Source of the DNA: an uncultured Rhodospirillaceae bacterium | Lineage (GTDB): Bacteria > Pseudomonadota > Alphaproteobacteria > MPNO01 > UBA2964 | Reading direction: 5' to 3' | NCBI GenBank assembly: GCA_964499275.1 | Contig: CAZCKO010000003.1 | Span: 21,729 to 85,728 of the forward strand | Length of the DNA: 64,000 nt | Part shown: one piece after another, positions 1 to 64,000 of the stretch | Layout: each line of letters opens with the position of its first letter | Numbering within the stretch: the stretch's first letter is position 1 | Made by a program: the position numbers and the translations under genes | The notes under the pieces: model-generated | What the model was told of the DNA's origin: nothing | Database searches by the model: none | Seen by the model: only the letters and a program-made list of their open reading frames with translations

Positions 1-570
1 ATTTCCTGCCTCTATTTCTTTTAGAGTCGTACAAATCGTATGAGCCCCTAATTGTCCAAGTTTATCATGCAATATTTCTGCTGTGGTATCGGAATTGATC
101 GGGATACGTTCTTTTTTAAAGATGGGGCCTGTATCTAAACCTTCATCCATCTGCATAACAGATACACCGGTTTCTGTATCACCAGCCATAATGGCCCGCT
201 GGATAGGAGCCGCTCCGCGCCAACGGGGAAGTAATGATAAGTGTATATTAAGGCAGCCAAACCTAGGTCCAGCTAATATTGCCTTAGGTAATATAACTCC
301 GTAGGCCATCACGACAGCAATATCGGAATTAAGGTTGGAAAATACATTTTTTGACTTCAAAGTATCGAAATTTTCCGGTGTTAGCACATCAATCCCGTTT
401 TCCAATGCAAAGGAATGAATAGGCGACTGTTTCAGACGTTGGCCACGTCCCGAGGGTCTGGGCGGCTGACTATACACACAAACAATTTGATATCCGGCTT
501 CAATGAGGGCAGCAAGTGAAGGTACAGCTATTTCTGGGGTCCCCATAAAAACAACACGTTTATTAGTCAT
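1..570 (-). CDS. fmt: methionyl-tRNA formyltransferase, C-terminus truncated by window edge
   Basis: Reverse-strand translation from the ATG near 570 reads MTNKRVVFMGTPEIAVPSLAALIEAGYQIVCVYSQPPRPSGRGQ..., a typical Fmt N-terminus. It lies immediately downstream of def, the conserved def-fmt operon order. No stop occurs before the window edge. Confidence 0.85.
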   Translation of the reverse strand, partial: MTNKRVVFMGTPEIAVPSLAALIEAGYQIVCVYSQPPRPSGRGQRLKQSPIHSFALENGIDVLTPENFDTLKSKNVFSNLNSDIAVVMAYGVILPKAILAGPRFGCLNIHLSLLPRWRGAAPIQRAIMAGDTETGVSVMQMDEGLDTGPIFKKERIPINSDTTAEILHDKLGQLGAHTICTTLKEIEAGN

Positions 571-580
571 GACGTTAAAC

Positions 581-1093
581 TCAACGCTCCGCTTTTTTGA
601 GTTTTTTCATTTTGCGCAAGATTATGTCTCGTTTTAGTAGTGAAATCCGGTCAACAAATAGCTTACCATCAAGGTGGTCTATCTCATGTTGGATGCAAGT
701 GGACAAAAGGCCATCAGCATCAATCTCCTTTATTTCGTTATTGTAATCAAGATATCGGATACAGACCCTAGAAGGTCTTTCTACTTCTGCATATTGCTCC
801 GGAAATGACAAACAGCCCTCATCAAATATAACTAAATCATCTGATTGCTGAATTATTTCGGGATTTGCTAAATGGAGAGGAGCCCTTTCAGAATTTTGGT
901 CAGAAGCATCAACCACTATAACGCGTTTGTGAACAGAGACCTGTGGTGCAGCAAGACCAATACCAGGAGCATCGTACATAGTCTCCAGCATATCATCCAT
1001 CAGGACCCTCACTTGATCGTCAACCTCACTAACAGGCAAACAACGCTTCCTAAGTATTGGATCAGGAGCTTTTATAATTGCAAGAATTGCCAT
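581..1093 (-). CDS. def: peptide deformylase
   Basis: The 170-aa ORF carries the three PDF motifs GIGLAAPQ, EGCLS and HEIDH. Confidence 0.9.
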   Translation of the reverse strand: MAILAIIKAPDPILRKRCLPVSEVDDQVRVLMDDMLETMYDAPGIGLAAPQVSVHKRVIVVDASDQNSERAPLHLANPEIIQQSDDLVIFDEGCLSFPEQYAEVERPSRVCIRYLDYNNEIKEIDADGLLSTCIQHEIDHLDGKLFVDRISLLKRDIILRKMKKLKKAER

Positions 1094-1260
1094 CCCGCCA
1101 ATCTCACCTCCATATAGCGCAAGAGAAGATTAGGTATGACGAACCACTCTCCAGGTCAAGAACAGAGCACCATATTCGACAATCAGTTGATTCGCATTTG
1201 CCGTGGTATATTTCTATCGTTTAGGCCTTTTATTCCCAGCGAGTAGCGGAAGGGTTTTAT

Positions 1261-2385
1261 ATGGACTTAATATCAATCCTAGTTATTGCAGTGGGCAGTA
1301 TACTTGTAACAGGCTTGATCGTTTTATTATTACGTAAACCCCAGAATACGTCTAACCATCAGGTAGAATTAATTGGTCGTCTTGCGCAAATGGCTGATGC
1401 AAATGCATCACAACAAGCTCAGCTATCCGAGAGACTACAAGCGCAAGAACGTGCCTTAAGTAAAACTTTGGAGGATCGCCTAACGGCCCTGTCAAAACGT
1501 GTAAACGACAATTTACAGGAAAGTTCGACAAAAACCGGGGAAACTATGACAAAATTACAAGAACGTCTAGCCGTAATTGATGCAGCACAAAAAAACATAA
1601 CTGAACTATCAAGCCAAGTCGTAGGCCTACAAGATATATTATCAAATAAACAGGCGCGAGGTGCTTTCGGTGAGATACAACTTCAAGACCTTGTAAGAAG
1701 TGCACTACCACCCTCTTCATTTGAATTTCAGTCCACATTGAAAAATAATAGACGCGCAGATTGTCTTATCCACCTACCTAACCCTCCAGGCGCAATCGTA
1801 ATAGATGCAAAATTCCCGTTGGAAAGCTATCGAGCACTCCTTGAAGCAAAAGACGAACTAGGCCGTACTGTTGCGAGCCGCCGGTTCACCTTAGATGTAG
1901 GAAAACATATCAATGATATTGCCGAACGCTATATCATTCCCGGAGAGACAGCGGAATCCGCTCTTATGTTTCTGCCATCCGAAGCGGTTTATGCCGAGCT
2001 GCACGCTAATTTTACGAAGATAGTCGAATTATCATATTCGAAAAAAGTATGGATCGTTTCGCCAACAACCCTAATGGCAACACTTAATACTGTTCGGGCA
2101 ATTCTCAAGGATGCTAAAATGCAGGAACAAGCAGGACTAATTCAGACTGAAGTGCTGAAAATGCTTAAGGATCTAGCAAGGCTTGATCAACGTGTAGACA
2201 ACTTAGAAAAACATTTTGGGCAGGCAGAAAAAGATTTGAAAGAAATTCGCACCTCGACAGAAAAGGTTTCCAAGAGTGGAGAACGTATAACTGAGTTAGA
2301 ATTCGGCGAAAATAGCTCTAATGAGGAGAATCTCGGGCAAAGAAATGAGGATGGTATTACCCTCATTGATCAGGCGTACAATTAA
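1261..2385 (+). CDS. rmuC: DNA recombination protein RmuC
   Basis: 374 aa. An N-terminal transmembrane helix is followed by a long coiled-coil region rich in Q/E/L, then a conserved RmuC C-terminal domain. Confidence 0.75.
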   Translation: MDLISILVIAVGSILVTGLIVLLLRKPQNTSNHQVELIGRLAQMADANASQQAQLSERLQAQERALSKTLEDRLTALSKRVNDNLQESSTKTGETMTKLQERLAVIDAAQKNITELSSQVVGLQDILSNKQARGAFGEIQLQDLVRSALPPSSFEFQSTLKNNRRADCLIHLPNPPGAIVIDAKFPLESYRALLEAKDELGRTVASRRFTLDVGKHINDIAERYIIPGETAESALMFLPSEAVYAELHANFTKIVELSYSKKVWIVSPTTLMATLNTVRAILKDAKMQEQAGLIQTEVLKMLKDLARLDQRVDNLEKHFGQAEKDLKEIRTSTEKVSKSGERITELEFGENSSNEENLGQRNEDGITLIDQAYN

Positions 2386-2420
2386 AATACTCAGCCCCAC
2401 AGTTAATAAACGTTAGCCAT

Positions 2421-3014
2421 CTAAATAACACGGCGAGCCTTCAATGCCGCCGAAAGAGTGCCATCATCAAGATAATCTAGTTCGCCTCCCACCGGTACCC
2501 CATGAGCTAATTTTGAGATTTTTACGCTACTACTCAATAACCGCTCGGCTACATAGTGGGCTGTCGTCTGTCCATCAACAGTTGCCGATGTAGCCAGAAT
2601 AACTTCATCAACATCTTTAGAACTTGCGCGGCTCAACAAATTCGTAATAGATAAATCTTCGGGGCCAACCCCATCCAATGCCGATAATGTCCCCCCCAGT
2701 ACATGATAGAGCCCCCTGAACGAAGATGTTCTTTCAAGGGCCCAAAGATCAGCGACATCTTCTACTACACATATGACAGAACCATCGCGTTTAGAGTTTG
2801 TGCAAATAGAGCAGGGATCAAGAACATCAATATTTGAACAAATATTACAGGTTTTGATTGCATTGGCGACGTCATGTAGCGACTTGGTTAAAGGAACCAT
2901 CAAACTTTCCCGTCGCTTTATTAAAAATAATACAGCCCGTCTCGCAGATCTCGGGCCTAAGCCCGGCAGGCGTGCAATTAATTTAACAAGATCATCAATC
3001 CCACCAACAGCCAT
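2421..3014 (-). CDS. recR: recombination protein RecR
   Basis: 197 aa with a helix-hairpin-helix N-terminus ([15 protein letters not shown]), a C4 zinc finger (CNICSNI...CSICTN) and a Toprim domain. Sits in the conserved dnaX-ybaB-recR order. Confidence 0.9.
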
Positions 3015-3050
3015 TAAAAAATACCCTCATAAAACACCTATTCAATGAAA

Positions 3051-3374
3051 TCAGGTCGGTAAGCTAAAACCGGGGGGCAGGTTAAGACCACCAGTAATTT
3101 TAGACATCTCCTCAGATACACGGACTTCAACCTTTGCTTTAGCATCGGAAAATGCTGCGACGATAAGATCCTCAACAATTTCCGAATCATCGGCGTTAAA
3201 TAAAGAAGCATCAATATTCAGACCAAGCATTTCACCCTTACCATTGAGCGTTACAGTCACCATTCCCGCGCCAGAAGTGCCGGAAACTTGGAGATCAACC
3301 ATTTTTTCCTGCATCTCTTGCATTTTTGTCTGGACTTCCTGTGCCTGTTTCATCATTTGGCCGAGGTTTTTCAT
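3051..3374 (-). CDS. ybaB: nucleoid-associated protein YbaB/EbfC
   Basis: 107 aa. N-terminus MKNLGQMMKQAQEVQTKMQEMQEKM is typical of YbaB. Located between dnaX and recR. Confidence 0.9.
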   Translation of the reverse strand: MKNLGQMMKQAQEVQTKMQEMQEKMVDLQVSGTSGAGMVTVTLNGKGEMLGLNIDASLFNADDSEIVEDLIVAAFSDAKAKVEVRVSEEMSKITGGLNLPPGFSLPT

Positions 3375-3409
3375 AACATTGCCTTTTTAAATTTTACGGT
3401 TTTATTACG

Positions 3410-5221
3410 TTAATCTTCAGGTTCTTTAGTACCACTTTCCAAATGGTCTTCCGTCCCTTGTTCGACAACCGCTTCAACGGTTGCCCCAGGGAACGTTTCC
3501 ATGACCGCTTGAACTTGTGGGTGCTTAGTTGCCTTGTCTAGCTTCGCCGCTTTTGATATCTGAATTTGTTCTTGAAGGGTCGGGTCGCCTTGCTTATCTG
3601 ACAAGCTCACCAGCCATTGATTACTGGTCCATTCGCTGAGGAGACTGCTCACCCGTGTTGCCAAATCAGGTGGGGCCTGTTGCTCCGTCCGTATGGCTAT
3701 ATGGCCAACTTCAAACCGCACCAAATGAACTTGATTAAATAGAATAGAGTGTAAAAACGCTTCTCTTCGTTCTTCAAACATTGCAACAATATCTTCAAAA
3801 GTTTGATCAGCAATCGGTACCGGCTTTTCTTTAGTGGGCACTGCTAACTCTAGCTTATCTGGCGCGTCTAAATCATTTTCATCTTCAACTTGTTGCGAAA
3901 TTAAATCTGGCTGCGCAATATTTTTTACTTTCAGGACCCCAGATTTGTCAGATACTCCGAGACTTTGTGAGGGTGTATCGAGTACATTCCTATTTACTTC
4001 TAAAATTCGTGCGCTATCAGAATGTCCATTTGTATCATTATCTTCTAATTTCCGAATCAAATCGGCTGGCGTGGGTAAATCTGCCATATAAGTAAGTCTG
4101 ATTAGAACCATTTCTACAGCCTGCGACGAATTGGATAGGCTCTGTACTTCATCAATTCCCTTTAACAAAAGTTGCCAAGTGCGGCCAAGTATTGGAACTG
4201 TTAGTAATTCGGAGAGTTTAAGTCCTCTATCACGATCTATCTGGGCAACACCCGCTCCTTTAGCTGCAGCAGGGGAGAGCTTGATGCGTGTCAACCAATG
4301 TGTAAGCTTTAATAGATCCTGAAGAACTACAATGGGATCAGCACCAGAGTCATACATGTTGTTGAAAATGGTTAAAGCCTTGTCGACAGCGCCTTTCATC
4401 ACCGCCTCAAAAATGTCATAAATCAACCCCACATCAGCGAGACCAAGCATTTCACGGACTTCATCCTCTAAAACCTCTCCGTCCTCAGTAATACCCGCGT
4501 GAGCAATAGCTTGATCCAATAGGGATAAACCATCTCTTACGGATCCATCAGCCGCATTAGCAATCAACTCAATTGCCACCGGAGAGATTTTCACCTTCTC
4601 TTGTTTTGCAACCGAATTAAAATGATCAATCAACGTTTCGACATCCACTCTCCTTAGATCAAATCTTTGACAACGAGATAAAACTGTAACAGGGATTTTT
4701 CTTGTTTCCGTTGTGGCGAAAATAAATTTTACATGTTCCGGGGGCTCTTCCAAAGTCTTCAATAGCGCGTTAAAAGCGCTGGAGGACAACATGTGAACTT
4801 CGTCAATAATATAGATCTTAAATCGTGCATCGACAGGTCGATACCTGACCCCCTCTATAAGCTCTCTAATATCATTCACGCCAGTGCGGCTAGCCGCATC
4901 CATTTCAACAACGTCAACATGACGATCTTCCGTAATTGCTTTACAATGCGGACAAACGCCACATGATTTTGATGTAGGCCCACTATTTCCATCTACTCCA
5001 ACGCAATTCAGTGCCCTTGCAATAATGCGCGCAGTGCTTGTTTTTCCAACTCCTCTGACACCGGTAAGTATGAAAGCATGGGGCAACCTATCAGCATGAA
5101 TTGCATTTGTGAGTGTCCGCACCATTGATTCCTGGCCTATCAACTCTGAAAAGGTTCTAGGGCGATATTTTCGAGCAAGCACCCTATAAGGTTGCACGGG
5201 GGTATTTTCTTCAGCTGACAC
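3410..5221 (-). CDS. dnaX: DNA polymerase III subunits gamma/tau
   Basis: 603 aa. AAA+ Walker A GVRGVGKTST, zinc module CGVCPHC, clamp-loader sensor motifs. Upstream of ybaB-recR. Confidence 0.9.
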   Translation of the reverse strand: MSAEENTPVQPYRVLARKYRPRTFSELIGQESMVRTLTNAIHADRLPHAFILTGVRGVGKTSTARIIARALNCVGVDGNSGPTSKSCGVCPHCKAITEDRHVDVVEMDAASRTGVNDIRELIEGVRYRPVDARFKIYIIDEVHMLSSSAFNALLKTLEEPPEHVKFIFATTETRKIPVTVLSRCQRFDLRRVDVETLIDHFNSVAKQEKVKISPVAIELIANAADGSVRDGLSLLDQAIAHAGITEDGEVLEDEVREMLGLADVGLIYDIFEAVMKGAVDKALTIFNNMYDSGADPIVVLQDLLKLTHWLTRIKLSPAAAKGAGVAQIDRDRGLKLSELLTVPILGRTWQLLLKGIDEVQSLSNSSQAVEMVLIRLTYMADLPTPADLIRKLEDNDTNGHSDSARILEVNRNVLDTPSQSLGVSDKSGVLKVKNIAQPDLISQQVEDENDLDAPDKLELAVPTKEKPVPIADQTFEDIVAMFEERREAFLHSILFNQVHLVRFEVGHIAIRTEQQAPPDLATRVSSLLSEWTSNQWLVSLSDKQGDPTLQEQIQISKAAKLDKATKHPQVQAVMETFPGATVEAVVEQGTEDHLESGTKEPED

Positions 5222-5280
5222 GATTACCAGTCTCCAATTTTTCCTTCTTTCAAATGCAATTTCTCAAACTTCAACACCAT

Positions 5281-5386
5281 GGTGGGAGGCTGGACCGATG
5301 ACCCGAGAAAAACTCGTTACGGCTGCTTCCTTCCGGACCTGACCGGGTTGGCGAGGATCCCGTCCATCGCCAACCTCCCAACCCTA
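5281..5386 (-). ncRNA. ffs: signal recognition particle RNA (4.5S RNA); coordinates approximate
   Basis: The minus-strand sequence contains CCCGGTCAGGTCCGGAAGGAAGCAGCC, which matches the universally conserved SRP RNA domain IV. Flanking arms GGTTGGGAGGTTGG and CCAGCCTCCCACC can pair into the terminal helix. It sits directly upstream of dnaX, the classic ffs-dnaX-ybaB-recR synteny. Confidence 0.75.
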
Positions 5387-5475
5387 CTATATCAGGATTT
5401 TGTCTTTCTCCCCAAGACGGTAAACGTTTTTGATACAACATTGCGTCAATAGGTCCTCTATGCGAGGTTAGAATT

Positions 5476-6396
5476 ATGAAATCACCAAACTTTTTTGCAG
5501 AAACTGGCCTAAATCGCATGGCTGAGCGCCGCACTGATTCGGTTTGGATAAGAAAACAGGAAGAAAAGGAAGACGCTGTCGTTCTACCAGTATGGCGAAC
5601 CCGCAATCTTATCAACAACACATCTGGGATCCCACAGCTTGTCCGCCTGAAAATGAAAACAGTCAAAAAAATTGTAGACGAAAACACGCACCTTGTCTTT
5701 CTGGGCTATCGCGGCGATGTCCCATATTTTTCAGTAGATATTTCTTACATAGACGACCCGCAGGCAAACCCCGAACTCAGAGGTATTGGTGATTTTACCG
5801 ATATTAGAGAGGTCAGCCTCGATTTACCGCGAGAAGATGGTGGCCTTCTCGCATATTCTCGGGCCATTGCTCAATGGCATAGAACGCACAAATTTTGCGG
5901 TCGTTGTGGCAGTCCCTCTGTGCCAAGGGATGGGGGACACATGCGCCAATGCACCAACGAAATTTGTAAGTCTCAGCATTTCCCAAGAACCGACATGGCC
6001 GTTATCATGCTTGTAAGTTCAGGTGATAAAATCATTTTAGGACGTAAAAAGGATTGGCCGGAAGATCGCTTCTCTATTCTGGCAGGATTTGTTGAACCAG
6101 GGGAAACCATAGAGAGTGCGGTGGCAAGAGAAGTAATGGAAGAAGTCGGTATACCCATTACAAACATCAAATATCACTCTTCACAGCCTTGGCCCTACCC
6201 TTCCAACCTGATGCTTGGTTTTTTTGCGGAAGCGCTTAGCAATGAAATTCGTATTACTGATGACGAACTTGCGGAGGCGCGTTGGTTTACCCGCGACGAG
6301 CTTATTGATGAAGCAAAGGCTTACAAAAAAAAACCGCATTCGATCTCAATTGCCAGACGCCTAATTGCCGAATGGGCATTAGGAATCGAATATTAG
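5476..6396 (+). CDS. nudC: NAD+ diphosphatase (Nudix hydrolase with zinc ribbon, NudC family)
   Basis: 306 aa. Zinc ribbon CGRCGSP...CTNEICK is followed by a Nudix box (GFVEPGETIESAVAREVMEEVG). Confidence 0.75.
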   Translation: MKSPNFFAETGLNRMAERRTDSVWIRKQEEKEDAVVLPVWRTRNLINNTSGIPQLVRLKMKTVKKIVDENTHLVFLGYRGDVPYFSVDISYIDDPQANPELRGIGDFTDIREVSLDLPREDGGLLAYSRAIAQWHRTHKFCGRCGSPSVPRDGGHMRQCTNEICKSQHFPRTDMAVIMLVSSGDKIILGRKKDWPEDRFSILAGFVEPGETIESAVAREVMEEVGIPITNIKYHSSQPWPYPSNLMLGFFAEALSNEIRITDDELAEARWFTRDELIDEAKAYKKKPHSISIARRLIAEWALGIEY

Positions 6397-6416
6397 TCAG
6401 ACAAGAAATATTTATA

Positions 6417-7274
6417 CTAACCTTGTTGCCGATAAGCAGCCGCTGGATAAGTACCAAGGATCCGGATTTCATCAGAGAAAAATCTTAGCTCTTCCAACGC
6501 GAGTTTCAAATTTTTATCCTCAGGATGGCCTTCCACATCTGCGAAAAACTGCGTTGCATTAAAGGTACCATCAACCATGTAACTTTCCAGCTTAGTAATA
6601 TTTACCCCATTGGTGGCAAAACCGCCTAATGACTTGAATAGTGCAGCAGGGACGTTCCTAACCCGAAACACAAAGCTGGTTACCAACTTCCCAGAACCGC
6701 GTCGTTGTTTTTCTGGCCTTCGGGCCAAAACAACAAAACGTGTTGTATTATGATCAGCATCTTCGATATTTGCTCTCAAAGACTTTAGACCATAAATCTC
6801 ACCAGCAAGTTTTGAAGCGATCGCCGCCTCTTTTGGATCGCCACGTTCGGCAAGTTCTTTAGCAGCACCAGCGGTATCGGCATGGACAATCGCTTCAAGG
6901 TTTAGCTTCTGGATCATAGCACGACATTGCGCCAAAGCGTGTACATGACTTCGAACCAGACGTAGGGTCTTGATGTTTGCACCCCTGGGTACTAGCAAGT
7001 GATGGTTAACCCGCATAAAATACTCTCTTACAATGAACAAACCAGAATCAGGCATTAGGCGATGTATATCGGCCACTCGCCCCGCCACTGAATTTTCGAT
7101 TGGCGTCATAGCAAATTTTGCTTTTCTGCTTTGTACAACGGCAAACATATCCTCAAAGGTTTGTGTCGGAAGTGCATGCATATCTGGATAAACCTCACGA
7201 CAGGCGAGGTGTGAATAAGCACCAGGTAAACCCTGAAAAACAACAGTATTAGATGGTTTTTTTGGAGTTGCCAT
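6417..7274 (-). CDS. pheA: prephenate dehydratase
   Basis: 285 aa. PDT domain (VVFQGLPGAYSH) plus a C-terminal ACT domain. Confidence 0.85.
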   Translation of the reverse strand: MATPKKPSNTVVFQGLPGAYSHLACREVYPDMHALPTQTFEDMFAVVQSRKAKFAMTPIENSVAGRVADIHRLMPDSGLFIVREYFMRVNHHLLVPRGANIKTLRLVRSHVHALAQCRAMIQKLNLEAIVHADTAGAAKELAERGDPKEAAIASKLAGEIYGLKSLRANIEDADHNTTRFVVLARRPEKQRRGSGKLVTSFVFRVRNVPAALFKSLGGFATNGVNITKLESYMVDGTFNATQFFADVEGHPEDKNLKLALEELRFFSDEIRILGTYPAAAYRQQG

Positions 7275-7297
7275 AATTTGCGTTGCCTATTTTTGGT

Positions 7298-8044
7298 CTA
7301 TGTTTCCAGTTGCCTTCGGACCCGTTCCAAATCAGTTGGAGTATCGACACCGTCTGGGACAGTGTCAACGAGGCTAACGTCTATTCGCATTCCTGCCTCT
7401 AATGCTCTCAACTGTTCTAATTTTTCCCGTTTTTCGAGGATACTTTCGGGCAAAGCAACAAATTTTTCTAGCGCATCACGTCGATAAGCATATATACCAA
7501 TGTGATGATAATGGGGTCCCTCCCCCGCAGGCACAATAACCCGGCTAAAGTAGATTGCGCGCCCTATCTCCTCGCCTGGAGCAAACCCTATAGCTACCTT
7601 AACGATGTTACGATCTTCTTTTTTGGAGTTATGACGAATTTTATTTGCAAGAGTACCAATATCTACCGATGGATTATTTAATGGTCTTAGTACGGTCCGT
7701 ATAATTTTCGGATCAATTAATGGAAGGTCACCTTGTAAATTGACTATTACGTCGTATTTACCCTCAGGATCGAACTTTTGAAGTGCGCTGAAAACCCTAT
7801 CGGACCCACTTGGTAGACCGGGATCGGTTAAAATTGCCTGCCCACCTGCCCTTTCAACGACCTCTGCAATATCTTGGTCTCCGCATGCTACGACAACCGG
7901 TCCAACACCGCTTTGTTCAGCGCGGTTTAGAACATGCAAAATCATTGGTTTATCAACAATTACTGCAAGCGGCTTATTTGGAAGACGCGTTGAATCTAAA
8001 CGTGCAGGTATTATTATAACGGGGTTCAAGTAATTCACTTCCAA
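7298..8044 (-). CDS. kdsB: 3-deoxy-manno-octulosonate cytidylyltransferase
   Basis: 248 aa. N-terminal IIIPARLDSTRLPNKPL is the CMP-KDO synthetase signature. Confidence 0.85.
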   Translation of the reverse strand: MEVNYLNPVIIIPARLDSTRLPNKPLAVIVDKPMILHVLNRAEQSGVGPVVVACGDQDIAEVVERAGGQAILTDPGLPSGSDRVFSALQKFDPEGKYDVIVNLQGDLPLIDPKIIRTVLRPLNNPSVDIGTLANKIRHNSKKEDRNIVKVAIGFAPGEEIGRAIYFSRVIVPAGEGPHYHHIGIYAYRRDALEKFVALPESILEKREKLEQLRALEAGMRIDVSLVDTVPDGVDTPTDLERVRRQLET

Positions 8045-8217
8045 ATTTATTTATGAGAGTTATCTGCCTATCCCTGGTTCAGAATTCATATGCGGCAACA
8101 TGCCACGTCGCCAAGTGGCACAGATTGAAAGGAATATCAATCTATTAGCATGAGTGCTATAGTTTTCGACAACATTTTAATGTTAAAATTTGGTTTATTA
8201 CGCACTGAGTACATAAA

Positions 8218-8742
8218 ATGTCTTCTTTTGAAATTAATAAACTTGTCGGCGCTGTTTTGGCTGTCGCACTGGTTGTAGTGGTTATTGGAATGATTGGCGA
8301 TGTGTTAGTAAAGCCAAAAAACCATGATAGCGCTACAATCGTCTCAGCTGCCCCGGTTGTAGTTGCCAAAAAAGAGAAAAAACAGCTCGACCCAATTGGC
8401 CCTATGCTTGCCAATTCGGATATTGCAAAAGGAAGAAAAATCGCCAATCAATGTGGAAGTTGCCATACCTTTAATAAGGGTGGAAAAAATAAAATTGGAC
8501 CTGCCCTTTGGCAGGTAGTGGGCCGCGATATGGGTGGCGTTGCAAGTTATAAATATTCATCAGCTATGAAAGCAATGAAGAAAAATTGGGGATACGAGGA
8601 ACTTAACGCCTTCCTCATCAAACCGAAGAAATTTATCAAAGGCACCAAAATGGCCTATATAGGACTCAAAAAAGCGACTGACCGCGCTAATTTGATCGGC
8701 TTCCTGCGGTCCCTGAGTGATTCACCTAAGCCATTACCTTAA
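8218..8742 (+). CDS. membrane-anchored class I cytochrome c (CycM-like)
   Basis: 174 aa. An N-terminal TM anchor and a Lys/Ala/Pro-rich linker precede a cytochrome c domain with heme motif CGSCH and a distal Met. Confidence 0.75.
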   Translation: MSSFEINKLVGAVLAVALVVVVIGMIGDVLVKPKNHDSATIVSAAPVVVAKKEKKQLDPIGPMLANSDIAKGRKIANQCGSCHTFNKGGKNKIGPALWQVVGRDMGGVASYKYSSAMKAMKKNWGYEELNAFLIKPKKFIKGTKMAYIGLKKATDRANLIGFLRSLSDSPKPLP

Positions 8743-8889
8743 TCAAAATTAGTAAATTTGGTGTCTCTACGGCTGACAGTTATAATCGCGATTGATATGA
8801 TTAGTTTTAGTATGCTTTTTAACTAGCTGTTATAAGGATGGGCTTTGAACGGCCCACCTTTCATCTTAATTTTCGGTAAGGCCCGGATT

Positions 8890-9669
8890 ATGTCTATTTC
8901 GTGTCCCCAAGAATTGGTTAAGTTTTCTAACGTACTTGCTGATATAGCTAGACCTATCGTGCTTAGCCATTTTCGAAAAACTATCTCTGTTGACATAAAG
9001 TCTGATCAAACCCCCGTTAGTGCTGCCGACCGAGATGCCGAGGTGGCGATACGGCAATTAATTTCCGAAATGTATCCGGATCACGGCATTTTGGGAGAAG
9101 AACAGGGCGTAAAAAATCCAAAAGCGGAATATCTATGGGTAATAGATCCAATTGATGGAACAAAGTCTTACCTCGCTGGAAAACCTATGTTCGGGACACT
9201 TATAGGGCTCGCTCACCGAGGTCGCCCTATATTGGGTATTATCGATCAACCCTTTCTGAAGGAACGCTGGCAGGGAGCCATCGGCTATAAAACGATATAT
9301 AATAACTCTGAGGTCACCACACGGACGTGCCCCGATCTTGCAAAGGCAGCCCTAAACGCTACATCGCCCAGTATGTTCAGCCAAAAAAAGGATAGAAAAT
9401 TTTTCAAACTATCAGAGCAAGTCTTAATGACGATGTATGGCGGCGACTGCTATGCCTATGGTTTGTTAGCGAATGGTTATATTGATTTGGTCGTTGAAGC
9501 AGATTTAAAACCATACGACTTTTGTGCATTGGTTCCTATAATTATTGGTGCTGGGGGTGCCATTACAGACTGGCAGGGTAAAGCGATCGATATGAATTCA
9601 GATGGTCGTATCATCGCCTCAGGTGATCCGAAAATGATATCGCAAGTGACTAAGATATTGACCGGATAG
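8890..9669 (+). CDS. inositol monophosphatase family protein (possibly HisN-type histidinol-phosphatase)
   Basis: IMPase motifs WVIDPIDGT and GEEQG. The ORF track starts at 8845, but an internal ATG (MSISCPQ..., near 8890) fits the family N-terminus better. Only about 10 bp separate its stop from yejA. Confidence 0.65.
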   Translation: MSISCPQELVKFSNVLADIARPIVLSHFRKTISVDIKSDQTPVSAADRDAEVAIRQLISEMYPDHGILGEEQGVKNPKAEYLWVIDPIDGTKSYLAGKPMFGTLIGLAHRGRPILGIIDQPFLKERWQGAIGYKTIYNNSEVTTRTCPDLAKAALNATSPSMFSQKKDRKFFKLSEQVLMTMYGGDCYAYGLLANGYIDLVVEADLKPYDFCALVPIIIGAGGAITDWQGKAIDMNSDGRIIASGDPKMISQVTKILTG

Positions 9670-9679
9670 GCCATAAATC

Positions 9680-11527
9680 ATGAATAAAACACTAATCGCC
9701 TATTTAGTGACAAGTTTTTTAGCTCATGACTATAATTTTTCAAACGCTCATGCCAATAATCTCAAACCACGCCATGCCCTTACTCTAGGTGAACGCCCGA
9801 AGTACAATTTCAATTTCAAACATCTAGAATACGTGAACCCAAACGCGCCGAAAGGAGGGACTGCAAAACTATTCTCAATAGGTACCTTTGACAGCTTTAA
9901 CCCATACATTATTAAGGGGAGCCCGGCGACAGGTACAGGGCTGTTGTTTGAAACCTTAATGAAGTCACCAGCAGATGATAGCTTGAGTGAATATGGCCTT
10001 ATAGCAGCGTCGGTTGAGGTACCGGACGACTTATCCTACGTCATTTATAATCTGCGAAAAGACGCTAAGTTCCATGACGGAACATCAATTACGGCAGAGG
10101 ATGTAGTTTTTAGCTTCAAATCTCTAAAATCAAAAGGTCAACCATTTTATCGATACTATTATGCGAACGTCACTAAAGCGGAAGCAATCACGAGTCATCG
10201 CGTCAAATTTAGCTTTTCAGGCCCACCGAACCGCGAGCTTCCACAAATAATTGGTCAATTGCCTGTATTATCGAAGGCCTGGTGGACGAATAATATTTTC
10301 TCTAAGACGACCCTGAAGCCGCCGCTAGGTAGCGGCCCGTACAAAATAAAATCCTTTGAACCCGGACGATTCATTGTTTACGAGCGAGTAAAAAATTACT
10401 GGGGTGAAAAGATTCCGCTGAGAATAGGACAAAATAATTTTGATATAGTTAGATACGACTATTACCGTGATCAGTCCGTAGCCCTAGAGGCCTTTAAGGC
10501 GGGATTATACGATTTTAGGTACGAAGGCTCATCTAAAGAATGGGCAACAGGTTACAACTTTCCAGCTAAAAAGCGTGGCGACGTAAAAATCGCAATGTTA
10601 AAGCATGCCAGACCTATGGGAATGCAAGCTTTCGTTTTTAATATTAGGAAAACTAAGTTTAAAAACAAAAAAGTCCGCCAGGCTTTAGCCTACGCCTTTG
10701 ATTTTGAATGGTCCAACCGGCAACTTTTTTATAGTCAATACACTCGAACTTCTAGTTACTTTGAAAATTCCGACCTAGCGGCCGCTCAATTACCTACTTT
10801 GGAAGAATTAAAAATATTGACACCGCTGCGTGGGCAAATACCAAACGAGGTATTTAACAAAATTTATAGGCCTATCAAAAGTAGCGGTTCCGGAAACAAT
10901 CGCACCAACCTACGCCAGGCTGCAAGGTTACTTAAAAATTCCGGATGGAAAATCATTAACAATCGGTTAGTGGACCCAAAATATGGTAGGCCCTTGGAAA
11001 TCGAATTTCTCCTAGTAAGTCCTGCTTTTGAACGAGTGGTATCTCCCTTTGTACGGAGTCTCAAACGACTAGGAATAAATAGCAGAATTCGTACCGTTGA
11101 CCCGGCTCAATACCAAAATAGAGTTCGTGACTTCGACTTCGATATAATCATTTCAACGTTTTCTCAATCTCTTTCTCCAGGAAATGAACAACGTAACTAT
11201 TGGCATAGCTCCTCTGCTAATAGACCGGGAAGTCGGAACTTAATTGGCGTGAAAGATCCAAAGATAGACTACCTTGTAGAAAATTTAATATCTGCAAAAG
11301 ATCGAAAATCACTGGTATTTGCTACACGAGCCCTAGATCGTGTCTTACAGTGGAATCACTTCGTCATACCACAATGGCATATCCGCTCCGATCGAATTGC
11401 GTGGTGGGATAAATTCGGAAGACCCAAAATTAGACCTAATTACGGGATAGGATTTTTCTCTTGGTGGATTGATGAAAGGAAGTCCCGGAATATACAATCC
11501 CAAGGTAAAAGGTCACTGTCTAAATGA
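9680..11527 (+). CDS. yejA: ABC transporter substrate-binding protein, family 5 (YejA-like), copy 1
   Basis: 615 aa with a signal peptide and SBP_bac_5 architecture. It lies upstream of yejB/yejE/yejF-like genes. Confidence 0.8.
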   Translation: MNKTLIAYLVTSFLAHDYNFSNAHANNLKPRHALTLGERPKYNFNFKHLEYVNPNAPKGGTAKLFSIGTFDSFNPYIIKGSPATGTGLLFETLMKSPADDSLSEYGLIAASVEVPDDLSYVIYNLRKDAKFHDGTSITAEDVVFSFKSLKSKGQPFYRYYYANVTKAEAITSHRVKFSFSGPPNRELPQIIGQLPVLSKAWWTNNIFSKTTLKPPLGSGPYKIKSFEPGRFIVYERVKNYWGEKIPLRIGQNNFDIVRYDYYRDQSVALEAFKAGLYDFRYEGSSKEWATGYNFPAKKRGDVKIAMLKHARPMGMQAFVFNIRKTKFKNKKVRQALAYAFDFEWSNRQLFYSQYTRTSSYFENSDLAAAQLPTLEELKILTPLRGQIPNEVFNKIYRPIKSSGSGNNRTNLRQAARLLKNSGWKIINNRLVDPKYGRPLEIEFLLVSPAFERVVSPFVRSLKRLGINSRIRTVDPAQYQNRVRDFDFDIIISTFSQSLSPGNEQRNYWHSSSANRPGSRNLIGVKDPKIDYLVENLISAKDRKSLVFATRALDRVLQWNHFVIPQWHIRSDRIAWWDKFGRPKIRPNYGIGFFSWWIDERKSRNIQSQGKRSLSK

Positions 11528-13365
11528 TCAATCGTGTTTTAACAGCTATTGCTATTGCCTCAATTATAAATGTTGGAGCACCTGTAAATGGACAATCTCT
11601 CAAAAGCCACGGTCTCTCCGCCTTTGGAGATCTAAAATATAGTCCTTCCTTCAAAAACTTTGACTACGTGAATCCTGATGCACCCCGTGGTGGCACAATA
11701 CGACTATGGGGCCTTGATTCCTTTAATAGCGTGAACCCATTTATACTCAAAGGCGTTCCCGCAGATAGGATTGGTTTAATTCACGCCTCCCTCATGGAGC
11801 GCGCAATGGATGAACCGGATGCAGTATATGGGTTTATTGCTGAGAGGGCTTCATTCGGAGCTGATAGAAAAAGTATTACATTTTACTTACGTCAATCTGC
11901 TAAGTTCAGCGATGGCACAGCCATAACAGCTGATGATATTGTTTTCACTTTTAAAACACTTATCAAACATGGGCACCCTCAATATCGTTTCATCTTAGCT
12001 GACGTAATTACCGCAGAGGCAATCAACAAATTCGAAGTGAAATATAATTTTAAGTCGAATAACAGTCGGAATTTACCTCTCCAAATCGCCGCATTGCCTG
12101 TCTTATCAAAGAAATACTATGAAAATTTACCATTCGCCAAAACGACGATGAAACCACCGCCAGGGGCAGGACCCTACCAAGTGTACAAGATTGTTCCAGG
12201 GCGATCCATCACCTATCAGAGGATAAAAAACCATTGGGCACGGGATCTTCCGGTTATGCGGGGGCGCTACAACTTTGAAAAAATACGCGTCGATTATTAT
12301 CGCGATCGTGATATTGCATTTCAGGCCTTCTTCGCAAATGAGTATGATTTTCGTGAAGAATTTACGTCTCGGAGTTGGGCAACACAGTATGATGATAAAC
12401 CGGCAATTAAAGACCGTCGTGTAATAAGAGTTACTTTGCCGGATTCGACACCTTCAGGGGTTCAGGCTTTTTTTTTCAATATGCGGCGACAGAAATTTAA
12501 AGACCGACGTGTCAGGACAGCTATAGACCTGGCTTTTGACTTCGAGTGGACGAATAAAACATTGTTCTATGGACTTTACAAACGTACCAACAGCATGTTT
12601 GCCAATAGTAACCTTGCCGCAGATAAACCGCCGAACAACGATGAACGGAGATTACTAAAAAAAATACCCTACCAAATCCCAACTGAAGTCTTTACAAGAC
12701 CCTACCAATCACCCAAAACCGATGGCTCCGGTCGCAATCGCATAAATTTGCGTGAAGCATCAAAATTACTACGTAATGCAGGCTGGAAAATTACTGATAA
12801 TAAACTTATTAACCGGGATGGAAAACCTTTGACCATTGAGTTCCTTCTTTATGAAAGCTCATTCCGACGCATAATTAACCCTTATATTCGCAACCTTAAA
12901 AGAATTGGTATCAATGCTAGTATAAGAATTGTCGACGTCGCAAATTTTCAGCACCGAATGCAAAATTTTGACTTTGATGTTGTGATCCAGCGCTACGTTC
13001 AAAGGAATACGCCGGGAATGGAACTCAAAACCTATTTTAGCTCTAAAATGGCTAACGTAGCCGGCTCAAGAAACCTTGCCGGTATAACAAATCGGGCTGT
13101 CGACTACCTAATTTCAAAAATTATTTCGGCAAAATCTCGCGTCGAATTACAGACCAGGGTCCACGCTATCGACCGTGTGTTGATGTGGAACCGCTACATG
13201 ATCCCACAGTGGTACAAAGGAGTGCATAATATTGCTTATTGGAATAAGTTTGATCAGCCAAAAATAAAACCAAAATTTGCCCTCGGAGTAATCGACACGT
13301 GGTGGTACAACGCCGAAAAGTCTGCGTTAATTAATGCTGGAAAAGCACCAATCACACTCAAATGA
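11524..13365 (+). CDS. ABC transporter substrate-binding protein, family 5 (YejA-like), copy 2 (tandem paralog)
   Basis: 613 aa and clearly paralogous to copy 1 (NPDAPRGGTIRLWGLDSFNSVNPFILKG versus NPNAPKGGTAKLFSIGTFDSFNPYIIKG). Its start overlaps the stop of copy 1 by 4 nt. Confidence 0.8.
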   Translation: MINRVLTAIAIASIINVGAPVNGQSLKSHGLSAFGDLKYSPSFKNFDYVNPDAPRGGTIRLWGLDSFNSVNPFILKGVPADRIGLIHASLMERAMDEPDAVYGFIAERASFGADRKSITFYLRQSAKFSDGTAITADDIVFTFKTLIKHGHPQYRFILADVITAEAINKFEVKYNFKSNNSRNLPLQIAALPVLSKKYYENLPFAKTTMKPPPGAGPYQVYKIVPGRSITYQRIKNHWARDLPVMRGRYNFEKIRVDYYRDRDIAFQAFFANEYDFREEFTSRSWATQYDDKPAIKDRRVIRVTLPDSTPSGVQAFFFNMRRQKFKDRRVRTAIDLAFDFEWTNKTLFYGLYKRTNSMFANSNLAADKPPNNDERRLLKKIPYQIPTEVFTRPYQSPKTDGSGRNRINLREASKLLRNAGWKITDNKLINRDGKPLTIEFLLYESSFRRIINPYIRNLKRIGINASIRIVDVANFQHRMQNFDFDVVIQRYVQRNTPGMELKTYFSSKMANVAGSRNLAGITNRAVDYLISKIISAKSRVELQTRVHAIDRVLMWNRYMIPQWYKGVHNIAYWNKFDQPKIKPKFALGVIDTWWYNAEKSALINAGKAPITLK

Positions 13366-13380
13366 TGGTTTGTTAAACAA

Positions 13381-14505
13381 ATGCTCGCATACATCATCCG
13401 CAGACTACTTCTTATAATTCCAACCCTTCTCGGCATAATGGTTATCAATTTTGCCATCATACAATTTGCACCGGGTGGGCCAATCGAACAGATCATTGCA
13501 CAACTCACTGGGGCCGACGTCGGGGCAACAGCACGTATTGGTGGTACTGGTGGAACAGAGGCCGGAACGAACTCGGCAGCAGCCCAACAGGCCTCATCAG
13601 GTGCTACTAGTGCTTTAAATAATACTTACCGCGGTGCACAAGGTCTCGACCCTGAGTTCATCAAACAGCTAGAAAAACAATTTGGGTTCGATAAACCAAT
13701 TCACGAGCGTTTCCTGTTCATGATGTGGAATTATATCCGATTTGATTTTGGGACAAGTTACTTCCGCGATGAAGCCGTAATTGACTTGGTACTCTCTAAA
13801 CTCCCAGTCTCCATATCGCTTGGGATTTGGACCACACTCCTAGTTTACTTAATATCAATTCCTCTTGGAATTCGAAAGGCGGTGAAAGATGGGGGTTCTT
13901 TCGATATTTGGACTAGTGCCGTCATAATCGTGGGTAATGCTATACCCGGCTTTTTATTTGCAGTCATGCTTATAGTTTTATTTGCAGGCGGAAGCTATTT
14001 CGATTGGTTTCCGTTACGGGGGCTTGTTTCAGAAAATTGGGACCAACTTAGCTGGCCTTTGCGTATTCTAGATTACCTTTGGCATATGGTATTGCCAATT
14101 ACCGCGCTTGTTATTGGTGGATTTGCAGCTCTCACGTTTTTAACCAAAAATTCCTTTCTCGACCAGATCAACCAACAATATGTATTAACTGCTAAAGCAA
14201 AAGGTTTGACTGAACATCGCGTACTTTATGGCCATGTCTTTCGGAATGCGATGTTGATTGTTATTGCCGGATTCCCGGCTGCATTTGTCAGCATTCTCTT
14301 TACTGGTGCTTTGTTAATCGAAATTATTTTTTCTCTAGACGGTCTAGGACTTCTTGGTTTTGAAGCGGTTATTAAACGAGATTATCCTATAATGTTTGCG
14401 TCTCTATTTTTCTTCACTTTATTGGGTCTGATTATGAAGCTGGTTGGGGACCTTACCTATATGTTGATTGATCCACGAATTGATTTTGAGGGCCGGGATG
14501 TCTGA
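13381..14505 (+). CDS. yejB: ABC transporter permease (YejB-like, DppB family)
   Basis: 374 aa polytopic permease. It has a YejB-like insertion of a Gly/Thr/Ala-rich periplasmic loop. Confidence 0.8.
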
Positions 14506-15592
14506 AGCTTTGGTGGCATCAAAACACAACGAGGCCAATAGACAACGAATGCAAACCATCCTTGGAATTGTAGTGACGCCATTAACAATAAGGCGTCTAC
14601 AAAATTTTAAATCAAATAGGCGAGGTTATGTGTCATTTTGGATTTTTATGGGCTTATTTGTTTTTAGCGTGTTTGCTGAATTATTAGCAAACGACAAGCC
14701 CTTAATGATTGAATATCAGGGTTCCTATTACTTTCCAGTTGTAAAGATATATCCTGAAACTGTGTTTGGTGGTGATTTTGAGACGGAAGCCGAATATAGA
14801 GAAATAGATGTACAAAAACTGATTACAACCAAAGGCGGGAAAATTTACTGGCCTTTAATTCGCTATAGCTATAGCACCGTAAACCTAAATTTAAGTCAGC
14901 CTGCTCCTTCTCCTCCAACACTTGAAAACCTTTTGGGTACGGATGACCAAGCCCGGGACGTCTTAGCACGGGTAATTTATGGGTTCCGATTATCTGTTTT
15001 TTTTGGGTTGATTTTGACTATTTTATCGTCGTTTCTTGGCATTGCGGCAGGAGCAATACAAGGCTATTTCGGTGGTTGGACTGATCTTCTATTTCAGAGG
15101 TTTATTGAGATTTGGTCGGGTCTTCCACGTCTTTTCCTTCTAATAATATTAGCAAGTATTTTTCAACCGAGTTTTTGGTTACTCCTCGGCCTTCTTCTGC
15201 TTTTTGAATGGATGGCACTTGAAGGTGTTGTGAGAGCCGAATTCCTCCGTACCCGAAATTTCGATTACGTACGCGCGGCCCGAGCCCTGGGCGTCGGCAA
15301 TAGTAAGATTATACATCGTCATGTTCTACCTAATGCCATGACAGCCGCTCTTACATTTTTGCCCTTCGTATTAATCGGCTCAATAACAGCCCTTACTTCA
15401 CTAGACTTCCTAGGTTTTGGCTTACCGCCGGGCTCGCCCTCCCTGGGTGAATTATTAGCTCAGGGCAAAGCGAACCTGCAGGCCCCATGGCTGGGTATTA
15501 CAGCATTTCTGGTTCTAGCTGGGATGTTGAGCCTGTTAGTTTTTATTGGCGAAGCGATTAGAGATGCTTTCGACCCACGAAAGACGATGTGA
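14498..15592 (+). CDS. yejE: ABC transporter permease (YejE-like, DppC family)
   Basis: Polytopic permease. The probable start is the ATG overlapping the yejB stop (ATGTCTGA); the track ORF extends upstream to 14468. Confidence 0.75.
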
Positions 15593-17220
15593 GAATGAAT
15601 ATTTCTCCTACCCAACTCCTCGAAATAGCAAACCTCTCAGTATCCTTTGGTCAAGACAGCGGAGTGGTTAAAGCCGTTCAGGGGATCAACTTTAATGTTA
15701 AGAAGGGAGAGACAGTCGCCTTAGTCGGTGAAAGTGGATCAGGTAAATCCGTAACGGCTTTATCTGTTATGCAGCTTTTGCCTTACCCCAGTGCACACCA
15801 CCCTCAGGGGAGTATTAAATTTAATGGTCAGGAGCTCATTGGCACCAAGACGGAAATATTACAGAAAATTCGGGGAAATCGAATTGGTATCATTTTCCAA
15901 GAACCCATGACTTCTCTTAATCCATTGCATACGCTGGAAAAACAAATAGCAGAATCTCTTTTTTTACATGAGAAGCTCGATAGAATATCGGCGCAGAAAA
16001 AAGTGTTGGCGCTGTTAGATCAAGTGGGATTAAGCGATGCTGAAAATCGTTTGCAGTCATATCCACATCAACTATCAGGAGGACAACGCCAACGCGTGAT
16101 GATTGCGATGGCCCTCGCTAACGACCCCGACTTATTGATTGCAGATGAGCCAACAACCGCACTCGATGTAACCATTCAGGCACAAATACTAACACTTTTG
16201 AAGGACCTGCAACAAAAGCATGGGATGTCAATGCTACTTATCACCCATGATTTGGGGATTGTCAGAAAGATAGCTGATCGAGTTTGCGTAATGACAGAAG
16301 GCAGAATTGTTGAACAGGGGATTACGGAAGATATATTTGGCAACCCAAAACACAAATATACACGACACCTTTTAGAATCGGAGCCTAAGGGCAAACCGAA
16401 TATAGCCAGGAATCAATCACCAGTTATCATGGAAGCCATTGACCTCAAGGTTTGGTTTCCTATTAGGAGTGGTTTTCTTCGCCGAACCGTAGGTCATATA
16501 AAGGCTGTTGATGGTATATCCCTTCAAATAAGGGAAGGTCATACTCTCGGTATTGTCGGTGAAAGCGGCTCCGGAAAGACAACTTTAGCACTAGGTTTAC
16601 TTAGACTGGAAAAAAGTGAAGGCGAAATTATTTTCTTAGGTGCAAAAGTTCAAGGTTGGAGTTGGAAGGAACTACGATCACTTCGCTGCAATATGCAAAT
16701 TGTCTTCCAGGATCCCTATGGCTCCCTAAGTCCACGCATGTCAGTAGGACAAATTATAGAAGAAGGGATGGTTATTCATTTACCTGCTCTATCTCATGAT
16801 GAGAGAAGTCAAATAATTTCAAACACCCTGGTTGAAGTCGGACTGGACCCCCAAACCCAGAATCGGTATCCCCACGAGTTTTCCGGTGGTCAGAGACAGA
16901 GAATAGCTATCGCAAGAGCATTAGTGCTTAAACCAAGTTTAATTGTTCTCGATGAGCCAACATCAGCGCTAGATGTGTCGGTACAAGCACAAATTGTTGA
17001 TTTATTGCGTGACCTGCAGCAAAAACATAAACTATCTTACTTGTTTATCAGTCACGATCTCAAAGTAGTCCAAGCCCTTGCTGACCAGGTTATAGTGATG
17101 CGTAATGGAAGGATAGTCGAGCATGGATCGACAGAAAAAATCTTCCACAACCCGGTACAGAAATATACCAAGTCTCTTATAAAAGCTGCTTTCGATATAG
17201 AAACATTGGCAATCGATTAG
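15589..17220 (+). CDS. yejF: ABC transporter ATP-binding protein with two fused ATPase domains (YejF-like)
   Basis: 543 aa. Two Walker A motifs (GESGSGKS twice), two LSGGQRQR signature motifs, two Walker B motifs. Confidence 0.85.
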
Positions 17221-17290
17221 GTGTTAATTGGATTAGAGCTTTAGTTCCATTATATGGTTAAAAGCCCTACCTATTGTAAATATCTCTCCT

Positions 17291-18703
17291 TCACAGGCCT
17301 TGAAGACGGTTTTTTTTATTCTTTTTAAAACGGGCTTCAATCACATTGTAAAGCGCACGCATCCCCATAGCGTCGCCGCCAACTGGCCTTCCTGGTCGGG
17401 AAGTACGATTCCATGCCATAATATCAAAATGCACCCACTGGGTGTTTTGTGACACAAACTCTTTTAAAAATAACGCGGCAGTAATTGCCCCAGCAAAGCC
17501 ACCTTCAGAAACATTGTTAATATCTGCTACTGAACTTTTCAAAAGCCGACGGTAACCTGGAAATAAGGGTAGTCGCCAAACAGGGTCTTCTAACATTTCT
17601 CCCGATTCAAAAATCGCATTCGCTAGTTTATCATTATTACAGAACATAGCGGAAATATCAGTCCCAACAGCTACCCGCGCCGCTCCGGTAAGTGTAGAAA
17701 AATCGGCAATTAAGGCGGGTTTTTCTCGGTCCGCCTCGGCGAGAGCATCACACATTACCAGCCTGCCTTCTGCATCAGTATTACCAACTTCAACTGTTAT
17801 ACCTTTGCGTGTTCGAATGATATCAGAAGGACGATAGGCGTTGCCGGCAACTGAGTTTTCGACAGCACCGATTAATACACGTAAACGAACATCTAGCTTG
17901 GCATCCATAATCATATGTGCGAGGCCTAGAACATGTGCTGCTCCGCCCATATCCTTTTTCATACGCAGCATCCCCGCCGCACTTTTTAAATCGAGACCGC
18001 CGGTATCAAAACACACACCCTTACCTACTAATGTAACCTTGGGGGCATCACGCCTTCCCCATGTCAGATCAACTAATCGTGGAGCTTTGCTCGCCGCACG
18101 ACCTACCGCGTGAATAGTGGGGTAATTTTTTTTAATCAGGGAGTTCCCAATCACTACGCTTAATTTTGCACTATGCCTTTTAGCAAGTTTGCGGGCTGCC
18201 GTAGCTAGTTCCGGTGGCCCCATATCCTCCGCCGGTATATTAATTAAATCGCGCACCAGTACCGTTGCATCTGCAGTTCGCCTTACTGTTGCCCGATCGC
18301 AATCTTTGGGCCAGACAAGGGTAGGTACTTTAACTGACGGGGGGTTGCTTTTGTATTGGTTAAATTGGTAGCACCCCAAAGCCCAGCCAAGTGCGGCTGC
18401 GGTTGCACCAGCTTTCCCCATTCGAGCATCAATTTGGTATTTACCCTCCGGCAGTTTTGAGGGAAGAGAAGCATAGCTCCACAAGGCTCGATGGTCTTCC
18501 ACCCCCCACAAGATTTGGGACAACGACCCATCATCTTGGGAGACAAGACTTAATGAACCGGGGGTTGCTTTAAAACTCGTACTTTTTACCCAACGCTTCA
18601 TAGTTTCATCTTGCTTTTTCAGCCAAGCCTGAAAGACATCCGTTTCTATTGGAATGATGGGTATGGTTCGACTATCCGCCGATATCACAAAACGATAGGT
18701 CAT
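17291..18703 (-). CDS. M17 family leucyl aminopeptidase
   Basis: 470 aa. Carries the M17 active-site signature NTDAEGRL and the metal-binding region. Confidence 0.85.
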   Translation of the reverse strand: MTYRFVISADSRTIPIIPIETDVFQAWLKKQDETMKRWVKSTSFKATPGSLSLVSQDDGSLSQILWGVEDHRALWSYASLPSKLPEGKYQIDARMGKAGATAAALGWALGCYQFNQYKSNPPSVKVPTLVWPKDCDRATVRRTADATVLVRDLINIPAEDMGPPELATAARKLAKRHSAKLSVVIGNSLIKKNYPTIHAVGRAASKAPRLVDLTWGRRDAPKVTLVGKGVCFDTGGLDLKSAAGMLRMKKDMGGAAHVLGLAHMIMDAKLDVRLRVLIGAVENSVAGNAYRPSDIIRTRKGITVEVGNTDAEGRLVMCDALAEADREKPALIADFSTLTGAARVAVGTDISAMFCNNDKLANAIFESGEMLEDPVWRLPLFPGYRRLLKSSVADINNVSEGGFAGAITAALFLKEFVSQNTQWVHFDIMAWNRTSRPGRPVGGDAMGMRALYNVIEARFKKNKKNRLQGL

Positions 18704-19857
18704 GGTGCTTCTATTGCTGCAGAAATATTAGTAATCATAGCCTCCATATCCACCGCCCCATTTACGCGGGAACCGATGGCTATATGCGGACTCATAACAA
18801 CATTCTTGTAGGTAAGAAAAGGATCATCCTCATCCCCCGGTTCCATGTAGTGAACATCCATACCAACGCCACCTATTCTACCCGCATCGAGAGCCGAAAG
18901 CAGTGCGTCTTTCTGTATAATATCCGCGCGCGCAATATTAACGATGATAATCCCAGGTTTTGCGCCCTCTAATTGTTGTCCTCCAATCAGCCCCTTGGTG
19001 CTTTCATTTAAGGGAACGTGAATGCTCACAAAATCAGATTGTTTAAAGAGTTCGTTTAACGAGACGAATCTTGCCTTGAATTGCTCCTCTAGCTCCGAAT
19101 CCAATTGGTTGCGCTGAGTATAAAGAACCTCCATATCGAAGGCATTAGCCCAGTTGGCCACGTACCGTCCCACAGATCCCAACCCGACAATACCCAAGGT
19201 GGAACCAAACATATTTTTGACACCCGAAATACGTGCCCAGTTTGAGTTAGCAGTGTGGCGACGATCATATTCTCGTGCTGGCCAACCTTCCGCCTTTAGA
19301 GCTTCAATAGTAAGAAGCTTATTAGTTTCCACAGTCTTTTTCGCTAACGCCATCATCAATGAAAAAGCATGCTCCCCGACAGCAACATTAACGGTGCGGT
19401 GAAAGGGTAATGCGGGAATATTTCTCGCAGTACACGCTATTTCATCAATATTTCTCATATCTGTCCGAAAGTTTTGGACAAATTTCAAATTTGGGGATAG
19501 CTCCAACTCTTCACTGCCGACAATAAAATCCTCTACCACCACCGCGTCAGCAGCTGGTAACGCTGCTCGAAATTCTTCTTGGCTATTGGTCAATATCACA
19601 CGCGACGGTGCAATAGAAGGATATTTCCTTCGAATATTTTCACACCAGTCGGGAAATTCTGGCATATCAACAGAATAGTAATCAACAAAAGCTGAAATTC
19701 GTTCAGAGTCACAATCAGGATCTAGTATAACACTCAGCGCCCTAATAATATGGTCATTTTGAATCACAAGAATAGGCATATTTCCCGTATCTCCAAAAAT
19801 TGGTATGCAACGATCATAATCGGCGGGCACCTTATCGTCCCTGCACCATACGAACAA
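18700..19857 (-). CDS. D-isomer-specific 2-hydroxyacid dehydrogenase family protein
   Basis: 385 aa. NAD-binding Rossmann motif GIVGLGSVGRYVA plus the catalytic-domain pattern. An N-terminal extension of about 60 aa is present. The stop overlaps the start of the aminopeptidase by 4 nt. Confidence 0.7.
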   Translation of the reverse strand: MFVWCRDDKVPADYDRCIPIFGDTGNMPILVIQNDHIIRALSVILDPDCDSERISAFVDYYSVDMPEFPDWCENIRRKYPSIAPSRVILTNSQEEFRAALPAADAVVVEDFIVGSEELELSPNLKFVQNFRTDMRNIDEIACTARNIPALPFHRTVNVAVGEHAFSLMMALAKKTVETNKLLTIEALKAEGWPAREYDRRHTANSNWARISGVKNMFGSTLGIVGLGSVGRYVANWANAFDMEVLYTQRNQLDSELEEQFKARFVSLNELFKQSDFVSIHVPLNESTKGLIGGQQLEGAKPGIIIVNIARADIIQKDALLSALDAGRIGGVGMDVHYMEPGDEDDPFLTYKNVVMSPHIAIGSRVNGAVDMEAMITNISAAIEAP

Positions 19858-19871
19858 CTAGTGGAATAATA

Positions 19872-20762
19872 TTAATTTGAATCAAATAATAAATTGGCAG
19901 CAGCTTCCGCCATTAGCCGGCCACTATGACCGACATCCGGTATTTCTTTTATTTGCCAAGAGAATGTTAAATTCAATCTTTTAGCAATGTTTTTTGCGCG
20001 ATAAAAAAAGTTACGCCCTCTAGCTAATCGATGAGGCCCTTGCGCCATCGTTTCCCTTGTAATGCGCAAGCCAGGATGATTTTCGTCATCATCATCCTGA
20101 CCTAACATGATAATAAGTTTCTGGGAAAACGAACGTCGAAATAGACTATCAGTTTCGAGCGTATTTCCCATACCATAGGGAAAGCCGATTTTTATATCTG
20201 GTTCGGTGTACCAGCCGGCATTTGCGGCCACTGCTGCCGTTAGTTTTTTCGAGGGAGAAAAAAGAATCAGTCGATGAACAAACTGGGAACCAGCTGAATG
20301 CCCAAAAAGTGAGTACTTTTTTTGTTTAAACCGAAGTTTATCTCTAGATTGATCAAAAACTCTATCGATAACAAGAAATGAGCGGACAGTATGCGACGAA
20401 AAATGACCAGCCCGATTTTTTAAATTCCCGAGATTAAACTGTCTAGAACCTCTATAATTTTGCCGGGAAAACTCTGGGGCTAAAACTAAAACTCCATATC
20501 GCTCAGCAGCGTCCATAAAATAGTCGCGATAACGATCCGCGTTACGACTTTGCCCATGTATAGCGATCAAAATCTGGCCATTAGTCTGAAAAGATTGGGG
20601 GCGATAAAAATAAACATTCATTGGTGCCGCCATTACACCGCGACCGTCACCCACAGTTATAACGCCTTGTGATGCCGAATTTGCTGTCCATCCCGGAGAA
20701 TGAAACGAAGAGAAAATAATAGAAAGACAAAATCCTAATGTTAAGCGCATAACTCCGATCAT
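19872..20762 (-). CDS. secreted alpha/beta hydrolase (esterase / PHB-depolymerase-like)
   Basis: 296 aa. N-terminal signal peptide and nucleophile elbow GHSAG. Confidence 0.55.
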   Translation of the reverse strand: MIGVMRLTLGFCLSIIFSSFHSPGWTANSASQGVITVGDGRGVMAAPMNVYFYRPQSFQTNGQILIAIHGQSRNADRYRDYFMDAAERYGVLVLAPEFSRQNYRGSRQFNLGNLKNRAGHFSSHTVRSFLVIDRVFDQSRDKLRFKQKKYSLFGHSAGSQFVHRLILFSPSKKLTAAVAANAGWYTEPDIKIGFPYGMGNTLETDSLFRRSFSQKLIIMLGQDDDDENHPGLRITRETMAQGPHRLARGRNFFYRAKNIAKRLNLTFSWQIKEIPDVGHSGRLMAEAAANLLFDSN

Positions 20763-20804
20763 AGATATTTTATATCTACTATTTGTATAGCTTATTTAAA
20801 AATT

Positions 20805-21539
20805 TTATAGCTCTTCGCAACCGGCGCGGCGACTAAGGTATTCCCAAATCCTCTCGTGTCCAATCGTAGAAGCTTTTGCTTTCCCCATTGCAGCCTCAAT
20901 CTCTCCCTCCGACAAAAACTTTACGTTCCCCATTTGCATCGCCGCGGTCTGTACCCGTGCGTTAACCACAGCGTAAATAGCCGTTGTCACTGCAGTGTAA
21001 AGCGATTCCGTTGCGACGGTCAGTCCATGGCCACGCATGAGTACAAGTCGGTTATCACCTAACGTTTGAGCAAGGTCGCGCCCATGATCCATATTGACTA
21101 CCAGCATGTCTGTATCGCCAAAACTATCGCAGATATCCCAAACCGGTACTTTCTTGCCAATTCTCGATGCATTATGGAAAACCGGCTTTAATGGTACGGG
21201 GGTTATACCAAAAGGAAGCAAGGCCTCTGCATGACTGTGCACACATCCTTTCATATCAGGTCGTAATTCATATATAGCAGCATGGATGAAACGCTCAAGA
21301 TAGGCAGATGACCCATCCGGATCAATCATTTCACCAGCTAGATCAAATTCCTTAATATCGTCTAAAGTAACCAACTCCGGGCTGCGTGACCGTGATAGAA
21401 GAAATCTATCTGGATAGTCGGGATGGCGCACGCTTACGTGACCGAATCCGTCTACGACACCCTGATGCGCCAAAATTCGATTAGCTACAACGAGATCACG
21501 ACGTAATTTATCTAAATCAGGCTGCTCTCGTATTTCCAC
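20805..21539 (-). CDS. class II aldolase/adducin family protein
   Basis: 244 aa. N-terminal pattern DLVVANRILAHQGVVDGFGHVSVRH is typical of the class II aldolase/adducin fold. Confidence 0.8.
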   Translation of the reverse strand: MEIREQPDLDKLRRDLVVANRILAHQGVVDGFGHVSVRHPDYPDRFLLSRSRSPELVTLDDIKEFDLAGEMIDPDGSSAYLERFIHAAIYELRPDMKGCVHSHAEALLPFGITPVPLKPVFHNASRIGKKVPVWDICDSFGDTDMLVVNMDHGRDLAQTLGDNRLVLMRGHGLTVATESLYTAVTTAIYAVVNARVQTAAMQMGNVKFLSEGEIEAAMGKAKASTIGHERIWEYLSRRAGCEEL

Positions 21540-22409
21540 TTAATCTTGCCCCTGTACAATATCAATCCAGGTACCATCGGGATCTGCAGTCTGGTAACTA
21601 CCAAGAGCATTTCTTGCAAACAACGTTCGACGCACCTCCGATTCCTCGCTACCTCCCAACCTCCGAGAAGCTAGGAATGTATTTTTTTCGCCTATGCGTT
21701 TTTCCTCTGCCTTAAATGCATCCATGTCCTTTACCGTAAACCCAATATGGTCAGGCCCAGGGCGCTTGATAGACATTCCGGCAAATATATCAACGCTCCA
21801 GGGCATTATTGATAAGGTCATCTTACCATCTGTTAGATGGTAATTTGGATCGCTTTCCCCGCGATTTGCCAACCGCAATTCGAAAACCTCTGAATAAAAC
21901 TCAGCACATTTTTCGGCATTGGGGGTCCGAATTGCAAATCTTGAGAACGTACAATTTTTTAAATTCTTTGTTTCTTCGGTATAAACATCCCGCAAATTCT
22001 TACTATCCTTCTCAGCCAGATCAAAAACATTACCGTCCGGATCATGGCCAGAATAGGCAGCAAAAGGCCTAATTGCTGGCCGTTTAACACAACCTGCACC
22101 ATCATAGGCCCCCCTCATTCGGTCCTCCACAATATCTATACTATCCACTACCATCCCGAAGTGATCGAGACCGCCAACATAACCATCTCGCCTAGGAATA
22201 ATATTCAGACCAAGGTTGCCGTCACTAACTACGGATGCACTTTCAAAGTCGTTTCTTCCAGAGGTAGTTAAGCCAAAAACTCCTTGGTAGTATTTTTGTA
22301 AAAACGGGTATTGGTTACTGATGATCGCCATATGATTAATTTTTGCAAACATAGACTGCCTCCCTCTTAGACCACGTTTATTCTGATGCACCAATATAAA
22401 CGCCCTCAA
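21540..22409 (-). CDS. VOC family protein (two-domain glyoxalase/extradiol-dioxygenase-like)
   Basis: 289 aa with two repeated beta-alpha-beta-beta-beta VOC modules. Paralogous to the upstream neighbour. Confidence 0.7.
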   Translation of the reverse strand: MRAFILVHQNKRGLRGRQSMFAKINHMAIISNQYPFLQKYYQGVFGLTTSGRNDFESASVVSDGNLGLNIIPRRDGYVGGLDHFGMVVDSIDIVEDRMRGAYDGAGCVKRPAIRPFAAYSGHDPDGNVFDLAEKDSKNLRDVYTEETKNLKNCTFSRFAIRTPNAEKCAEFYSEVFELRLANRGESDPNYHLTDGKMTLSIMPWSVDIFAGMSIKRPGPDHIGFTVKDMDAFKAEEKRIGEKNTFLASRRLGGSEESEVRRTLFARNALGSYQTADPDGTWIDIVQGQD

Positions 22410-23184
22410 TATCAGTCAAATGATATGTGTTAAGCGGTACACTCTGAAATAATCCCAACCTGGCCTTTCCTTCCTCACCGTATCCTAAAGGCCTGGAACG
22501 CATGAGCGGATTTTGCCCTGTTAAATCTTCAAGATCATCCTTCAAAGACTCTATACTTTCCACCCTAAAGCCAATGTGATCCGGCCCAAGGCGTTGAGGG
22601 TCCATACCATGATAATCATCCATGCTCCATTGCAAAACGGCGAGGGTCATTCGACCATCGGACAAATAAAAATTAGGGTCGTCGGCCTTATTATTAATCA
22701 AATGAAGTTCAAAAACTTTCGAATAAAATTCGGCGCATCGCTCCGCATGGCGGGTCCGCAAAGCAAAATGACTAAACTTACGAAGTGTTTCCTCACGATC
22801 TTCCGAATATATATCCTTTTGCATTTTTTTTTCGGAAAGATCAAAAATATTCGTATCAGGATCGTGGGCACTATAGGCAGCAAACGGCCGGACTGGTGGC
22901 CGCTTCAATAGTTTGATCGTCGAATCAAACTTAGCAATTCGCGACCGTGCTTCTTCTAAATCTTCAACCTCTAAACCAAAATGATCTAGTCCACTGCAAC
23001 GGCCCTCCCGACGCGGGATAATATTCATGCCAACATAACCGTCGCTCACCACAACGGCTCTGGCTGGCCGTGGCTTTTTGGCCGTCTTAAGTCCAAATAA
23101 TGCTTCGTAAAATTTAGCGTTTATCGCGTAGTGGTCTGTACAAATTGCAATATGATTTAAACGAGCAAACATTGATACCTCCAA
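22378..23184 (-). CDS. VOC family protein (two-domain), tandem paralog
   Basis: 268 aa. N-terminus MFARLNHIAICTDHYAINAKFYEALFGL parallels MFAKINHMAIISNQYPFLQKYYQGVFGL in the neighbour. It overlaps the neighbour by about 32 nt. Confidence 0.7.
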   Translation of the reverse strand: MEVSMFARLNHIAICTDHYAINAKFYEALFGLKTAKKPRPARAVVVSDGYVGMNIIPRREGRCSGLDHFGLEVEDLEEARSRIAKFDSTIKLLKRPPVRPFAAYSAHDPDTNIFDLSEKKMQKDIYSEDREETLRKFSHFALRTRHAERCAEFYSKVFELHLINNKADDPNFYLSDGRMTLAVLQWSMDDYHGMDPQRLGPDHIGFRVESIESLKDDLEDLTGQNPLMRSRPLGYGEEGKARLGLFQSVPLNTYHLTDIEGVYIGASE

Positions 23185-23426
23185 GGTAGGAATCTTTTAT
23201 TTGAGAAAATAATACCATGCCACTCAAAGCTTCCCAATACGCCAAAGAAACGTATAAAACGCGAAATTTAAGCGGTTAATTTAAAGACCATACCCCAAAG
23301 TTCAGACGTGATTTCTATACCTAAATCAACACAAGGGCGTCCCCATCCTTGGAAAACGTCATAAACAATTAATATGGTCCACTCATGAAGTTTGAGGACT
23401 AAATGCGCGGGTAATCAACGAACCGA

Positions 23427-24536
23427 TTAGACGTGATCTTCCAACCAATCCATTAACATTGGCATTTGATGAGCCCAACAGTCGTGAGCACAGTGAACGG
23501 TGCCGCCAATTTTTGGATCATCAAATATATGCAGTGTTTTATCCTCTGCACCAATTTCATTGAAGAGCTTCTTGGCTCCCTCAACATCCATCAATTTATC
23601 CATTGACCCATGTGTCATAATGGTCGGGACCTTAATATTCTGAGCTAACCCTTCCATCGAAAACTCTTTGAGCCGAACTTTAGCCTCTTCATCTGTAACA
23701 CCACCCAAAAGCCGCTGGCAGGTTGGCTGAAGATGCTCATAATGGAGGTAGAGGTCATCTAAAATGGAATAACAACCACACCAAGCAATCAGTGCCTTGA
23801 TCCGGTCCTCGAAGGCAGCCACCCGCGGCGCATAATATCCCGCCATTGATATCCCCATAAGGGCGACCCTATCTGGATCGATTTCTGGCCGAGAAAAGAG
23901 ATAGTCAAAACAGGCTTTCCCCGGCACCTCATAATCTGGTCGGGTAGGAATATCCTTCACGTACATTGAGGAGCCTCGTCCAGGGGTATCCACAAGCATC
24001 ATTGCATAACCGCGCTCACACAATTCACTACCACCAAAGTAAATCTCTTCCGCAAACGCGTCAGCGCCACCTAAAAATAGCACCGCTGGCCATTTTTCCG
24101 TTTTGGGGTTCCGGGGGTGACAAAAATAACCCTCATAAACCTCGTCACCGCATGGCACCTCAATGATTTCAATTTTAGGATCATTATACTTGGCGCCTGC
24201 TTGGAAGCATTCTTGCGACTTTATAAAGCGTTGGCGTTTATCATCGTTACGCTCGATAGTCAGCAAAACGTCGGACATACGCCAATACTGGTTAGCAGCA
24301 TAATAATAATTCATGGCCGTGCGGGTGTGACCAGCAGCCTCCGCTTTTTTTGCTCGCTCTTCAGTTTCCTCGGCCTTATTTATCCAAGCCCGTTCAAATC
24401 CATCCTTATCACCAACTTCGATCTCGCGGCATACACGGGAGATCTCAAATACATCTCCACCTCCATAGGCAGCCTCGGCAACTGTCCTAAGGGTTTGTGA
24501 GCCCATACCTTCGGTAGGAAAAAGAAAGTCAATCAT
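23427..24536 (-). CDS. alpha/beta hydrolase with N-terminal helical cap (2,6-dihydroxypseudooxynicotine-hydrolase/FrsA-like)
   Basis: 369 aa. An N-terminal helical domain is followed by an alpha/beta hydrolase core with nucleophile elbow GISMAG. Confidence 0.55.
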   Translation of the reverse strand: MIDFLFPTEGMGSQTLRTVAEAAYGGGDVFEISRVCREIEVGDKDGFERAWINKAEETEERAKKAEAAGHTRTAMNYYYAANQYWRMSDVLLTIERNDDKRQRFIKSQECFQAGAKYNDPKIEIIEVPCGDEVYEGYFCHPRNPKTEKWPAVLFLGGADAFAEEIYFGGSELCERGYAMMLVDTPGRGSSMYVKDIPTRPDYEVPGKACFDYLFSRPEIDPDRVALMGISMAGYYAPRVAAFEDRIKALIAWCGCYSILDDLYLHYEHLQPTCQRLLGGVTDEEAKVRLKEFSMEGLAQNIKVPTIMTHGSMDKLMDVEGAKKLFNEIGAEDKTLHIFDDPKIGGTVHCAHDCWAHQMPMLMDWLEDHV

Positions 24537-24590
24537 AACGCCTCCACGGTGAGAATAATAACTCTACCCATTTCTATCGTGGAAGTGACA

Positions 24591-25778
24591 CTACGTCGAG
24601 ATAGTATTAGGGGAAGGTTGACTGGCCGCGTACCAAAGCGTCGCACCAACAGCAATGACTAGGAAAGGCAGTGCTCCCAAGTTAACGACATTCCAACCAA
24701 AAAAGTGAACTAATGCACCAGAGGATAATGACAGAACGGATACAAAACCATAGATCAAGAAATTCATTGTGCCCTGTGTTTTTGCTCGCTCCGATACAGT
24801 ATACGCTCTGGTCATCAAGGACGTACCAGCCGTAAAGGCGAAATTCCACCCGACACCCAACAACAGCATTGATAACCAGAAGTGAGCTACTTCCACGCCT
24901 ACCAAAGCCACACCAACGCATACAAATTGTAATGCCAAGCCGATGATAATCATTTTTACCTCGCCAAATTTATTAATGAGGTGTCCGGTGACAAAGCCAG
25001 GAGCAAACATTCCAAATATATGCCATTCGATCACAAGAGCCGTGTCCGCAAATTGATGTTGTGCGTTGCACATAGCAATAGGCGTCGCCGTCATTAAGAA
25101 ATTCATGACACCTTGTGAAATCATTGCAGCAGTTGTCGCAACTAAAAAAACCGGCTGTTTCATTATTTGAATTATCGGGCGACGTGGCCCCGCCCGCTCT
25201 TCGGGCGTCATCATTGGGATATCGAGAAAAAAAAGCACAAATATTGCGAGTATTGTGACCCCGGTAAGAATTAGATACGCACCTACGAAGGGAACAGAGG
25301 TTACAAGGTTCTGTCCAATTTTAGCTGACTCTGGTCCAAGAAACCCAGATACTACACCACCCGCAAGAACAAGCGATATGGCCTTACTCTTAAAGTCCTC
25401 GCTTGCAACATCTGCCGCAGCGAAACGATACAACTGTGCGAAGCCAGCAAATAAACCAAATAGGAATGTTCCGAAGGCAAACAGCCAAAAGTTAGAATGC
25501 AACACAGAAAAAGCACAAACCAAACCACTGACTACTCCAATGATGGACCCCACAACAAATCCAACCTGGCGTCCAACACGCCTCATGAAAAGGGACGCCG
25601 GGATTGTCATTACAGCTGTCCCAACAATGACCAATGACGTTGGCAAAGTTGCCAACCCTTTATGACTAGCAATACCATAAGCAATTAGTGGTGCCGTCGC
25701 GATGAGCAGAGAACGGCCAGTCCCAAATAAGACCTGGCAGGTTGCTAGGACTAATACATTTTGTTTATCTCTGGTCAC
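24591..25778 (-). CDS. MFS transporter
   Basis: 395 aa with about 12 predicted TM helices. Its start overlaps the stop of the upstream amidohydrolase. Confidence 0.8.
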   Translation of the reverse strand: MTRDKQNVLVLATCQVLFGTGRSLLIATAPLIAYGIASHKGLATLPTSLVIVGTAVMTIPASLFMRRVGRQVGFVVGSIIGVVSGLVCAFSVLHSNFWLFAFGTFLFGLFAGFAQLYRFAAADVASEDFKSKAISLVLAGGVVSGFLGPESAKIGQNLVTSVPFVGAYLILTGVTILAIFVLFFLDIPMMTPEERAGPRRPIIQIMKQPVFLVATTAAMISQGVMNFLMTATPIAMCNAQHQFADTALVIEWHIFGMFAPGFVTGHLINKFGEVKMIIIGLALQFVCVGVALVGVEVAHFWLSMLLLGVGWNFAFTAGTSLMTRAYTVSERAKTQGTMNFLIYGFVSVLSLSSGALVHFFGWNVVNLGALPFLVIAVGATLWYAASQPSPNTIST

Positions 25779-26656
25779 GATGCACTAACTGGAAAACGAT
25801 ATAATTTGGCCGGATTATCAACCAAAATTTTCTTGGCTAATTCGGGGGAAGCCGCCCAATCGATTATCTGTTGAAGCAGGTCCGCGTCATTGGGCATTGT
25901 TCCTTTGAAATTTGGATGGGGCCAATTACTCCCCCAGATCAAACGATCCGGACGAGCCTCCATCAGTGCCTCAATAAAAGGACGCATATCATCATAGGGT
26001 AACCCGATTTGAGATTGCCTATACCAACTACTTAGTTTCACCCAACAGTTTTCGGTATGTTTCACAATATTTAGAAGCGATTGAAAGCCCTTGGAAGAGG
26101 TGCTCCCCCCTCCAAGTGGCCTACCCTGATGATCAATAACAAAATCGCATGGGAGTGACTCCAGGGTCGCGGTCAAATTGATAACCTCGTTAACATTACC
26201 AAAATGAAGTAGAACCATCCAATCCAGGTCGCGAGCTCGCGCCGCCATTTTGACAAGGTGTTCCGTACCATAACCTGCTTTGGAAATTGTTGAGAGACGC
26301 AAACCACTAATACCGTTATTTTTAAATGCAATTAGCTCATCGTCTGAAATATCTGGAGATACCAATACGATGCCTCTTCCATTTATGCCGAGTTTTCTGA
26401 CAGCATCTAGGGTGACACGATTATCGTTACCATGTGCACTTCCCTGAACAATTACCGCACGATCAATTCCAAGAATTGCCATTAAACCTTGAAATGTTTC
26501 AATGGTACATTCCTCGGGGGTATACCCACGCCTTTCAGAAAGAGAAAATTTTTTATATGGCCCCATAATGTGGACATGACAATCTGTAGTAGCAGTCGGT
26601 GGCGGTGGCGCAAGAGGGCGCCAGTCGGGGTCAGGAGGTTGGCAGCGAGAATTCAT
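25775..26656 (-). CDS. amidohydrolase-2 family lactonase (2-pyrone-4,6-dicarboxylate hydrolase LigI-like)
   Basis: 293 aa. N-terminal metal-ligand-type HxH (CHVHIMGP) and a DHQG motif near the C-terminal barrel, typical of the LigI/lactonase subgroup. Confidence 0.65.
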   Translation of the reverse strand: MNSRCQPPDPDWRPLAPPPPTATTDCHVHIMGPYKKFSLSERRGYTPEECTIETFQGLMAILGIDRAVIVQGSAHGNDNRVTLDAVRKLGINGRGIVLVSPDISDDELIAFKNNGISGLRLSTISKAGYGTEHLVKMAARARDLDWMVLLHFGNVNEVINLTATLESLPCDFVIDHQGRPLGGGSTSSKGFQSLLNIVKHTENCWVKLSSWYRQSQIGLPYDDMRPFIEALMEARPDRLIWGSNWPHPNFKGTMPNDADLLQQIIDWAASPELAKKILVDNPAKLYRFPVSAS

Positions 26657-26945
26657 TGATCTTCTTAAAAGTTAATGGGGCCGCTTGTAGAACATCCGAT
26701 CACGATGTTACCTCTTAACAAACTATAATTATAGATGCGAAATCACGCCGTGTAGAGGTCAATCCCATATGTAGTGCTGGGATTTCAGACCGAGTTATCA
26801 AAACAGCCTATGGACAAGAAACTACAGTCCGGTGAGCGAAGGAAGCGCTTGGTTTTAAAAGGGGCCAAATTCGTCGACTCAAAGGAGAAATTAGTGAAAA
26901 GCGGGGTGGTCTTTATAGAAATGATTAAATTGTTATATTTATCCC

Positions 26946-28016
26946 ATGAAAATTACCAATATTAAACTCGAAACATGCATCCTTCGCAAAGAAGATCCGA
27001 CCTGGCGTTTTGCACTTGGTGCTAACCCAACCACTGAAGGGGTTATTGTTTCGATTGAAACAGACAAGGAAATTACCGGTTTTGGATATGGGTCTGCGAC
27101 CGCCCATATGGGTGCCAGTATTGAAGGATTAACCGGCACCCTTAAACGACTAGTTCCTTATGTTAAAGAACACGATCCTCTATCAATGTCTAAAATTCGT
27201 TTAACAATGGATCGCGTCTTATCTGGTAATAACCAAGCCAAGGCCGCAATCGATAACGCATTATTTGATCTTGCAGCGAAATTTATGAATGTCCCCTTAC
27301 ATCAACTTTTTGGTGGTGCCGTTAGGACCGAGTTTCCAGTGCTTCGAATTTTAGCCATCAAGGAACCTGAGGAAATGGCCGCTCAGGCCCAAATTCTTTA
27401 TAATGAGGGATATCGTTATTTTAAAATAAAGGTTCAGGGAGAGGTAGCCTTAGACATCAAGCGTGTAGCGGCAATTCGAAATCAGCTTGGCGAGGACGCC
27501 AATTTAACTGTGGATGCAAATCAAGCCTATTCTCCAAAAGACGCAATTACAGCACTCAACGGAATGTCAGAATACCGTCTCGATCTTGTCGAACAACCGG
27601 TAGCCCTAAACGACTATAGTGGCCTTAAGCTGGTTACAGAGACCGTTCCTGTTCCCGTTGAAGGAGATGAGAGTGCCGGCTCACTGCAGGAGGTTGCCTA
27701 CCTAGTTAATAACCGAATCGTTGATGCCGTTAGTTTAAAGGTTCCAAAACTGGGTGGCTTATGGAACACACTCACAGCAGCACAAATATGTAAGAACGGT
27801 AATATTCAATATAGATTTGGGGCACATGTTGGCTCGCGCTTGCTCAACGCGCACGCCATGCATCTTGCGTCCACAATGCCCGACGTTTGGTATGCAAATG
27901 AATTAGGGGAGTTTGCCAGACTTTTGGATGATCCATTCGATGGTATTGATATCGAAGATGGTGTGGCGCGTTTGCCAAACGGAATTGGGGTGGGGGTTAG
28001 GCGCGTTCAAGGCTGA
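26946..28016 (+). CDS. enolase superfamily protein (mandelate racemase/muconate lactonizing enzyme family)
   Basis: 356 aa. Capping domain plus a TIM-barrel region containing KxK and the metal-ligand D/E/D pattern. Confidence 0.75.
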   Translation: MKITNIKLETCILRKEDPTWRFALGANPTTEGVIVSIETDKEITGFGYGSATAHMGASIEGLTGTLKRLVPYVKEHDPLSMSKIRLTMDRVLSGNNQAKAAIDNALFDLAAKFMNVPLHQLFGGAVRTEFPVLRILAIKEPEEMAAQAQILYNEGYRYFKIKVQGEVALDIKRVAAIRNQLGEDANLTVDANQAYSPKDAITALNGMSEYRLDLVEQPVALNDYSGLKLVTETVPVPVEGDESAGSLQEVAYLVNNRIVDAVSLKVPKLGGLWNTLTAAQICKNGNIQYRFGAHVGSRLLNAHAMHLASTMPDVWYANELGEFARLLDDPFDGIDIEDGVARLPNGIGVGVRRVQG

Positions 28017-28053
28017 GGCGGTACCCTAAAGAACAAATAATATAAAAATCAAA

Positions 28054-29100
28054 TTAAAGGCCATAAAAAGCTCTCGCGTTATCATTGAGTATCTTGTCAG
28101 CTACACTCGGTGACACCTTGCCATCATATTTAAGTTTCCTTAATGCTTCAATTTCAGCGGAAGTGTCAGCGTGCCCATAGTCGGTTCCAACTAACAAAGT
28201 GTCCTCACCGGAGTATTTAAGGACCCATTCAAGGTCATCTGTAACCTGGCAAGCCACGTATATATTATTATCAGCCATAATAGACTCAGGAAAATCGCGC
28301 CCGCGACGACCAAACCTAATTTCCATATCATTCAAGGCATAGGGAATCCATTGGGAACTTACCTCGACAAAGCCCCAGCGTACGGTTGGCCATTTTCTTG
28401 GAATATCATCCATCAATAAGTTATGAAAAGCTGATACGACAGGCAGTTTAGAACGGCCAAATCCGCATTCCTTTGCATAAATGTCTCGGACGTTAAAGCT
28501 GTTATTACCAGAATGAAAACAAATTGCCAGGTCTAGCTCTGCTGCCATATCGAAAAGGGGGTGAAAATAGGGTGTCGCCACTCTACGTTCACACTCGAGC
28601 CCACGCAAAAATATCCCGCACGCACCATTTTCCTTGGCAAATATGAGTTCTTGACGGACTTTATCCATCTGTAACAAGGGCGGCATTACAACCCATCGAA
28701 GACGATCGGGCGCTCTTGACCATATATCTGCTAACCAACGATTATACGAGCGACACAGAGCGAGTTCTATCTCAGGATTCTGTGTCCATGCCCTTAAAAA
28801 AACTGTGGGGTATAATACCTGGACGTCGATCTCTAATTCATCCATATGATCAATACGTGCCCGCACATCTATCATTTCCCGCGATTCTTTCGACGTATTG
28901 GATCCAATATTACCTTCCTTGGGTTGAAGCTTACCATCTATAATCCAATATTCGGTCTGGGTTCGTCCCTCCAGGTCAATTTCCGCCGCGCCCGTCTTCT
29001 GAACCACAACCATTGGTCGGAGATGATCGAACTCGGGGTCCATATAATTAAATGTAGCTTCACATTCGATGACGTGCGCGTCAGAATCAATCGACCCCAT
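28054..29100 (-). CDS. amidohydrolase-2 family protein (ACMSD/LigW-like)
   Basis: 348 aa. N-terminal IDSDAHVIE (the HxH-equivalent) and an amidohydrolase_2 barrel. Confidence 0.7.
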   Translation of the reverse strand: MGSIDSDAHVIECEATFNYMDPEFDHLRPMVVVQKTGAAEIDLEGRTQTEYWIIDGKLQPKEGNIGSNTSKESREMIDVRARIDHMDELEIDVQVLYPTVFLRAWTQNPEIELALCRSYNRWLADIWSRAPDRLRWVVMPPLLQMDKVRQELIFAKENGACGIFLRGLECERRVATPYFHPLFDMAAELDLAICFHSGNNSFNVRDIYAKECGFGRSKLPVVSAFHNLLMDDIPRKWPTVRWGFVEVSSQWIPYALNDMEIRFGRRGRDFPESIMADNNIYVACQVTDDLEWVLKYSGEDTLLVGTDYGHADTSAEIEALRKLKYDGKVSPSVADKILNDNARAFYGL

Positions 29101-29283
29101 TAGCTAATCTCCTAACTGGTTTATTTGGGAATAAATTAAACTCTATTCCTTTAGGTTATAACATCCCCATTGTTTAATATTAAATATCCAACTTGATGAC
29201 CTTGTATGCTCTCTAACAGAAAGATAGGATTTTTTTTAATTGGCATCACAAAGACAAAGATTAAGCCTTGCGAAAGGAATATC

Positions 29284-30438
29284 ATGGCATCCGCCTTGGG
29301 AGGGATAACGGTTCTAGAATTTGCATCCTATGTCTCGGGTCCATACGCCGGAATGATGCTAGGTGACCTTGGGGCGGAAGTGATCAAAGTGGAGGACGAT
29401 AAAACTGGAGACCCCTTCCGTGGTTGGGGTGCCACCGACTATTCTGCAACATTCGGGTCCGTAAACCGCAATAAGAAAAGCATCATACTTAATTTAAAGT
29501 CTGATGATGGTGTCGAAAAAGCAATTGCATTAGCATCACAGGCCGACATATTGATCGAAAATTTTCGCCCGGGCACCATGGATCGCCTTGGGCTCGGTTT
29601 TGAAAAGCTATCTACACTTAACCCACAACTCATCTATTGTTCCGTAACAGGCTTTGGCGGCACCGGGCCCTATGTAGCAAGACCAGGGTATGACACCATT
29701 GGCCAGGCAATGGGGGGGTTACTATCTGTACTTACCGATTTGGAAGCACCCATGGGTATGGGTATCTCTTTATCCGATCACCTTACAGGTATGATGGCAG
29801 CATATGGTTGCCTTGGAGCGTTATTTTCTCGTGATAAAACGGGGAAAGGCCAACGCGTAGAAACCTCTTTGCTAACAGCAACCCTTTCATTTCTTGGTGA
29901 AAATGCGGCGCGATATTTTGAGGAAGGAACTGTGCCAACGCGTAAGACGCGCACACAAACTGCACAGGTCTATGCCTTTGTCGCGGGAGATGGAAGACCT
30001 TTTGTCGTACACCTGTCTTCACCGCCAAAGTTCTGGAAAGGTCTTTGTAAAGTAGCGGGTCACGAAGAATGGTTCGACGATGCGAGGTTTGTAGATAAAG
30101 CAAATCGGCGCGAGAACTATGACGAGCTAGAAAATTTACTTACTAAAGTCTTTGAAACCAAACCCCGTGGACATTGGCTCTCCCGATTACTGGAAGAAGA
30201 TGTTCCTTCGGCGCCAATTTATACATTGGATGAAACATTAGCTGACCCTCAAATACAGCATCTCGGTATGGTACGCGAGGTACCCCATCCCAAGGTCGGA
30301 TCTGTTAAGCTTATCGAGAGCGGTGTAAGAATGTCAGATACACCGCCAGAAATTGTTACTGCGGCGCCGATGCACGGCGAACATACAGAAGAAATACTAA
30401 ATCGTATAACCGATAAGAAAACACGGATAGAAAAATGA
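29284..30438 (+). CDS. CoA-transferase family III protein (CaiB/BaiF)
   Basis: Motif LEFASYVSGPYAGMMLGDLGAEVIKVE is the family III CoA-transferase N-terminus. The track ORF extends to 29206, but ATG 29284 is the likely start. Confidence 0.8.
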   Translation: MASALGGITVLEFASYVSGPYAGMMLGDLGAEVIKVEDDKTGDPFRGWGATDYSATFGSVNRNKKSIILNLKSDDGVEKAIALASQADILIENFRPGTMDRLGLGFEKLSTLNPQLIYCSVTGFGGTGPYVARPGYDTIGQAMGGLLSVLTDLEAPMGMGISLSDHLTGMMAAYGCLGALFSRDKTGKGQRVETSLLTATLSFLGENAARYFEEGTVPTRKTRTQTAQVYAFVAGDGRPFVVHLSSPPKFWKGLCKVAGHEEWFDDARFVDKANRRENYDELENLLTKVFETKPRGHWLSRLLEEDVPSAPIYTLDETLADPQIQHLGMVREVPHPKVGSVKLIESGVRMSDTPPEIVTAAPMHGEHTEEILNRITDKKTRIEK

Positions 30439-31616
30439 TCGAACCATCTACTCATTTACGAGATAGGTGTGCCTTAGTTGGAGCAGGTCACAGCAGACTT
30501 GGTAAAGTACCGGGTGTATCTGCACAGGGGTTGCTCGAAGAAGCGATGCTAAATGCGCTTCTCGACGCAGGGTTAACCATCAATGATATCGATGGTCTGA
30601 TTTGTCGGGGCCCTGATGAAATTTATACATTCCATCAAGTGATGGGAGAAAGAATGGGGATCAATACGACCTTTTCAACAACCCTTACTAACGGTGGAGC
30701 CAGCCAGGTTTTAGGTGTTGCCCTCGCCGTCATGGCTATTGATGCGGGTTTGGCAAGCTGTGTGTTAGTCGGATACGGACGTGATAATTGGTCAAGGGTT
30801 CATGCCAATAAAGAAAATCATATGCGGAGTTCGAGTAGACCTCAACAAATGTATGGTATGGAATTTGGGCCTGAATTTGGCTATTACGGCGCAATTGCCG
30901 CACACGGCTTCGGCGCGCAACGTCACATGCATGATTATGGGACGACCCGAGAACAATTTGGTGAAATTTCGCTGGCTTTTCGCAATTATGCCCTCAATAA
31001 CCCCGATGCCGTCATGAAAAAACCTTTAACGATGGGGGACTATCTTGACGGTCGAATGATTGTTGAGCCATTCAGCCTATTTGACTGTTCGCTGCAAACA
31101 GATGGAGCAGGAGCCGTAGTGGTAACGTCCACAGAACGGGCCAAAGACCTGCGGCAAAAACCGGTACTAATCAAAGGGTTTGGTACTGGCAATAACATCA
31201 GTGGTTGGTTCAATGGAGACAACATGACCCATACAGGGGCAATCCAATCCGGCAAAACCGCCTATACAATGGCAGGCCTAGGACCCAAAGATATTGACTT
31301 TGGACAAATTTATGACTGCTTTACATACATGGTTTTGGTGCAGCTCGAAGACTATGGCTTTTGTAAAAAGGGAGAAGGGGGAGAATTTGTTGCATCTGGT
31401 GCTCTAACTCTCGACGGAGCGTTGCCGACGAATACCTCTGGTGGCCAACTCTCGGAAGCCCACGTCGAGGGCATGTTACAAGTCGTCGAAGGCGTTCGCC
31501 AACTGCAAGGTATTTATGGCCCGAAACGCCAAGTGCCAAATGCCGAAATAGGTTTAGTATCGGGACATGGCGGAAACACGGTATGTGAATCAACCCTCAT
31601 CCTCGGGACAGCATGA
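30435..31616 (+). CDS. thiolase-like protein (SCP-x/lipid-transfer-type, non-canonical thiolase)
   Basis: 393 aa thiolase fold. Its start overlaps the CoA-transferase stop (ATGA). It is followed by a DUF35 partner. Confidence 0.7.
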   Translation: MIEPSTHLRDRCALVGAGHSRLGKVPGVSAQGLLEEAMLNALLDAGLTINDIDGLICRGPDEIYTFHQVMGERMGINTTFSTTLTNGGASQVLGVALAVMAIDAGLASCVLVGYGRDNWSRVHANKENHMRSSSRPQQMYGMEFGPEFGYYGAIAAHGFGAQRHMHDYGTTREQFGEISLAFRNYALNNPDAVMKKPLTMGDYLDGRMIVEPFSLFDCSLQTDGAGAVVVTSTERAKDLRQKPVLIKGFGTGNNISGWFNGDNMTHTGAIQSGKTAYTMAGLGPKDIDFGQIYDCFTYMVLVQLEDYGFCKKGEGGEFVASGALTLDGALPTNTSGGQLSEAHVEGMLQVVEGVRQLQGIYGPKRQVPNAEIGLVSGHGGNTVCESTLILGTA

Positions 31617-32026
31617 TGTCTGATGAATATACAAAGGCGATACCTGTCCCTGGCCCGGAATCTATTCCTTTTTGGGAAGGAGCAAGAAACCATGAATTGC
31701 TAGTCCAACGATGTAAAACTTGTGGCCACCACTGGTTCCCTCCATCAACGGTCTGCACAGGGTGCGGCAGCGACAATATAGAATGGGTGGAAACGACGGG
31801 AAAAGGAAGAATCTTCAGTTTTGTAATTTTTCACCGACTTTATCATAAGGGATGGGACGGTGAAATACCGTATGTCGTTGCAATTATTGAACTTGACGAA
31901 GGTGCAAGAATGCTGAGCAATGTTATTGGCATACCGGTTCAAGACGTAAATTGTGACATGCAAGTAAAAGTTGTATTTGATGATGTGACAGAAGAATTAA
32001 CGTTGCCTAAATTTAGTCCGATTTAG
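31613..32026 (+). CDS. Zn-ribbon/OB-fold protein (DUF35 family, thiolase partner)
   Basis: 137 aa. Rubredoxin-like CKTCGHHWFPPSTVCTGCGS followed by an OB fold. Its start overlaps the thiolase stop. Confidence 0.75.
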   Translation: MMSDEYTKAIPVPGPESIPFWEGARNHELLVQRCKTCGHHWFPPSTVCTGCGSDNIEWVETTGKGRIFSFVIFHRLYHKGWDGEIPYVVAIIELDEGARMLSNVIGIPVQDVNCDMQVKVVFDDVTEELTLPKFSPI

Positions 32027-33224
32027 AGGAATCGTTGAGTGGGTCACCGGTTAGGAACCAGAATGCCGCGGCACTCCCGATAACACAGCAAGCTATAATA
32101 TAAGCCATCGGTAGCGCTGTGCCATCATGGAAATAACCTACTAGGGCACCGACAAGAGCGCCTGTACCGAAACGTATAAACCCTAACATCGCAGAAGCGG
32201 TCCCCGCTATATGCGGGAAATATTCCATCGCACCAGCGGTTGCATTAGCATTGACCATATTATGCGGGGTCATGAAAATGATGACGGGAATAACGATTCC
32301 AAATAACCCAAAAGCACCATAATTAGCACTAATCGCCAGACCTATACCGCCAACTAGAGCAATTGTTGTTCCGACAGCCAACATTCGTCGAACTCCAAAT
32401 CGAATGACAAGCCGACTATTAAGGTATGACCCACCCATAATCGCAAAAACACTTAGAGAGAATAAAAGCCCAAAATTCTCAGGTGCAACGCCAAATAATT
32501 CGATATAGATAAAAGGCGTACCGGAAAGCTGTGCAAACATGGTGGCAAAAGAAAGACCGCCGCAGATCATATATCCTGCTGCACGTCGATGACATACTAC
32601 GCTGATGTAATCTTTTAAAATTTTAGAAAAACTCGATGAGGTTCGCTTTTCAGGAGGATGAGTTTCGGGCAACCTTAGGACACCAAGAATAAAAGCGATA
32701 ACCCCAAAACATGTCAGCACCCAAAATATCAGCCGCCAGTCGCCAAAAAATTTCAAAATATAACCACCTACAAAAGGAGAGATTAAAGCCGCCAGGGACG
32801 GGACTAATAACATCAGAGATAGCGCACGAGCACCCTCGAGTTTATTAAAAAGATCTCGAATGATTGCCCGCGATAATACTATTCCTGCTGCTCCACCTAA
32901 CGCTTGGAAAAATCTTGCTATGATCAGTTCATCAATAGAGGTTGTAAGGACGCAAAGGACACTGGCAACCGCATAAATAGCAATCCCGGCAAGTAAAACA
33001 TACCGGCGGCCCATCCTGTCCGAAATAGGACCGTATATAAGCTGTCCAATCCCAAAAGCGATGGTGAACGCGCTCAGGGTAAGCTGAGCCTTGCTTGGTG
33101 TAGTCTTAAAATAATGAACAAGCTCTGGAAATGCTGGAAGGTACATATCCATCGACATCGGCCCAAAGGCTGTCAGGATACCGAGGATAATTAGGACGGC
33201 AGCACCGGTCGCGGAACTTGGCAT
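32013..33224 (-). CDS. MFS transporter (Bcr/CflA drug-resistance subfamily)
   Basis: 403 aa with 12 TM helices and an MFS motif A-like GRRYVL. Confidence 0.8.
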   Translation of the reverse strand: MPSSATGAAVLIILGILTAFGPMSMDMYLPAFPELVHYFKTTPSKAQLTLSAFTIAFGIGQLIYGPISDRMGRRYVLLAGIAIYAVASVLCVLTTSIDELIIARFFQALGGAAGIVLSRAIIRDLFNKLEGARALSLMLLVPSLAALISPFVGGYILKFFGDWRLIFWVLTCFGVIAFILGVLRLPETHPPEKRTSSSFSKILKDYISVVCHRRAAGYMICGGLSFATMFAQLSGTPFIYIELFGVAPENFGLLFSLSVFAIMGGSYLNSRLVIRFGVRRMLAVGTTIALVGGIGLAISANYGAFGLFGIVIPVIIFMTPHNMVNANATAGAMEYFPHIAGTASAMLGFIRFGTGALVGALVGYFHDGTALPMAYIIACCVIGSAAAFWFLTGDPLNDSSKSD

Positions 33225-33291
33225 GATATACCGTTTTAAAGAACAAAAATATTATGGGAAATCTTACTAAAATTGTTTGAGGTATAATTAT

Positions 33292-33705
33292 TCAGCGAGG
33301 TCGGCCTTTTTCGAATTTATCAGTAAAGTCCAAGGGAGGTGTATAAGGCAGAGACTTTGAAGTATAGACCTCGATTTGTGGTCTGATTTCACCAACATTG
33401 TCGATAGTGCCTATTTTAACATTCTTGATACCGGGGCTTCCTGACCCAGAACCAAAAAGCTGGGAACCACAAGTTGCGCAAAACTCTTTTGTCATCATGC
33501 TACCGCTGTCCGCTGTATGCTGGTAGCTGGTCGTCGAACCCTGAAGAACATTTAGATTATTTTCCTCTACAAAAACATTTGTAGCAAATGCTGAGCCCGT
33601 CGCCCGCCGGCAATCGTCACAATGGCATTGAGCCACTCGAACTGGCTCTCCTGTCACTTCATACCTCACTGCACCGCAAAGGCAGCTCCCTGTGAATCCG
33701 GCCAT
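33292..33705 (-). CDS. GFA family protein (glutathione-dependent formaldehyde-activating enzyme / CENP-V fold)
   Basis: 137 aa. Zinc-binding pattern CLCGAVRYEV...CHCDDCRRATGSAF...CATCGS. Confidence 0.8.
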   Translation of the reverse strand: MAGFTGSCLCGAVRYEVTGEPVRVAQCHCDDCRRATGSAFATNVFVEENNLNVLQGSTTSYQHTADSGSMMTKEFCATCGSQLFGSGSGSPGIKNVKIGTIDNVGEIRPQIEVYTSKSLPYTPPLDFTDKFEKGRPR

Positions 33706-33795
33706 TGAATTATCCTTCCTTTAAAACTATTAGCCTATCGCACCACATGCAATCTGCTGTAAAAACAATAGGAACAAATTTATTGAGGTCAGATT

Positions 33796-34014
33796 ATGCC
33801 AAATGATAGCGATAAAGACGATTTAATTTTTGAATCAATGATAACAGCCTCGAAAGTTCCGGTATCAGAAGAAGAAAAGCGAGCTCTGCGCAATGCTTAT
33901 ACTTCATTGATGGATCTTGCTTCAAAAACACGCAAACCTGGTCGTGCTTGGGATGTAAGGATGCTCCCTATTTTTGCTCCAGACGCTCCAAAGGGAATTA
34001 ACGATGACTGTTGA
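33796..34014 (+). CDS. small hypothetical protein translationally coupled to the downstream amidase (GatC/AtzG-like partner?)
   Basis: 72-aa acidic ORF. Its stop (...GAC TGT TGA) overlaps the amidase ATG (aacgATGACTGTTGAtcg). Confidence 0.4.
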   Translation: MPNDSDKDDLIFESMITASKVPVSEEEKRALRNAYTSLMDLASKTRKPGRAWDVRMLPIFAPDAPKGINDDC

Positions 34015-35404
34015 TCGTAACATTCCAACGATCGCTGAAGCTGCACGCCAAATTAAGGCCGGCTTGTTATCTCCCACTTCCTTAGTAGAATCTTGCCTCC
34101 ACCGGATCGAGAAGCATGACCCTGTTATCAATGCATTCCATACCGTTTTCGCTGACCAAGCCATAATAGATGCTCAACTTGCAGAAAAAGAAATTAAAGA
34201 AGGAAATTATCTTGGCCCATTACACGGTATCCCCATCGGACTAAAAGATGTCTTCTATCTGAAAGGCCACAAGACCACCGCCAATTCTCGTGTGATGGCA
34301 GATTTTGAAGCTGACGAAGATGCGACAGTAATTACCCGATTACGAGAAGCTGGCGCTATTTTTATCGGTCAGCTCAATACGTATGAGTTTACATTTGGCG
34401 GTAGACCAACTTTTGACGCCCTCTATCCACCCGCTCGTAACCCTTGGGATATTACCCGCTCTACAGGAGGCTCTAGCAGTGGCTCGGGAGCTGCCGTTGC
34501 CGCCGGGTTTTGTCTTGGTGCTCTTGGTAGCGATGCCGGCGGATCTATACGGACACCTTCCGCATTTTGTGGTATCGCCGGAATGAAAGCCACTTTCGGT
34601 AGAGTAAGTACATTTGGGGACCTACCTCTTTCCTTTTCCTTTGATTGTGTTGGGCCGATGACATGGAATAGCGAAGACAGCGCTCTGATGCTACAAGTGC
34701 TGGCGGGCTATGATGAGCGTGACGCAGGGAGTGTCGATACCCCCGTCGGAGACTACGTCGGGCGCCTGAACGAAAGTATCCACGGGCTAAAAATTGGCAT
34801 GATTCGCCATTTCTACACTGATGATTTTGATTCCCCAGTGGAGATTGCCAAATCTATCGATGGTGTAGGCTCTACACTGCAAGAAATGGGAGCAACAGTT
34901 GACGAAATTCATGTGTCCCCTCTGATCGATTGGCATGCGGTGGGACGTATTATTCTCCCAGCAGAAGCTTTTGCCATTCATGAGGAAAATTTACAAAAAA
35001 GATGGGAAGAATTTGGTCCACTAGCTCGAAACCGGATGATGCTCGGAAGTCTGGTGAGGGCGGCTGACTATATTCAGGCACAACGACGGCGTACCGAATT
35101 GCTTGAAGAGATTGAGACCGCATTTCGTGACTATGACATCATAATCACTACGGCCATGTTAACACCGCAGCCCCCCCTAGACGACAAGGCGCCATTTCCA
35201 TTTCTTGATGTTCCAATGATTGCTGTACCCTTTAACTTAACCCTTCACCCTGTCCAAACGGTACGGGCCGGATTTTTTGATGATGGCATGCCAATCGGAG
35301 CCCAGATCATCGGAGGCCATTGGGATGAATCTACAGTTCTCAAAGTGGCCCATGCCTTTGAGAAAAAGGCTGGCCTTTTAAATCGTTTTCCTAACTTGAT
35401 GTAA
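34004..35404 (+). CDS. amidase-signature family amidase (GatA-like)
   Basis: AS signature GGSSSGSGAAVAAG, catalytic Lys in GLKD and cis-Ser in GGSIR. The track ORF begins at 33974; the likely start is ATG 34004 (MTVDRNIPTIAEA...). Confidence 0.85.
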   Translation: MTVDRNIPTIAEAARQIKAGLLSPTSLVESCLHRIEKHDPVINAFHTVFADQAIIDAQLAEKEIKEGNYLGPLHGIPIGLKDVFYLKGHKTTANSRVMADFEADEDATVITRLREAGAIFIGQLNTYEFTFGGRPTFDALYPPARNPWDITRSTGGSSSGSGAAVAAGFCLGALGSDAGGSIRTPSAFCGIAGMKATFGRVSTFGDLPLSFSFDCVGPMTWNSEDSALMLQVLAGYDERDAGSVDTPVGDYVGRLNESIHGLKIGMIRHFYTDDFDSPVEIAKSIDGVGSTLQEMGATVDEIHVSPLIDWHAVGRIILPAEAFAIHEENLQKRWEEFGPLARNRMMLGSLVRAADYIQAQRRRTELLEEIETAFRDYDIIITTAMLTPQPPLDDKAPFPFLDVPMIAVPFNLTLHPVQTVRAGFFDDGMPIGAQIIGGHWDESTVLKVAHAFEKKAGLLNRFPNLM

Positions 35405-35487
35405 GGAAATTTGTACGGGGTCTTGATCCGATCTAATTACCTCGTCAGGATAAAGGAATAATAACCGTACTCTATACAGGGAGAAAA

Positions 35488-37809
35488 ATGGGACAATTCG
35501 CATTAGGCCAATCGGTTCCGCGCACCGAAGACCCTCGCCTTTTACGTGGGGATGGTCGCTATGTCGATGATATTAAGCTATTAAACGAGTGCCACGCGTA
35601 CATGCTGCGCTCACCACATGCCCACGCAAAGATCATAGGTTTAGATTGTAAAGCGGCACGAGGAATGCCTGGTGTTATCGCTATTTTTACGGGTGAGGAC
35701 TGGGTAGCTGATGGTCACGGCCAGCATCCGGCCGGACATAATCGTATACGCCGCGATGGTGCACCTCTCTATGTTCCAACCAGACACGCAATAGCCCACA
35801 AAGAAGTTAAAGTAAGCGGCGATATCGTCGCGATGGTCGTTGCTGAAACTGTCAACCAGGGTAAAGACGCCGCCGAAGCAATCATCGTGGACTACGAACT
35901 TTTACCAGCTATCACGGAGGGCACACAGGCGGCTGCAGATGGAGCACCGATACTCCATAAAGGCTGTGAAAAGAACGAAAGCTATTTTTATACAGCAGGC
36001 AATAAAGAGGCTGTGGACTCTGCGATAAAGGGCGCCCACCACGTTACAAGACTTCAAACGAAAATAAACCGAATTACAGCGAACACAATGGAGCCCCGCT
36101 CTTGTATCGGTGATTACGATCACAGGTTTAATCGATATATCTTGATGGGTGGTACACAGCGCCCCCACCTTTTGCGTAAAACACTTGCAATTGACGTCTT
36201 TGGTGTACCGGAAACAGCTGTGAAGATGGTCACCCCGGATGTTGGCGGTAGTTTTGGTATGAAAGGTGGGCATGCACCGGAAAATCATGCCTGTATGTGG
36301 GCTGCCAAAAAAATTGGGCGACCCGTACGGTGGGTGTGTGAACGTAGTGACGGTCATGTCACCGATTACCATGATCGCGACCAGCTCACCGATGCACATC
36401 TCGCATTAAATAAAGACGGTGAGTTCTTGGCACTTAAGGTCAGCAACATTTGTAATATTGGTGCCTGGCTTGATCCCGGTGGAACAATTTCCCCGGCCGG
36501 ACACCTTGGCGGGCTGGCCGCAACCTATAAGACACCATTAATTTATGCAGAATCTTCAGCAGTTTTCACCAACACCAGTGCCAATGGACCTTTTCGAGGC
36601 TCTGGCCGCCCTGAAGCATCCTACGTCATCGAGCGCCTAATTGATAATGCCGCCCGTGAAATGCATTTAGATCGCGCAGAAATACGGTTGCGAAATATCG
36701 TCCCTCCGGAGGCCATGCCATTCAAGACCGGTTTGATATATACGCTTGATTGCGGTGAATTCGGTAAAAATATGGAAAATACCCTAAAAATGGGCGACTA
36801 CCAAGGGTTTGAAGGCCGCCGAGAGAACGCCCGTAAGGATGGCAGACTCCGGGGCCTAGGGATCGCCAATTTCATCGAACAAACGGCACAACTTGATGGA
36901 GAGACTGTCAGCATACAGTTTGACCAGTCCGGAACTGTTACAGTTATACCAGGCTCTGTCGATCACGGTCAGGGACATGATACGATGTATAAAATTGTTG
37001 TCTCTGACGCGCTAGGCATTGATGAAAATGATATTCGTGTCTCCTACGGAGATACCGATTCTCTTCCTTATGGCGGCGGCACATATGCATCAAGAACAGC
37101 TATTCTTGGCAGCTCGGCAGCGGTACGAGCGATCGACAAGATTCTTGAAAAGGGTAAGAAAATAGCTGCACATATTTTAGAAGCAGCTGATGCCGATATC
37201 GAATTCAAGGATGGCTCATTCCAAGTAGTCGGCACAGACAGAGAGGTGACAATCCAGGACGTCGCCAAGGCCTCCTATCGCAGTGATCAGCTCCCGGATG
37301 GTATGGAACGGGGACTATTTGATACCGATACCTTCACTCCAGGGACACCCACCTTTCCCAATGGATGTCACGTTGTTGAGATCGAAATTGAGCCGGAAAC
37401 GGGTGTAACGGAAATTCTAAAATACTCGGTTACAGACGACGTTGGCACAGTGATCAATGCATTGACTTTGGAGGGCCAAATCCATGGCGGTATCGGACAG
37501 GGAGTAGGCCAAGCCTTTACAGAGGGGATACAGTATAGCGCTGATGGCCAACTTTTAACCGGCTCCTTTCTTGATTATGGAATGCCGCGTGCTGACGACA
37601 TGTGCAGCTTTGACCTGTCGAATAACCCCGTTCCAACCAAATTAAATCCGGTGGGAGCAAAAGGGGCTGGTGAAGCAGGAAATGTTGGAGCATTAGCAGC
37701 AATCATGAATGCCGTTGTTGATGCGCTGACACCTCTCGGTATCGAGAACCTCGACATGCCCGCAACACCGGAGAAAATTTGGCGGGCTATCCAAGATGCG
37801 AGTGTCTAG
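35488..37809 (+). CDS. xanthine dehydrogenase family molybdopterin-binding large subunit (CoxL-like, not form I CODH)
   Basis: 773 aa. N-terminus [28 protein letters not shown] is CoxL-like. The active-site loop reads GPFRGSGR rather than AYXCSFR. No adjacent FeS or FAD subunit genes. Confidence 0.75.
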
Positions 37810-37811
37810 GA

Positions 37812-39524
37812 TTATTCGGCCAAAATAGACGCGGATATTTTTTCGCCTATCATAATTGTAGAGATATTGGTATTCGCGCATGGCACCATAGGCATGATCG
37901 AAGCGTCACAAACTCTTAAGCCCGAGACACCATAAACCCGACCAGATGGATCCGTTACTGCACCGGGGTCTTCTTCTCCGCCCATTCGGCAGGTACAGGA
38001 AGCATGCCAATGACCCAATACCGTTTTTCGAATCCACTGCTCAATCGTGGATTCATCTTCCATTAAATCTTTTATCGATGGGCCATCGGCAATCATATTC
38101 TCAATAATCCACCGTCGCATAAAGGATGAAGCATCCATCGCTTGCGCCCCTATCCAAGTCTGTAAACGATTCCAGTTACTATAAACACCTACTTTTCGTG
38201 CGCGTGTCCCATAACTCACCGGAAATACGTCCAGCACAGACTCCTGAAGTTCAGACCTTTCACAGAGTTTAGCCATTACTCTTACTCCAGAAATCATGCG
38301 GTCCATATCACGCCGATCAGAGCACATATTGAAGTCAACGTTGGGCTCACCAAAGATATTTTCAGCGTCCAAAGTCACTTCGCCTGTCGAATAGGACTTA
38401 TTCACCCAGAGCTGCATTATACCCATACGGTCACCAATAGGGTGCCAGGCAGCGCGATTCGTAGGAACGATGTACATGTCTCCTTTCGGGACACCCTTCA
38501 ACCCAGAGGACCAGCGAACGGCCGCTATCATATGGGTGGGTAATCCAGGTGTCAGTCTGGCTTCTTTCCTGAGATAGGCCCCGAAATTTACTCCAGGATG
38601 CTCCATAAGATTTTTTCCAACACCGGCTCGATCGACGACTACGTCGACCCCTAATGCTGTCAACTCATCACCCGGCCCTATTCCTGAACGCATCAAGAGG
38701 GGAGGTGTATGCAAAGCACCCGTACAAACCACAACCTCTTGAGCTTGAATATTAAAAGTTTTGCCAGGCCGATTTACCCTGACCCCCTTAAACTGCTTTC
38801 CTTCAAAGATCAGCCTTTCAACATCAGCAAGGTCCAGCATATCAAAATTTGGTCTTGAACGGACTTCATTCGTTAGATACGCGGATGACGCGGAGATACG
38901 CTTCCCATCGATGTTATTCATCGGAATTGGAAAATACCCATCCTCAAATACTGCATTTTGATCCTTCAGGTTTTTCCAACCATCCTTTTCAGCAGCGTTG
39001 ATCGCAGCGGCTGTGAAGCCAGGCCACTGATCTTCAAAAAGCCGTCTTAAACCGATTGGGCCATCGTCCCCATGCAAAGGGCCATCAAAATCGTGGTCTT
39101 TTTCAAGCTTTTTAAAATAGGGCAAAACATCATCCCACCCCCACCCTTTTGCACCAAGATCCTGCCACCCATCATAATCGCTTGGAAGACCCCGATTAGC
39201 ACACATCCCATTTACAGAAGATCCACCGCCAATGACCTTACCCTGATTATATCGTCGCTTTGGTCTTTCATCCGGAGCATTGCTGGGGCGAGGCAGGAAA
39301 GAGGCGCTAAGTCCTGGCCAGGTAAACCGGGGGGCACCTTTAGCCGTTGCAACAAAATTATTATTCAGCTCTTCGGGTTCGCTACCTGGCGGGTAATCTT
39401 TGCCGGCTTCAAGCAGCAGAACATTATTCGTTGACCGTTCCGTCAGTCGACTGGCAAGAACACTGCCGGCTGATCCCCCCCCGATTATAATATAATCTAG
39501 TTTCTTGCCCTCAAACTCTGACAC
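37812..39524 (-). CDS. GMC family oxidoreductase (choline dehydrogenase-like)
   Basis: 570 aa. FAD-binding N-terminus YIIIGGGSAGSVLASRL and the GMC signature regions. Confidence 0.85.
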   Translation of the reverse strand: MSEFEGKKLDYIIIGGGSAGSVLASRLTERSTNNVLLLEAGKDYPPGSEPEELNNNFVATAKGAPRFTWPGLSASFLPRPSNAPDERPKRRYNQGKVIGGGSSVNGMCANRGLPSDYDGWQDLGAKGWGWDDVLPYFKKLEKDHDFDGPLHGDDGPIGLRRLFEDQWPGFTAAAINAAEKDGWKNLKDQNAVFEDGYFPIPMNNIDGKRISASSAYLTNEVRSRPNFDMLDLADVERLIFEGKQFKGVRVNRPGKTFNIQAQEVVVCTGALHTPPLLMRSGIGPGDELTALGVDVVVDRAGVGKNLMEHPGVNFGAYLRKEARLTPGLPTHMIAAVRWSSGLKGVPKGDMYIVPTNRAAWHPIGDRMGIMQLWVNKSYSTGEVTLDAENIFGEPNVDFNMCSDRRDMDRMISGVRVMAKLCERSELQESVLDVFPVSYGTRARKVGVYSNWNRLQTWIGAQAMDASSFMRRWIIENMIADGPSIKDLMEDESTIEQWIRKTVLGHWHASCTCRMGGEEDPGAVTDPSGRVYGVSGLRVCDASIMPMVPCANTNISTIMIGEKISASILAE

Positions 39525-39603
39525 CGCTCATTCCCCCTAATCCAAAAAAATATTGGAGAGGATACACCTATATTCAATACCTGTAACGGGTTGCCTGGTT
39601 GGT

Positions 39604-40479
39604 TTATTCCGCCGCTTCATCAAAGAACGGTGCAGCGCCCTCAAAAACAGGCTTAGTATCCTGTATGGTCAGACGCCTCAACATACGCCGCTCTTCGCGT
39701 GGAAAATCTGTACGAGCATGGATAGTACAGCGATTATCCCACATTATCAGGTCACCAACCTGCCACGGGTGCTCATAGACAAATTCGGGGCTTTTTTGGT
39801 GTTCAAATAATTGAGCTAAAATGGTATCGCTCTCTACCTTATCAAGGCCAACGATTTCCTCTGTCATCAATTCACTGACAAATAGGGCTGACCTACCGGT
39901 CTCCGGGTGCTTGCGAAAAACCGGGTGAGCGTAATGCGGAAAATTGTTCCGGTCATACTTTTCCTTCATCTTCAGCGTCGTGCCATACTCGTATACCTGC
40001 ATAGCTTTCTTCCCGTTAAGACGACGTTTGAGTTCTACCGGCAACTGTTCTGCAGCCGTATAGCAGTTTGAGAATAATGTATTGCCGCCCCACGAGGTGA
40101 GTTCCATTGCGTAGAGCATCGTCGCTTTTGATGGAAACTCAAAGTAAGCCGTATCGGCATGAAAGGTCATTTCGCCATCAGGTAAGGAACCTATAGGCTT
40201 GCCATTTTCGCGAACGTTGGTAACCAACATAACATGTTCGCCATACTCATCCAGCTCATTTGGTTTTGTGCCCGGCCTGTTTCGGCTTCCAAGTTCTCCG
40301 AAGTTAAGAGCGAACATTTTTTGTTGTTCCAATGTTATATCCTGATCACGCAAGCAGATGAGACCATAGTTATGGAAAGCCTCTTCGATTTGCCTTAGTT
40401 TTCCAGGTTCTAGGGCTTGTTGGAGATCGACACCCGTGATTTCTGCACCAACAGCATCTGAGAGGGGCATGATTTTCAT
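39604..40479 (-). CDS. TauD/TfdA family Fe(II)/2-oxoglutarate-dependent dioxygenase
   Basis: 291 aa. N-terminal LSDAVGAEITGVDL and the HxD...H facial-triad pattern typical of TauD. Confidence 0.8.
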   Translation of the reverse strand: MKIMPLSDAVGAEITGVDLQQALEPGKLRQIEEAFHNYGLICLRDQDITLEQQKMFALNFGELGSRNRPGTKPNELDEYGEHVMLVTNVRENGKPIGSLPDGEMTFHADTAYFEFPSKATMLYAMELTSWGGNTLFSNCYTAAEQLPVELKRRLNGKKAMQVYEYGTTLKMKEKYDRNNFPHYAHPVFRKHPETGRSALFVSELMTEEIVGLDKVESDTILAQLFEHQKSPEFVYEHPWQVGDLIMWDNRCTIHARTDFPREERRMLRRLTIQDTKPVFEGAAPFFDEAAE

Positions 40480-40583
40480 ACGCTCTTTCCTTTAATTGCC
40501 AGCCGGTTTGTTCACGTATTATACAGATTTTTCAGCAGACTTGAAGACTTGCCGTAACGATTAAGGCACTCTAAATAGGAAAC

Positions 40584-42395
40584 ATGGCGCCACCACTTTT
40601 AATTCTGAGAGATATCAACCTATCTTTTGGCGGAACCCCGCTCTTTGAGGGCGCCGAATTGAGTGTTTCAGAGAATGATCGCGTGTGTCTGGTAGGGCGG
40701 AACGGATCGGGAAAATCAACATTATTGAAAATCGTTGCCGGTCTTGTTGAGCCCGATGACGGCGAGGTATTCCTTCAGCCTGGCACAACGGTGCGCTACC
40801 TACAGCAAGAACCTGATATGGCAGAATTTAAGGACGCCCTTACATATGTCAAAGGAGGGTTGGCCCCAGGCGATGACCACCATAGAGCCCAATATATACT
40901 TAACCGGCTGGATTTATCAGGCGAAGAAAACCTATCAACTCTTTCCGGAGGCGAGAAACGACGCTGCGCTCTAGCCCGCGTATTAGCCCCCAACCCTGAT
41001 ATTCTTTTATTGGATGAACCGACCAACCATCTCGATCTACCCGCGATTGAATGGCTTGAAAGTGAATTACAATCAATGCGTACCGCACTGGTCGTGGTTA
41101 GCCACGATCGGCGGTTTCTTGAAAATTTATCACGATCAACGATATGGCTTGCGCAAGGTACTACACGTGCACTTGACCAAAACTTTGGCAAATTTGAGGG
41201 CTGGAGAGATACCATCTTAGAACAAGAGGAGGTTGAACGTCACAAGCTGGATCGTAAGCTCGCCACCGAAATGGAATGGCTACGAAAAGGTGTAACTGCC
41301 CGCCGAAAACGAAACCAGGGGCGCCTGCGGGCTCTAATCGCTCTTCGAAAGGAACGCAGGGAACAACGTGGGCCTATTGGACAGGTTACCTTTACCAACA
41401 CAGAGACTGCTCAATCAGGAAAACTGGTGTTAAAGGCTAAGTCAATAAGTAAGAGTTTTGGCAAGACACCGATTGTTAAAGAATTTTCAATACGGATTCA
41501 AAGAGGTGATCGTGTCGGGATCGTAGGACCGAACGGTGCAGGAAAAACAACATTGATTAATCTGCTGACGGGGATCTTGACTCCTGATGAAGGTAGAGTG
41601 CGGCTGGGAACCAACCTTGAAATGGTTACGCTGGATCAGAATAGGGAAAATCTGAACCCAGTTTCTACTCTTTCAGATGCACTTACCGGGGGCAGTGAAT
41701 TTGTTTCGGTAAATGACAAAAACAAACATGTTATTGGCTATATGAAAGAATTTTTATTTTCTCCAGAACAGGCTCGTACACCGATTGGTGTATTATCCGG
41801 AGGTGAACGAGGGAGGTTGATGCTCGCCCGCGCTCTTGCGAAGCCTTCAAATTTATTAATCCTCGATGAACCTACCAACGACCTCGATATCGAAACGTTA
41901 GACCTGTTACAGGAAATGATTTCTGACTACAGTGGTACGGTCATCCTTGTAAGCCATGATCGAGATTTTCTTGATAGAACAGCAACATCAATTATCTGCT
42001 CTGAGGGGAATGGTGAATGGATTGAATACGCGGGTGGTTATAGAGACATGTTATCGCAGAGAGTTAGCAACGTCAGTAAGAGAAAAAAAATAACTACGGC
42101 CAAAAGACCTTCAGCCACCTCAAAATCACTGGCAAAGACTGCCGCGAATAACAAAAGAAAGATGTCATACAAAGATAAACATACACTTGAGACCTTGCCT
42201 GCGCAGATGGAGGAAATGCAGAAGGTAATTGAAAGACACCAGTCAACGTTATCAGATCCAAACCTTTTTCAGTTGGACCCCGACGCCTATGCGAAATCAG
42301 CCAACATAATTAAAACTACCCAGTTAGAATTAAAAAAGGCCGAAGAAAAGTGGCTTGAACTCGAGATACTCCGTGAACAAATTGAACGAAGGTAA
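40584..42395 (+). CDS. uup: ABC-F family ATPase (Uup-like)
   Basis: 603 aa. Two ABC domains (GRNGSGKST, GPNGAGKTT; two LSGGE signatures) with no TM region, plus a C-terminal coiled-coil/DNA-binding tail. Confidence 0.85.
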   Translation: MAPPLLILRDINLSFGGTPLFEGAELSVSENDRVCLVGRNGSGKSTLLKIVAGLVEPDDGEVFLQPGTTVRYLQQEPDMAEFKDALTYVKGGLAPGDDHHRAQYILNRLDLSGEENLSTLSGGEKRRCALARVLAPNPDILLLDEPTNHLDLPAIEWLESELQSMRTALVVVSHDRRFLENLSRSTIWLAQGTTRALDQNFGKFEGWRDTILEQEEVERHKLDRKLATEMEWLRKGVTARRKRNQGRLRALIALRKERREQRGPIGQVTFTNTETAQSGKLVLKAKSISKSFGKTPIVKEFSIRIQRGDRVGIVGPNGAGKTTLINLLTGILTPDEGRVRLGTNLEMVTLDQNRENLNPVSTLSDALTGGSEFVSVNDKNKHVIGYMKEFLFSPEQARTPIGVLSGGERGRLMLARALAKPSNLLILDEPTNDLDIETLDLLQEMISDYSGTVILVSHDRDFLDRTATSIICSEGNGEWIEYAGGYRDMLSQRVSNVSKRKKITTAKRPSATSKSLAKTAANNKRKMSYKDKHTLETLPAQMEEMQKVIERHQSTLSDPNLFQLDPDAYAKSANIIKTTQLELKKAEEKWLELEILREQIERR

Positions 42396-42399
42396 GACC

Positions 42400-44571
42400 C
42401 TAACGCATGGCTGAAAGTCTTATAGACTCTGGTGTAAATGGCATTCTCCTTAACCTTAGGCCAACCGCATTATAAATCGCGTTAGCAATTGCCCCCGCCG
42501 TTGGTCCTGAAACGCACTCTCCGGCACCCAGAAACCTCTCTTTCGGCCGATCGATTAGGATTGTTTCGATTTCCGGAATATTATCAAACCGAAGGATAGG
42601 ATATGTTTCCCAATCACGACTTGTAATACCACCACGATCGTAAGTAACGGCTTCATAGAGTGTCCAACTTGCTGCTTGAAGAAATCCCCCTTCATATTGG
42701 GCAATCAGTCCAGCACGGTCGATAACTTGTCCTGCATCACCGGCTATTGCCGCCCGAAGCATCTTTACTTCCGCTAGATCATTTACTTCAACCTCAACCG
42801 CGACAGCCGCATAAGCTTGAATATTTTTATACTGTGCGAAGGCAATCCCTATACCCCTGTTCTCTGGAACTTCTGAACCCCAGCCAATTTTAGTAGCGGC
42901 CGTCTGAATAACATCTATAGCCCTTTGATCCGAAAGGTGCTTCAGACGAAATTGTACCGGATCAATGTTTGCCCTCTCTGCCAGCTCATCGATAAAGGAC
43001 TCAATGGCAAAGATATTAGCGAAAGCACCCAATGTTCTCAGAGCGGAAGTTCGGAGGGGCAACCCCTTTACCAAGTTTTTTACAAGCCTCTTATTTTCAA
43101 ATTCATAAAGCGGATCAAGGTTCCGATGCAATCCTGCATGACGAGACATATTTGGTTTCGGAACTAACGGTTCTATGCCAGCTTCAAGATATTTGAGGGG
43201 CAACAATCTTGCTGGACCAGCTCCACCAGGTTCTGGTCTTGGGCGCATGCCATAAGTATCGCTAAATGTCTCCTGTGACCATGCAATAACTTTACCATTT
43301 ACATCAAGGCTCGCCGTAACATCCATTGCCATACAAGAACCGTATGGCTCCCACGCGTGTTCATCCGCCCGTGTCCATTTTAACAAAACCGGTTTTCCTG
43401 GCAGGGCCAATGCAACAAGAGCCACATCAACGGCGGCGTCGTCTGCCCCGTTATGACCGTAACAACCAGATCCAGGAACATGTATGACCGTCAAATTTTT
43501 CAAGTCCCAAGAGAGAGCCTCGGCTAGGCTATCCCGCAGGACATAAACACCTTGGCTATGCGTCCAAATCGTTATTTTTTTACCTTCCGCCAAGGCCATG
43601 GCGGCTGACGGCCCTATAGACCCATGCATTAGATAGGGCTTTTCATAACGCGCGGAGTGGGTTGAAATAGCGTTTTCCGGCGGGGGTACGAGTGGTTCAA
43701 CCTCCGCATTTTGCGGTATTCCCTCCAAAACTGGTAAACTTATTTTGTCATTTGAACTTAACCGCTCGTAGATATCCTGTGGTTCAAGTCCCTTCCCGTA
43801 ATCCCAATCCGACGTGTCGAATAACTTCTCGGCTGCCTTCACCGTCGTGTATTCATCAGGATGTGCAATGGCTAGAAAAGAGCCATCCCGAACCAGATCA
43901 CAACCACCCTTTTTAAGACTTACCGAAACATCTTGGTCAACTGACCTTAAACGCGCTTCGTAATGAGGGGGGCGAACAACACGAGCGTGTACCATATTGG
44001 GCATCTTCATATCCTGAATGAAATATGGCTGTCCGCTGACAATCTCCTTCAAACCACGAGTGATTACCGGTTTGCCAATTACCCTATAGGCATTTGGGTC
44101 CTTAGTTGTGGCGCTTGGATCTACATCAATATCGAAGGGCCGTCCTGCGGCGAGTTCTGCATAGGTAATCGAGCCATTGGTGTCCCGGGATTGGATAAGT
44201 CCGTTAAAAACCTCCAGCGTAGATTTTTCTACCTCTAATACATCAGCAGCTAATGAAAGCAAGTGTCTGCGCGCAGTCGCCGAGGCCGCCCGAACCGCGT
44301 TTCCAGCCTCCTCCATGGAGTTACTGCCAGATGTAATCCCTTCATCAGGATCTACACCGGTTTCAGTGCGGGAAATATTGATCTGATCAATATCTACATC
44401 CAGTTCTTCTGATGCTATCAGTGCCAAGGCTGTAGAAATCCGTTGTCCAATATCAACTTTACCTGTGTGAACCGAAATGCGCCCGTCATCGTTGATAGTA
44501 ATCCACTTATCAAGGCGTGGACTTTTCTTGAGACTATTACTATCAGGCATTACCACCCGCCTGAACAGCAC
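42400..44571 (-). CDS. xanthine dehydrogenase family molybdopterin-binding subunit (isoquinoline 1-oxidoreductase beta / membrane aldehyde dehydrogenase large subunit-like)
   Basis: 723 aa IorB-type architecture. The real start may be the internal Met, MPDSNS.... Confidence 0.8.
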   Translation of the reverse strand: MLFRRVVMPDSNSLKKSPRLDKWITINDDGRISVHTGKVDIGQRISTALALIASEELDVDIDQINISRTETGVDPDEGITSGSNSMEEAGNAVRAASATARRHLLSLAADVLEVEKSTLEVFNGLIQSRDTNGSITYAELAAGRPFDIDVDPSATTKDPNAYRVIGKPVITRGLKEIVSGQPYFIQDMKMPNMVHARVVRPPHYEARLRSVDQDVSVSLKKGGCDLVRDGSFLAIAHPDEYTTVKAAEKLFDTSDWDYGKGLEPQDIYERLSSNDKISLPVLEGIPQNAEVEPLVPPPENAISTHSARYEKPYLMHGSIGPSAAMALAEGKKITIWTHSQGVYVLRDSLAEALSWDLKNLTVIHVPGSGCYGHNGADDAAVDVALVALALPGKPVLLKWTRADEHAWEPYGSCMAMDVTASLDVNGKVIAWSQETFSDTYGMRPRPEPGGAGPARLLPLKYLEAGIEPLVPKPNMSRHAGLHRNLDPLYEFENKRLVKNLVKGLPLRTSALRTLGAFANIFAIESFIDELAERANIDPVQFRLKHLSDQRAIDVIQTAATKIGWGSEVPENRGIGIAFAQYKNIQAYAAVAVEVEVNDLAEVKMLRAAIAGDAGQVIDRAGLIAQYEGGFLQAASWTLYEAVTYDRGGITSRDWETYPILRFDNIPEIETILIDRPKERFLGAGECVSGPTAGAIANAIYNAVGLRLRRMPFTPESIRLSAMR

Positions 44572-45013
44572 GATCGATGGCTTTTAAAACTCTAAGTTGA
44601 GATCCGCAACGACAGAGATGATCAGAAAGGGCCTCAATAATCTCTTCCCTGCTCGGTTGAGGGTTTTTTTTAATCAGCGCCGTAGCTCCAATCACCAAGC
44701 CGGCGGTACAATATCCACACTGAGCGGCCCCCTCTTCTATAAAGGCCTGTTGGATGATAGTGGGCTTACCTTCCACAGCCAGACCTTCGACAGTAGTAAT
44801 TTCTGCGCCAACAAACTCTGAAGCAGCACGCACACACGATAATACCTGCTCACCATTGACTAAAACCGCACAGGAGCCACACTGCTCCAACCCACATCCT
44901 AATTTTGTACCTACTAAATCGAGCTGATTACGAAGAACATAAATTAACGGTGTTTCCGCTAAACAATTAACCTCAAATGTTTCACCATTCACCTTTAAAG
45001 AAAACTTTGCCAT
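44543..45013 (-). CDS. (2Fe-2S)-binding protein, small subunit of IorAB-type molybdoenzyme
   Basis: 156 aa with two [2Fe-2S] cysteine clusters (CGxGxCGxC and CGYCTAG). It overlaps the beta subunit start. Confidence 0.85.
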   Translation of the reverse strand: MAKFSLKVNGETFEVNCLAETPLIYVLRNQLDLVGTKLGCGLEQCGSCAVLVNGEQVLSCVRAASEFVGAEITTVEGLAVEGKPTIIQQAFIEEGAAQCGYCTAGLVIGATALIKKNPQPSREEIIEALSDHLCRCGSQLRVLKAIDRAVQAGGNA

Positions 45014-45026
45014 CCCTTATAACCCT

Positions 45027-46577
45027 TTAACGACTTTTTCGCCTGCTCAAAAGACTACCCGGAATGATCGCTACAAAAAACATTAGGGCCGAAAAAAGAA
45101 AACCTTCACGAAAACCCAGCATCATTGCCTGACTATAAATCGTTGTTCCAAGCTGCTGCAATGCAGCAGATATTTGCAAGGGCTCGGACATACCTGCCTG
45201 ACCCAGATAGGTTTGGAAGGTCCTCAAGAATTCCATCGTCGCTGAATTTCCTGATGTTTGAGTGGCTATATATGACTGGGCATAATGCATAGAACGAAAA
45301 TCGACGAATGTTGCCAAGAGACTGACACCAAATGCACCGCCCAGCTGTCGTGAAAAACTCATCATTCCCGCACCTTGGCTCACTTGTTCCGCAGGCAACG
45401 CCCTCATTGACCCAGTTGTTAATGGAGGAAAAACGAAGCCCAGACCAACACGACCTAAAATTAACCACCAGCCAAAAACCCAAAAAGCTGTATTAGTATC
45501 TGCGCCCGCCATTAAATAACATGAGTACGACGTCATAATCAGACCAACGGTTATTGGAATCCGAGGGCTGATCCAATCGCTTATACGTCCTGTTAGGGGA
45601 AAAACCAATGCGAGCAAAAGCCCCGCAGGCATTAGAAGGAACCCTGCCTTTGTTGGCGTATAACCCTGCACCAATTGAACAAACAGGGGAATCATGTACC
45701 ATAACCCAAAATTACCCGCACCCCACACAAAGGATAAAAGACACCCAGACGTAAACTTCAGATTGCTAAATAATTTTAAATTAAGCATTGGCTGGCGGGC
45801 AATTGACTCCCAAAAGACAAAGCCAATCAATGCCGAAATGGTGACCGTAAAATAAAGCACAATCGTATCAGAACCCCAGCCTTCTCGTGAACCACTGGAA
45901 AGAGCGGACAGCAATGCGAATATAAATACCGAGACGAGGACCAATCCCGGCCAATCCATGTCAGTTCCCTTTGTCTCCTTATCACGCGGTGGCATAAAGA
46001 TCGCAGCCATAACGCTACCTATTCCGCAGAAAGGGAGAACCAGCCAAAATACCGCCCGCCAGTCAAAAGCATCAACGAGGATCCCACCACATGCAGGTCC
46101 AAGCGCTGGAGCCAATACAATACCAAAACCAAAGAATCCCATTGCACGACCACGCTGTTCGGGGGGAAAGGCCTGATAAATCACTTGCAATGCTAAAGGA
46201 TGAATAAATCCCGCACCCAAGCCCTGTAACAACCGGGCAGTTACCAACATATCAAAACTAGTACAAGCAACGCCTAGGATTGATCCGGCGACGAAAATGA
46301 CCATTGAAACGTAATAGGTATTTCGCTTTCCTATTGCTGCAGTCATCCAAGCATTGAGAAGCATGGCCACAGTCATCGTTGCTAGAAATCCAGCGGATAG
46401 CCATTGGGCCTTATCCTGACCAACACCAAATGCACCCATGATATTTGGAATGGCTACGTTAACAATTGTCGATGACAGGATTAAAGAAATATTGCCAGTC
46501 ATTGCCGTCAGGGTTATCAGCCACCGATAGCTTGATCCGTAGCGCAGAGCTAAAGCATCAGCGGTCGACGATGCCAA
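45027..46577 (-). CDS. emrB: MFS transporter, DHA2 (EmrB/QacA) family, 14-TM
   Basis: 516 aa with 14 TM segments. Paired with the upstream HlyD-family gene. Confidence 0.8.
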   Translation of the reverse strand: MASSTADALALRYGSSYRWLITLTAMTGNISLILSSTIVNVAIPNIMGAFGVGQDKAQWLSAGFLATMTVAMLLNAWMTAAIGKRNTYYVSMVIFVAGSILGVACTSFDMLVTARLLQGLGAGFIHPLALQVIYQAFPPEQRGRAMGFFGFGIVLAPALGPACGGILVDAFDWRAVFWLVLPFCGIGSVMAAIFMPPRDKETKGTDMDWPGLVLVSVFIFALLSALSSGSREGWGSDTIVLYFTVTISALIGFVFWESIARQPMLNLKLFSNLKFTSGCLLSFVWGAGNFGLWYMIPLFVQLVQGYTPTKAGFLLMPAGLLLALVFPLTGRISDWISPRIPITVGLIMTSYSCYLMAGADTNTAFWVFGWWLILGRVGLGFVFPPLTTGSMRALPAEQVSQGAGMMSFSRQLGGAFGVSLLATFVDFRSMHYAQSYIATQTSGNSATMEFLRTFQTYLGQAGMSEPLQISAALQQLGTTIYSQAMMLGFREGFLFSALMFFVAIIPGSLLSRRKSR

Positions 46578-47736
46578 CGTTTATCTCCACCATCATTCCA
46601 GGACGAAGTAGTTCACTCTTATTATCGAGATCTACACGGATGCGAATACGCTGAACAATCTTTGTAAAGTTGCCGCTCGGATTAGGTGTGGGGAGCAGTG
46701 CAAATTCGCTCGTTGCTGCGTTGCCTATCTTAGAAATTTTTCCACTGAAAACTCTATCGGGGTAGGCATCAACATGCACTTTTACCGAACTATCATTCTT
46801 TATAAAACGAAGATCGGTTTCCTTAATATTCGCGGACACCCAAATCCTTGCAGGGTCGTGAAGCATGAGTAACCGTTGACCGGCAGAGACAAACTCGCTT
46901 GGATTGACAAAAGTCTTGTCGACGACCCCAGCAAATGGACTGGTTATAAGCCGGTCACGAAGGTTGAGTAAGTGTCTTTGTCGTTGGGCTGACACCTCGG
47001 TTTTACGATGCGTTAACATATTCAGCTGACGATCAAGAACCAATAGTTGTTCGCGATCCGCCGAAGCTTGGATTAATGCGGCCGTTGCGGCTGCCACCTG
47101 CGCCTGAGCCTGTTGAAATGCCTGTTCCGCCTTACGAAACGCATTGCGGCGTTCCTCCCAACGCTGACGAGAGACAACCTTACGGCTTAAAAGGGTTTTT
47201 GTACGCTCAAATTCTGCCATCGCCAGATCTAAATCAGATTTCCTTCCGGCCAATGCGGCTTTTACCGCGGCTACCTGCGAACGTCTCACCGCCTCAGCAC
47301 TATTCGTCTGACGATCAATCATTTTCTTTTCTGTCAAGACACGTGACCGCTCCGCTTCAATTGACTTTAATCGAGAGTCTAATTCACTCAATCTCAGCTT
47401 TGCTTCACGTGCGTCAATAGATACGAGTATCTGGCGTGCCTTAACTTTGTCGCCCTCGCTAACATGAAGCTTAGTGACCCATCCGGATACTCGACTGCTC
47501 ACTGAAACAACATCGGCGGTTATCCGGGCATCATCGATATAAACGTTGGCGTAACGATCATAACCCCAGTCAGCAAGGAGGAATAAACCACCAACGGCGG
47601 CCAGCCCTAGGAAACAATTCCTCACTCCTCGCCAACCACGGTGTATAGGTGATGCACCAGCTTGATAATCTATTTTCTTTACATTCTCAGTGGGACTACC
47701 GTCCAAAATAAAACTCCATAAAAAGCAACCATTCAA
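46558..47736 (-). CDS. emrA: HlyD family efflux periplasmic adaptor (EmrA-like)
   Basis: 392 aa. N-terminal TM anchor, long coiled coil and a beta-barrel C-terminus. It overlaps the emrB start. Confidence 0.8.
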   Translation of the reverse strand: MNGCFLWSFILDGSPTENVKKIDYQAGASPIHRGWRGVRNCFLGLAAVGGLFLLADWGYDRYANVYIDDARITADVVSVSSRVSGWVTKLHVSEGDKVKARQILVSIDAREAKLRLSELDSRLKSIEAERSRVLTEKKMIDRQTNSAEAVRRSQVAAVKAALAGRKSDLDLAMAEFERTKTLLSRKVVSRQRWEERRNAFRKAEQAFQQAQAQVAAATAALIQASADREQLLVLDRQLNMLTHRKTEVSAQRQRHLLNLRDRLITSPFAGVVDKTFVNPSEFVSAGQRLLMLHDPARIWVSANIKETDLRFIKNDSSVKVHVDAYPDRVFSGKISKIGNAATSEFALLPTPNPSGNFTKIVQRIRIRVDLDNKSELLRPGMMVEINVGIVDR

Positions 47737-47830
47737 AAATAGTGAATAAAGTGTATTATCGGTCTATCAATTCTAACGCAACAGAAGCAAACAAACACCT
47801 GTCTACGCTATTAATTAAAAATAGGGAGAA

Positions 47831-48808
47831 ATGATTATGGCTACCAAAGATGGATCACAGGTTATCGCTATCGAAGAGCATTACCTGGATATTGATGTCG
47901 ATGCTAAAGTCAATAAGAAGGCTGGTGGGGGTGAAGAAACACGCAAACGCCTCCTTGACTTGGGAGAGATCCGTGTCAAAGAGATGGATGAGGCAGGAAT
48001 TGATATCCAGGTACTATCGCACTGCCCGCCCGGAGCGCAAGCATTTGAGCCAGACGAAGCTGAAATTCGTGCCGCAGGTGTAAATAATCGCCTTCACGAA
48101 TTTATCCAGACCAAACCAAATCGTTTTGGCGCCTTTGCTACATTACCGACCCGCGCTCCAGAGTTAGCTGCGGATGAATTAGAACGTTGCCACCGTGAAC
48201 TTGGCTTCTACGGGGCTATTGTCCATGGCCTCACCGAGGGTGAGTTTATCGATATGCCAAAATTTTGGCCTATCTTTGAGCGTGCGGAGGCCCTCGATCT
48301 CCCAATTTATCTTCACCCTGGCCGCCCGCACCCAGCCGTAATCGACGCCTACTACAAGGAATATGTAGAACAATACCGTTCCATTTTATCGGCAGGGTGG
48401 GGATTCACGGTAGAAACCGCTACAGCTGGCTTAAGGATGGTTTTAAGCGGTGTCTTTGATAAATACCCAAATCTTAAAATTATCCTTGGCCATATGGGTG
48501 AAGGACTTCCATTTTTAATGTGGAGAATAAACCATTCTTTTGGTGAGATAATCCCTAATCAGGGGGCTATGACCGGCTTCAGTGATATTTTCACCAAACA
48601 TTTTCATATTACCACCAGCGGTAATTTCTCCGACTCGGCGCTATTATGCACCATCATGGAAATGGGGGCGGATCGCATCATTTTCTCGGTTGATTGGCCT
48701 TATGTTGAAAACAAACCTGGTACGGATTGGCTTGAAACAATTTCAGTAAGCCCTGAAGATAAAAAAAAGATCCTGAATGGAAATGCAAAAAAACTTCTCA
48801 GAATGTAA
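47831..48808 (+). CDS. amidohydrolase-2 family protein (ACMSD/gamma-resorcylate-decarboxylase-like)
   Basis: 325 aa. N-terminal AIEEHY (HxH-equivalent EEH) and an amidohydrolase_2 barrel with the conserved His and Asp. Confidence 0.7.
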   Translation: MIMATKDGSQVIAIEEHYLDIDVDAKVNKKAGGGEETRKRLLDLGEIRVKEMDEAGIDIQVLSHCPPGAQAFEPDEAEIRAAGVNNRLHEFIQTKPNRFGAFATLPTRAPELAADELERCHRELGFYGAIVHGLTEGEFIDMPKFWPIFERAEALDLPIYLHPGRPHPAVIDAYYKEYVEQYRSILSAGWGFTVETATAGLRMVLSGVFDKYPNLKIILGHMGEGLPFLMWRINHSFGEIIPNQGAMTGFSDIFTKHFHITTSGNFSDSALLCTIMEMGADRIIFSVDWPYVENKPGTDWLETISVSPEDKKKILNGNAKKLLRM

Positions 48809-48823
48809 ATACTAATAAAATAA

Positions 48824-50263
48824 TTATGTTGATTTTGGTCTGGTCAGCCGTATCAAAAAAAACATCATTAAAGTCGCTACCGCTAAAGGAATTAAGGCAA
48901 AACTGTATGAAGCTGTTACAGCAGGCCCAACCTCTTCGGCGGTAGTCGCACCGCCAAGACCCGCAAGATTAGTAACCAATCCGGCAGTAGCGGCGCCGAA
49001 TGCCGTACCAAGTGATCGGATTGATGTCATGGCCGCAGAAGTTATTCTCTCTTCACCTTTCGCTGCTGCAGACATTGTTCTTGCAATAAGATGTACATTT
49101 TGCATACCCATGCCAAAGCCCATAACAAAAGCCGCTAACGTGAGTACTGATAGCAGTGGCATGGTTGACGTTATGGTTACACCTAGCAAACCGGCCATCA
49201 TCAATAATGGACCAATAGACAGGGCTACAAACTCATTTCGACCCGACCAACCGGACACCAAAAATGTACCAGCGGTCCACCCACCAGAAATTACCAAGCT
49301 AACAAGACTGACATAAATTGGATCAACCCCGTGTACCACCTGCAAAAGTAATGGCAATAACAGGGGCACCGTCGTGTGAACCATACCAACAAATAAAATA
49401 ATCCAGAGAGCCAATCCCACCGGGGAAAAAATCGATAGTGCACCGGTTGGGTAAAGCTTATGCTTTGAGTGTCGATCAAGTTGAAATGCCAACCACGTTA
49501 GAAACAGTGCGCTGGCAATCATTAAAACAATGAAAGGGACTTCCTTGTCACGCCCAGCCAAAGCAATACAGAAAACACCGCCACTCAGAATTAATAACCG
49601 AATTAAGGGGATCTGATTCTTTTTATCGGTTTGTTCTTCATTAGGAAGTTGATTTGGAAGAAAGCGGAGTGCCAGAAAAGCGAAAAGAAGTATTATAGGC
49701 ACCATGCTCCAAAAAGACCCCCTCCACCAACCTATTTGAGCAAATAATCCGCCCATAACAGGGCCTAAAAGCTGAGCCACCATCCACATGGCCTGATAAG
49801 CTGCTAAGACTTTTTTTCGGAGATTTTCTGCGAATAAGCCGCTGATAAGAGCCATTCCTCCCCCCACGACTAAACCACTGGCTAATCCTTGAACACCCCT
49901 GAAAAAATTTAATGTCAACATATCAGGAGACAGCGCACAACCAATGGTACCCGCCAAGAAAGCAATTGCACTCGCCCCATAGCCATGCTTCACACCCAAC
50001 CAATTCCAGAGTGGCCCAACACAAGCCGCGCCGATAATTGACCCTATTGTATAAAGCATTGCCGGCCACGTGTAATAATCTGCACCCCCAACATCTGCTA
50101 CAACCGTCGGCATAATAATTGCGATTACAAGTATCTGGAGAGCATGTAGGCAAACACCGAGAACCACCAAAGTTGTATAAATTCCTCGTCCATCGCGAAA
50201 CAAATCGGCCCAAACTGTCTTTGGTTTCTCGACTTCAGAGTTTATCGTATTCTCGTTATCCAT
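48824..50263 (-). CDS. MFS transporter
   Basis: 479 aa with about 14 TM helices. Confidence 0.8.
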   Translation of the reverse strand: MDNENTINSEVEKPKTVWADLFRDGRGIYTTLVVLGVCLHALQILVIAIIMPTVVADVGGADYYTWPAMLYTIGSIIGAACVGPLWNWLGVKHGYGASAIAFLAGTIGCALSPDMLTLNFFRGVQGLASGLVVGGGMALISGLFAENLRKKVLAAYQAMWMVAQLLGPVMGGLFAQIGWWRGSFWSMVPIILLFAFLALRFLPNQLPNEEQTDKKNQIPLIRLLILSGGVFCIALAGRDKEVPFIVLMIASALFLTWLAFQLDRHSKHKLYPTGALSIFSPVGLALWIILFVGMVHTTVPLLLPLLLQVVHGVDPIYVSLVSLVISGGWTAGTFLVSGWSGRNEFVALSIGPLLMMAGLLGVTITSTMPLLSVLTLAAFVMGFGMGMQNVHLIARTMSAAAKGEERITSAAMTSIRSLGTAFGAATAGLVTNLAGLGGATTAEEVGPAVTASYSFALIPLAVATLMMFFLIRLTRPKST

Positions 50264-50350
50264 AAGGGATGAAGCCCTTGATAATTTTTCCTGTCATGAT
50301 GCCTGCGATTGAGTGATCGGGAAAGAGTATATCACCAATAGGAGGGTGCG

Positions 50351-51031
50351 ATGTTTTATGATACAGAAAAAAATGATCATGGCTTGGAGTATAACCCATT
50401 CAAATCACTCGTTGTCCCTAGGGCCATTGGTTGGCTTTCCACCCTCAGCCCAGAAGGCATCGTTAACCTGGCACCATTTAGCCAGTGGACAATGCTGAAT
50501 TTTGACCCACCTCACGTGATGATCTCTGCTGGTGCCCATCCTGATCGTAATCGCTTGAAAGATACAGTTTGGAATATTGAACAAACGGGCGAGTTTGTTT
50601 TCAATATGGCAACCTACGCGCTTCGCGATGAAGTTAACCTCTCCTCAAATTTCGTCGGACCGGATATAGACGAATTGGAAATGGCAGGACTTACATCTAC
50701 TCCTGCGCAAATGGTCAAGCCACCAAGAGTGGCAGAATCCCCGGTACATATGGAATGTCGCTGGTTTACAACCTTAACCTTACCTGCCAACTCTCCGGGC
50801 CATAATAGCAGCCTGGTCATTGGTAAAGTGGTAGGCATCCATATTGATGACCAATACCTAACTGATGAGGGTAAAGTCGATGTCGTAAAAATCAGGCCAT
50901 TAGCGAGAATGGGTTATTATGACTACACATCGGTCGACTCTATTTTCACAATGCCTCCGTTAGACGAGGGCGAGCTGGCCAAGCGGCGTCGCGTTGGTTT
51001 AGTTGGTGAAGCCAGTGCTAAGAAAGACTAG
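50351..51031 (+). CDS. flavin reductase family protein (FMN-binding split barrel)
   Basis: 226 aa. Flavin_Reduct domain pattern: PRAIGWLST...NLAPFS. Confidence 0.7.
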   Translation: MFYDTEKNDHGLEYNPFKSLVVPRAIGWLSTLSPEGIVNLAPFSQWTMLNFDPPHVMISAGAHPDRNRLKDTVWNIEQTGEFVFNMATYALRDEVNLSSNFVGPDIDELEMAGLTSTPAQMVKPPRVAESPVHMECRWFTTLTLPANSPGHNSSLVIGKVVGIHIDDQYLTDEGKVDVVKIRPLARMGYYDYTSVDSIFTMPPLDEGELAKRRRVGLVGEASAKKD

Positions 51032-51040
51032 AGGAACTAT

Positions 51041-51892
51041 TTATTTCACATCCGGACGTTTATATTTTAGGTTTGGTCCCCCTTTCTGAGACTCAAGATA
51101 AGCTTCTACGTCTCCCAAAGGGTCCATCGCTCTTCTCAACCTTTGTCCAACAAGTTGATCAAGTTGAATAGCCTGAGACATGGAGAGGTCACGACCCATC
51201 TGTACAGTGATCTTCGAATGTTCCAAAGGTGCTAAATGCCGGGATCCAATATTGGTAGCAATTTCAGTGACCGTCTCTTCAAGGTCAGCTGCCGGCAATG
51301 ATTGAGAAATAATTCCCCAGCGATCTGCTTCCTCACCGGAAATATTTTTTCCTACAAGTTGCATAAGGGATACCTTTTTAAGGGGTATAGCGCCATGGAC
51401 TAAAGTGCTGGTAACTAATTGTCCAAAACTGCCCCTTAAAATTTCCGGCATTCCAAACTGCGCATCATCGGCAGCAAAAACCAAGTCGTGGCAATTCATG
51501 ATTCCGAGTGCACCACCCAAACAATAACCGTGGACCTGGGCAATCATAATCCTGGGAAACTCGCGCAAGGCTTCCGCAAGCCGAACCGTAGGCGTAGGCC
51601 TGTCCCAATCGAGTAATCCTGAATTACTAACCGAACGCAAAAAATGTAAGTCCAGTCCAGCACTGTAGACTGAACCCGCACCACGAGTAATTACTACTTT
51701 GATCTCTCGATCAGCTCTAATAATTTCAAGTGATTCAAAAAACGTTGCTACTAGGGCTTCATTTATTGCGTTACGCTTTTCTGGCCGGTTGAGGGTAATC
51801 CGAGAAACACCTTCGTTTTCGAGCCGTTCCAAAACAAGCTCTGGCCACGCCTGCAGGGTAATCCAATTGTTTTCCATAAATTCAACCTTCAA
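51041..51892 (-). CDS. enoyl-CoA hydratase/isomerase family protein
   Basis: 283 aa crotonase fold with oxyanion-hole motifs (AINEAL..., GGALG). Confidence 0.8.
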   Translation of the reverse strand: MKVEFMENNWITLQAWPELVLERLENEGVSRITLNRPEKRNAINEALVATFFESLEIIRADREIKVVITRGAGSVYSAGLDLHFLRSVSNSGLLDWDRPTPTVRLAEALREFPRIMIAQVHGYCLGGALGIMNCHDLVFAADDAQFGMPEILRGSFGQLVTSTLVHGAIPLKKVSLMQLVGKNISGEEADRWGIISQSLPAADLEETVTEIATNIGSRHLAPLEHSKITVQMGRDLSMSQAIQLDQLVGQRLRRAMDPLGDVEAYLESQKGGPNLKYKRPDVK

Positions 51893-51895
51893 GAT

Positions 51896-53509
51896 TTATT
51901 TCTTATTGATTGGTTTTCCATCTGGGGTTGTTCGGCGACCAACCAGTTTTTCCCCAGTCTCGAAATATTTTCCAGTAACTGCAAAATCTGCCTCTTGCTG
52001 ATTTTCATCTGTCCATTGGGTAAGCGGATAACCAAACCAGGGAGACTGTAGATTCAACTCAGGAAGACCGAGGGTAGCCCACCGCTGCTTAGCAGCTTTC
52101 ATAAAATCTTCCCGCGGCAAAGATACGGGCAAGTAAGAATGCTCCCTACATGCATTAATCATCATCGTAGACGTTCCCTGCCCATCAGGGTACCCAAACT
52201 GCATAGGATCTTCTGATGGAGTAACTGACGGATCCAGCCTTGGCACTTTTCCTCTAACAATTTCGATATCGCGGTGTGGTTGCATGCTATATGACAGTGC
52301 CCACAAAACAGCATCCATAGAATCTGGATCAACATCTGCATCGACGGCTACAAAGATTTTACCTAAAGACGCATCAAACGCAGCGGCTGCTCGCAAAGCC
52401 TGCCAAGGTTGGCCTAACTCCGGGTGATCAAGTTGTATAACAAACAGCATATTACAACTCGCCATCTCGTGGCAGGACACCTTAATAACTGACGGTATAT
52501 TGCACGCATTACGCAAATGATTTGTGTAAATCCCGTCGAAGGCGGCCTTACGCATAACAGTACTTTCACTTGGTGGAAACTCGCTAACGATTCCCTGATA
52601 AATTGGTTTTTTTCGGTGAGTAATCGCTTTTATTTCAAAAACTTTTTCCATCTTACGTGGACCGAGATAGCCGCTGGCCTCACCAAATGGGGCTTCGGGC
52701 TCCAAAATATCGGTTCTAATTATGCCTTCCATGACAATTTCAGCGTTTGCTGGAACCACACAATCAAAAGTCTCGGCCTGCACAACTTCGATGGGTGCTC
52801 CGTTTAACGCCCCTGCAATACCAAACTCATTTACACCATAGGGCACCTTAGCCGCCGCAGCCATCAGCAAAGCGGGCGGGCCCCCTATAAAAACCGCTAC
52901 TTCCAACGGCTTACCCATCCTCCGCGCCTTTTCCCATTGAATAGCCAGATGTTGGGTGGACACATCGGTTGCACAGCCGATCCGGTCAGGCGCCTTGATC
53001 ATGCCACGATAAATACCCGTGTTGTAACCACCGTTTTCCGGATCACGGCTTACCCAAACGCCAGCAGTCAAAAACGGGGCAGGGTCAAATCCCGGGGTGG
53101 AGATTAAATGAGGAAACTTATCTGCGCCTTCTTGTAGGTCGGGAGCTTTCACAACAACTTCTTTTACAAGTGCATCCTTGGCATCAACCAGAATAGGCGC
53201 CAAATGATTACCATGCACCGAAGCCCATTTTTTGGCTATTTCATCAGGGGCAACCCCGAGTGCAGCACCATAAATTACCCGAGAGCTACCGAGCGAACCT
53301 AAAAGGACAGTGGAATCGAATTTTATACCCCGTGCATCAGTGACATTCTTAAACCAGAACGCCTTGCGCTCTGGTTCAGGCAACCCTCTGAACTGTAAAC
53401 GCACGAGGGGTACGAGTTCCGTATCCTTACTAATTTCTTCTTCAATCACATAGAGTAAATCGCGACGAGTAAGTTCTTTAATATAGTCGCGAACATCACG
53501 ATAGGGCAT
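51896..53509 (-). CDS. UbiD family (prFMN-dependent) decarboxylase
   Basis: UbiD fold. The likely start is the internal Met, MPYRDVRDYIKEL...; the track ORF extends to 53578. Its stop lies 4 bp from the enoyl-CoA hydratase start. Confidence 0.8.
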   Translation of the reverse strand: MPYRDVRDYIKELTRRDLLYVIEEEISKDTELVPLVRLQFRGLPEPERKAFWFKNVTDARGIKFDSTVLLGSLGSSRVIYGAALGVAPDEIAKKWASVHGNHLAPILVDAKDALVKEVVVKAPDLQEGADKFPHLISTPGFDPAPFLTAGVWVSRDPENGGYNTGIYRGMIKAPDRIGCATDVSTQHLAIQWEKARRMGKPLEVAVFIGGPPALLMAAAAKVPYGVNEFGIAGALNGAPIEVVQAETFDCVVPANAEIVMEGIIRTDILEPEAPFGEASGYLGPRKMEKVFEIKAITHRKKPIYQGIVSEFPPSESTVMRKAAFDGIYTNHLRNACNIPSVIKVSCHEMASCNMLFVIQLDHPELGQPWQALRAAAAFDASLGKIFVAVDADVDPDSMDAVLWALSYSMQPHRDIEIVRGKVPRLDPSVTPSEDPMQFGYPDGQGTSTMMINACREHSYLPVSLPREDFMKAAKQRWATLGLPELNLQSPWFGYPLTQWTDENQQEADFAVTGKYFETGEKLVGRRTTPDGKPINKK

Positions 53510-53762
53510 TTGGCCAACCTGTTTAAAAATATTTAAATTAGAAGTACCAATCTTAATGCTGCAAAGAGGGTATGTCACACCATAGGTTTCTCCAGGTTAA
53601 AGGATAGACACGGGCTAAGTTCATTTTTACTATACCACTATATATTTTAGGGTCGTCATTGCTTTATGGTCTAAATTTCCAGGCCAGCGAGCCTAAAATT
53701 ATAGCTCGAGCAAAACATGTATAAAATTATTATCGGCTTATAACAGGTTTGGAGGTGTTACG

Positions 53763-54827
53763 GTGTCCATAATTGATGCAGATACCCATGTAGACGAGTG
53801 CGAAAGCACATGGTCTAAGTTGGAAGGTACGGAATATGAAAAATATATTCCAATAACCGTTAGCATGCCCTCAGAGGTCAATCAACATGCCGGCTACCAA
53901 GGGTTAGATACGCGTATGTGGCTGGTTGAAAACCATATGCAAAATCGAGCTATTCGGGATGATATTAACCATCCCCTTCGCGTTTATCGAGAGCTTGAGG
54001 ACGTGCCCGGGCGCCTTACCCACATGGACGAGATGGGTGTCGAAGTGCAAGTGATTTTTCCAACCTTCTTCATTCGCTATACGACCGAGAATGCCGAGGC
54101 AGAATGGGTACTGACGACCACTTATAATCGTTGGCTCGCTGAAAAATGTAGCAATACCAATGGGAGACTGCGCTGGGCCGCGATGCTACCCTTTTTACGC
54201 CCAGAAGCCGCCGCCGAGGAACTACGATGGGCTAAAGAAAATGGGGCTTGTGGCTTCTTCAAGCGCGGCTTTGACCTCCATCGGGCAGTCACAGACGCTC
54301 ACTTCTTTCCCGTGTACGAGGAAGCAAGTGAGCTAGATCTTCCAATGTGTATTCATACTGGGCACCCAATATCAGACGATGAGTGGGATCGGGGGTTTCC
54401 CATCATGCACTCATTTACCGAGGTTATCAGTTCCAAACTACCCGAAAAATTCCCCGATCTACGTTTTGGATTCATCGAAGCAGGAGCGTCATGGATACCC
54501 TATATGGTGTCACAAGTTGGTGCCCGTACTCGTCAAGCAGAACGAGGACAGGAAAAAATTCTACCTGAACTTTACGATCTTGCTCCCGAACTTTTCCGTG
54601 AAAACCGGGCCTTCATTACCGTCGATTTAATTGATGATATTGAAAACATCCTTAAGTTCGGTACCGAAGATCATTTGATGATTGGAACGGACTATAGCCA
54701 CACAGATATCTCCGCCAATCTCGACGCCTTTGGTGGGGTACAAAACTGGGTCAGCGATGGTAAAATCACTGATAAACAGGCGGAAAAACTTTTAATACAT
54801 AATGCTAAAGCATTCTACGGGCTTTAG
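53763..54827 (+). CDS. amidohydrolase-2 family protein (ACMSD/LigW-like)
   Basis: 354 aa. GTG start; N-terminus IIDADTHVDE and an amidohydrolase_2 barrel. Confidence 0.7.
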   Translation: MSIIDADTHVDECESTWSKLEGTEYEKYIPITVSMPSEVNQHAGYQGLDTRMWLVENHMQNRAIRDDINHPLRVYRELEDVPGRLTHMDEMGVEVQVIFPTFFIRYTTENAEAEWVLTTTYNRWLAEKCSNTNGRLRWAAMLPFLRPEAAAEELRWAKENGACGFFKRGFDLHRAVTDAHFFPVYEEASELDLPMCIHTGHPISDDEWDRGFPIMHSFTEVISSKLPEKFPDLRFGFIEAGASWIPYMVSQVGARTRQAERGQEKILPELYDLAPELFRENRAFITVDLIDDIENILKFGTEDHLMIGTDYSHTDISANLDAFGGVQNWVSDGKITDKQAEKLLIHNAKAFYGL

Positions 54828-54859
54828 GAGAAAACAAAAAAGCCTTTGAAAATTGAAAC

Positions 54860-57106
54860 TCAACGAGAAAATGGCAGGCGGAGGGAACGTAATCGCAAGG
54901 AATTTGTTATAACGAAGACGCTGGAGATACTCATCGCGGCAGCTGCTAACATAGGATTGAGCAACCAACCAAATAGCGGAAAGAAAACCCCGGCCGCGAC
55001 AGGAATTAAGGCGATGTTATATCCGTATGCCCACAAAAAATTATAGCGGATCGTTCGTAAAGTAGCCCGGGCAAGAGTGACAGCTTTGGCGACACTGCGA
55101 ACATCCTCTGACATTAAAACGATTTCAGCAGCTTCGACGGCAACGTCCGTACCAGTACCTATAGCAACACCAGTATTCGCTGTGACCAATGCCGGGGCAT
55201 CGTTTATACCGTCCCCCACAAAAACTACTTTTTGCCCGGCCCTTTGTAACTTTTGAATTTCGTTAGCCTTTTCACCTGGTAAAGTTTCAGCAAATACATC
55301 ATCAATACCCAGATCTGAAGCTATAACATTTGCGGTGACGGCATTGTCACCCGTAATCATGCCAACATTTAAACCAAGCTCCTTTAATGCCGCAACAGTA
55401 CTCTTGCTTTCAGGCCTCACCGCATCCCCTATACCTAAAATTGAGACGGCAACACCTCCTATAGCAGCAAAAACAGGAGTTTTAGCCTGATTTGCCAGAC
55501 CCTCAATGAATTTTTTTGAACCAACTAAATCGACACCCGCCCCCTCTAGGAATTTATTGGTGCCAACCAAAACCAGGCTGCTATCAACAATTGCTGACAC
55601 CCCTTTCCCAGGCACCGCCATGAATTCTGATGCCAAAGGAAGATCGCTATTCTCAGCTCTTGCTGCGTTGACTATCGCACGCGATAAGGGATGCTCACTA
55701 TACTGCTCAACAGCAGCGATTGTAGCCAAATGCGCCCGATCGGCGTCTATACTTTCCCCCGTATTAGGATCTAATAAATCAACCAGCGTGGGTTCACCAA
55801 TTGTCAAAGTACCGGTTTTATCAAAAATGATGGTGTCTGCTTGGCCGAGGCTTTCGAGTGCACTACCACTTCTTATTAAAACCCCATCTTCTACCCCACG
55901 ATACGTCCCAACCATTATCGCGGTGGGCGTTGCGAGGCCCATCGCGCAAGGACAAGCAATTAATAAAACGGAGATTGCCGCCATGAAAGCAAATCCTAAT
56001 GCTGGCGTGCCACTGAGTAACATCCAAAGGATAAAAGTGATTGCGCTCGTCAATATGACCAGCGGAACAAAGATCGATGCAATTTTGTCCGCAAAACGTT
56101 GGACTTTGGTCTTATCATTTTGCGCTTGTTCAACCAGATCCATAATCCGGCGTAAAACAGTATTATTACCTACGCCTGTGGCGCGATAGGTAAAGGCACC
56201 CGTCAGGTTAACGGTACCGGCTATGACCTCGGATCCCTCCTTTTTACTAACCGGGACTGACTCCCCGGTAACCATAGCCTCATTTATCTGGCTTTCCCCT
56301 TCAACTATAACGCCGTCAGCTGCCAACCTTTCTCCAGGCCGAATGACTAATACATCACCGACCCGAAGTTCATGAATTGGTGTTTCATTTTCCGTACCAT
56401 TCTTAACAGTACGCGCGAATTGGGGTTCAAGCTGCAGCAACCCATCAATTGACCTAGAAATTCGCCCACGTGCTAACTCTTCAAGGTAGCGTCCTATCAA
56501 GATAAAGGTAATTATTACAGCTGATGCAACAAAATAAGATTGCGCCGCACCACTCGGGAGTAATTTTGGCCAGAACAGGCCCACAATTGAATAAAAATAA
56601 GCGGCACCAGCACCAATCATCACCAGGCTATTCATGCCCGGATTAAAGTGCCTCAGCTCTACCCACCCTGCTCTTATGAAACGCCTGCCAGCACCGAGAA
56701 CGACTGGCGTAACTAAAGATAATTCAATGAAAGACCATATTTCCTTGGGAAATAGCCCATACATCACATCTGCCAAAGCAGGTATTAAAGGTAGTTTGGC
56801 AATACCTAACAAGGGCAAGGTCAGACAGACTGAAAAAACCACATCTCGTAACAACCCTGCGATTTGTTTCGAATGCTTTGTCTCAGGGCCTTCAAAATCA
56901 GAAACACCATATCCTGCGGCAGAGATTGCCTGTCGAAAGTCCGCATCAGAAGAAACACCTTCTATATAACTTATTGCAGCCCTGCCGGTTGCCAAATTAA
57001 CATTGGCCGTTTCAACACCGGGAACGTTATCGATAACGGACTCGACGCGTGCTACACAACCCGCGCAGGTCATTCCCTCAACTCGTAATACTGTTTGTAC
57101 TGTCAT
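54860..57106 (-). CDS. copA: copper-translocating P1B-type ATPase
   Basis: 748 aa. N-terminal HMA domain GMTCAGC, transmembrane CPC motif, DKTGT phosphorylation site and GDGINDAP. Confidence 0.9.
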   Translation of the reverse strand: MTVQTVLRVEGMTCAGCVARVESVIDNVPGVETANVNLATGRAAISYIEGVSSDADFRQAISAAGYGVSDFEGPETKHSKQIAGLLRDVVFSVCLTLPLLGIAKLPLIPALADVMYGLFPKEIWSFIELSLVTPVVLGAGRRFIRAGWVELRHFNPGMNSLVMIGAGAAYFYSIVGLFWPKLLPSGAAQSYFVASAVIITFILIGRYLEELARGRISRSIDGLLQLEPQFARTVKNGTENETPIHELRVGDVLVIRPGERLAADGVIVEGESQINEAMVTGESVPVSKKEGSEVIAGTVNLTGAFTYRATGVGNNTVLRRIMDLVEQAQNDKTKVQRFADKIASIFVPLVILTSAITFILWMLLSGTPALGFAFMAAISVLLIACPCAMGLATPTAIMVGTYRGVEDGVLIRSGSALESLGQADTIIFDKTGTLTIGEPTLVDLLDPNTGESIDADRAHLATIAAVEQYSEHPLSRAIVNAARAENSDLPLASEFMAVPGKGVSAIVDSSLVLVGTNKFLEGAGVDLVGSKKFIEGLANQAKTPVFAAIGGVAVSILGIGDAVRPESKSTVAALKELGLNVGMITGDNAVTANVIASDLGIDDVFAETLPGEKANEIQKLQRAGQKVVFVGDGINDAPALVTANTGVAIGTGTDVAVEAAEIVLMSEDVRSVAKAVTLARATLRTIRYNFLWAYGYNIALIPVAAGVFFPLFGWLLNPMLAAAAMSISSVFVITNSLRLRSLRLPFSR

Positions 57107-57151
57107 AGTGGTATAATATTGATAGTAATTGTAAAAACGGCAATAAAATTA

Positions 57152-58612
57152 GTGTTAAAAAATAACAAACAACGAAATATTTCCATTGTCGGCTGCGGCT
57201 TCGCTGCAATCGCCCTGGGCATATCCCTCAAAAGGTCCGGCTTCAACAACTTCACAATTCTTGAACGTTCGAATGAAATCGGCGGGGTTTGGCGGGAAAA
57301 TACCTACCCAGGCGCTGCTTGCGATGTCCCGTCTCGATTGTATTCGTTTTCCTTTGAGCAAGACTATCCTTGGTCTCTACGCTACGCATCACAAAAAGAG
57401 ATATTTGATTACCTGCAACACTGTTTAGACAAATATAAACTGAGATCGCATATCCGCACAAAAACCGAAGTTTCTCAGGGTTCATATAATGACCAGACAA
57501 ACAGGTGGCACCTGACTTTGTCTGGTGGTGGTGGGATTACCACCGATATATTGATTTCCGCCGTTGGAATTTTCAATAACCCCTTGGTGCCCGAAATCCC
57601 TGGGCAGGACCAATTTGACGGACCACAATTTCACTCCGCCCGATGGGATCCTGATGCCGATTTCAACGGAATGAAGGTTGCCTCAATAGGAACCGGTGCC
57701 AGCGCCATACAATATGTCCCTGAAATAGCGAAGACAGTGGATCAGCTCTATGTATTTCAACGGACACCCCAGCACATCTTTCCAAAGGGTGACCGTGCCA
57801 ACAAACCACAAGGCCCTAGCACCTCTTTAATCCAAAAGCTCTTCAACCGCGAGGAACGTCTTAGACTATTTTATACCTTTGAAAAGAACAGCAGACGACG
57901 GAGTTCAACAAAAAAAACTCGGCAGAGTGCCATCGCTTTTGAAAAATACATACGAGGGATTATTAAGGACCCGGGAATGCTGCATAAAGTTTTGCCGGAC
58001 TACCCACCAGGCTGCAAGCGGGGCCTTCGGTCAGACGATTGGTACCCTACCCTACTTCAATCTCATGTGGATCTTATTGACACCCCCGTCGCTAACCTCA
58101 CAGAGGAAGGAATTCAAACGACAGATGGGAAAGCCTATCCTGCAGATATAATCATCTATGGCACTGGCTTTACCCCAACAAAGTTTTTAACGCCGATGAA
58201 AATAAGCGGCACTAAAGGACGACACCTCAATGAAGAATGGAAAGACGGCGCCGAAGCCTATCTAGGAACGACCGTGACTGGCTTTCCTAATTTTTTCATG
58301 ATGTATGGCCCAAATACCAACTTATCAGGAAGTATCATATATATGCTTGAAAACCAGGCGCGCTACATTACCCAGTGCATTAAGACCTTAGATCAAAAAA
58401 ATGCACGAACGATGTCCGTAAAACAATCAATTCAAAAACGTTATAATGAAATGATAATGGATCAATTATCCAAATCGGTTTTGGTCCATGAAAAATGCCG
58501 AAGTTACTTTCAAACGGAAAATGGCCGGATCACGACCAACTGGCCAGGTCTTATGCTCAACTACCGGTGGCAAACTCGACGCGTAAAAGAATCAGATTAC
58601 GTATTTAACTAA
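57152..58612 (+). CDS. flavin-containing Baeyer-Villiger-type monooxygenase
   Basis: Two dinucleotide-binding motifs (IVGCGFAA, IGTGASA) and the BVMO fingerprint FxGxxxHxxxW (FDGPQFHSARW). The track start TTG 57095 overlaps the copA start; GTG 57152 (MLKNNKQRNISIVGCG) is more plausible. Confidence 0.7.
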   Translation: MLKNNKQRNISIVGCGFAAIALGISLKRSGFNNFTILERSNEIGGVWRENTYPGAACDVPSRLYSFSFEQDYPWSLRYASQKEIFDYLQHCLDKYKLRSHIRTKTEVSQGSYNDQTNRWHLTLSGGGGITTDILISAVGIFNNPLVPEIPGQDQFDGPQFHSARWDPDADFNGMKVASIGTGASAIQYVPEIAKTVDQLYVFQRTPQHIFPKGDRANKPQGPSTSLIQKLFNREERLRLFYTFEKNSRRRSSTKKTRQSAIAFEKYIRGIIKDPGMLHKVLPDYPPGCKRGLRSDDWYPTLLQSHVDLIDTPVANLTEEGIQTTDGKAYPADIIIYGTGFTPTKFLTPMKISGTKGRHLNEEWKDGAEAYLGTTVTGFPNFFMMYGPNTNLSGSIIYMLENQARYITQCIKTLDQKNARTMSVKQSIQKRYNEMIMDQLSKSVLVHEKCRSYFQTENGRITTNWPGLMLNYRWQTRRVKESDYVFN

Positions 58613-58655
58613 ATAAAAGGGGAGCCGACCAACTTAGCGGCCAGCCCCCTCAATA

Positions 58656-59108
58656 TTATGAAAGTCGGTTGAGGTCAGCCAACACCTCGTTTGGATGTTC
58701 AGCCTTGTCGACGACTTCATAGGAAGCCGCAACTTTGCCGTCCGGACTGATTAAAACCGACACCCGGCTGGGCCGGGCAGAATCAGAATCTGCCGCACCG
58801 TAAGCGATAGACATTGATTTTTGTGCATCAGTCAAAAGATCATATGGAAAATCATACTTTTCTTTAAATGCACGGTTGTCGTTCTCTGTGTCGAAACTAA
58901 CACCCAGAATGACAGCATTTTTAGCCTCGAAGTCTTGGATTCTATCACGGAACCCTTGGCCCTCGACCGTTCAGCCAGGCGTATCAGCTCTTGGATACCA
59001 CCAAAGAAGAACATACTTTCCTGCATAAGAAGACAGGGAAACAATGTTTCCATCCTGGTTAGCAAGCTCAAACGCCGGGGCTTCATTACCTACGTCAATT
59101 ACCGACAT
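58656..59108 (-). CDS. Bcp-type peroxiredoxin with in-frame TGA at the peroxidatic Cys position (probable selenocysteine)
   Basis: ATG at 59108 with GGAGAGGG 8 nt upstream. It translates MSVIDVGNEAPAFELANQDGNIVSLSSYAGKYVLLWWYPRADTPG-[TGA]-TVEGQGFRDRIQDFEAKNAVILGVSFDTENDNRAFKEKYDFPYDLLTDAQKSMSIAYGA...NRLS*, 150 aa. Peroxiredoxin/Bcp-like similarity is continuous through the TGA, which sits at the TPGC-T active-site position. Confidence 0.7.
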
Positions 59109-59130
59109 ATTAGCCCTCTCCATAGATTTC

Positions 59131-59144
59131 TGTCACAAGTGACA
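59131..59144. promoter_or_regulatory. perfect 14-bp palindrome TGTCACAAGTGACA in the divergent prx / LLM-monooxygenase intergenic region
   Basis: The dyad TGTCAC-AA-GTGACA lies about 25 bp upstream of the prx ATG. Two further GTCAC copies (GTCACGGGTGTCAC) follow within 40 bp. Confidence 0.3.
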
Positions 59145-59263
59145 CCTTAATTTTATCACCAACGTCACGGGTGTCACCCCGCGTGGGAAAATAAAAATAC
59201 AGTCTATCTTTCTTTCTTGAAATTTTGCTGCAAAATTAATCAATAATTGAAAGGGAGGCAGGC

Positions 59264-60502
59264 TTGCACTCTGCAAAATTCTTTTGCTGGCACTTTATGG
59301 CGTACCCATATCTGCCAGATGACTTTGACAAAAAATATGAGTCTGCATGGGTAACGGTCCCCAACTCACTCTGGGATAGTGAAAAAGCTGATGGCTTATA
59401 CCAGGAATATATCGACCAGCTAGTATATGGTGAGGAGTTGGGTTTTGATGGCTTGGTGCTCAACGAGCATCACCAAAATGTATACGGTTTAATGGCATCA
59501 CCAAACTTAATAGCGGCAGCGCTGAGCCAGCGAACGGAAAGAGCTAAAATTGTCGTTTTAGGCAGCTTGTTGCCACTCCGGAAAAATCCACTCCGTATCG
59601 CTGAAGAGTATGCAATGATAGACATGATGACACACGGCCGCCTGATTGCCGGCTTCGTCGTCGGCGGAGGATCAGAAGCATTTAATTATAATATCACATC
59701 AGTTAAAGCACGTAGCCAATTTTGGGAGGGTTGTGACCTTATCACTCGTGCTTGGACAGAAGATGGCCCCTTTGAGCATGAGGGCGAACATTATCCGCTG
59801 CGTTATGCTAATATATGGCCCAAACCACGCCAAAGCCCCCATCCCCCAGTTTGGATTCCCGGTTCACTCAGCATTGAAACTATGGAGGAATGCGCCAAAC
59901 GTGGATACAACTATTTTTTATCATCGAGGGTCCACGGCTCAGCTACCAAGGCAGCTGTATCACGCTTCACTCAAATTGTTGAGGACCATGGCAGCTCGTA
60001 TCATCCCTACCGGATGGGTGTTTTGCTATCAGTTTATGTAGCGGAAACAGACGAGCAAGCACGTGAAGAAGCAGCAGAAGGCGTTTGGTACTTTTTGAGA
60101 AATTGTCTAAAGGGACATTTGCGGCGCGAGGGACGTACGCAAACTTTTGGGCCTGGTATTCCCTCACAAAGCGTGCGGTCATGGGAAAATTACTTGAAAA
60201 ATTCTGAACCCGGTCGAGATCTATTGGGGGATGCTAAAGACTGGGATACATTAGATGCTGGTGGCTCTATCATAGCTGGAAGTCCGGAAACGGTGCGTCG
60301 CAGACTATTGGAGCTTATAGAACTTGCCGCTGTCGGTAATTTCTTGATCCAGTTTCATTTTGGTAACATGGCGCCAAAATTAGCACGCAAAAGTATGCAC
60401 CTTTTTGCGACAGAAGTTATGCCAGCACTGCGCAGAGAATCTGCAGAACTGTTCGCTAAAAACTTTCCCAATCTAGACGACATTCTAGGGGAAGAACAAT
60501 GA
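59264..60502 (+). CDS. LLM-class flavin-dependent oxidoreductase (luciferase-like monooxygenase)
   Basis: 412 aa TIM-barrel LLM pattern (LVLNEHHQNVYGLMASP...). Confidence 0.8.
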   Translation: MHSAKFFCWHFMAYPYLPDDFDKKYESAWVTVPNSLWDSEKADGLYQEYIDQLVYGEELGFDGLVLNEHHQNVYGLMASPNLIAAALSQRTERAKIVVLGSLLPLRKNPLRIAEEYAMIDMMTHGRLIAGFVVGGGSEAFNYNITSVKARSQFWEGCDLITRAWTEDGPFEHEGEHYPLRYANIWPKPRQSPHPPVWIPGSLSIETMEECAKRGYNYFLSSRVHGSATKAAVSRFTQIVEDHGSSYHPYRMGVLLSVYVAETDEQAREEAAEGVWYFLRNCLKGHLRREGRTQTFGPGIPSQSVRSWENYLKNSEPGRDLLGDAKDWDTLDAGGSIIAGSPETVRRRLLELIELAAVGNFLIQFHFGNMAPKLARKSMHLFATEVMPALRRESAELFAKNFPNLDDILGEEQ

Positions 60503-61320
60503 GCAGAAAGACGATTAAGGTTCTTGATCATAACGTGAACGTCTTCGACGAAGGTGAAGGTGAACCTATAATTTATCTTCATGGGATTGCCGATATTCAT
60601 GGTCTCAGAGACGACCTCCCATCCCTAAGGTCAGAATTAGCCAAACGCCACCGGGTTATTTCGCCTGCTCACCCCGCCTGTTCTGGATCAGACGAGCGCG
60701 ATGATCTCGATTCTATGGAAGATCTAGTACTTCATTACCTCGATTTATTTGAAACCCTCGACATCGAAAAGTTTCACTTGGTGGGATCCTGCATGGGTGG
60801 CTGGGTATCGGCTGAGCTGGCCGTACGGTATCCAAAAAAAATTAAGTCCTTGAGCCTCATCGGAGCGAGCGGTTTATTTATAAAAGGACATTCAATCGCA
60901 GACTTATTTTGGGTAGCGCAGCCCGAGGATGGCCTCTATTACAACGACTTAAGACATATGCTTTTTTCAAGCTCAGAATCAAAAATAGGTAAAGAGCTAT
61001 TTCCGGATGGACGCGGTGACCTAGATAAGGAGTTATTGCGGTATGGTATGTTTCGGTTCGCTTCACGCTTTGGGTTTTCACCGCCTTATATGCATAATAG
61101 AAAACTAAAAAGCAGGTTAAGGCGTTACAAGGGACCGGCATTGATAGTTTGGGGTGAAAATGATCACCTGGTCCCAAGAGAACATGCCATTGCTTACTCA
61201 GAAGGCCTCGGCAATGCTCCTATAGAAATTATTGCAGAATGTGGCCATAGCGTTCAGGTCGAAGCACCGGCCGAAATAGCAGAGTTACTGAATAATATTT
61301 TGGAAAAAAATCCTAGTTAG
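60499..61320 (+). CDS. alpha/beta hydrolase with Cys in the nucleophile elbow (G-S-C-M-G-G)
   Basis: 273 aa. HGxxD oxyanion region (IYLHGIADIHG), nucleophile elbow VGSCMGG, and a C-terminal His (GHSVQ). Its start overlaps the LLM stop. Confidence 0.65.
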   Translation: MSRKTIKVLDHNVNVFDEGEGEPIIYLHGIADIHGLRDDLPSLRSELAKRHRVISPAHPACSGSDERDDLDSMEDLVLHYLDLFETLDIEKFHLVGSCMGGWVSAELAVRYPKKIKSLSLIGASGLFIKGHSIADLFWVAQPEDGLYYNDLRHMLFSSSESKIGKELFPDGRGDLDKELLRYGMFRFASRFGFSPPYMHNRKLKSRLRRYKGPALIVWGENDHLVPREHAIAYSEGLGNAPIEIIAECGHSVQVEAPAEIAELLNNILEKNPS

Positions 61321-61342
61321 CCTGTTATTTATTACTAATTGT

Positions 61343-62527
61343 TTACAGTTTTGGGTCCGGACTACCATGACCCAACCTGACATTGCCATAGAGGCCGGTC
61401 TGTACATCCCACACCAACCCTATATGTTGTGCAACAGCATGAACATCACGCCAAGCGCGCTGCATCGGATGAGTATCTTCCAACCCCCGTCCCCCGGTAA
61501 GGGGTAGAAGCGTATCAACGGCATCACAGCACGACTGCGCAATATGCCCGAGATTTAAACGGTAGCGTGCCCGTTCTTCGATCGTAAACTCATCGCCCGT
61601 CCGACCCTTCTCAACGACTACCATCCTCACTTTCTCTACCACCGCATCAGCCGCATCTATCAACGCCGTGGCATGGCTAATACGGGTATGGGCTGTAGCC
61701 GTTTTAGATAGATCAGCTCCCGTAACTGACTTGCGGCTAGTCAAGTCGCCAATAACATCATCTAGCGCGCCGCGCGCCGCGCCAAGTGCCGGACCAATTA
61801 TATTAAAGGGAAATACCGCAAAGACCGGTAGCCGGTATAAATAACTGCCATTAGCTTTTGATCCGGCAGTCTCTTCACCTCGCAATTCCAGCACTCTCAT
61901 CATTCTATAAGGCGGAACATAAGCGCCATCGACAACGATATCGTTACTCCCTGTTCCGGCAAGGCCTACACTGTTCCAAGTTGCCTCGATCGAACATTCT
62001 CTCAAGTCAATCAGCACAAATACAGGGTCTGGTGCTCCTTTATCATTTTCAGTCGGAACCATGGCTAAAACAATTGCCCAACGGCAATGATCAACGCCAC
62101 TTGAGAACCGCCAACGACCAGAAATATTTAGACCGTCCCCTTTGCGCTCTATCTCTCCCCCTATTGGCAGGAAGGATGTTGAGATGGCAACGTCGGGATC
62201 CTCTTCCCAAATTTCTGATTGTGCCTCATCAGGTAACATGCCCGCCATCCATCCATGGCAGGCCAAAATCCCACCAACCCAGGCTGACGATGCGCAAGCA
62301 CGACCGAGCTCACGCGCAAACATTGTCTGAGCTCCGTAATCAAGCTCTAGACCACCATAACGTGCGGGCTGGAGAGCGCGGTAAAAGCCTGCTTCACGAA
62401 ACTCTAAATGGGTATCTTTTGGCATACATCGATCACGCTCGGCCTGATGGGCCCTTTCCTTTAAAATGGGAATAAAATTCGTTGCCTTTTCAATTAATGC
62501 CGCTTCTGATGTCTGGTTTTCTATCAT
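61343..62527 (-). CDS. acyl-CoA dehydrogenase-fold flavin-dependent monooxygenase (HsaA/HpaH-C2-like)
   Basis: 394 aa with ACAD N-terminal, middle and C-terminal domain architecture. Its start abuts the stop of the next amidohydrolase. Confidence 0.65.
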   Translation of the reverse strand: MIENQTSEAALIEKATNFIPILKERAHQAERDRCMPKDTHLEFREAGFYRALQPARYGGLELDYGAQTMFARELGRACASSAWVGGILACHGWMAGMLPDEAQSEIWEEDPDVAISTSFLPIGGEIERKGDGLNISGRWRFSSGVDHCRWAIVLAMVPTENDKGAPDPVFVLIDLRECSIEATWNSVGLAGTGSNDIVVDGAYVPPYRMMRVLELRGEETAGSKANGSYLYRLPVFAVFPFNIIGPALGAARGALDDVIGDLTSRKSVTGADLSKTATAHTRISHATALIDAADAVVEKVRMVVVEKGRTGDEFTIEERARYRLNLGHIAQSCCDAVDTLLPLTGGRGLEDTHPMQRAWRDVHAVAQHIGLVWDVQTGLYGNVRLGHGSPDPKL

Positions 62528-63528
62528 TAAATTTTTATACCTAAGAACTTTGCCGCGTTAGCCCCCAAAATAGCATCTTGGGTGGATTTAGAAATCTTTT
62601 TCGCCTTTCGAATGAACTTTAGAGGGGTTTTCTCTCCAAATGGATAGTCGGTACCCATCATAATATTTTTGTTTGGAACCCGGGTCGCCAAGTATTCTAA
62701 CATATCAGGGTTAAACAAAACTGTTTCATAATTAAATCTCTTCAAATAGGAACTAAAACTACCCTTAAGCTGCTCACCAATGTGACCCATACGCTGAACA
62801 TGATCGTGCCGACCAGTATAAAAAGGTAAATAGCCGCCGCCATGTGCAATAGCAACCTTGAGGTTAGGAAACGCATCCATTACCCCATCATAGACAAGAG
62901 ATCCCTGTGCTAAAGCTTCCTCAAGTGGTTGGCCTACCGTGATCAATTGATAGTGTGGACGCATCCGGGGATCGGTACTGCCTGTCGGATGAATAAATAT
63001 TACTGCACCCAGTCTCTCGGCTTTCCTCCAGAAAGGCTTAAACTTTTTATGGCCAAGCTCATCCCCATTAACATTGGAACCAATAATCACACCCTTTAGC
63101 CCGTTTTTGTTGACGGCGCGTTCAAGCTCTTTTACCGCCAACCTCACATCCTGCAGCGGTACGGAGCCTATACCAACAAGCCGGTCTGGATATTTTGAAA
63201 CAGCCTCTGCCACCCGATCGTTACTTTGCCGTTCCATCCTGAGGCCCTCTTCCGGGCTTGCCCAATACGTGCACTGCTGGAGGATGCTCGGGCTGATAAT
63301 CTGTATGTCGACCCCCATCCTATCCATCTCTTTGAAACGCAAATTCATATCAGACATTCGATCAAGGGCTTGCTTGGGTATCCCAATACCCTTACTGCCT
63401 GGCCGTGCCTTCGTAATCGCACGGGCGAATTGGGAATGTCCAAAAGTCACTTCAAGCACTTCTGGCACTGCAATGTGAGCATGGAAATCGATGACGACAG
63501 GTTTCTTAGTCATATAAATTCCTTTCAA
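62527..63528 (-). CDS. amidohydrolase-2 family protein (ACMSD/LigW-like)
   Basis: 333 aa. N-terminus VIDFHAHIAVPE (HxH) and an amidohydrolase_2 barrel. Confidence 0.7.
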   Translation of the reverse strand: MKGIYMTKKPVVIDFHAHIAVPEVLEVTFGHSQFARAITKARPGSKGIGIPKQALDRMSDMNLRFKEMDRMGVDIQIISPSILQQCTYWASPEEGLRMERQSNDRVAEAVSKYPDRLVGIGSVPLQDVRLAVKELERAVNKNGLKGVIIGSNVNGDELGHKKFKPFWRKAERLGAVIFIHPTGSTDPRMRPHYQLITVGQPLEEALAQGSLVYDGVMDAFPNLKVAIAHGGGYLPFYTGRHDHVQRMGHIGEQLKGSFSSYLKRFNYETVLFNPDMLEYLATRVPNKNIMMGTDYPFGEKTPLKFIRKAKKISKSTQDAILGANAAKFLGIKI

Positions 63529-63585
63529 GGGTGAAAAAGAATAACCCTGACATGACTTGTATTAAAAGAAATAAGAGTGTGGGAA

Positions 63586-63831
63586 TCAGTCTGGGCGGAC
63601 TAATTTTCTGAACTCGTGGTTACGCTTAAGGTACCATTCCCGGCTCATGGCCCCAGACCGCGTTGCATAACGCTCGGCATATAGCAAAACCCATTTCCGT
63701 CCCCGGGTAGAGCGCGCGCCCTTTCCGGTATTATGGGCCGTTAGCCGACGTTCAAGGTTATTCGTCCAACCAACATAGGTTTGCCACCCACGAGAGGTTT
63801 TAGTGCCTAGAATGTAAACAAAGTTGTTCAT
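63586..63831 (-). CDS. small GIY-YIG nuclease family protein (YhbQ/UPF0213-like)
   Basis: GIY-YIG core FVYILG...YVGWTNNLERRLTAHN. The likely start is the internal Met (MNNFVYILG); the track ORF extends to 63870. Confidence 0.6.
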   Translation of the reverse strand: MNNFVYILGTKTSRGWQTYVGWTNNLERRLTAHNTGKGARSTRGRKWVLLYAERYATRSGAMSREWYLKRNHEFRKLVRPD

Positions 63832-63912
63832 GGAATAGCAGCATATTTCAAAACGTGCGAGCTCTGTCAAATTTTGCTAGTATAACTACGTTACAGTTAA
63901 AAGGTGCATCCA

Positions 63913-64000
63913 ATGGCTTTAAAAGGTGAAAAATTCATCGACGTTGAAGGGGTCCGCACACGCTATGTTGATCGCGGTACCGGTGAAACAGTCGTCCTTA
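63913..64000 (+). CDS. alpha/beta hydrolase, N-terminal fragment cut by window end
   Basis: MALKGEKFIDVEGVRTRYVDRGTGETVVL is a typical N-terminus of MhpC/BphD-type meta-cleavage product hydrolases. Confidence 0.45.
   Translation, partial: MALKGEKFIDVEGVRTRYVDRGTGETVVL

Follow-up and report, generated by a model that had tools for sequence, protein, structure and literature searches.

The 72-aa ORF whose 3' end runs into the 5' end of an amidase gene in the window (the complete stretch of DNA that was analysed, 64,000 nucleotides) probably encodes a small, non-catalytic subunit of the GatC/AtzG type, which is co-produced with the amidase encoded 3' of it and binds to it; we put the probability of this reading at about three in four. 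The amidase probably needs this small partner protein, because a real and conserved gene overlaps the amidase start and its product appears to be distantly related to GatC and AtzG; the physical binding, its stoichiometry, the requirement for solubility and the substrate are inferred. GatA and AtzE are the two amidase-signature enzymes known with such a small partner. The features of the region are listed in Table 1.

Table 1. Features around the junction of the small ORF and the amidase gene, with positions in the window.
Feature	Position	Strand	Remarks
Shine-Dalgarno-like GAGG	33785..33788	+	7 nt 5' of the small-ORF ATG; from reading the sequence
72-aa small ORF, putative non-catalytic amidase subunit (GatC/AtzG-like)	33796..34014	+	ORF, homologues, dN/dS, family profile, AF2
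Shine-Dalgarno-like AAGGGA, for the amidase	33991..33996	+	within the small ORF; spacing of 7 nt to the amidase ATG
Overlap ATGACTGTTGA, 11 nt, amidase start codon to small-ORF stop codon	34004..34014	+	putative translational-coupling junction
Amidase-signature enzyme, 466 aa	34004..35404	+	PF01425; GatA/AtzE-like, assigned to neither family
GFA-family gene	33292..33705	-	neighbour of the small ORF
Mo-hydroxylase large subunit	35488..37809	+	next gene after the amidase

The Small ORF Is a Conserved Gene That Overlaps the Amidase Start

The small ORF translates to MPNDSDKDDLIFESMITASKVPVSEEEKRALRNAYTSLMDLASKTRKPGRAWDVRMLPIFAPDAPKGINDDC and ends with a TGA at 34012–34014; the product is short, charged and helical. 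By length alone, an ORF of 72 codons lies within chance at the G+C content of 45.5%, and many spurious ORFs of 50–100 aa occur in the window. That the small ORF is a gene follows instead from its conservation, purifying selection and synteny. Homologues were obtained as cluster representatives (n = 6) of 72–73 aa with 65–97% identity, and the dN/dS value amounts to 0.125–0.127 with a near-saturated dS, whereas the amidase has 0.04 and the GFA-family gene 0.066. In four diverged marine alphaproteobacterial lineages the small ORF is retained directly 5' of the orthologous amidase gene, and the orthologous loci have the gene order GFA-small ORF-amidase-MoCo-GMC-TauD in common, whereby the small ORF always lies immediately 5' of the amidase gene. 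All this shows a genuine gene under purifying selection. Co-occurrence with amidase orthologues and a coding signature had been named as checks in the initial annotation, and both bear it out, since the small ORF is conserved beside orthologous and also much more distant amidases and the dN/dS value is that of a coding sequence. Small ORFs of this kind mostly carry the label “hypothetical protein” in the gene tables consulted, or are absent from them.

The initial annotation had read the small-ORF TGA as overlapping the amidase ATG, which is correct, the overlap being 11 nt long (ATGACTGTTGA) and starting with the amidase ATG at 34004–34006. Its wording of a “classic translational coupling” holds as far as the overlapping junction is conserved, but the junction is not of the classic 4-nt ATGA type. 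Among the orthologues the overlap is 11, 8, or 1 nt long, and more distant relatives mostly have ATGA or GTGA. An earlier in-frame TTG at 33974 was considered as amidase start and rejected, since the N-termini of the orthologues align with the ATG at 34004; the orthologous amidases all start at the position equivalent to this ATG (M-T/I/V-(V)-D-R-x-I-P-T-I-A). The AAGGGA motif of the amidase falls within the small-ORF codons for a conserved P-K-G, and AAAGG or GGGAG motifs are present at the equivalent position in the loci L001, L004, and L008. In the 90-nt divergent intergenic region no promoter-like site was found above chance as judged against shuffled sequence, and the scan for promoters and terminators performed no better than on shuffled sequence. 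With the overlapping stop and start codons and the amidase ribosome-binding site inside the small ORF, both proteins would be produced together.

The GFA-family gene and the Mo-hydroxylase, which had been named as neighbours beforehand, were found at either side of the pair. They belong to a catabolic island that comprises an MFS transporter, the GFA-family protein, the Mo-hydroxylase, a GMC oxidoreductase, and TauD.

The Amidase Is Related to GatA and AtzE

The amidase matches PF01425 in Pfam with an E-value of 2e-105, and its catalytic triad Lys81/cis-Ser157/Ser181 is intact and invariant in the amidase alignment. In the initial annotation the enzyme was regarded as GatA- or AtzE-like. This stands in so far as GatA and AtzE are its closest solved relatives, with best PDB sequence matches to GatA 3h0l (2.7e-74) and AtzE 6c62_A (3.7e-60). 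The scores stay, however, below the family cut-offs, namely 310 bits for NCBIfam gatA (TIGR00132; cut-off 481), 299 bits for AtzE PRK09201 (cut-off 461), and 289 bits for TIGR02715 (cut-off 426), and the identity to AtzE is 32%. By these family models, the amidase is classified as neither AtzE nor GatA.

The Small Protein Belongs to a Large Amidase-Associated Family

An iterated profile placed the small protein in a large family with members of ~60–75 aa. The profile search of the full library yielded 14 matches of 66–77 aa. One of them, P0011 (L020), has a called amidase gene 3' at a 4-nt overlap. For P0009 (L019) and P0018 (L022), the next gene, again with an overlap of 4 nt, is cut off by the end of the contig; the residues with which it begins are similar to the N-terminus of the amidase. 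A repetitive protein of 1206 aa (P0013) was left out as an artefact of low complexity, as it matched profile positions 51–64 only, in 13 stretches. When clustered at 90% identity, the family amounts to at least 194 groups, none of which carries a Pfam domain, and the literature searches returned no description of the wider family. One member, P0113, is called “amidotransferase C subunit” in a JGI record. The subfamily of the window protein has the motif M-L-P-I-F, whereas E-P-A-x-I/V-F is found in most family members.

A census of 79 related amidase loci was compiled (40–83% identity), with taxa from Alphaproteobacteria, Betaproteobacteria, Dehalococcoidia/Chloroflexota, Methylomirabilota, Myxococcus, and Entotheonella. 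The small domain adjoins the amidase or is fused to it in ~90% of these loci. A separate upstream partner ORF is present in 53 of the 79, and 35 of these 53 overlap the amidase start, mostly by 4 nt (n = 28), otherwise by 1 nt (n = 6) or 11 nt (n = 1). In 3–4 loci the domain is encoded shortly 3' of the amidase gene, and in 14 loci it is fused to the amidase C-terminus; natural fusions of this kind include a 546-aa protein in L035 and a 547-aa protein in L063. These natural fusions lend independent support to a physical partnership of the two proteins. The HMM found no partner in seven of the 79 loci, two of which (L067 and L091) have look-alike upstream ORFs. Long stop-to-stop frames with the domain at their C-terminal end (L028, L029, L030, L034, and L089) were considered as fusions to upstream genes and rejected as artefacts of stop-poor, high-G+C sequence. 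More distant homologues occur in varied catabolic contexts.

Relationship to AtzG and GatC

The initial annotation had suggested that the 72-aa protein be compared with HMMs of GatC and AtzG. This search was negative, as there was no match at all in Pfam (E ≤ 1) and NCBIfam, including PF13318, PF02686, and HpxX NF033624; AtzG itself, used as a positive control, matched PF13318 with an E-value of 7.9e-9. Among 75 family members, two weakly reached PF13318 (best E-value 0.018) and one reached PF02686 (0.03). Searches of PDB sequences with the small protein (phmmer) and with the narrow 14-member profile gave nothing meaningful. The small protein is therefore placed, by these models, outside both curated families.

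Likewise, the narrow 14-sequence alignment did not match AtzG in hhalign, and a link emerged only with the widened family. An HMM trained on amidase-adjacent sequences only matches AtzG-family proteins in register with E-values of 1.4e-4 to 9e-3, and the same HMM yields 0.087 for GatC of S. aureus. In hhalign the family aligns to AtzG over 53–56 columns (E 2.3–2.7e-5) and to GatC with an E-value of ~1e-5, whereby family columns 7–55 correspond to GatC 3–51, in the N-terminal half of GatC that binds GatA; the probabilities of 74–76% and 82–83%, respectively, are suggestive but not conclusive for proteins of ~65 aa, given shallow AtzG and GatC templates (Neff 2–2.6). The real scores of 25.7 for AtzG and 28.7 for GatC compare to at most 16.8 and 12.0 in the controls, which consisted of 40 column shuffles and reversed templates. 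The three pairwise registers among the family, AtzG, and GatC are transitively consistent. AtzG and GatC compared directly by profile reach a probability of 0.4%. Altogether, the profile comparisons suggest that the small-protein family is distantly related to AtzG and GatC, between which it may serve as a sequence bridge. Of the earlier proposal of a GatC- or AtzG-like partner, the likeness is thus retained in the form of profile links (76% for AtzG, 82% for GatC), but membership in either curated family is not.

It might also be that the small protein associates functionally with the amidase, but as a convergent, unrelated helical peptide or as a dedicated folding chaperone that binds transiently. 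This would agree with the failure of the direct HMM searches and with hhalign probabilities below 85%, and the 0.4% for AtzG against GatC likewise indicates that the sequence signal is weak in this fold class. Nevertheless, we regard this explanation as unlikely, since the alignments with AtzG and GatC keep register, agree transitively with one another and score well beyond the shuffled controls, the partner enzymes are homologous to each other, and the covalent fusion in 14 lineages argues for a permanent instead of a transient association.

Predicted Structure and Proposed Function

The AF2 model of the small protein (pLDDT 73.6) consists of a helix at residues 4–19, a loop, a helix at 25–45, and an extended tail at 46–72. 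A Foldseek search against the PDB returned two matches, neither of which is significant; the top one is the GatC chain 9a62_B (E 5.3), and many peptides share a two-helix shape. As a non-catalytic GatC/AtzG-type subunit, the small protein would bind the amidase once both have been synthesized. The helix-loop-helix at its N-terminus and the extended tail at its C-terminus would probably be wrapped round the GatA-like fold, in the manner of GatC on GatA and of AtzG on AtzE, and the resulting hetero-oligomer could keep the amidase folded and soluble. The amidase would then perform the chemistry with its intact triad, most likely by hydrolysing an amide or ureido compound that arises as an intermediate in the catabolic island around it.

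A second alternative would be that the small ORF acts as a regulatory uORF or leader peptide, where translation as such, and not the product, controls amidase expression via the overlap. The stop/start overlap and the amidase Shine-Dalgarno motif within the small ORF would fit to such a role, as would the lack of a separate promoter or terminator signal in the scan. However, the amino acid sequence itself is under purifying selection (dN/dS ~0.13), it belongs to a recognisable protein family that is conserved across phyla, and a confident two-helix fold is predicted for it. Moreover, the same domain is also encoded 3' of the amidase gene or forms the C-terminal part of a fused amidase, positions in which a leader function is impossible. 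We therefore consider this explanation very improbable.

Less probable still is that the two proteins are genuine GatC and GatA, with a role in a tRNA-dependent amidotransferase (transamidosome), and not a catabolic amidase with its partner. GatA is the best NCBIfam and PDB match of the amidase, the small-family profile matches the N-terminal half of GatC, and the JGI name of P0113 points in the same direction. Against this, the amidase does not attain the TIGR00132 cut-off (310 versus 481 bits), and the small protein has neither a PF02686 match nor the C-terminal ~40 residues of GatC. A gatB-type gene is not adjacent, and the neighbours in the window and in close relatives are catabolic, as are the varied contexts of the distant homologues. 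A tRNA-related function of the window pair is thus not expected. A role of its own for the small protein, for instance as regulator or antitoxin, with no more than the operon in common with the amidase, would suit a short, charged, helical protein without annotated domains, but is hardly credible in view of the small ORF's exclusive and near-universal adjacency to one amidase clade in otherwise unrelated neighbourhoods and its fusion to the amidase in some lineages.

Significance

The type of pairing is already known; what is new is a partner family without a curated model. Whether the window pair stands for a third, large and so far unmodelled branch of the GatC/AtzG superfamily, which would go with an entire clade of catabolic amidases in several phyla and make a GatC-type belt subunit normal and probably ancestral in GatA-like catabolic amidases, is in our view an evenly balanced question. 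If so, the belt subunit would be no one-off “vestigial” feature of AtzE, and many amidases that are annotated or expressed as single-subunit enzymes would be incomplete. Amidases of this clade that are cloned without the small ORF would be likely to misfold or to be inactive, which is of relevance for enzyme discovery in the degradation of amides, urethanes, and herbicides. With an HMM of the small-protein family, several hundred small proteins that are now orphans would receive a name, and in amidases of ~540–575 aa the domain at the C-terminus would be recognised.

Comparison With Known Systems

For GatF of the yeast mitochondrial GatFAB, a passage in PMC4027206 describes that the place of GatC on a GatA-like enzyme is taken by a protein whose sequence has diverged beyond recognition. 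The putative subunit from the window would resemble GatF as a diverged occupant of the GatC position on a GatA-like enzyme; GatF is set apart by its description as a fungal and larger protein that is part of a true transamidosome.

The window pair further resembles GatC/GatA of the bacterial GatCAB, represented by PDB 2DF4 and 3H0L and by the models PF02686 and TIGR00132. The aligned segment of GatC (3–51) holds the “LArL.Ls.eE” helix-loop-helix and the “EP” motif, and the two helices and extended tail predicted for the small protein resemble GatC. The solved GatC chains are 92–104 aa in length, in contrast to 72 aa of the window protein, in which the C-terminal ~40 GatC residues are absent. 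Unlike in GatCAB, there is no GatB-like gene among the neighbours scanned, and the context in the window is catabolic.

A further system is AtzG/AtzE, the 1-carboxybiuret hydrolase of Pseudomonas sp. ADP (PDB 6C62), with PF13318 (AtzG-like, formerly DUF4089) as the family of the small subunit; the HpxX/oxalurate cluster is included here as well. In both AtzG/AtzE and the window pair, a gene for a protein of ~70 aa is located directly 5' of the gene for a GatA-like amidase with a tightly coupled junction; in L018, AtzG is encoded at 3219–3425 (68 aa) and atzE follows at 3428. Both small proteins are shorter than GatC and have no GatB partner, and both pairs are found in catabolic contexts for nitrogenous compounds. 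The gene neighbourhoods differ, as the AtzG/AtzE system has atzH/hpxZ (DUF3225, NTF2-like) after the amidase, which was not seen in the window and the orthologous loci. Moreover, AtzG has the C-terminal motif AEIYRPAPFP, whereas the window protein has (R)MLPIF.P and most family members have EPAxIF. According to a passage in PMC6219798, which cites Esquirol et al. (2018), AtzE is insoluble without AtzG, and the AtzEG pair is thought to be derived from GatCA. With the window pair and its relatives, the AtzEG finding that part of the transamidosome architecture (GatC-GatA) persists in catabolic amidases would no longer concern a single enzyme family but a broad clade in several phyla.

The Small ORF Is a Conserved Gene That Overlaps the Amidase Gene

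The sequence bears out that the small ORF ends in INDDC and that its TGA overlaps the ATG of the amidase gene, as the initial annotation had described, whereby the stop/start overlap comprises 11 nt (ATGACTGTTGA); the GFA-family gene and the Mo-hydroxylase gene, which had been named as neighbours, are both present as well. In the ORF listing, the amidase frame begins further upstream, at a TTG (33974). This start was rejected, since all orthologues begin at the ATG-equivalent position with the N-terminus M-(T/I/V)-(V)-D-R-x-I-P-T-I-A, and the gene was therefore taken to start at the ATG (see the table).

A homologue search with the small protein among 5.8 billion proteins yielded six cluster representatives of 72-73 aa with 65-97% identity, all of which originate from marine metagenomes or Rhodospirillaceae MAGs. 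In every contig retrieved, an orthologous amidase (82-85% identical) lies directly 3' of the small ORF, within the conserved order GFA, small ORF, amidase, MoCo large subunit, GMC oxidoreductase, and TauD, and stop and start overlap by 11, 8, or 1 nt. Thus, the conservation beside orthologous amidases on which the initial annotation had made its case depend was found, and the same holds for the coding signature: dN/dS of the small ORF amounts to 0.125 and 0.127 (Nei-Gojobori; window versus two lineages with unsaturated dS), compared to ~0.04 for the amidase and 0.066 for GFA. The small ORF is a gene and, as these values demonstrate, is under purifying selection as a protein, which is weaker than that on its neighbours. 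The amidase Shine-Dalgarno sequence falls on the codons of the invariant C-terminal P-K-G of the small protein (CCAAAGGGA, 33988-33996); constraint at the nucleotide level may therefore account for some of what looks like conservation of the protein here. In the compared loci L001, L004, and L008, the equivalent position carries AAAGG or GGGAG.

Features of the window and of compared loci (L-numbers) discussed in the text
Feature	Position or locus	Strand	Remark
CoA-transferase (family III), SCP-x-type thiolase-like, and ChsH2/DUF35 zinc-ribbon OB-fold genes	29206-32026	+	run with 4-nt overlaps
GFA-family gene	33292-33705	-	divergent neighbour of small ORF
GAGG motif			7 nt 5' of ATG of small ORF
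Small ORF	33796-34014	+	72 aa; TGA 34012-34014 within amidase gene
AAGGGA motif			7 nt 5' of amidase ATG, within P-K-G codons of small ORF
Amidase gene	34004-35404	+	466 aa; ATG at 34004
CoxL-type molybdenum hydroxylase large subunit	35488-37809	+	starts 83 nt 3' of amidase
Second, IorB-like MoCo protein	42400-44571	-	
2Fe-2S subunit gene	44543-45013	-	overlaps IorB-like gene
Downstream partner sub-clade	L015 4407-4601; L047; L101		4-nt overlap in Aminobacter
C-terminal fusions	L035, L038, L042, L044, L050, L055, L058, L063, L065, L069, L078, L079, L088, L092		

The Amidase and Its Catabolic Surroundings

The window amidase is a full-length amidase-signature enzyme (PF01425, E 2e-105) with an intact catalytic triad (Lys81, cis-Ser157, Ser181). 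Among NCBIfam models, it scores highest with GatA (310 bits), followed by PRK06169 (306) and the AtzE family (299), far below the cut-off in all three cases. The top solved relatives are GatA chains (3h0l, 2.7e-74), followed by AtzE (6c62_A, 3.7e-60), to which the enzyme shows 32% identity. Based on these sub-cut-off scores, the solved relatives, and the AtzE identity, the amidase lies in the GatA/AtzE neighbourhood of the superfamily as a member of neither family.

The pair is surrounded by MFS transporters, several Amidohydro_2 enzymes, an MR/MLE enzyme, a CoA-transferase/thiolase-like/DUF35 trio, GFA, the Mo-hydroxylase, a GMC oxidoreductase, TauD, and the IorB-like MoCo protein with its 2Fe-2S subunit, an island that fits the catabolism of a nitrogen-containing organic compound. 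In L004-L007, the MFS-GFA-small-amidase block is likewise preceded by the trio. The CoxL-type gene has no neighbouring genes for FAD or 2Fe-2S subunits, either in the window or in the orthologous loci; its product might borrow the 2Fe-2S subunit encoded beside the IorB-like gene.

A Small-Protein Family Beside Amidases

Direct searches with the window protein, among them the HMM comparison with GatC and AtzG models suggested by the initial annotation, gave no Pfam, NCBIfam, or PDB sequence match. A full-library search with a six-homologue profile led to a family of 66-77-aa proteins with the consensus D..FEGL..ASGVPVS.EEKA.LR.AY..L..LA.RVR.PGR.W..RMLP.F.P. The gene of one such member (P0011, locus L020) is followed by a called amidase gene with a 4-nt overlap; those of two others (P0009, L019; P0018, L022) overlap by 4 nt with partial contig-end genes, whose first residues seem to resemble the amidase N-terminus. 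Plasmid amidases that share only 40-44% identity with the window enzyme also adjoin a small ORF of similar pattern, which is located upstream in Shinella, Agrobacterium, and Planktothrix and downstream in Aminobacter. The Shinella partner (L012 2804-2992) is listed only as "hypothetical protein" in PLSDB, and clear family members upstream of annotated amidases in Planktothrix agardhii (L013 2777-2983) and Agrobacterium fabrum pAt2788b (L014 2767-2967) are missing from the PLSDB gene table, which is incomplete, so that the original records may differ.

For a census, 80 genomic loci with an amidase alignment were sampled, 79 of them with a resolved amidase start. An HMM seeded with the narrow family was iterated over every open frame in these loci until convergence, at which point it comprised 85 distinct sequences. 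A separate ORF is located directly upstream of the amidase in 53 of the 79 loci, with overlaps of 4 nt (n = 28), 1 nt (n = 6), or 11 nt (n = 1). In 14 loci, the domain is joined C-terminally to the amidase in a single protein of 537-574 aa; in 3-4 it lies just downstream, and in three it occurs only elsewhere in the locus, away from the amidase. Seven of the 79 loci gave no HMM match to the domain, two of which have look-alike upstream ORFs. Hosts include Alphaproteobacteria, Betaproteobacteria, Dehalococcoidia/Chloroflexota, Methylomirabilota, a Myxococcus, and Entotheonella. The gene neighbourhoods vary widely, and therefore the pair itself is the constant feature. None of the 120 listed representatives (of 194 matches) carries a Pfam domain and nearly all of these 120 are named "hypothetical protein"; among 75 members scanned singly, two touched PF13318 and one PF02686, all below threshold. 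Curated models do not cover this family, and no description of it was found in the searchable literature.

In the fusions, the GatC/AtzG-like domain is joined to the amidase through a Pro/Ala-rich linker. Such fusions represent classic "Rosetta-stone" evidence for what would be a permanent physical partnership. In a rough NJ tree, all small-partner amidases are far from AtzE, the window enzyme falls inside the upstream-type majority, and the downstream and fused forms occupy neighbouring clades, which suggests a route from an upstream to a downstream partner and, by stop codon loss, to fusion. The Entotheonella locus L088 harbors two fused amidases in tandem, and L035 has, besides its fused copy, an additional free one ~100 nt downstream.

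Relation to AtzG and GatC

AtzG of pADP-1 (L018 3219-3425, directly upstream of atzE) matches PF13318, as expected. The iterated family HMM, whose training set contained neither AtzG nor GatC sequences, matches AtzG-family proteins in register (E 1.4e-4 to 9e-3) and S. aureus GatC with E 0.087. Profile-profile comparison (hhalign) aligned the family with AtzG (Prob 74-76%, E 2.3-2.7e-5, 53-56 columns) and with five PDB GatC chains (Prob 82-83%, E ~1e-5, 43-49 columns, GatC residues 3-51). The real scores of 25.7 (AtzG) and 28.7 (GatC) compare with maxima of 16.8 and 12.0 for reversed plus 40 column-shuffled templates. The AtzG and GatC alignments are not significantly similar to each other in hhalign (Prob 0.4%), and for this reason the wider family serves to bridge the two. 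Their weak alignment falls in the register predicted from their separate matches to the family, and the pairwise offsets (family-AtzG 0, family-GatC -4, AtzG-GatC -4) agree. AtzG and GatC have been reported as structural and evolutionary relatives. AlphaFold2 (121-sequence alignment) predicted helices at 4-19 and 25-45 and a lower-confidence extended tail (mean pLDDT 73.6). Foldseek against 350,542 PDB chains returned only two weak matches, of which the first, at a non-significant E of 5.3, is a GatC chain from a GatA-GatC model.

The profile-profile links support the initially proposed GatC/AtzG-like pair in kind. The pair belongs to neither of the curated families, AtzG/AtzE and GatC/GatA; on sequence grounds, we read the small protein as a probable GatC-like subunit of a catabolic, GatA-like enzyme. 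That the resemblance arose by convergence, or that the small protein acts as a transient chaperone, we consider improbable. A genuine GatCA transamidosome is contradicted by the sub-threshold scores, the catabolic context, the absence of gatB near the pair, and the truncation of the small protein, which has 72 aa compared to 92-104 aa in solved GatC chains and, like AtzG, lacks the part beyond GatC residue 51. Conservation at the protein level contradicts the reading as a purely regulatory leader ORF, and so do the loci in which the domain lies downstream of, or is fused to, the amidase.

A passage in PMC6219798 citing Esquirol et al. (2018) states that AtzE is insoluble without AtzG and that the pair is thought to derive from GatCA. 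Following this precedent, the overlapping junction would let the small protein and the amidase be synthesised jointly; as a subunit, the small protein would then wrap around the GatA-like fold by means of both helices and the tail, and a stable, soluble enzyme would depend on it. What is new here is that the window pair belongs to a sizeable small-protein family without a curated model. This helps in annotating amidases and in expressing them heterologously, and it suggests that amidases of this clade may be heteromeric as a rule. The kind of system, in which a catabolic amidase of the GatA-like type carries a small GatC-like subunit, is already known from AtzEG (2018), and a specialist familiar with it will find the result unsurprising. 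Common to the family, AtzG, and GatC are an N-terminal helix ending in a small/hydrophobic "A(R/S)(A/L)G(L/V)" turn, a second helix opening with ".L(S/T/P)..E", and a Pro-containing motif in the tail. This motif reads VEP in GatC and MLPIF in the window protein; most family members have EPAxIF.

What the first reader, a model, noticed from the sequence alone, without database searches (positions are those of the whole stretch)
58656..59108. Unannotated peroxiredoxin gene with in-frame TGA at the catalytic cysteine: candidate selenoprotein
The six-frame track shows only two spurious ORFs here (58832..59086 on minus, 58821..59150 on plus). A third frame on the minus strand encodes a complete Bcp/thiol-peroxidase-like protein of about 150 aa, with a good RBS (GGAGAGGG) and ATG at 59108. 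The single in-frame stop is a TGA at about 58971..58973. It falls exactly where the peroxidatic Cys of the conserved (F/W)YP(K/R)xDTPGC-T motif should be: ...WWYPRADTPG[TGA]TVEGQGFRD.... Family-typical sequence continues for 104 residues after it to a TAA stop. A random nonsense mutation landing on the one catalytic codon while both halves stay intact is unlikely. A Cys-to-Sec substitution at the redox-active site is the standard pattern for bacterial selenoproteins, and Sec-containing Prx and Prx-like proteins are known from marine bacteria and metagenomes. If real, the host must carry selA/selB/selC/selD elsewhere, and this gene is missed by standard gene callers.
Basis: partly seen in the sequence, partly recalled or inferred. 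Interest (0 to 1): 0.85.

Follow-up and report, generated by a model that had tools for sequence, protein, structure and literature searches.

The report
Selenocysteine peroxiredoxin gene missed by annotation
This is a real but ordinary gene for a small peroxide-detoxifying enzyme whose catalytic residue is selenocysteine encoded by a TGA "stop" codon; the family has been known from ocean bacteria since 2005, and gene callers routinely truncate it.

Summary
Window 59108..58656 (minus strand) encodes a 150-aa Bcp/PrxQ-type peroxiredoxin. Its only in-frame stop, TGA 58973..58971, falls on the peroxidatic-Cys position (motif P39-x3-T43-x2-U46, catalytic R115).

The selenoprotein reading is strongly supported:
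- 56 of 60 related genome loci (88-47% identity, several phyla, 45-67% GC) carry TGA at this codon with an otherwise intact frame.
- A hairpin 16-34 nt after the TGA, GG(G/A)UUC-CGUGAyn-GAAUCC, is nearly invariant. Synonymous sites are frozen over it (normalised entropy 0.25 against 0.77 elsewhere, p=3e-4), and a lower stem shows compensatory changes.
- True-Cys homologs lack the hairpin. One TGC variant inside the Sec clade still keeps it.
- TGA ends 16 of 51 other long ORFs in the window, so the genetic code is standard.

Sec machinery (selA, selB, selC, selD) is not present in any DNA I could reach, and I could not test for it in the host genome. One relative's contig does carry a second selenoprotein gene (PrdB-like) whose SECIS loop begins with the same CGUGA.

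The family matches the known marine Sec-Prx selenoproteins with a TxxU motif (Sargasso Sea 2005, GOS 2008). It is a new member of a known kind, of modest interest, mainly as an annotation correction.

The parts
58656..59108 (-). Full-length coding sequence of a 150-aa Sec-containing Bcp/PrxQ-type peroxiredoxin (ATG 59108, TAA 58658..58656)
   Evidence: Pfam AhpC-TSA E=7e-34 across the TGA; PDB Bcp homologs such as 3drn at E=8e-24; orthologs in 56 genomes
58971..58973 (-). UGA codon read as selenocysteine (U46), at the peroxidatic-Cys position of the P-x3-T-x2-C motif
   Evidence: TGA in 56/56 orthologs L001-L056; Cys in distant homologs L057, L058 and the Nitrospina clade; TGC in P0006/L067; aligns with C_P of solved Bcp structures
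58927..58966 (-). SECIS-like two-helix stem-loop: lower stem UCGAGG/CUUCGA, internal loop, upper hairpin
   Evidence: MFE of the 49-nt segment is exactly this structure, -12.7 kcal/mol; 93% of cells paired across 51 distinct sequences; C-G<->U-A covariation at columns 9/46
58937..58955 (-). Upper SECIS hairpin GGGUUC-CGUGAUA-GAAUCC (6-bp stem, 7-nt apical loop with G at loop positions 2 and 4); the stem starts 16 nt after the UGA
   Evidence: 99.3% paired; present in the MFE fold of 52/57 sequences; synonymous sites frozen, with TTC 55/55, CGT 54/56, AGA/CGA only, ATC 55/55; normalised entropy 0.25 vs 0.77, p=3e-4
59114..59121 (-). Shine-Dalgarno-like GGAGAGGG, 5 nt upstream of the ATG
   Evidence: GAGAGGGCTGATATG conserved in close relatives
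59150..59177 (-). Promoter-like site: -35 GTGACA, 16-nt spacer, extended -10 TGnTAAAAT
   Evidence: 10 of 12 matches, with TG; GGGTGACA and TGnTAAAnT conserved in 10 relatives. Function is inferred, not shown.
59131..59144 (-). Conserved palindrome TGTCAC-TT-GTGACA between the -10 element and the RBS; candidate operator
   Evidence: Core GTCACTTGTGAC is nearly invariant in 10 relatives (A2). The regulator is unknown and was not followed up.
58620..58649 (-). Intrinsic-terminator-like hairpin (12 bp, 8 G-C) followed by a T-run, starting 7 nt after the TAA stop

Best explanation
The locus is a functional, monocistronic gene for a selenocysteine-containing peroxiredoxin of the Bcp/PrxQ subfamily. 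During translation, UGA at codon 46 would be recoded as Sec by a SelB-GTP-Sec-tRNA(Sec) complex tethered to the SECIS hairpin that begins 16 nt downstream inside the ORF (stem GGGUUC/GAAUCC, loop CGUGAUA). That step is inferred by analogy with the E. coli fdhF mechanism. The product would use the selenolate of U46, activated by T43 and R115, to reduce peroxides to a selenenic acid. The protein contains no cysteine at all, so there is no resolving Cys. The oxidised enzyme must therefore be recycled by an external thiol such as thioredoxin, glutaredoxin or a low-molecular-weight thiol, in a '1-Sec' mechanism. Shown here: the gene anatomy, family membership, the Sec/Cys pairing, conservation of the UGA, and RNA-level constraint on the hairpin. 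Inferred: actual Se incorporation, SelB binding, and the reductant.
For: (1) The ORF and TGA are as described, and the AhpC-TSA profile is matched end to end across the TGA. U46 aligns with the peroxidatic Cys, and R115 with the catalytic Arg, of solved Bcp structures.
(2) TGA is kept at this codon in 56 of 56 orthologous loci at 88-47% identity. These come from Alphaproteobacteria, Woeseiaceae, Latescibacterota and Actinomycetota MAGs with 45-67% GC, and the frame is otherwise intact.
(3) Sec/Cys pairing: distant homologs have TGC or TGT (L057, L058). Among the 120 best database hits, 58 are true-Cys forms at about 45-50% identity.
(4) The hairpin is nearly invariant and 99% paired, the lower stem shows compensatory changes, and 52 of 57 sequences fold into it on their own.
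(5) Synonymous-site entropy is 0.25 over the hairpin against 0.77 elsewhere, p=3e-4. The rare codons CGT and CGA/AGA are retained even in genomes of about 66% GC.
(6) The amino-acid signature RIQ, encoded by the 3' arm of the hairpin, accompanies TGA and is absent from Cys forms. The exception is P0006, which has TGC and still keeps the intact hairpin, consistent with a recent Sec-to-Cys switch.
(7) TGA terminates 16 of 51 long ORFs in the window.
(8) A conserved promoter-like site, RBS and terminator bracket the full-length ORF.
(9) In relative L013, a second in-frame-TGA gene lies about 2 kb away. It is PrdB-like (TIGR04483, E=1.3e-27) with a UxxC motif and a strong hairpin (z=-2.2) whose loop is CGUGA, the same as the start of the Prx loop.
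(10) The literature describes exactly this kind of gene: Sec-Prx with a TxxU motif, COG1225/pfam00578, 43 genes in the Sargasso Sea and 253 in GOS (PMC1088965, PMC2398784).
Against: No selA, selB, selD or tRNA-Sec was found in the window, in the roughly 17 kb of additional scaffold, or in the 3-kb flanks of 60 related loci. This is uninformative rather than negative, because it covers only about 2% of a genome. The hairpin's folding energy is not better than that of shuffled sequence (z=-0.38 and -0.54), so the SECIS call rests on comparative evidence. Rfam has no matching family. The lower stem is unpaired in 13% of cells and shifts register in some lineages. The second selenoprotein gene sits in a 69%-identical relative, not in the window's own genome. 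There is no experimental evidence of Se incorporation.
Confidence: 0.93

Rival explanations
1. The locus is a nonsense-mutated pseudogene, or the TGA is a sequencing or assembly error in an ordinary Cys-Bcp gene.
For: A gene caller stopped at the TGA and reported only a 45-aa stub. TGA is one base away from TGC or TGT.
Against: The same TGA is present in 56 independent genome assemblies down to 47% identity, with no other stop or frameshift apart from one indel-ridden assembly, L016. It also appears in dozens of metagenome contigs. There is purifying selection on both halves of the ORF, RNA-level constraint downstream, and an intact promoter-like site, RBS and terminator.
Confidence: 0.01
2. 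UGA is recoded here, but not to selenocysteine. For example, a tRNA-Sec-like tRNA might insert Cys, or the hairpin might stimulate near-cognate read-through (Trp or Cys), in hosts that lack a full selenium pathway.
For: The Sec machinery was not found in any reachable DNA. One natural TGC variant keeps the hairpin, which shows Cys is tolerated at this site. My own recollection is that SelB-dependent Cys insertion by tRNA-Sec-like tRNAs has been proposed for some bacteria; I did not check this here.
Against: The architecture matches canonical bacterial Sec recoding: the UGA is at a redox-active Cys site, and an in-ORF stem-loop with a G-containing apical loop lies at the right distance (PMC1088965 criteria). 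The same family is catalogued as a selenoprotein in marine data sets in which SelD is also abundant (PMC1088965, PMC2398784). A relative carries a second classical selenoprotein gene, PrdB-like, next to its Prx. If Cys were the product, TGC would be simpler, and the strict retention of TGA in 56 lineages would be unexplained.
Confidence: 0.04
3. The organism uses an alternative genetic code in which TGA is a sense codon (Trp in code 4, Gly in code 25), so the residue is Trp or Gly.
For: 58 database entries for this family read DTPGWT, with W at this position.
Against: Those W residues are artefacts of code-4 gene calling on contigs mostly under 2.5 kb. P0002 even reads through its own terminal TGA as W. 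In the window TGA ends 16 of 51 long ORFs, and TGG is used 268 times for Trp. Trp or Gly at the peroxidatic position would abolish peroxidase chemistry. The hosts are Alphaproteobacteria and other lineages not known to use code 4 or 25 (established knowledge).
Confidence: 0.005

Closest known systems
Marine Sec-containing peroxiredoxin family ('Prx', TxxU motif, COG1225/pfam00578) of the Sargasso Sea and GOS selenoproteomes (PMC1088965; PMC2398784)
   Same: AhpC/TSA domain, Bcp-type. Sec replaces the peroxidatic Cys in a T-x-x-U motif (T-P-G-U here). Bacterial in-ORF SECIS with a G in a small apical loop. Marine bacterial origin. Abundant, and routinely misannotated.
   Different: Nothing substantive that I could test. 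I could not align directly against the 2005/2008 sequences, so identity of the subfamily rests on the COG/Pfam assignment, the motif and the habitat. Those papers do not describe the near-invariant hairpin or the absence of any Cys. That may simply be detail they did not report.
PrxU, the experimentally shown Sec-peroxiredoxin of Eubacterium acidaminophilum (NCBIfam NF040737 peroxi_PrxU; Sohling et al. 2001, cited in PMC13188914)
   Same: A peroxiredoxin with Sec at the peroxidatic position. This is the experimental precedent that Sec works in this fold.
   Different: A different Prx subfamily. The window protein scores 48.9 bits against a 270-bit cut-off, and is 150 aa against a 233-position model. 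PrxU is a typical 2-Cys-like Prx from an anaerobic Firmicute. This protein is a small Bcp/PrxQ type from aerobic marine Proteobacteria.
Cys-type Bcp/PrxQ thiol peroxidases (E. coli Bcp NF006960; S. solfataricus Bcp1, PDB 3drn; X. campestris Bcp, PDB 5iph; Nitrospina peroxiredoxins P0058-P0120)
   Same: Same fold and active-site constellation (P39, T43, position 46, R115), similar length, 45-50% identity to the Nitrospina clade.
   Different: Sec instead of Cys at C_P. No resolving Cys at C_P+5 or in helix alpha-3, and indeed no Cys anywhere. Scores fall below the equivalog cut-offs (98.9 vs 140). The Sec forms carry the RNA-imposed GFRDRIQxF signature, which the Cys forms lack.
E. coli fdhF-type bacterial SECIS / SelB recoding system (established knowledge; summarised in PMC13188914)
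   Same: The stem-loop lies inside the ORF immediately 3' of the UGA, has an apical loop with a G-U dinucleotide, and lies at a short fixed distance from the UGA.
   Different: The sequence is unrelated. The loop is 7 nt (CGUGAyn) and no bulged U is evident. The stem starts 16 nt after the UGA. SelB binding has not been tested.

Membership tests
Bacterial selenoprotein gene (SelB/SECIS-dependent UGA recoding) | In-frame UGA at a position occupied by Cys in homologs (Sec/Cys pair) | tested here: met
   TGA in L001-L056. TGC/TGT in L057 and L058, in 58 Nitrospina-type homologs, and in P0006
Bacterial selenoprotein gene (SelB/SECIS-dependent UGA recoding) | ORF conserved on both sides of the UGA across species | tested here: met
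   56 loci at 47-88% identity, each with a single stop in the match
Bacterial selenoprotein gene (SelB/SECIS-dependent UGA recoding) | [quoted passage not shown] | tested here: met
   Hairpin at +16..+34 with loop CGUGAyn; 99% paired; frozen synonymous sites; covarying lower stem. Thermodynamic z-score alone is not significant
Bacterial selenoprotein gene (SelB/SECIS-dependent UGA recoding) | Host genome encodes selA, selB, selC (tRNA-Sec) and selD | not testable with these tools
   None found in the window, in the scaffold extensions L061 and L065, or in the 60 locus flanks. Indirect support: a second selenoprotein gene beside the ortholog in L013
Bacterial selenoprotein gene (SelB/SECIS-dependent UGA recoding) | Selenium demonstrably incorporated at the UGA position | not testable with these tools
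   Needs 75Se labelling or mass spectrometry
Peroxiredoxin, Bcp/PrxQ subfamily | AhpC/TSA thioredoxin-fold domain | tested here: met
   PF00578 at E=7e-34, full-length profile match. Sixteen PDB Bcp/Prx chains at E<1e-10
Peroxiredoxin, Bcp/PrxQ subfamily | Active-site P-x3-T-x2-C(U) motif plus a conserved catalytic Arg | tested here: met
   P39, T43, U46. R115 aligns with the Arg of 3drn and 5iph
Peroxiredoxin, Bcp/PrxQ subfamily | Score above the NCBIfam equivalog cut-off for Bcp (NF006960) or PrxQ (NF053650) | tested here: not met
   98.9 vs 140 bits and 97.6 vs 260 bits. These are the nearest families, but the protein is not an equivalog of either
Peroxiredoxin, Bcp/PrxQ subfamily | Resolving Cys (C_P+5 or helix alpha-3). 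This is typical of the subfamily but not universal | tested here: not met
   Zero Cys in the protein. Q51 sits at C_P+5 and K82 at the alpha-3 position, so the protein is functionally of the 1-Cys (1-Sec) type
PrxU (NF040737), the Sec-peroxiredoxin of Eubacterium acidaminophilum | Score at or above the 270-bit equivalog cut-off | tested here: not met
   48.9 bits
Prx-like / Trx-like UxxC selenoproteins | U-x-x-C redox motif | tested here: not met
   The motif is T-P-G-U-T-V-E, with no Cys
Marine Sec-Prx family (TxxU, COG1225/pfam00578; PMC1088965, PMC2398784) | pfam00578 domain with a TxxU motif and a bacterial SECIS, from marine bacteria | tested here: met
   The hosts are marine MAGs. Direct alignment to the published sequences was not done

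The most novel reading that the evidence does not exclude
The genomes that carry this gene lack a canonical SelA/SelB/tRNA-Sec pathway, and the UGA plus its frozen hairpin is decoded in another way, for example by Cys insertion through a tRNA-Sec-like tRNA or by hairpin-driven read-through. That would make this abundant marine 'selenoprotein' family a case of selenium-independent recoding. A milder version is more likely: the 19-nt hairpin is unchanged from 45% to 67% GC genomes across at least three phyla and shares its CGUGA loop with an unrelated PrdB-like selenoprotein mRNA, so it could be a portable cross-phylum SelB-recognition module that lets the gene move horizontally.
Probability: 0.03. 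Interest if true: 0.75.

Novelty: new member of a known kind. Interest (0 to 1): 0.25.

Why it matters
The main value is as an annotation correction. The source assembly records only a 45-aa stub, and public protein databases hold dozens of copies of this family either mistranslated with Trp at the catalytic residue or truncated. Anyone estimating antioxidant capacity or selenium demand in these marine Alphaproteobacteria from such annotations would miss it.

The comparative data also give a clean, well-supported SECIS consensus for this subfamily: UGA-N15-GGRUUC-CGKGAYN-GAAUCC. This could seed a covariance model, since Rfam has none that matches. The data also show a cysteine-free '1-Sec' Bcp, a simple system for asking how a selenenic acid is recycled without a resolving thiol.

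None of this would surprise a selenoprotein specialist.

Tried and rejected
- tRNA-Sec search with ARAGORN found nothing in the window or in the flanks of 56 loci.
- The Rfam gathering scan found only an SRP RNA. The permissive scan of the locus gave only chance-level hits. Rfam evidently has no model for this SECIS.
- Single-sequence folding gave z=-0.38 for 86 nt and -0.54 for 49 nt, so thermodynamics alone cannot support the SECIS.
- tblastn with E. coli SelA, SelB and SelD against the window and all loci then fetched (L061 and the 60 genome loci) gave no hits. Pfam scans of the ten window ORFs whose sizes would fit SelA, SelB or SelD returned transporters, peptidases, DnaX and similar proteins.
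- Extending the scaffold by 10 kb at the window's low-coordinate end (L065) showed only housekeeping genes in the called-gene Pfam table.
- A first coding-potential scan for other TGA-interrupted genes returned nothing because its thresholds were too strict. The redone scan ranked the Prx TGA first. The only other candidate in an unannotated gap (TGA 26833, plus strand) was rejected: no start codon, no redox motif, no family.
- A regex scan for CxxU, UxxC, TxxU and similar motifs was mostly noise, but it did recover the PrdB-like gene in L013.
- Conserved operon context: synteny with the flavin monooxygenase and Cu-ATPase genes holds only among the closest relatives, so it gives no functional clue.
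- DNA for the odd 'W' form P0113, which has a different downstream sequence, could not be fetched.

Full report
OBSERVATION. Reading the minus strand of 58500..59300 and translating 59108..58650 gives a 150-codon frame. It has ATG at 59108, one in-frame TGA at 58973..58971 and TAA at 58658..58656. GGAGAGGG lies at 59121..59114, 5 nt upstream of the ATG. With Cys substituted for the TGA, Pfam AhpC-TSA matches residues 6-128 to profile positions 1-123 of 124 at E=7e-34, so one domain runs straight across the stop. In a window-wide scan for in-frame TGAs with coding-like sequence on both sides, this TGA ranks first. The only other candidate in unannotated sequence (26833, plus strand) has no start codon, motif or family and was rejected.

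WHAT THE PROTEIN IS. NCBIfam places it closest to Bcp (NF006960, 98.9 bits) and PrxQ (NF053650, 97.6 bits), both below their equivalog cut-offs. It is far from PrxU, the experimentally characterised Sec-peroxiredoxin of Eubacterium acidaminophilum (48.9 bits against a cut-off of 270). Against the PDB, the best matches are Bcp-type peroxiredoxins: S. solfataricus Bcp1 (3drn, E=8e-24) and X. campestris Bcp (5iph and related entries). In those alignments U46 falls on the peroxidatic Cys, T43 on the active-site Thr and R115 on the catalytic Arg. The protein contains no cysteine. Position C_P+5 is Gln, and the helix alpha-3 position that holds the resolving Cys in X. campestris Bcp is Lys. It is therefore a Bcp/PrxQ-type enzyme of the 1-Cys, here 1-Sec, functional type.

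IS THE TGA REAL AND CONSERVED? One scan of species-representative genomes returned 60 loci. In all 56 loci from 88% down to 47% identity the codon is TGA, and the frame is otherwise intact. One indel-ridden assembly (L016) shows extra stops. The carriers are mostly marine Rhodospirillaceae and other alphaproteobacterial MAGs, but also include Woeseiaceae, Latescibacterota and Actinomycetota MAGs, with contig GC from 45% to 67%. The more distant homologs L057 and L058 have TGC and TGT.

A protein-database search gave the same split. Of the 120 best hits, 58 read DTPGWT. These are TGA codons translated under code 4 by metagenome gene callers on short contigs, and P0002 even reads through its terminal TGA as W. 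Four are C-terminal stubs, and 58 are true-Cys forms at about 45-50% identity, largely the Nitrospina type. The window's own source assembly (ENA ERZ23498701, scaffold_197, 118.8 kb) called only a 45-aa stub ending at the TGA. A pseudogene or a sequencing error is excluded. An alternative genetic code is also excluded, because TGA ends 16 of 51 long ORFs in the window and TGG is the normal Trp codon.

THE SECIS. Aligning the 60 nt from the TGA onward in 57 sequences gives a gap-free alignment (A1). RNAalifold predicts a 6-bp hairpin at columns 19-24/32-37, GG(G/A)UUC-CGKGAYN-GAAUCC. Counting pairs for a two-helix model gives 99.3% pairing for the upper stem, with G-U<->A-U variation at one pair. 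The lower stem (columns 8-13/42-47) is 87% paired, and 12 distinct sequences show the double change C-G to U-A at columns 9/46. The observed covariation score and percentage paired were reached by 0 of 500 shuffles, and they exceed every slid-register control.

The window's 49-nt segment folds into exactly this structure at -12.7 kcal/mol, but this is no better than shuffled sequence (z=-0.54). Thermodynamics alone is therefore not evidence. The upper hairpin is in the MFE fold of 52 of 57 sequences. Some lineages have a lower stem in a shifted register, and the actinobacterial L056 has a different stem (GGCC/GGCC) around the same CGUGA loop sequence.

The strongest single test is synonymous variation. 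Over hairpin codons +6 to +11, Phe is TTC in 55 of 55, Arg is CGT in 54 of 56, the second Arg uses only AGA or CGA, and Ile is ATC in 55 of 55. The same amino acids elsewhere in the gene use their codons freely. Normalised synonymous entropy is 0.25 over the hairpin against 0.77 for the 46 other conserved codons (Mann-Whitney p=3e-4). These AT-ending codons persist even in contigs of about 66% GC.

At the protein level, the 3' arm of the hairpin imposes the signature GFRDRIQxF. Essentially all TGA forms have it and the Cys forms lack it. The exception is informative: P0006 (67% identity) has TGC and still carries the intact hairpin, as expected for a recent Sec-to-Cys switch. [quoted passage not shown] Rfam has no matching model.

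TRANSCRIPTION UNIT. A 12-bp, GC-rich terminator hairpin with a T-run starts 7 nt after the TAA (58649..58620). Upstream there is a promoter-like GTGACA-16 nt-TGnTAAAAT (59177..59150). Its core is conserved in ten close relatives, as is a palindrome TGTCAC-TT-GTGACA (59144..59131) and the RBS. The gene appears to be monocistronic. Its neighbours (a flavin monooxygenase, a Cu-ATPase and a luciferase-like monooxygenase) are shared only with the closest relatives, so context says little about function.

SEC MACHINERY. This is the open point. I found no tRNA in the window or in the locus flanks. tblastn with E. coli SelA, SelB and SelD gave no hit in the window, in L061 or in the 60 loci. The gene table of the second scaffold extension, L065, lists only housekeeping genes. 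Size-matched window ORFs belong to other families. The rest of the genome cannot be reached with these tools.

Indirect support comes from a 69%-identical relative, L013. About 2 kb from its Prx ortholog lies a second in-frame-TGA gene, L013:5955..5017 (minus strand). It is PrdB-like (TIGR04483, E=1.3e-27, with the match spanning the TGA) and has an N-U-P-V-C motif. A strong hairpin follows the TGA (-23.7 kcal/mol, z=-2.2) with apical loop CGUGA, the same sequence that begins the Prx loop. Two unrelated selenoprotein-type genes with the same loop motif on one contig fit a shared SelB. 'PrdB, UxxC' is itself one of the most abundant marine selenoprotein families (PMC1088965, PMC2398784).

MECHANISM (most likely). 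SelB carrying Sec-tRNA(Sec) binds the hairpin as the ribosome reaches UGA46 and inserts Sec. This is inferred from the E. coli paradigm. The selenolate of U46, positioned by T43 and R115, reduces a peroxide to give a selenenic acid. With no Cys in the protein, an external thiol partner must regenerate it, which is also an inference. The conserved palindrome at the transcription start suggests repressor control, but this is speculative.

COMPARISON WITH WHAT IS KNOWN. The Sargasso Sea selenoproteome paper lists 'Peroxiredoxin (Prx), COG1225, TxxU' with 43 genes, its second most abundant family (PMC1088965). GOS lists 'Prx, pfam00578, TxxU' with 253 sequences in 34 samples (PMC2398784). A 2016 survey counts Sec-Prx in 78 sequenced bacteria (PMC5029168), and the 2026 review lists it among established families (PMC13188914). 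The window gene has the same domain, motif (T-P-G-U), SECIS type and habitat. It is not PrxU and not a UxxC 'Prx-like' protein. It is therefore a new, unannotated member of a known kind.

VERDICT. The finding is solid but unsurprising. My confidence that this is a bona fide Sec-peroxiredoxin gene is 0.93. The residual doubt comes from the untested Sec machinery and the absence of experimental data. Interest is 0.25.

Noticed in passing
L013:5017-5955 (minus strand; TGA at 5415..5413): A second candidate selenoprotein gene lies about 2 kb from the Prx ortholog in an alphaproteobacterial MAG contig (JASLSL010000072.1). It is PrdB-like (TIGR04483, E=1.3e-27) with motif N-U-P-V-C. The hairpin ACCAGAC-CGUGA-GUCUGGU follows the TGA (z=-2.2), and its loop sequence is shared with the Prx SECIS.
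   Followed up: partly
window 59131-59144 (minus strand), with 59150-59177: A palindrome TGTCAC-TT-GTGACA sits between a promoter-like -35 GTGACA / TGnTAAAAT and the RBS. The core GTCACTTGTGAC is nearly invariant in 10 relatives although the surrounding sequence diverges. It may be an operator for an unknown regulator. The -35 element itself is another GTGACA half-site.
   Followed up: partly
L067:120-572 (protein P0006): A 67%-identical homolog has TGC (Cys) at the Sec position but retains the intact SECIS hairpin GGGTTC-CGTGATA-GAATCC. This looks like a recent Sec-to-Cys conversion, or a variant within a population.
   Followed up: yes
proteins P0001-P0060: 58 public 'full-length' protein entries of this family carry Trp at the catalytic position (DTPGWT), because metagenome gene callers applied genetic code 4 to short contigs. 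P0002 also reads through its terminal TGA. Four other entries are C-terminal stubs.
   Followed up: yes
L053 (CAXQPB010000187.1, labelled Nitrosopumilus sp. MAG): This contig carries the bacterial-type in-ORF SECIS Prx gene and is 65.8% GC. That is far from the roughly 33-34% GC typical of Nitrosopumilus (my recollection), so the contig is probably misbinned.
   Followed up: partly
L056:3118-3177 (Actinomycetota MAG): This is the only ortholog with a different hairpin stem (GGCC...GGCC, register shifted by one) and a different downstream peptide (GLRDMADAF). It keeps the CGUGA loop sequence at the same distance from the TGA.
   Followed up: partly
L016:3001-3451: This ortholog, from a long contig (CALSLP010000002.1), shows five stops or frameshifts in the match while keeping the TGA and the hairpin. 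The cause is probably indel errors in the assembly rather than decay.
   Followed up: no
window 5282-5378 (minus strand): A bacterial small SRP RNA is present (Rfam RF00169, 65.4 bits). The 138-aa ORF 5271..5687 on the minus strand overlaps it and is probably spurious.
   Followed up: no
window 57095-57106: The mechanical TTG start of the flavin-monooxygenase ORF (57095) overlaps the start of the divergent Cu-ATPase gene (ends 57106). The source assembly calls a shorter, 486-aa product, so the true start is probably downstream.
   Followed up: no
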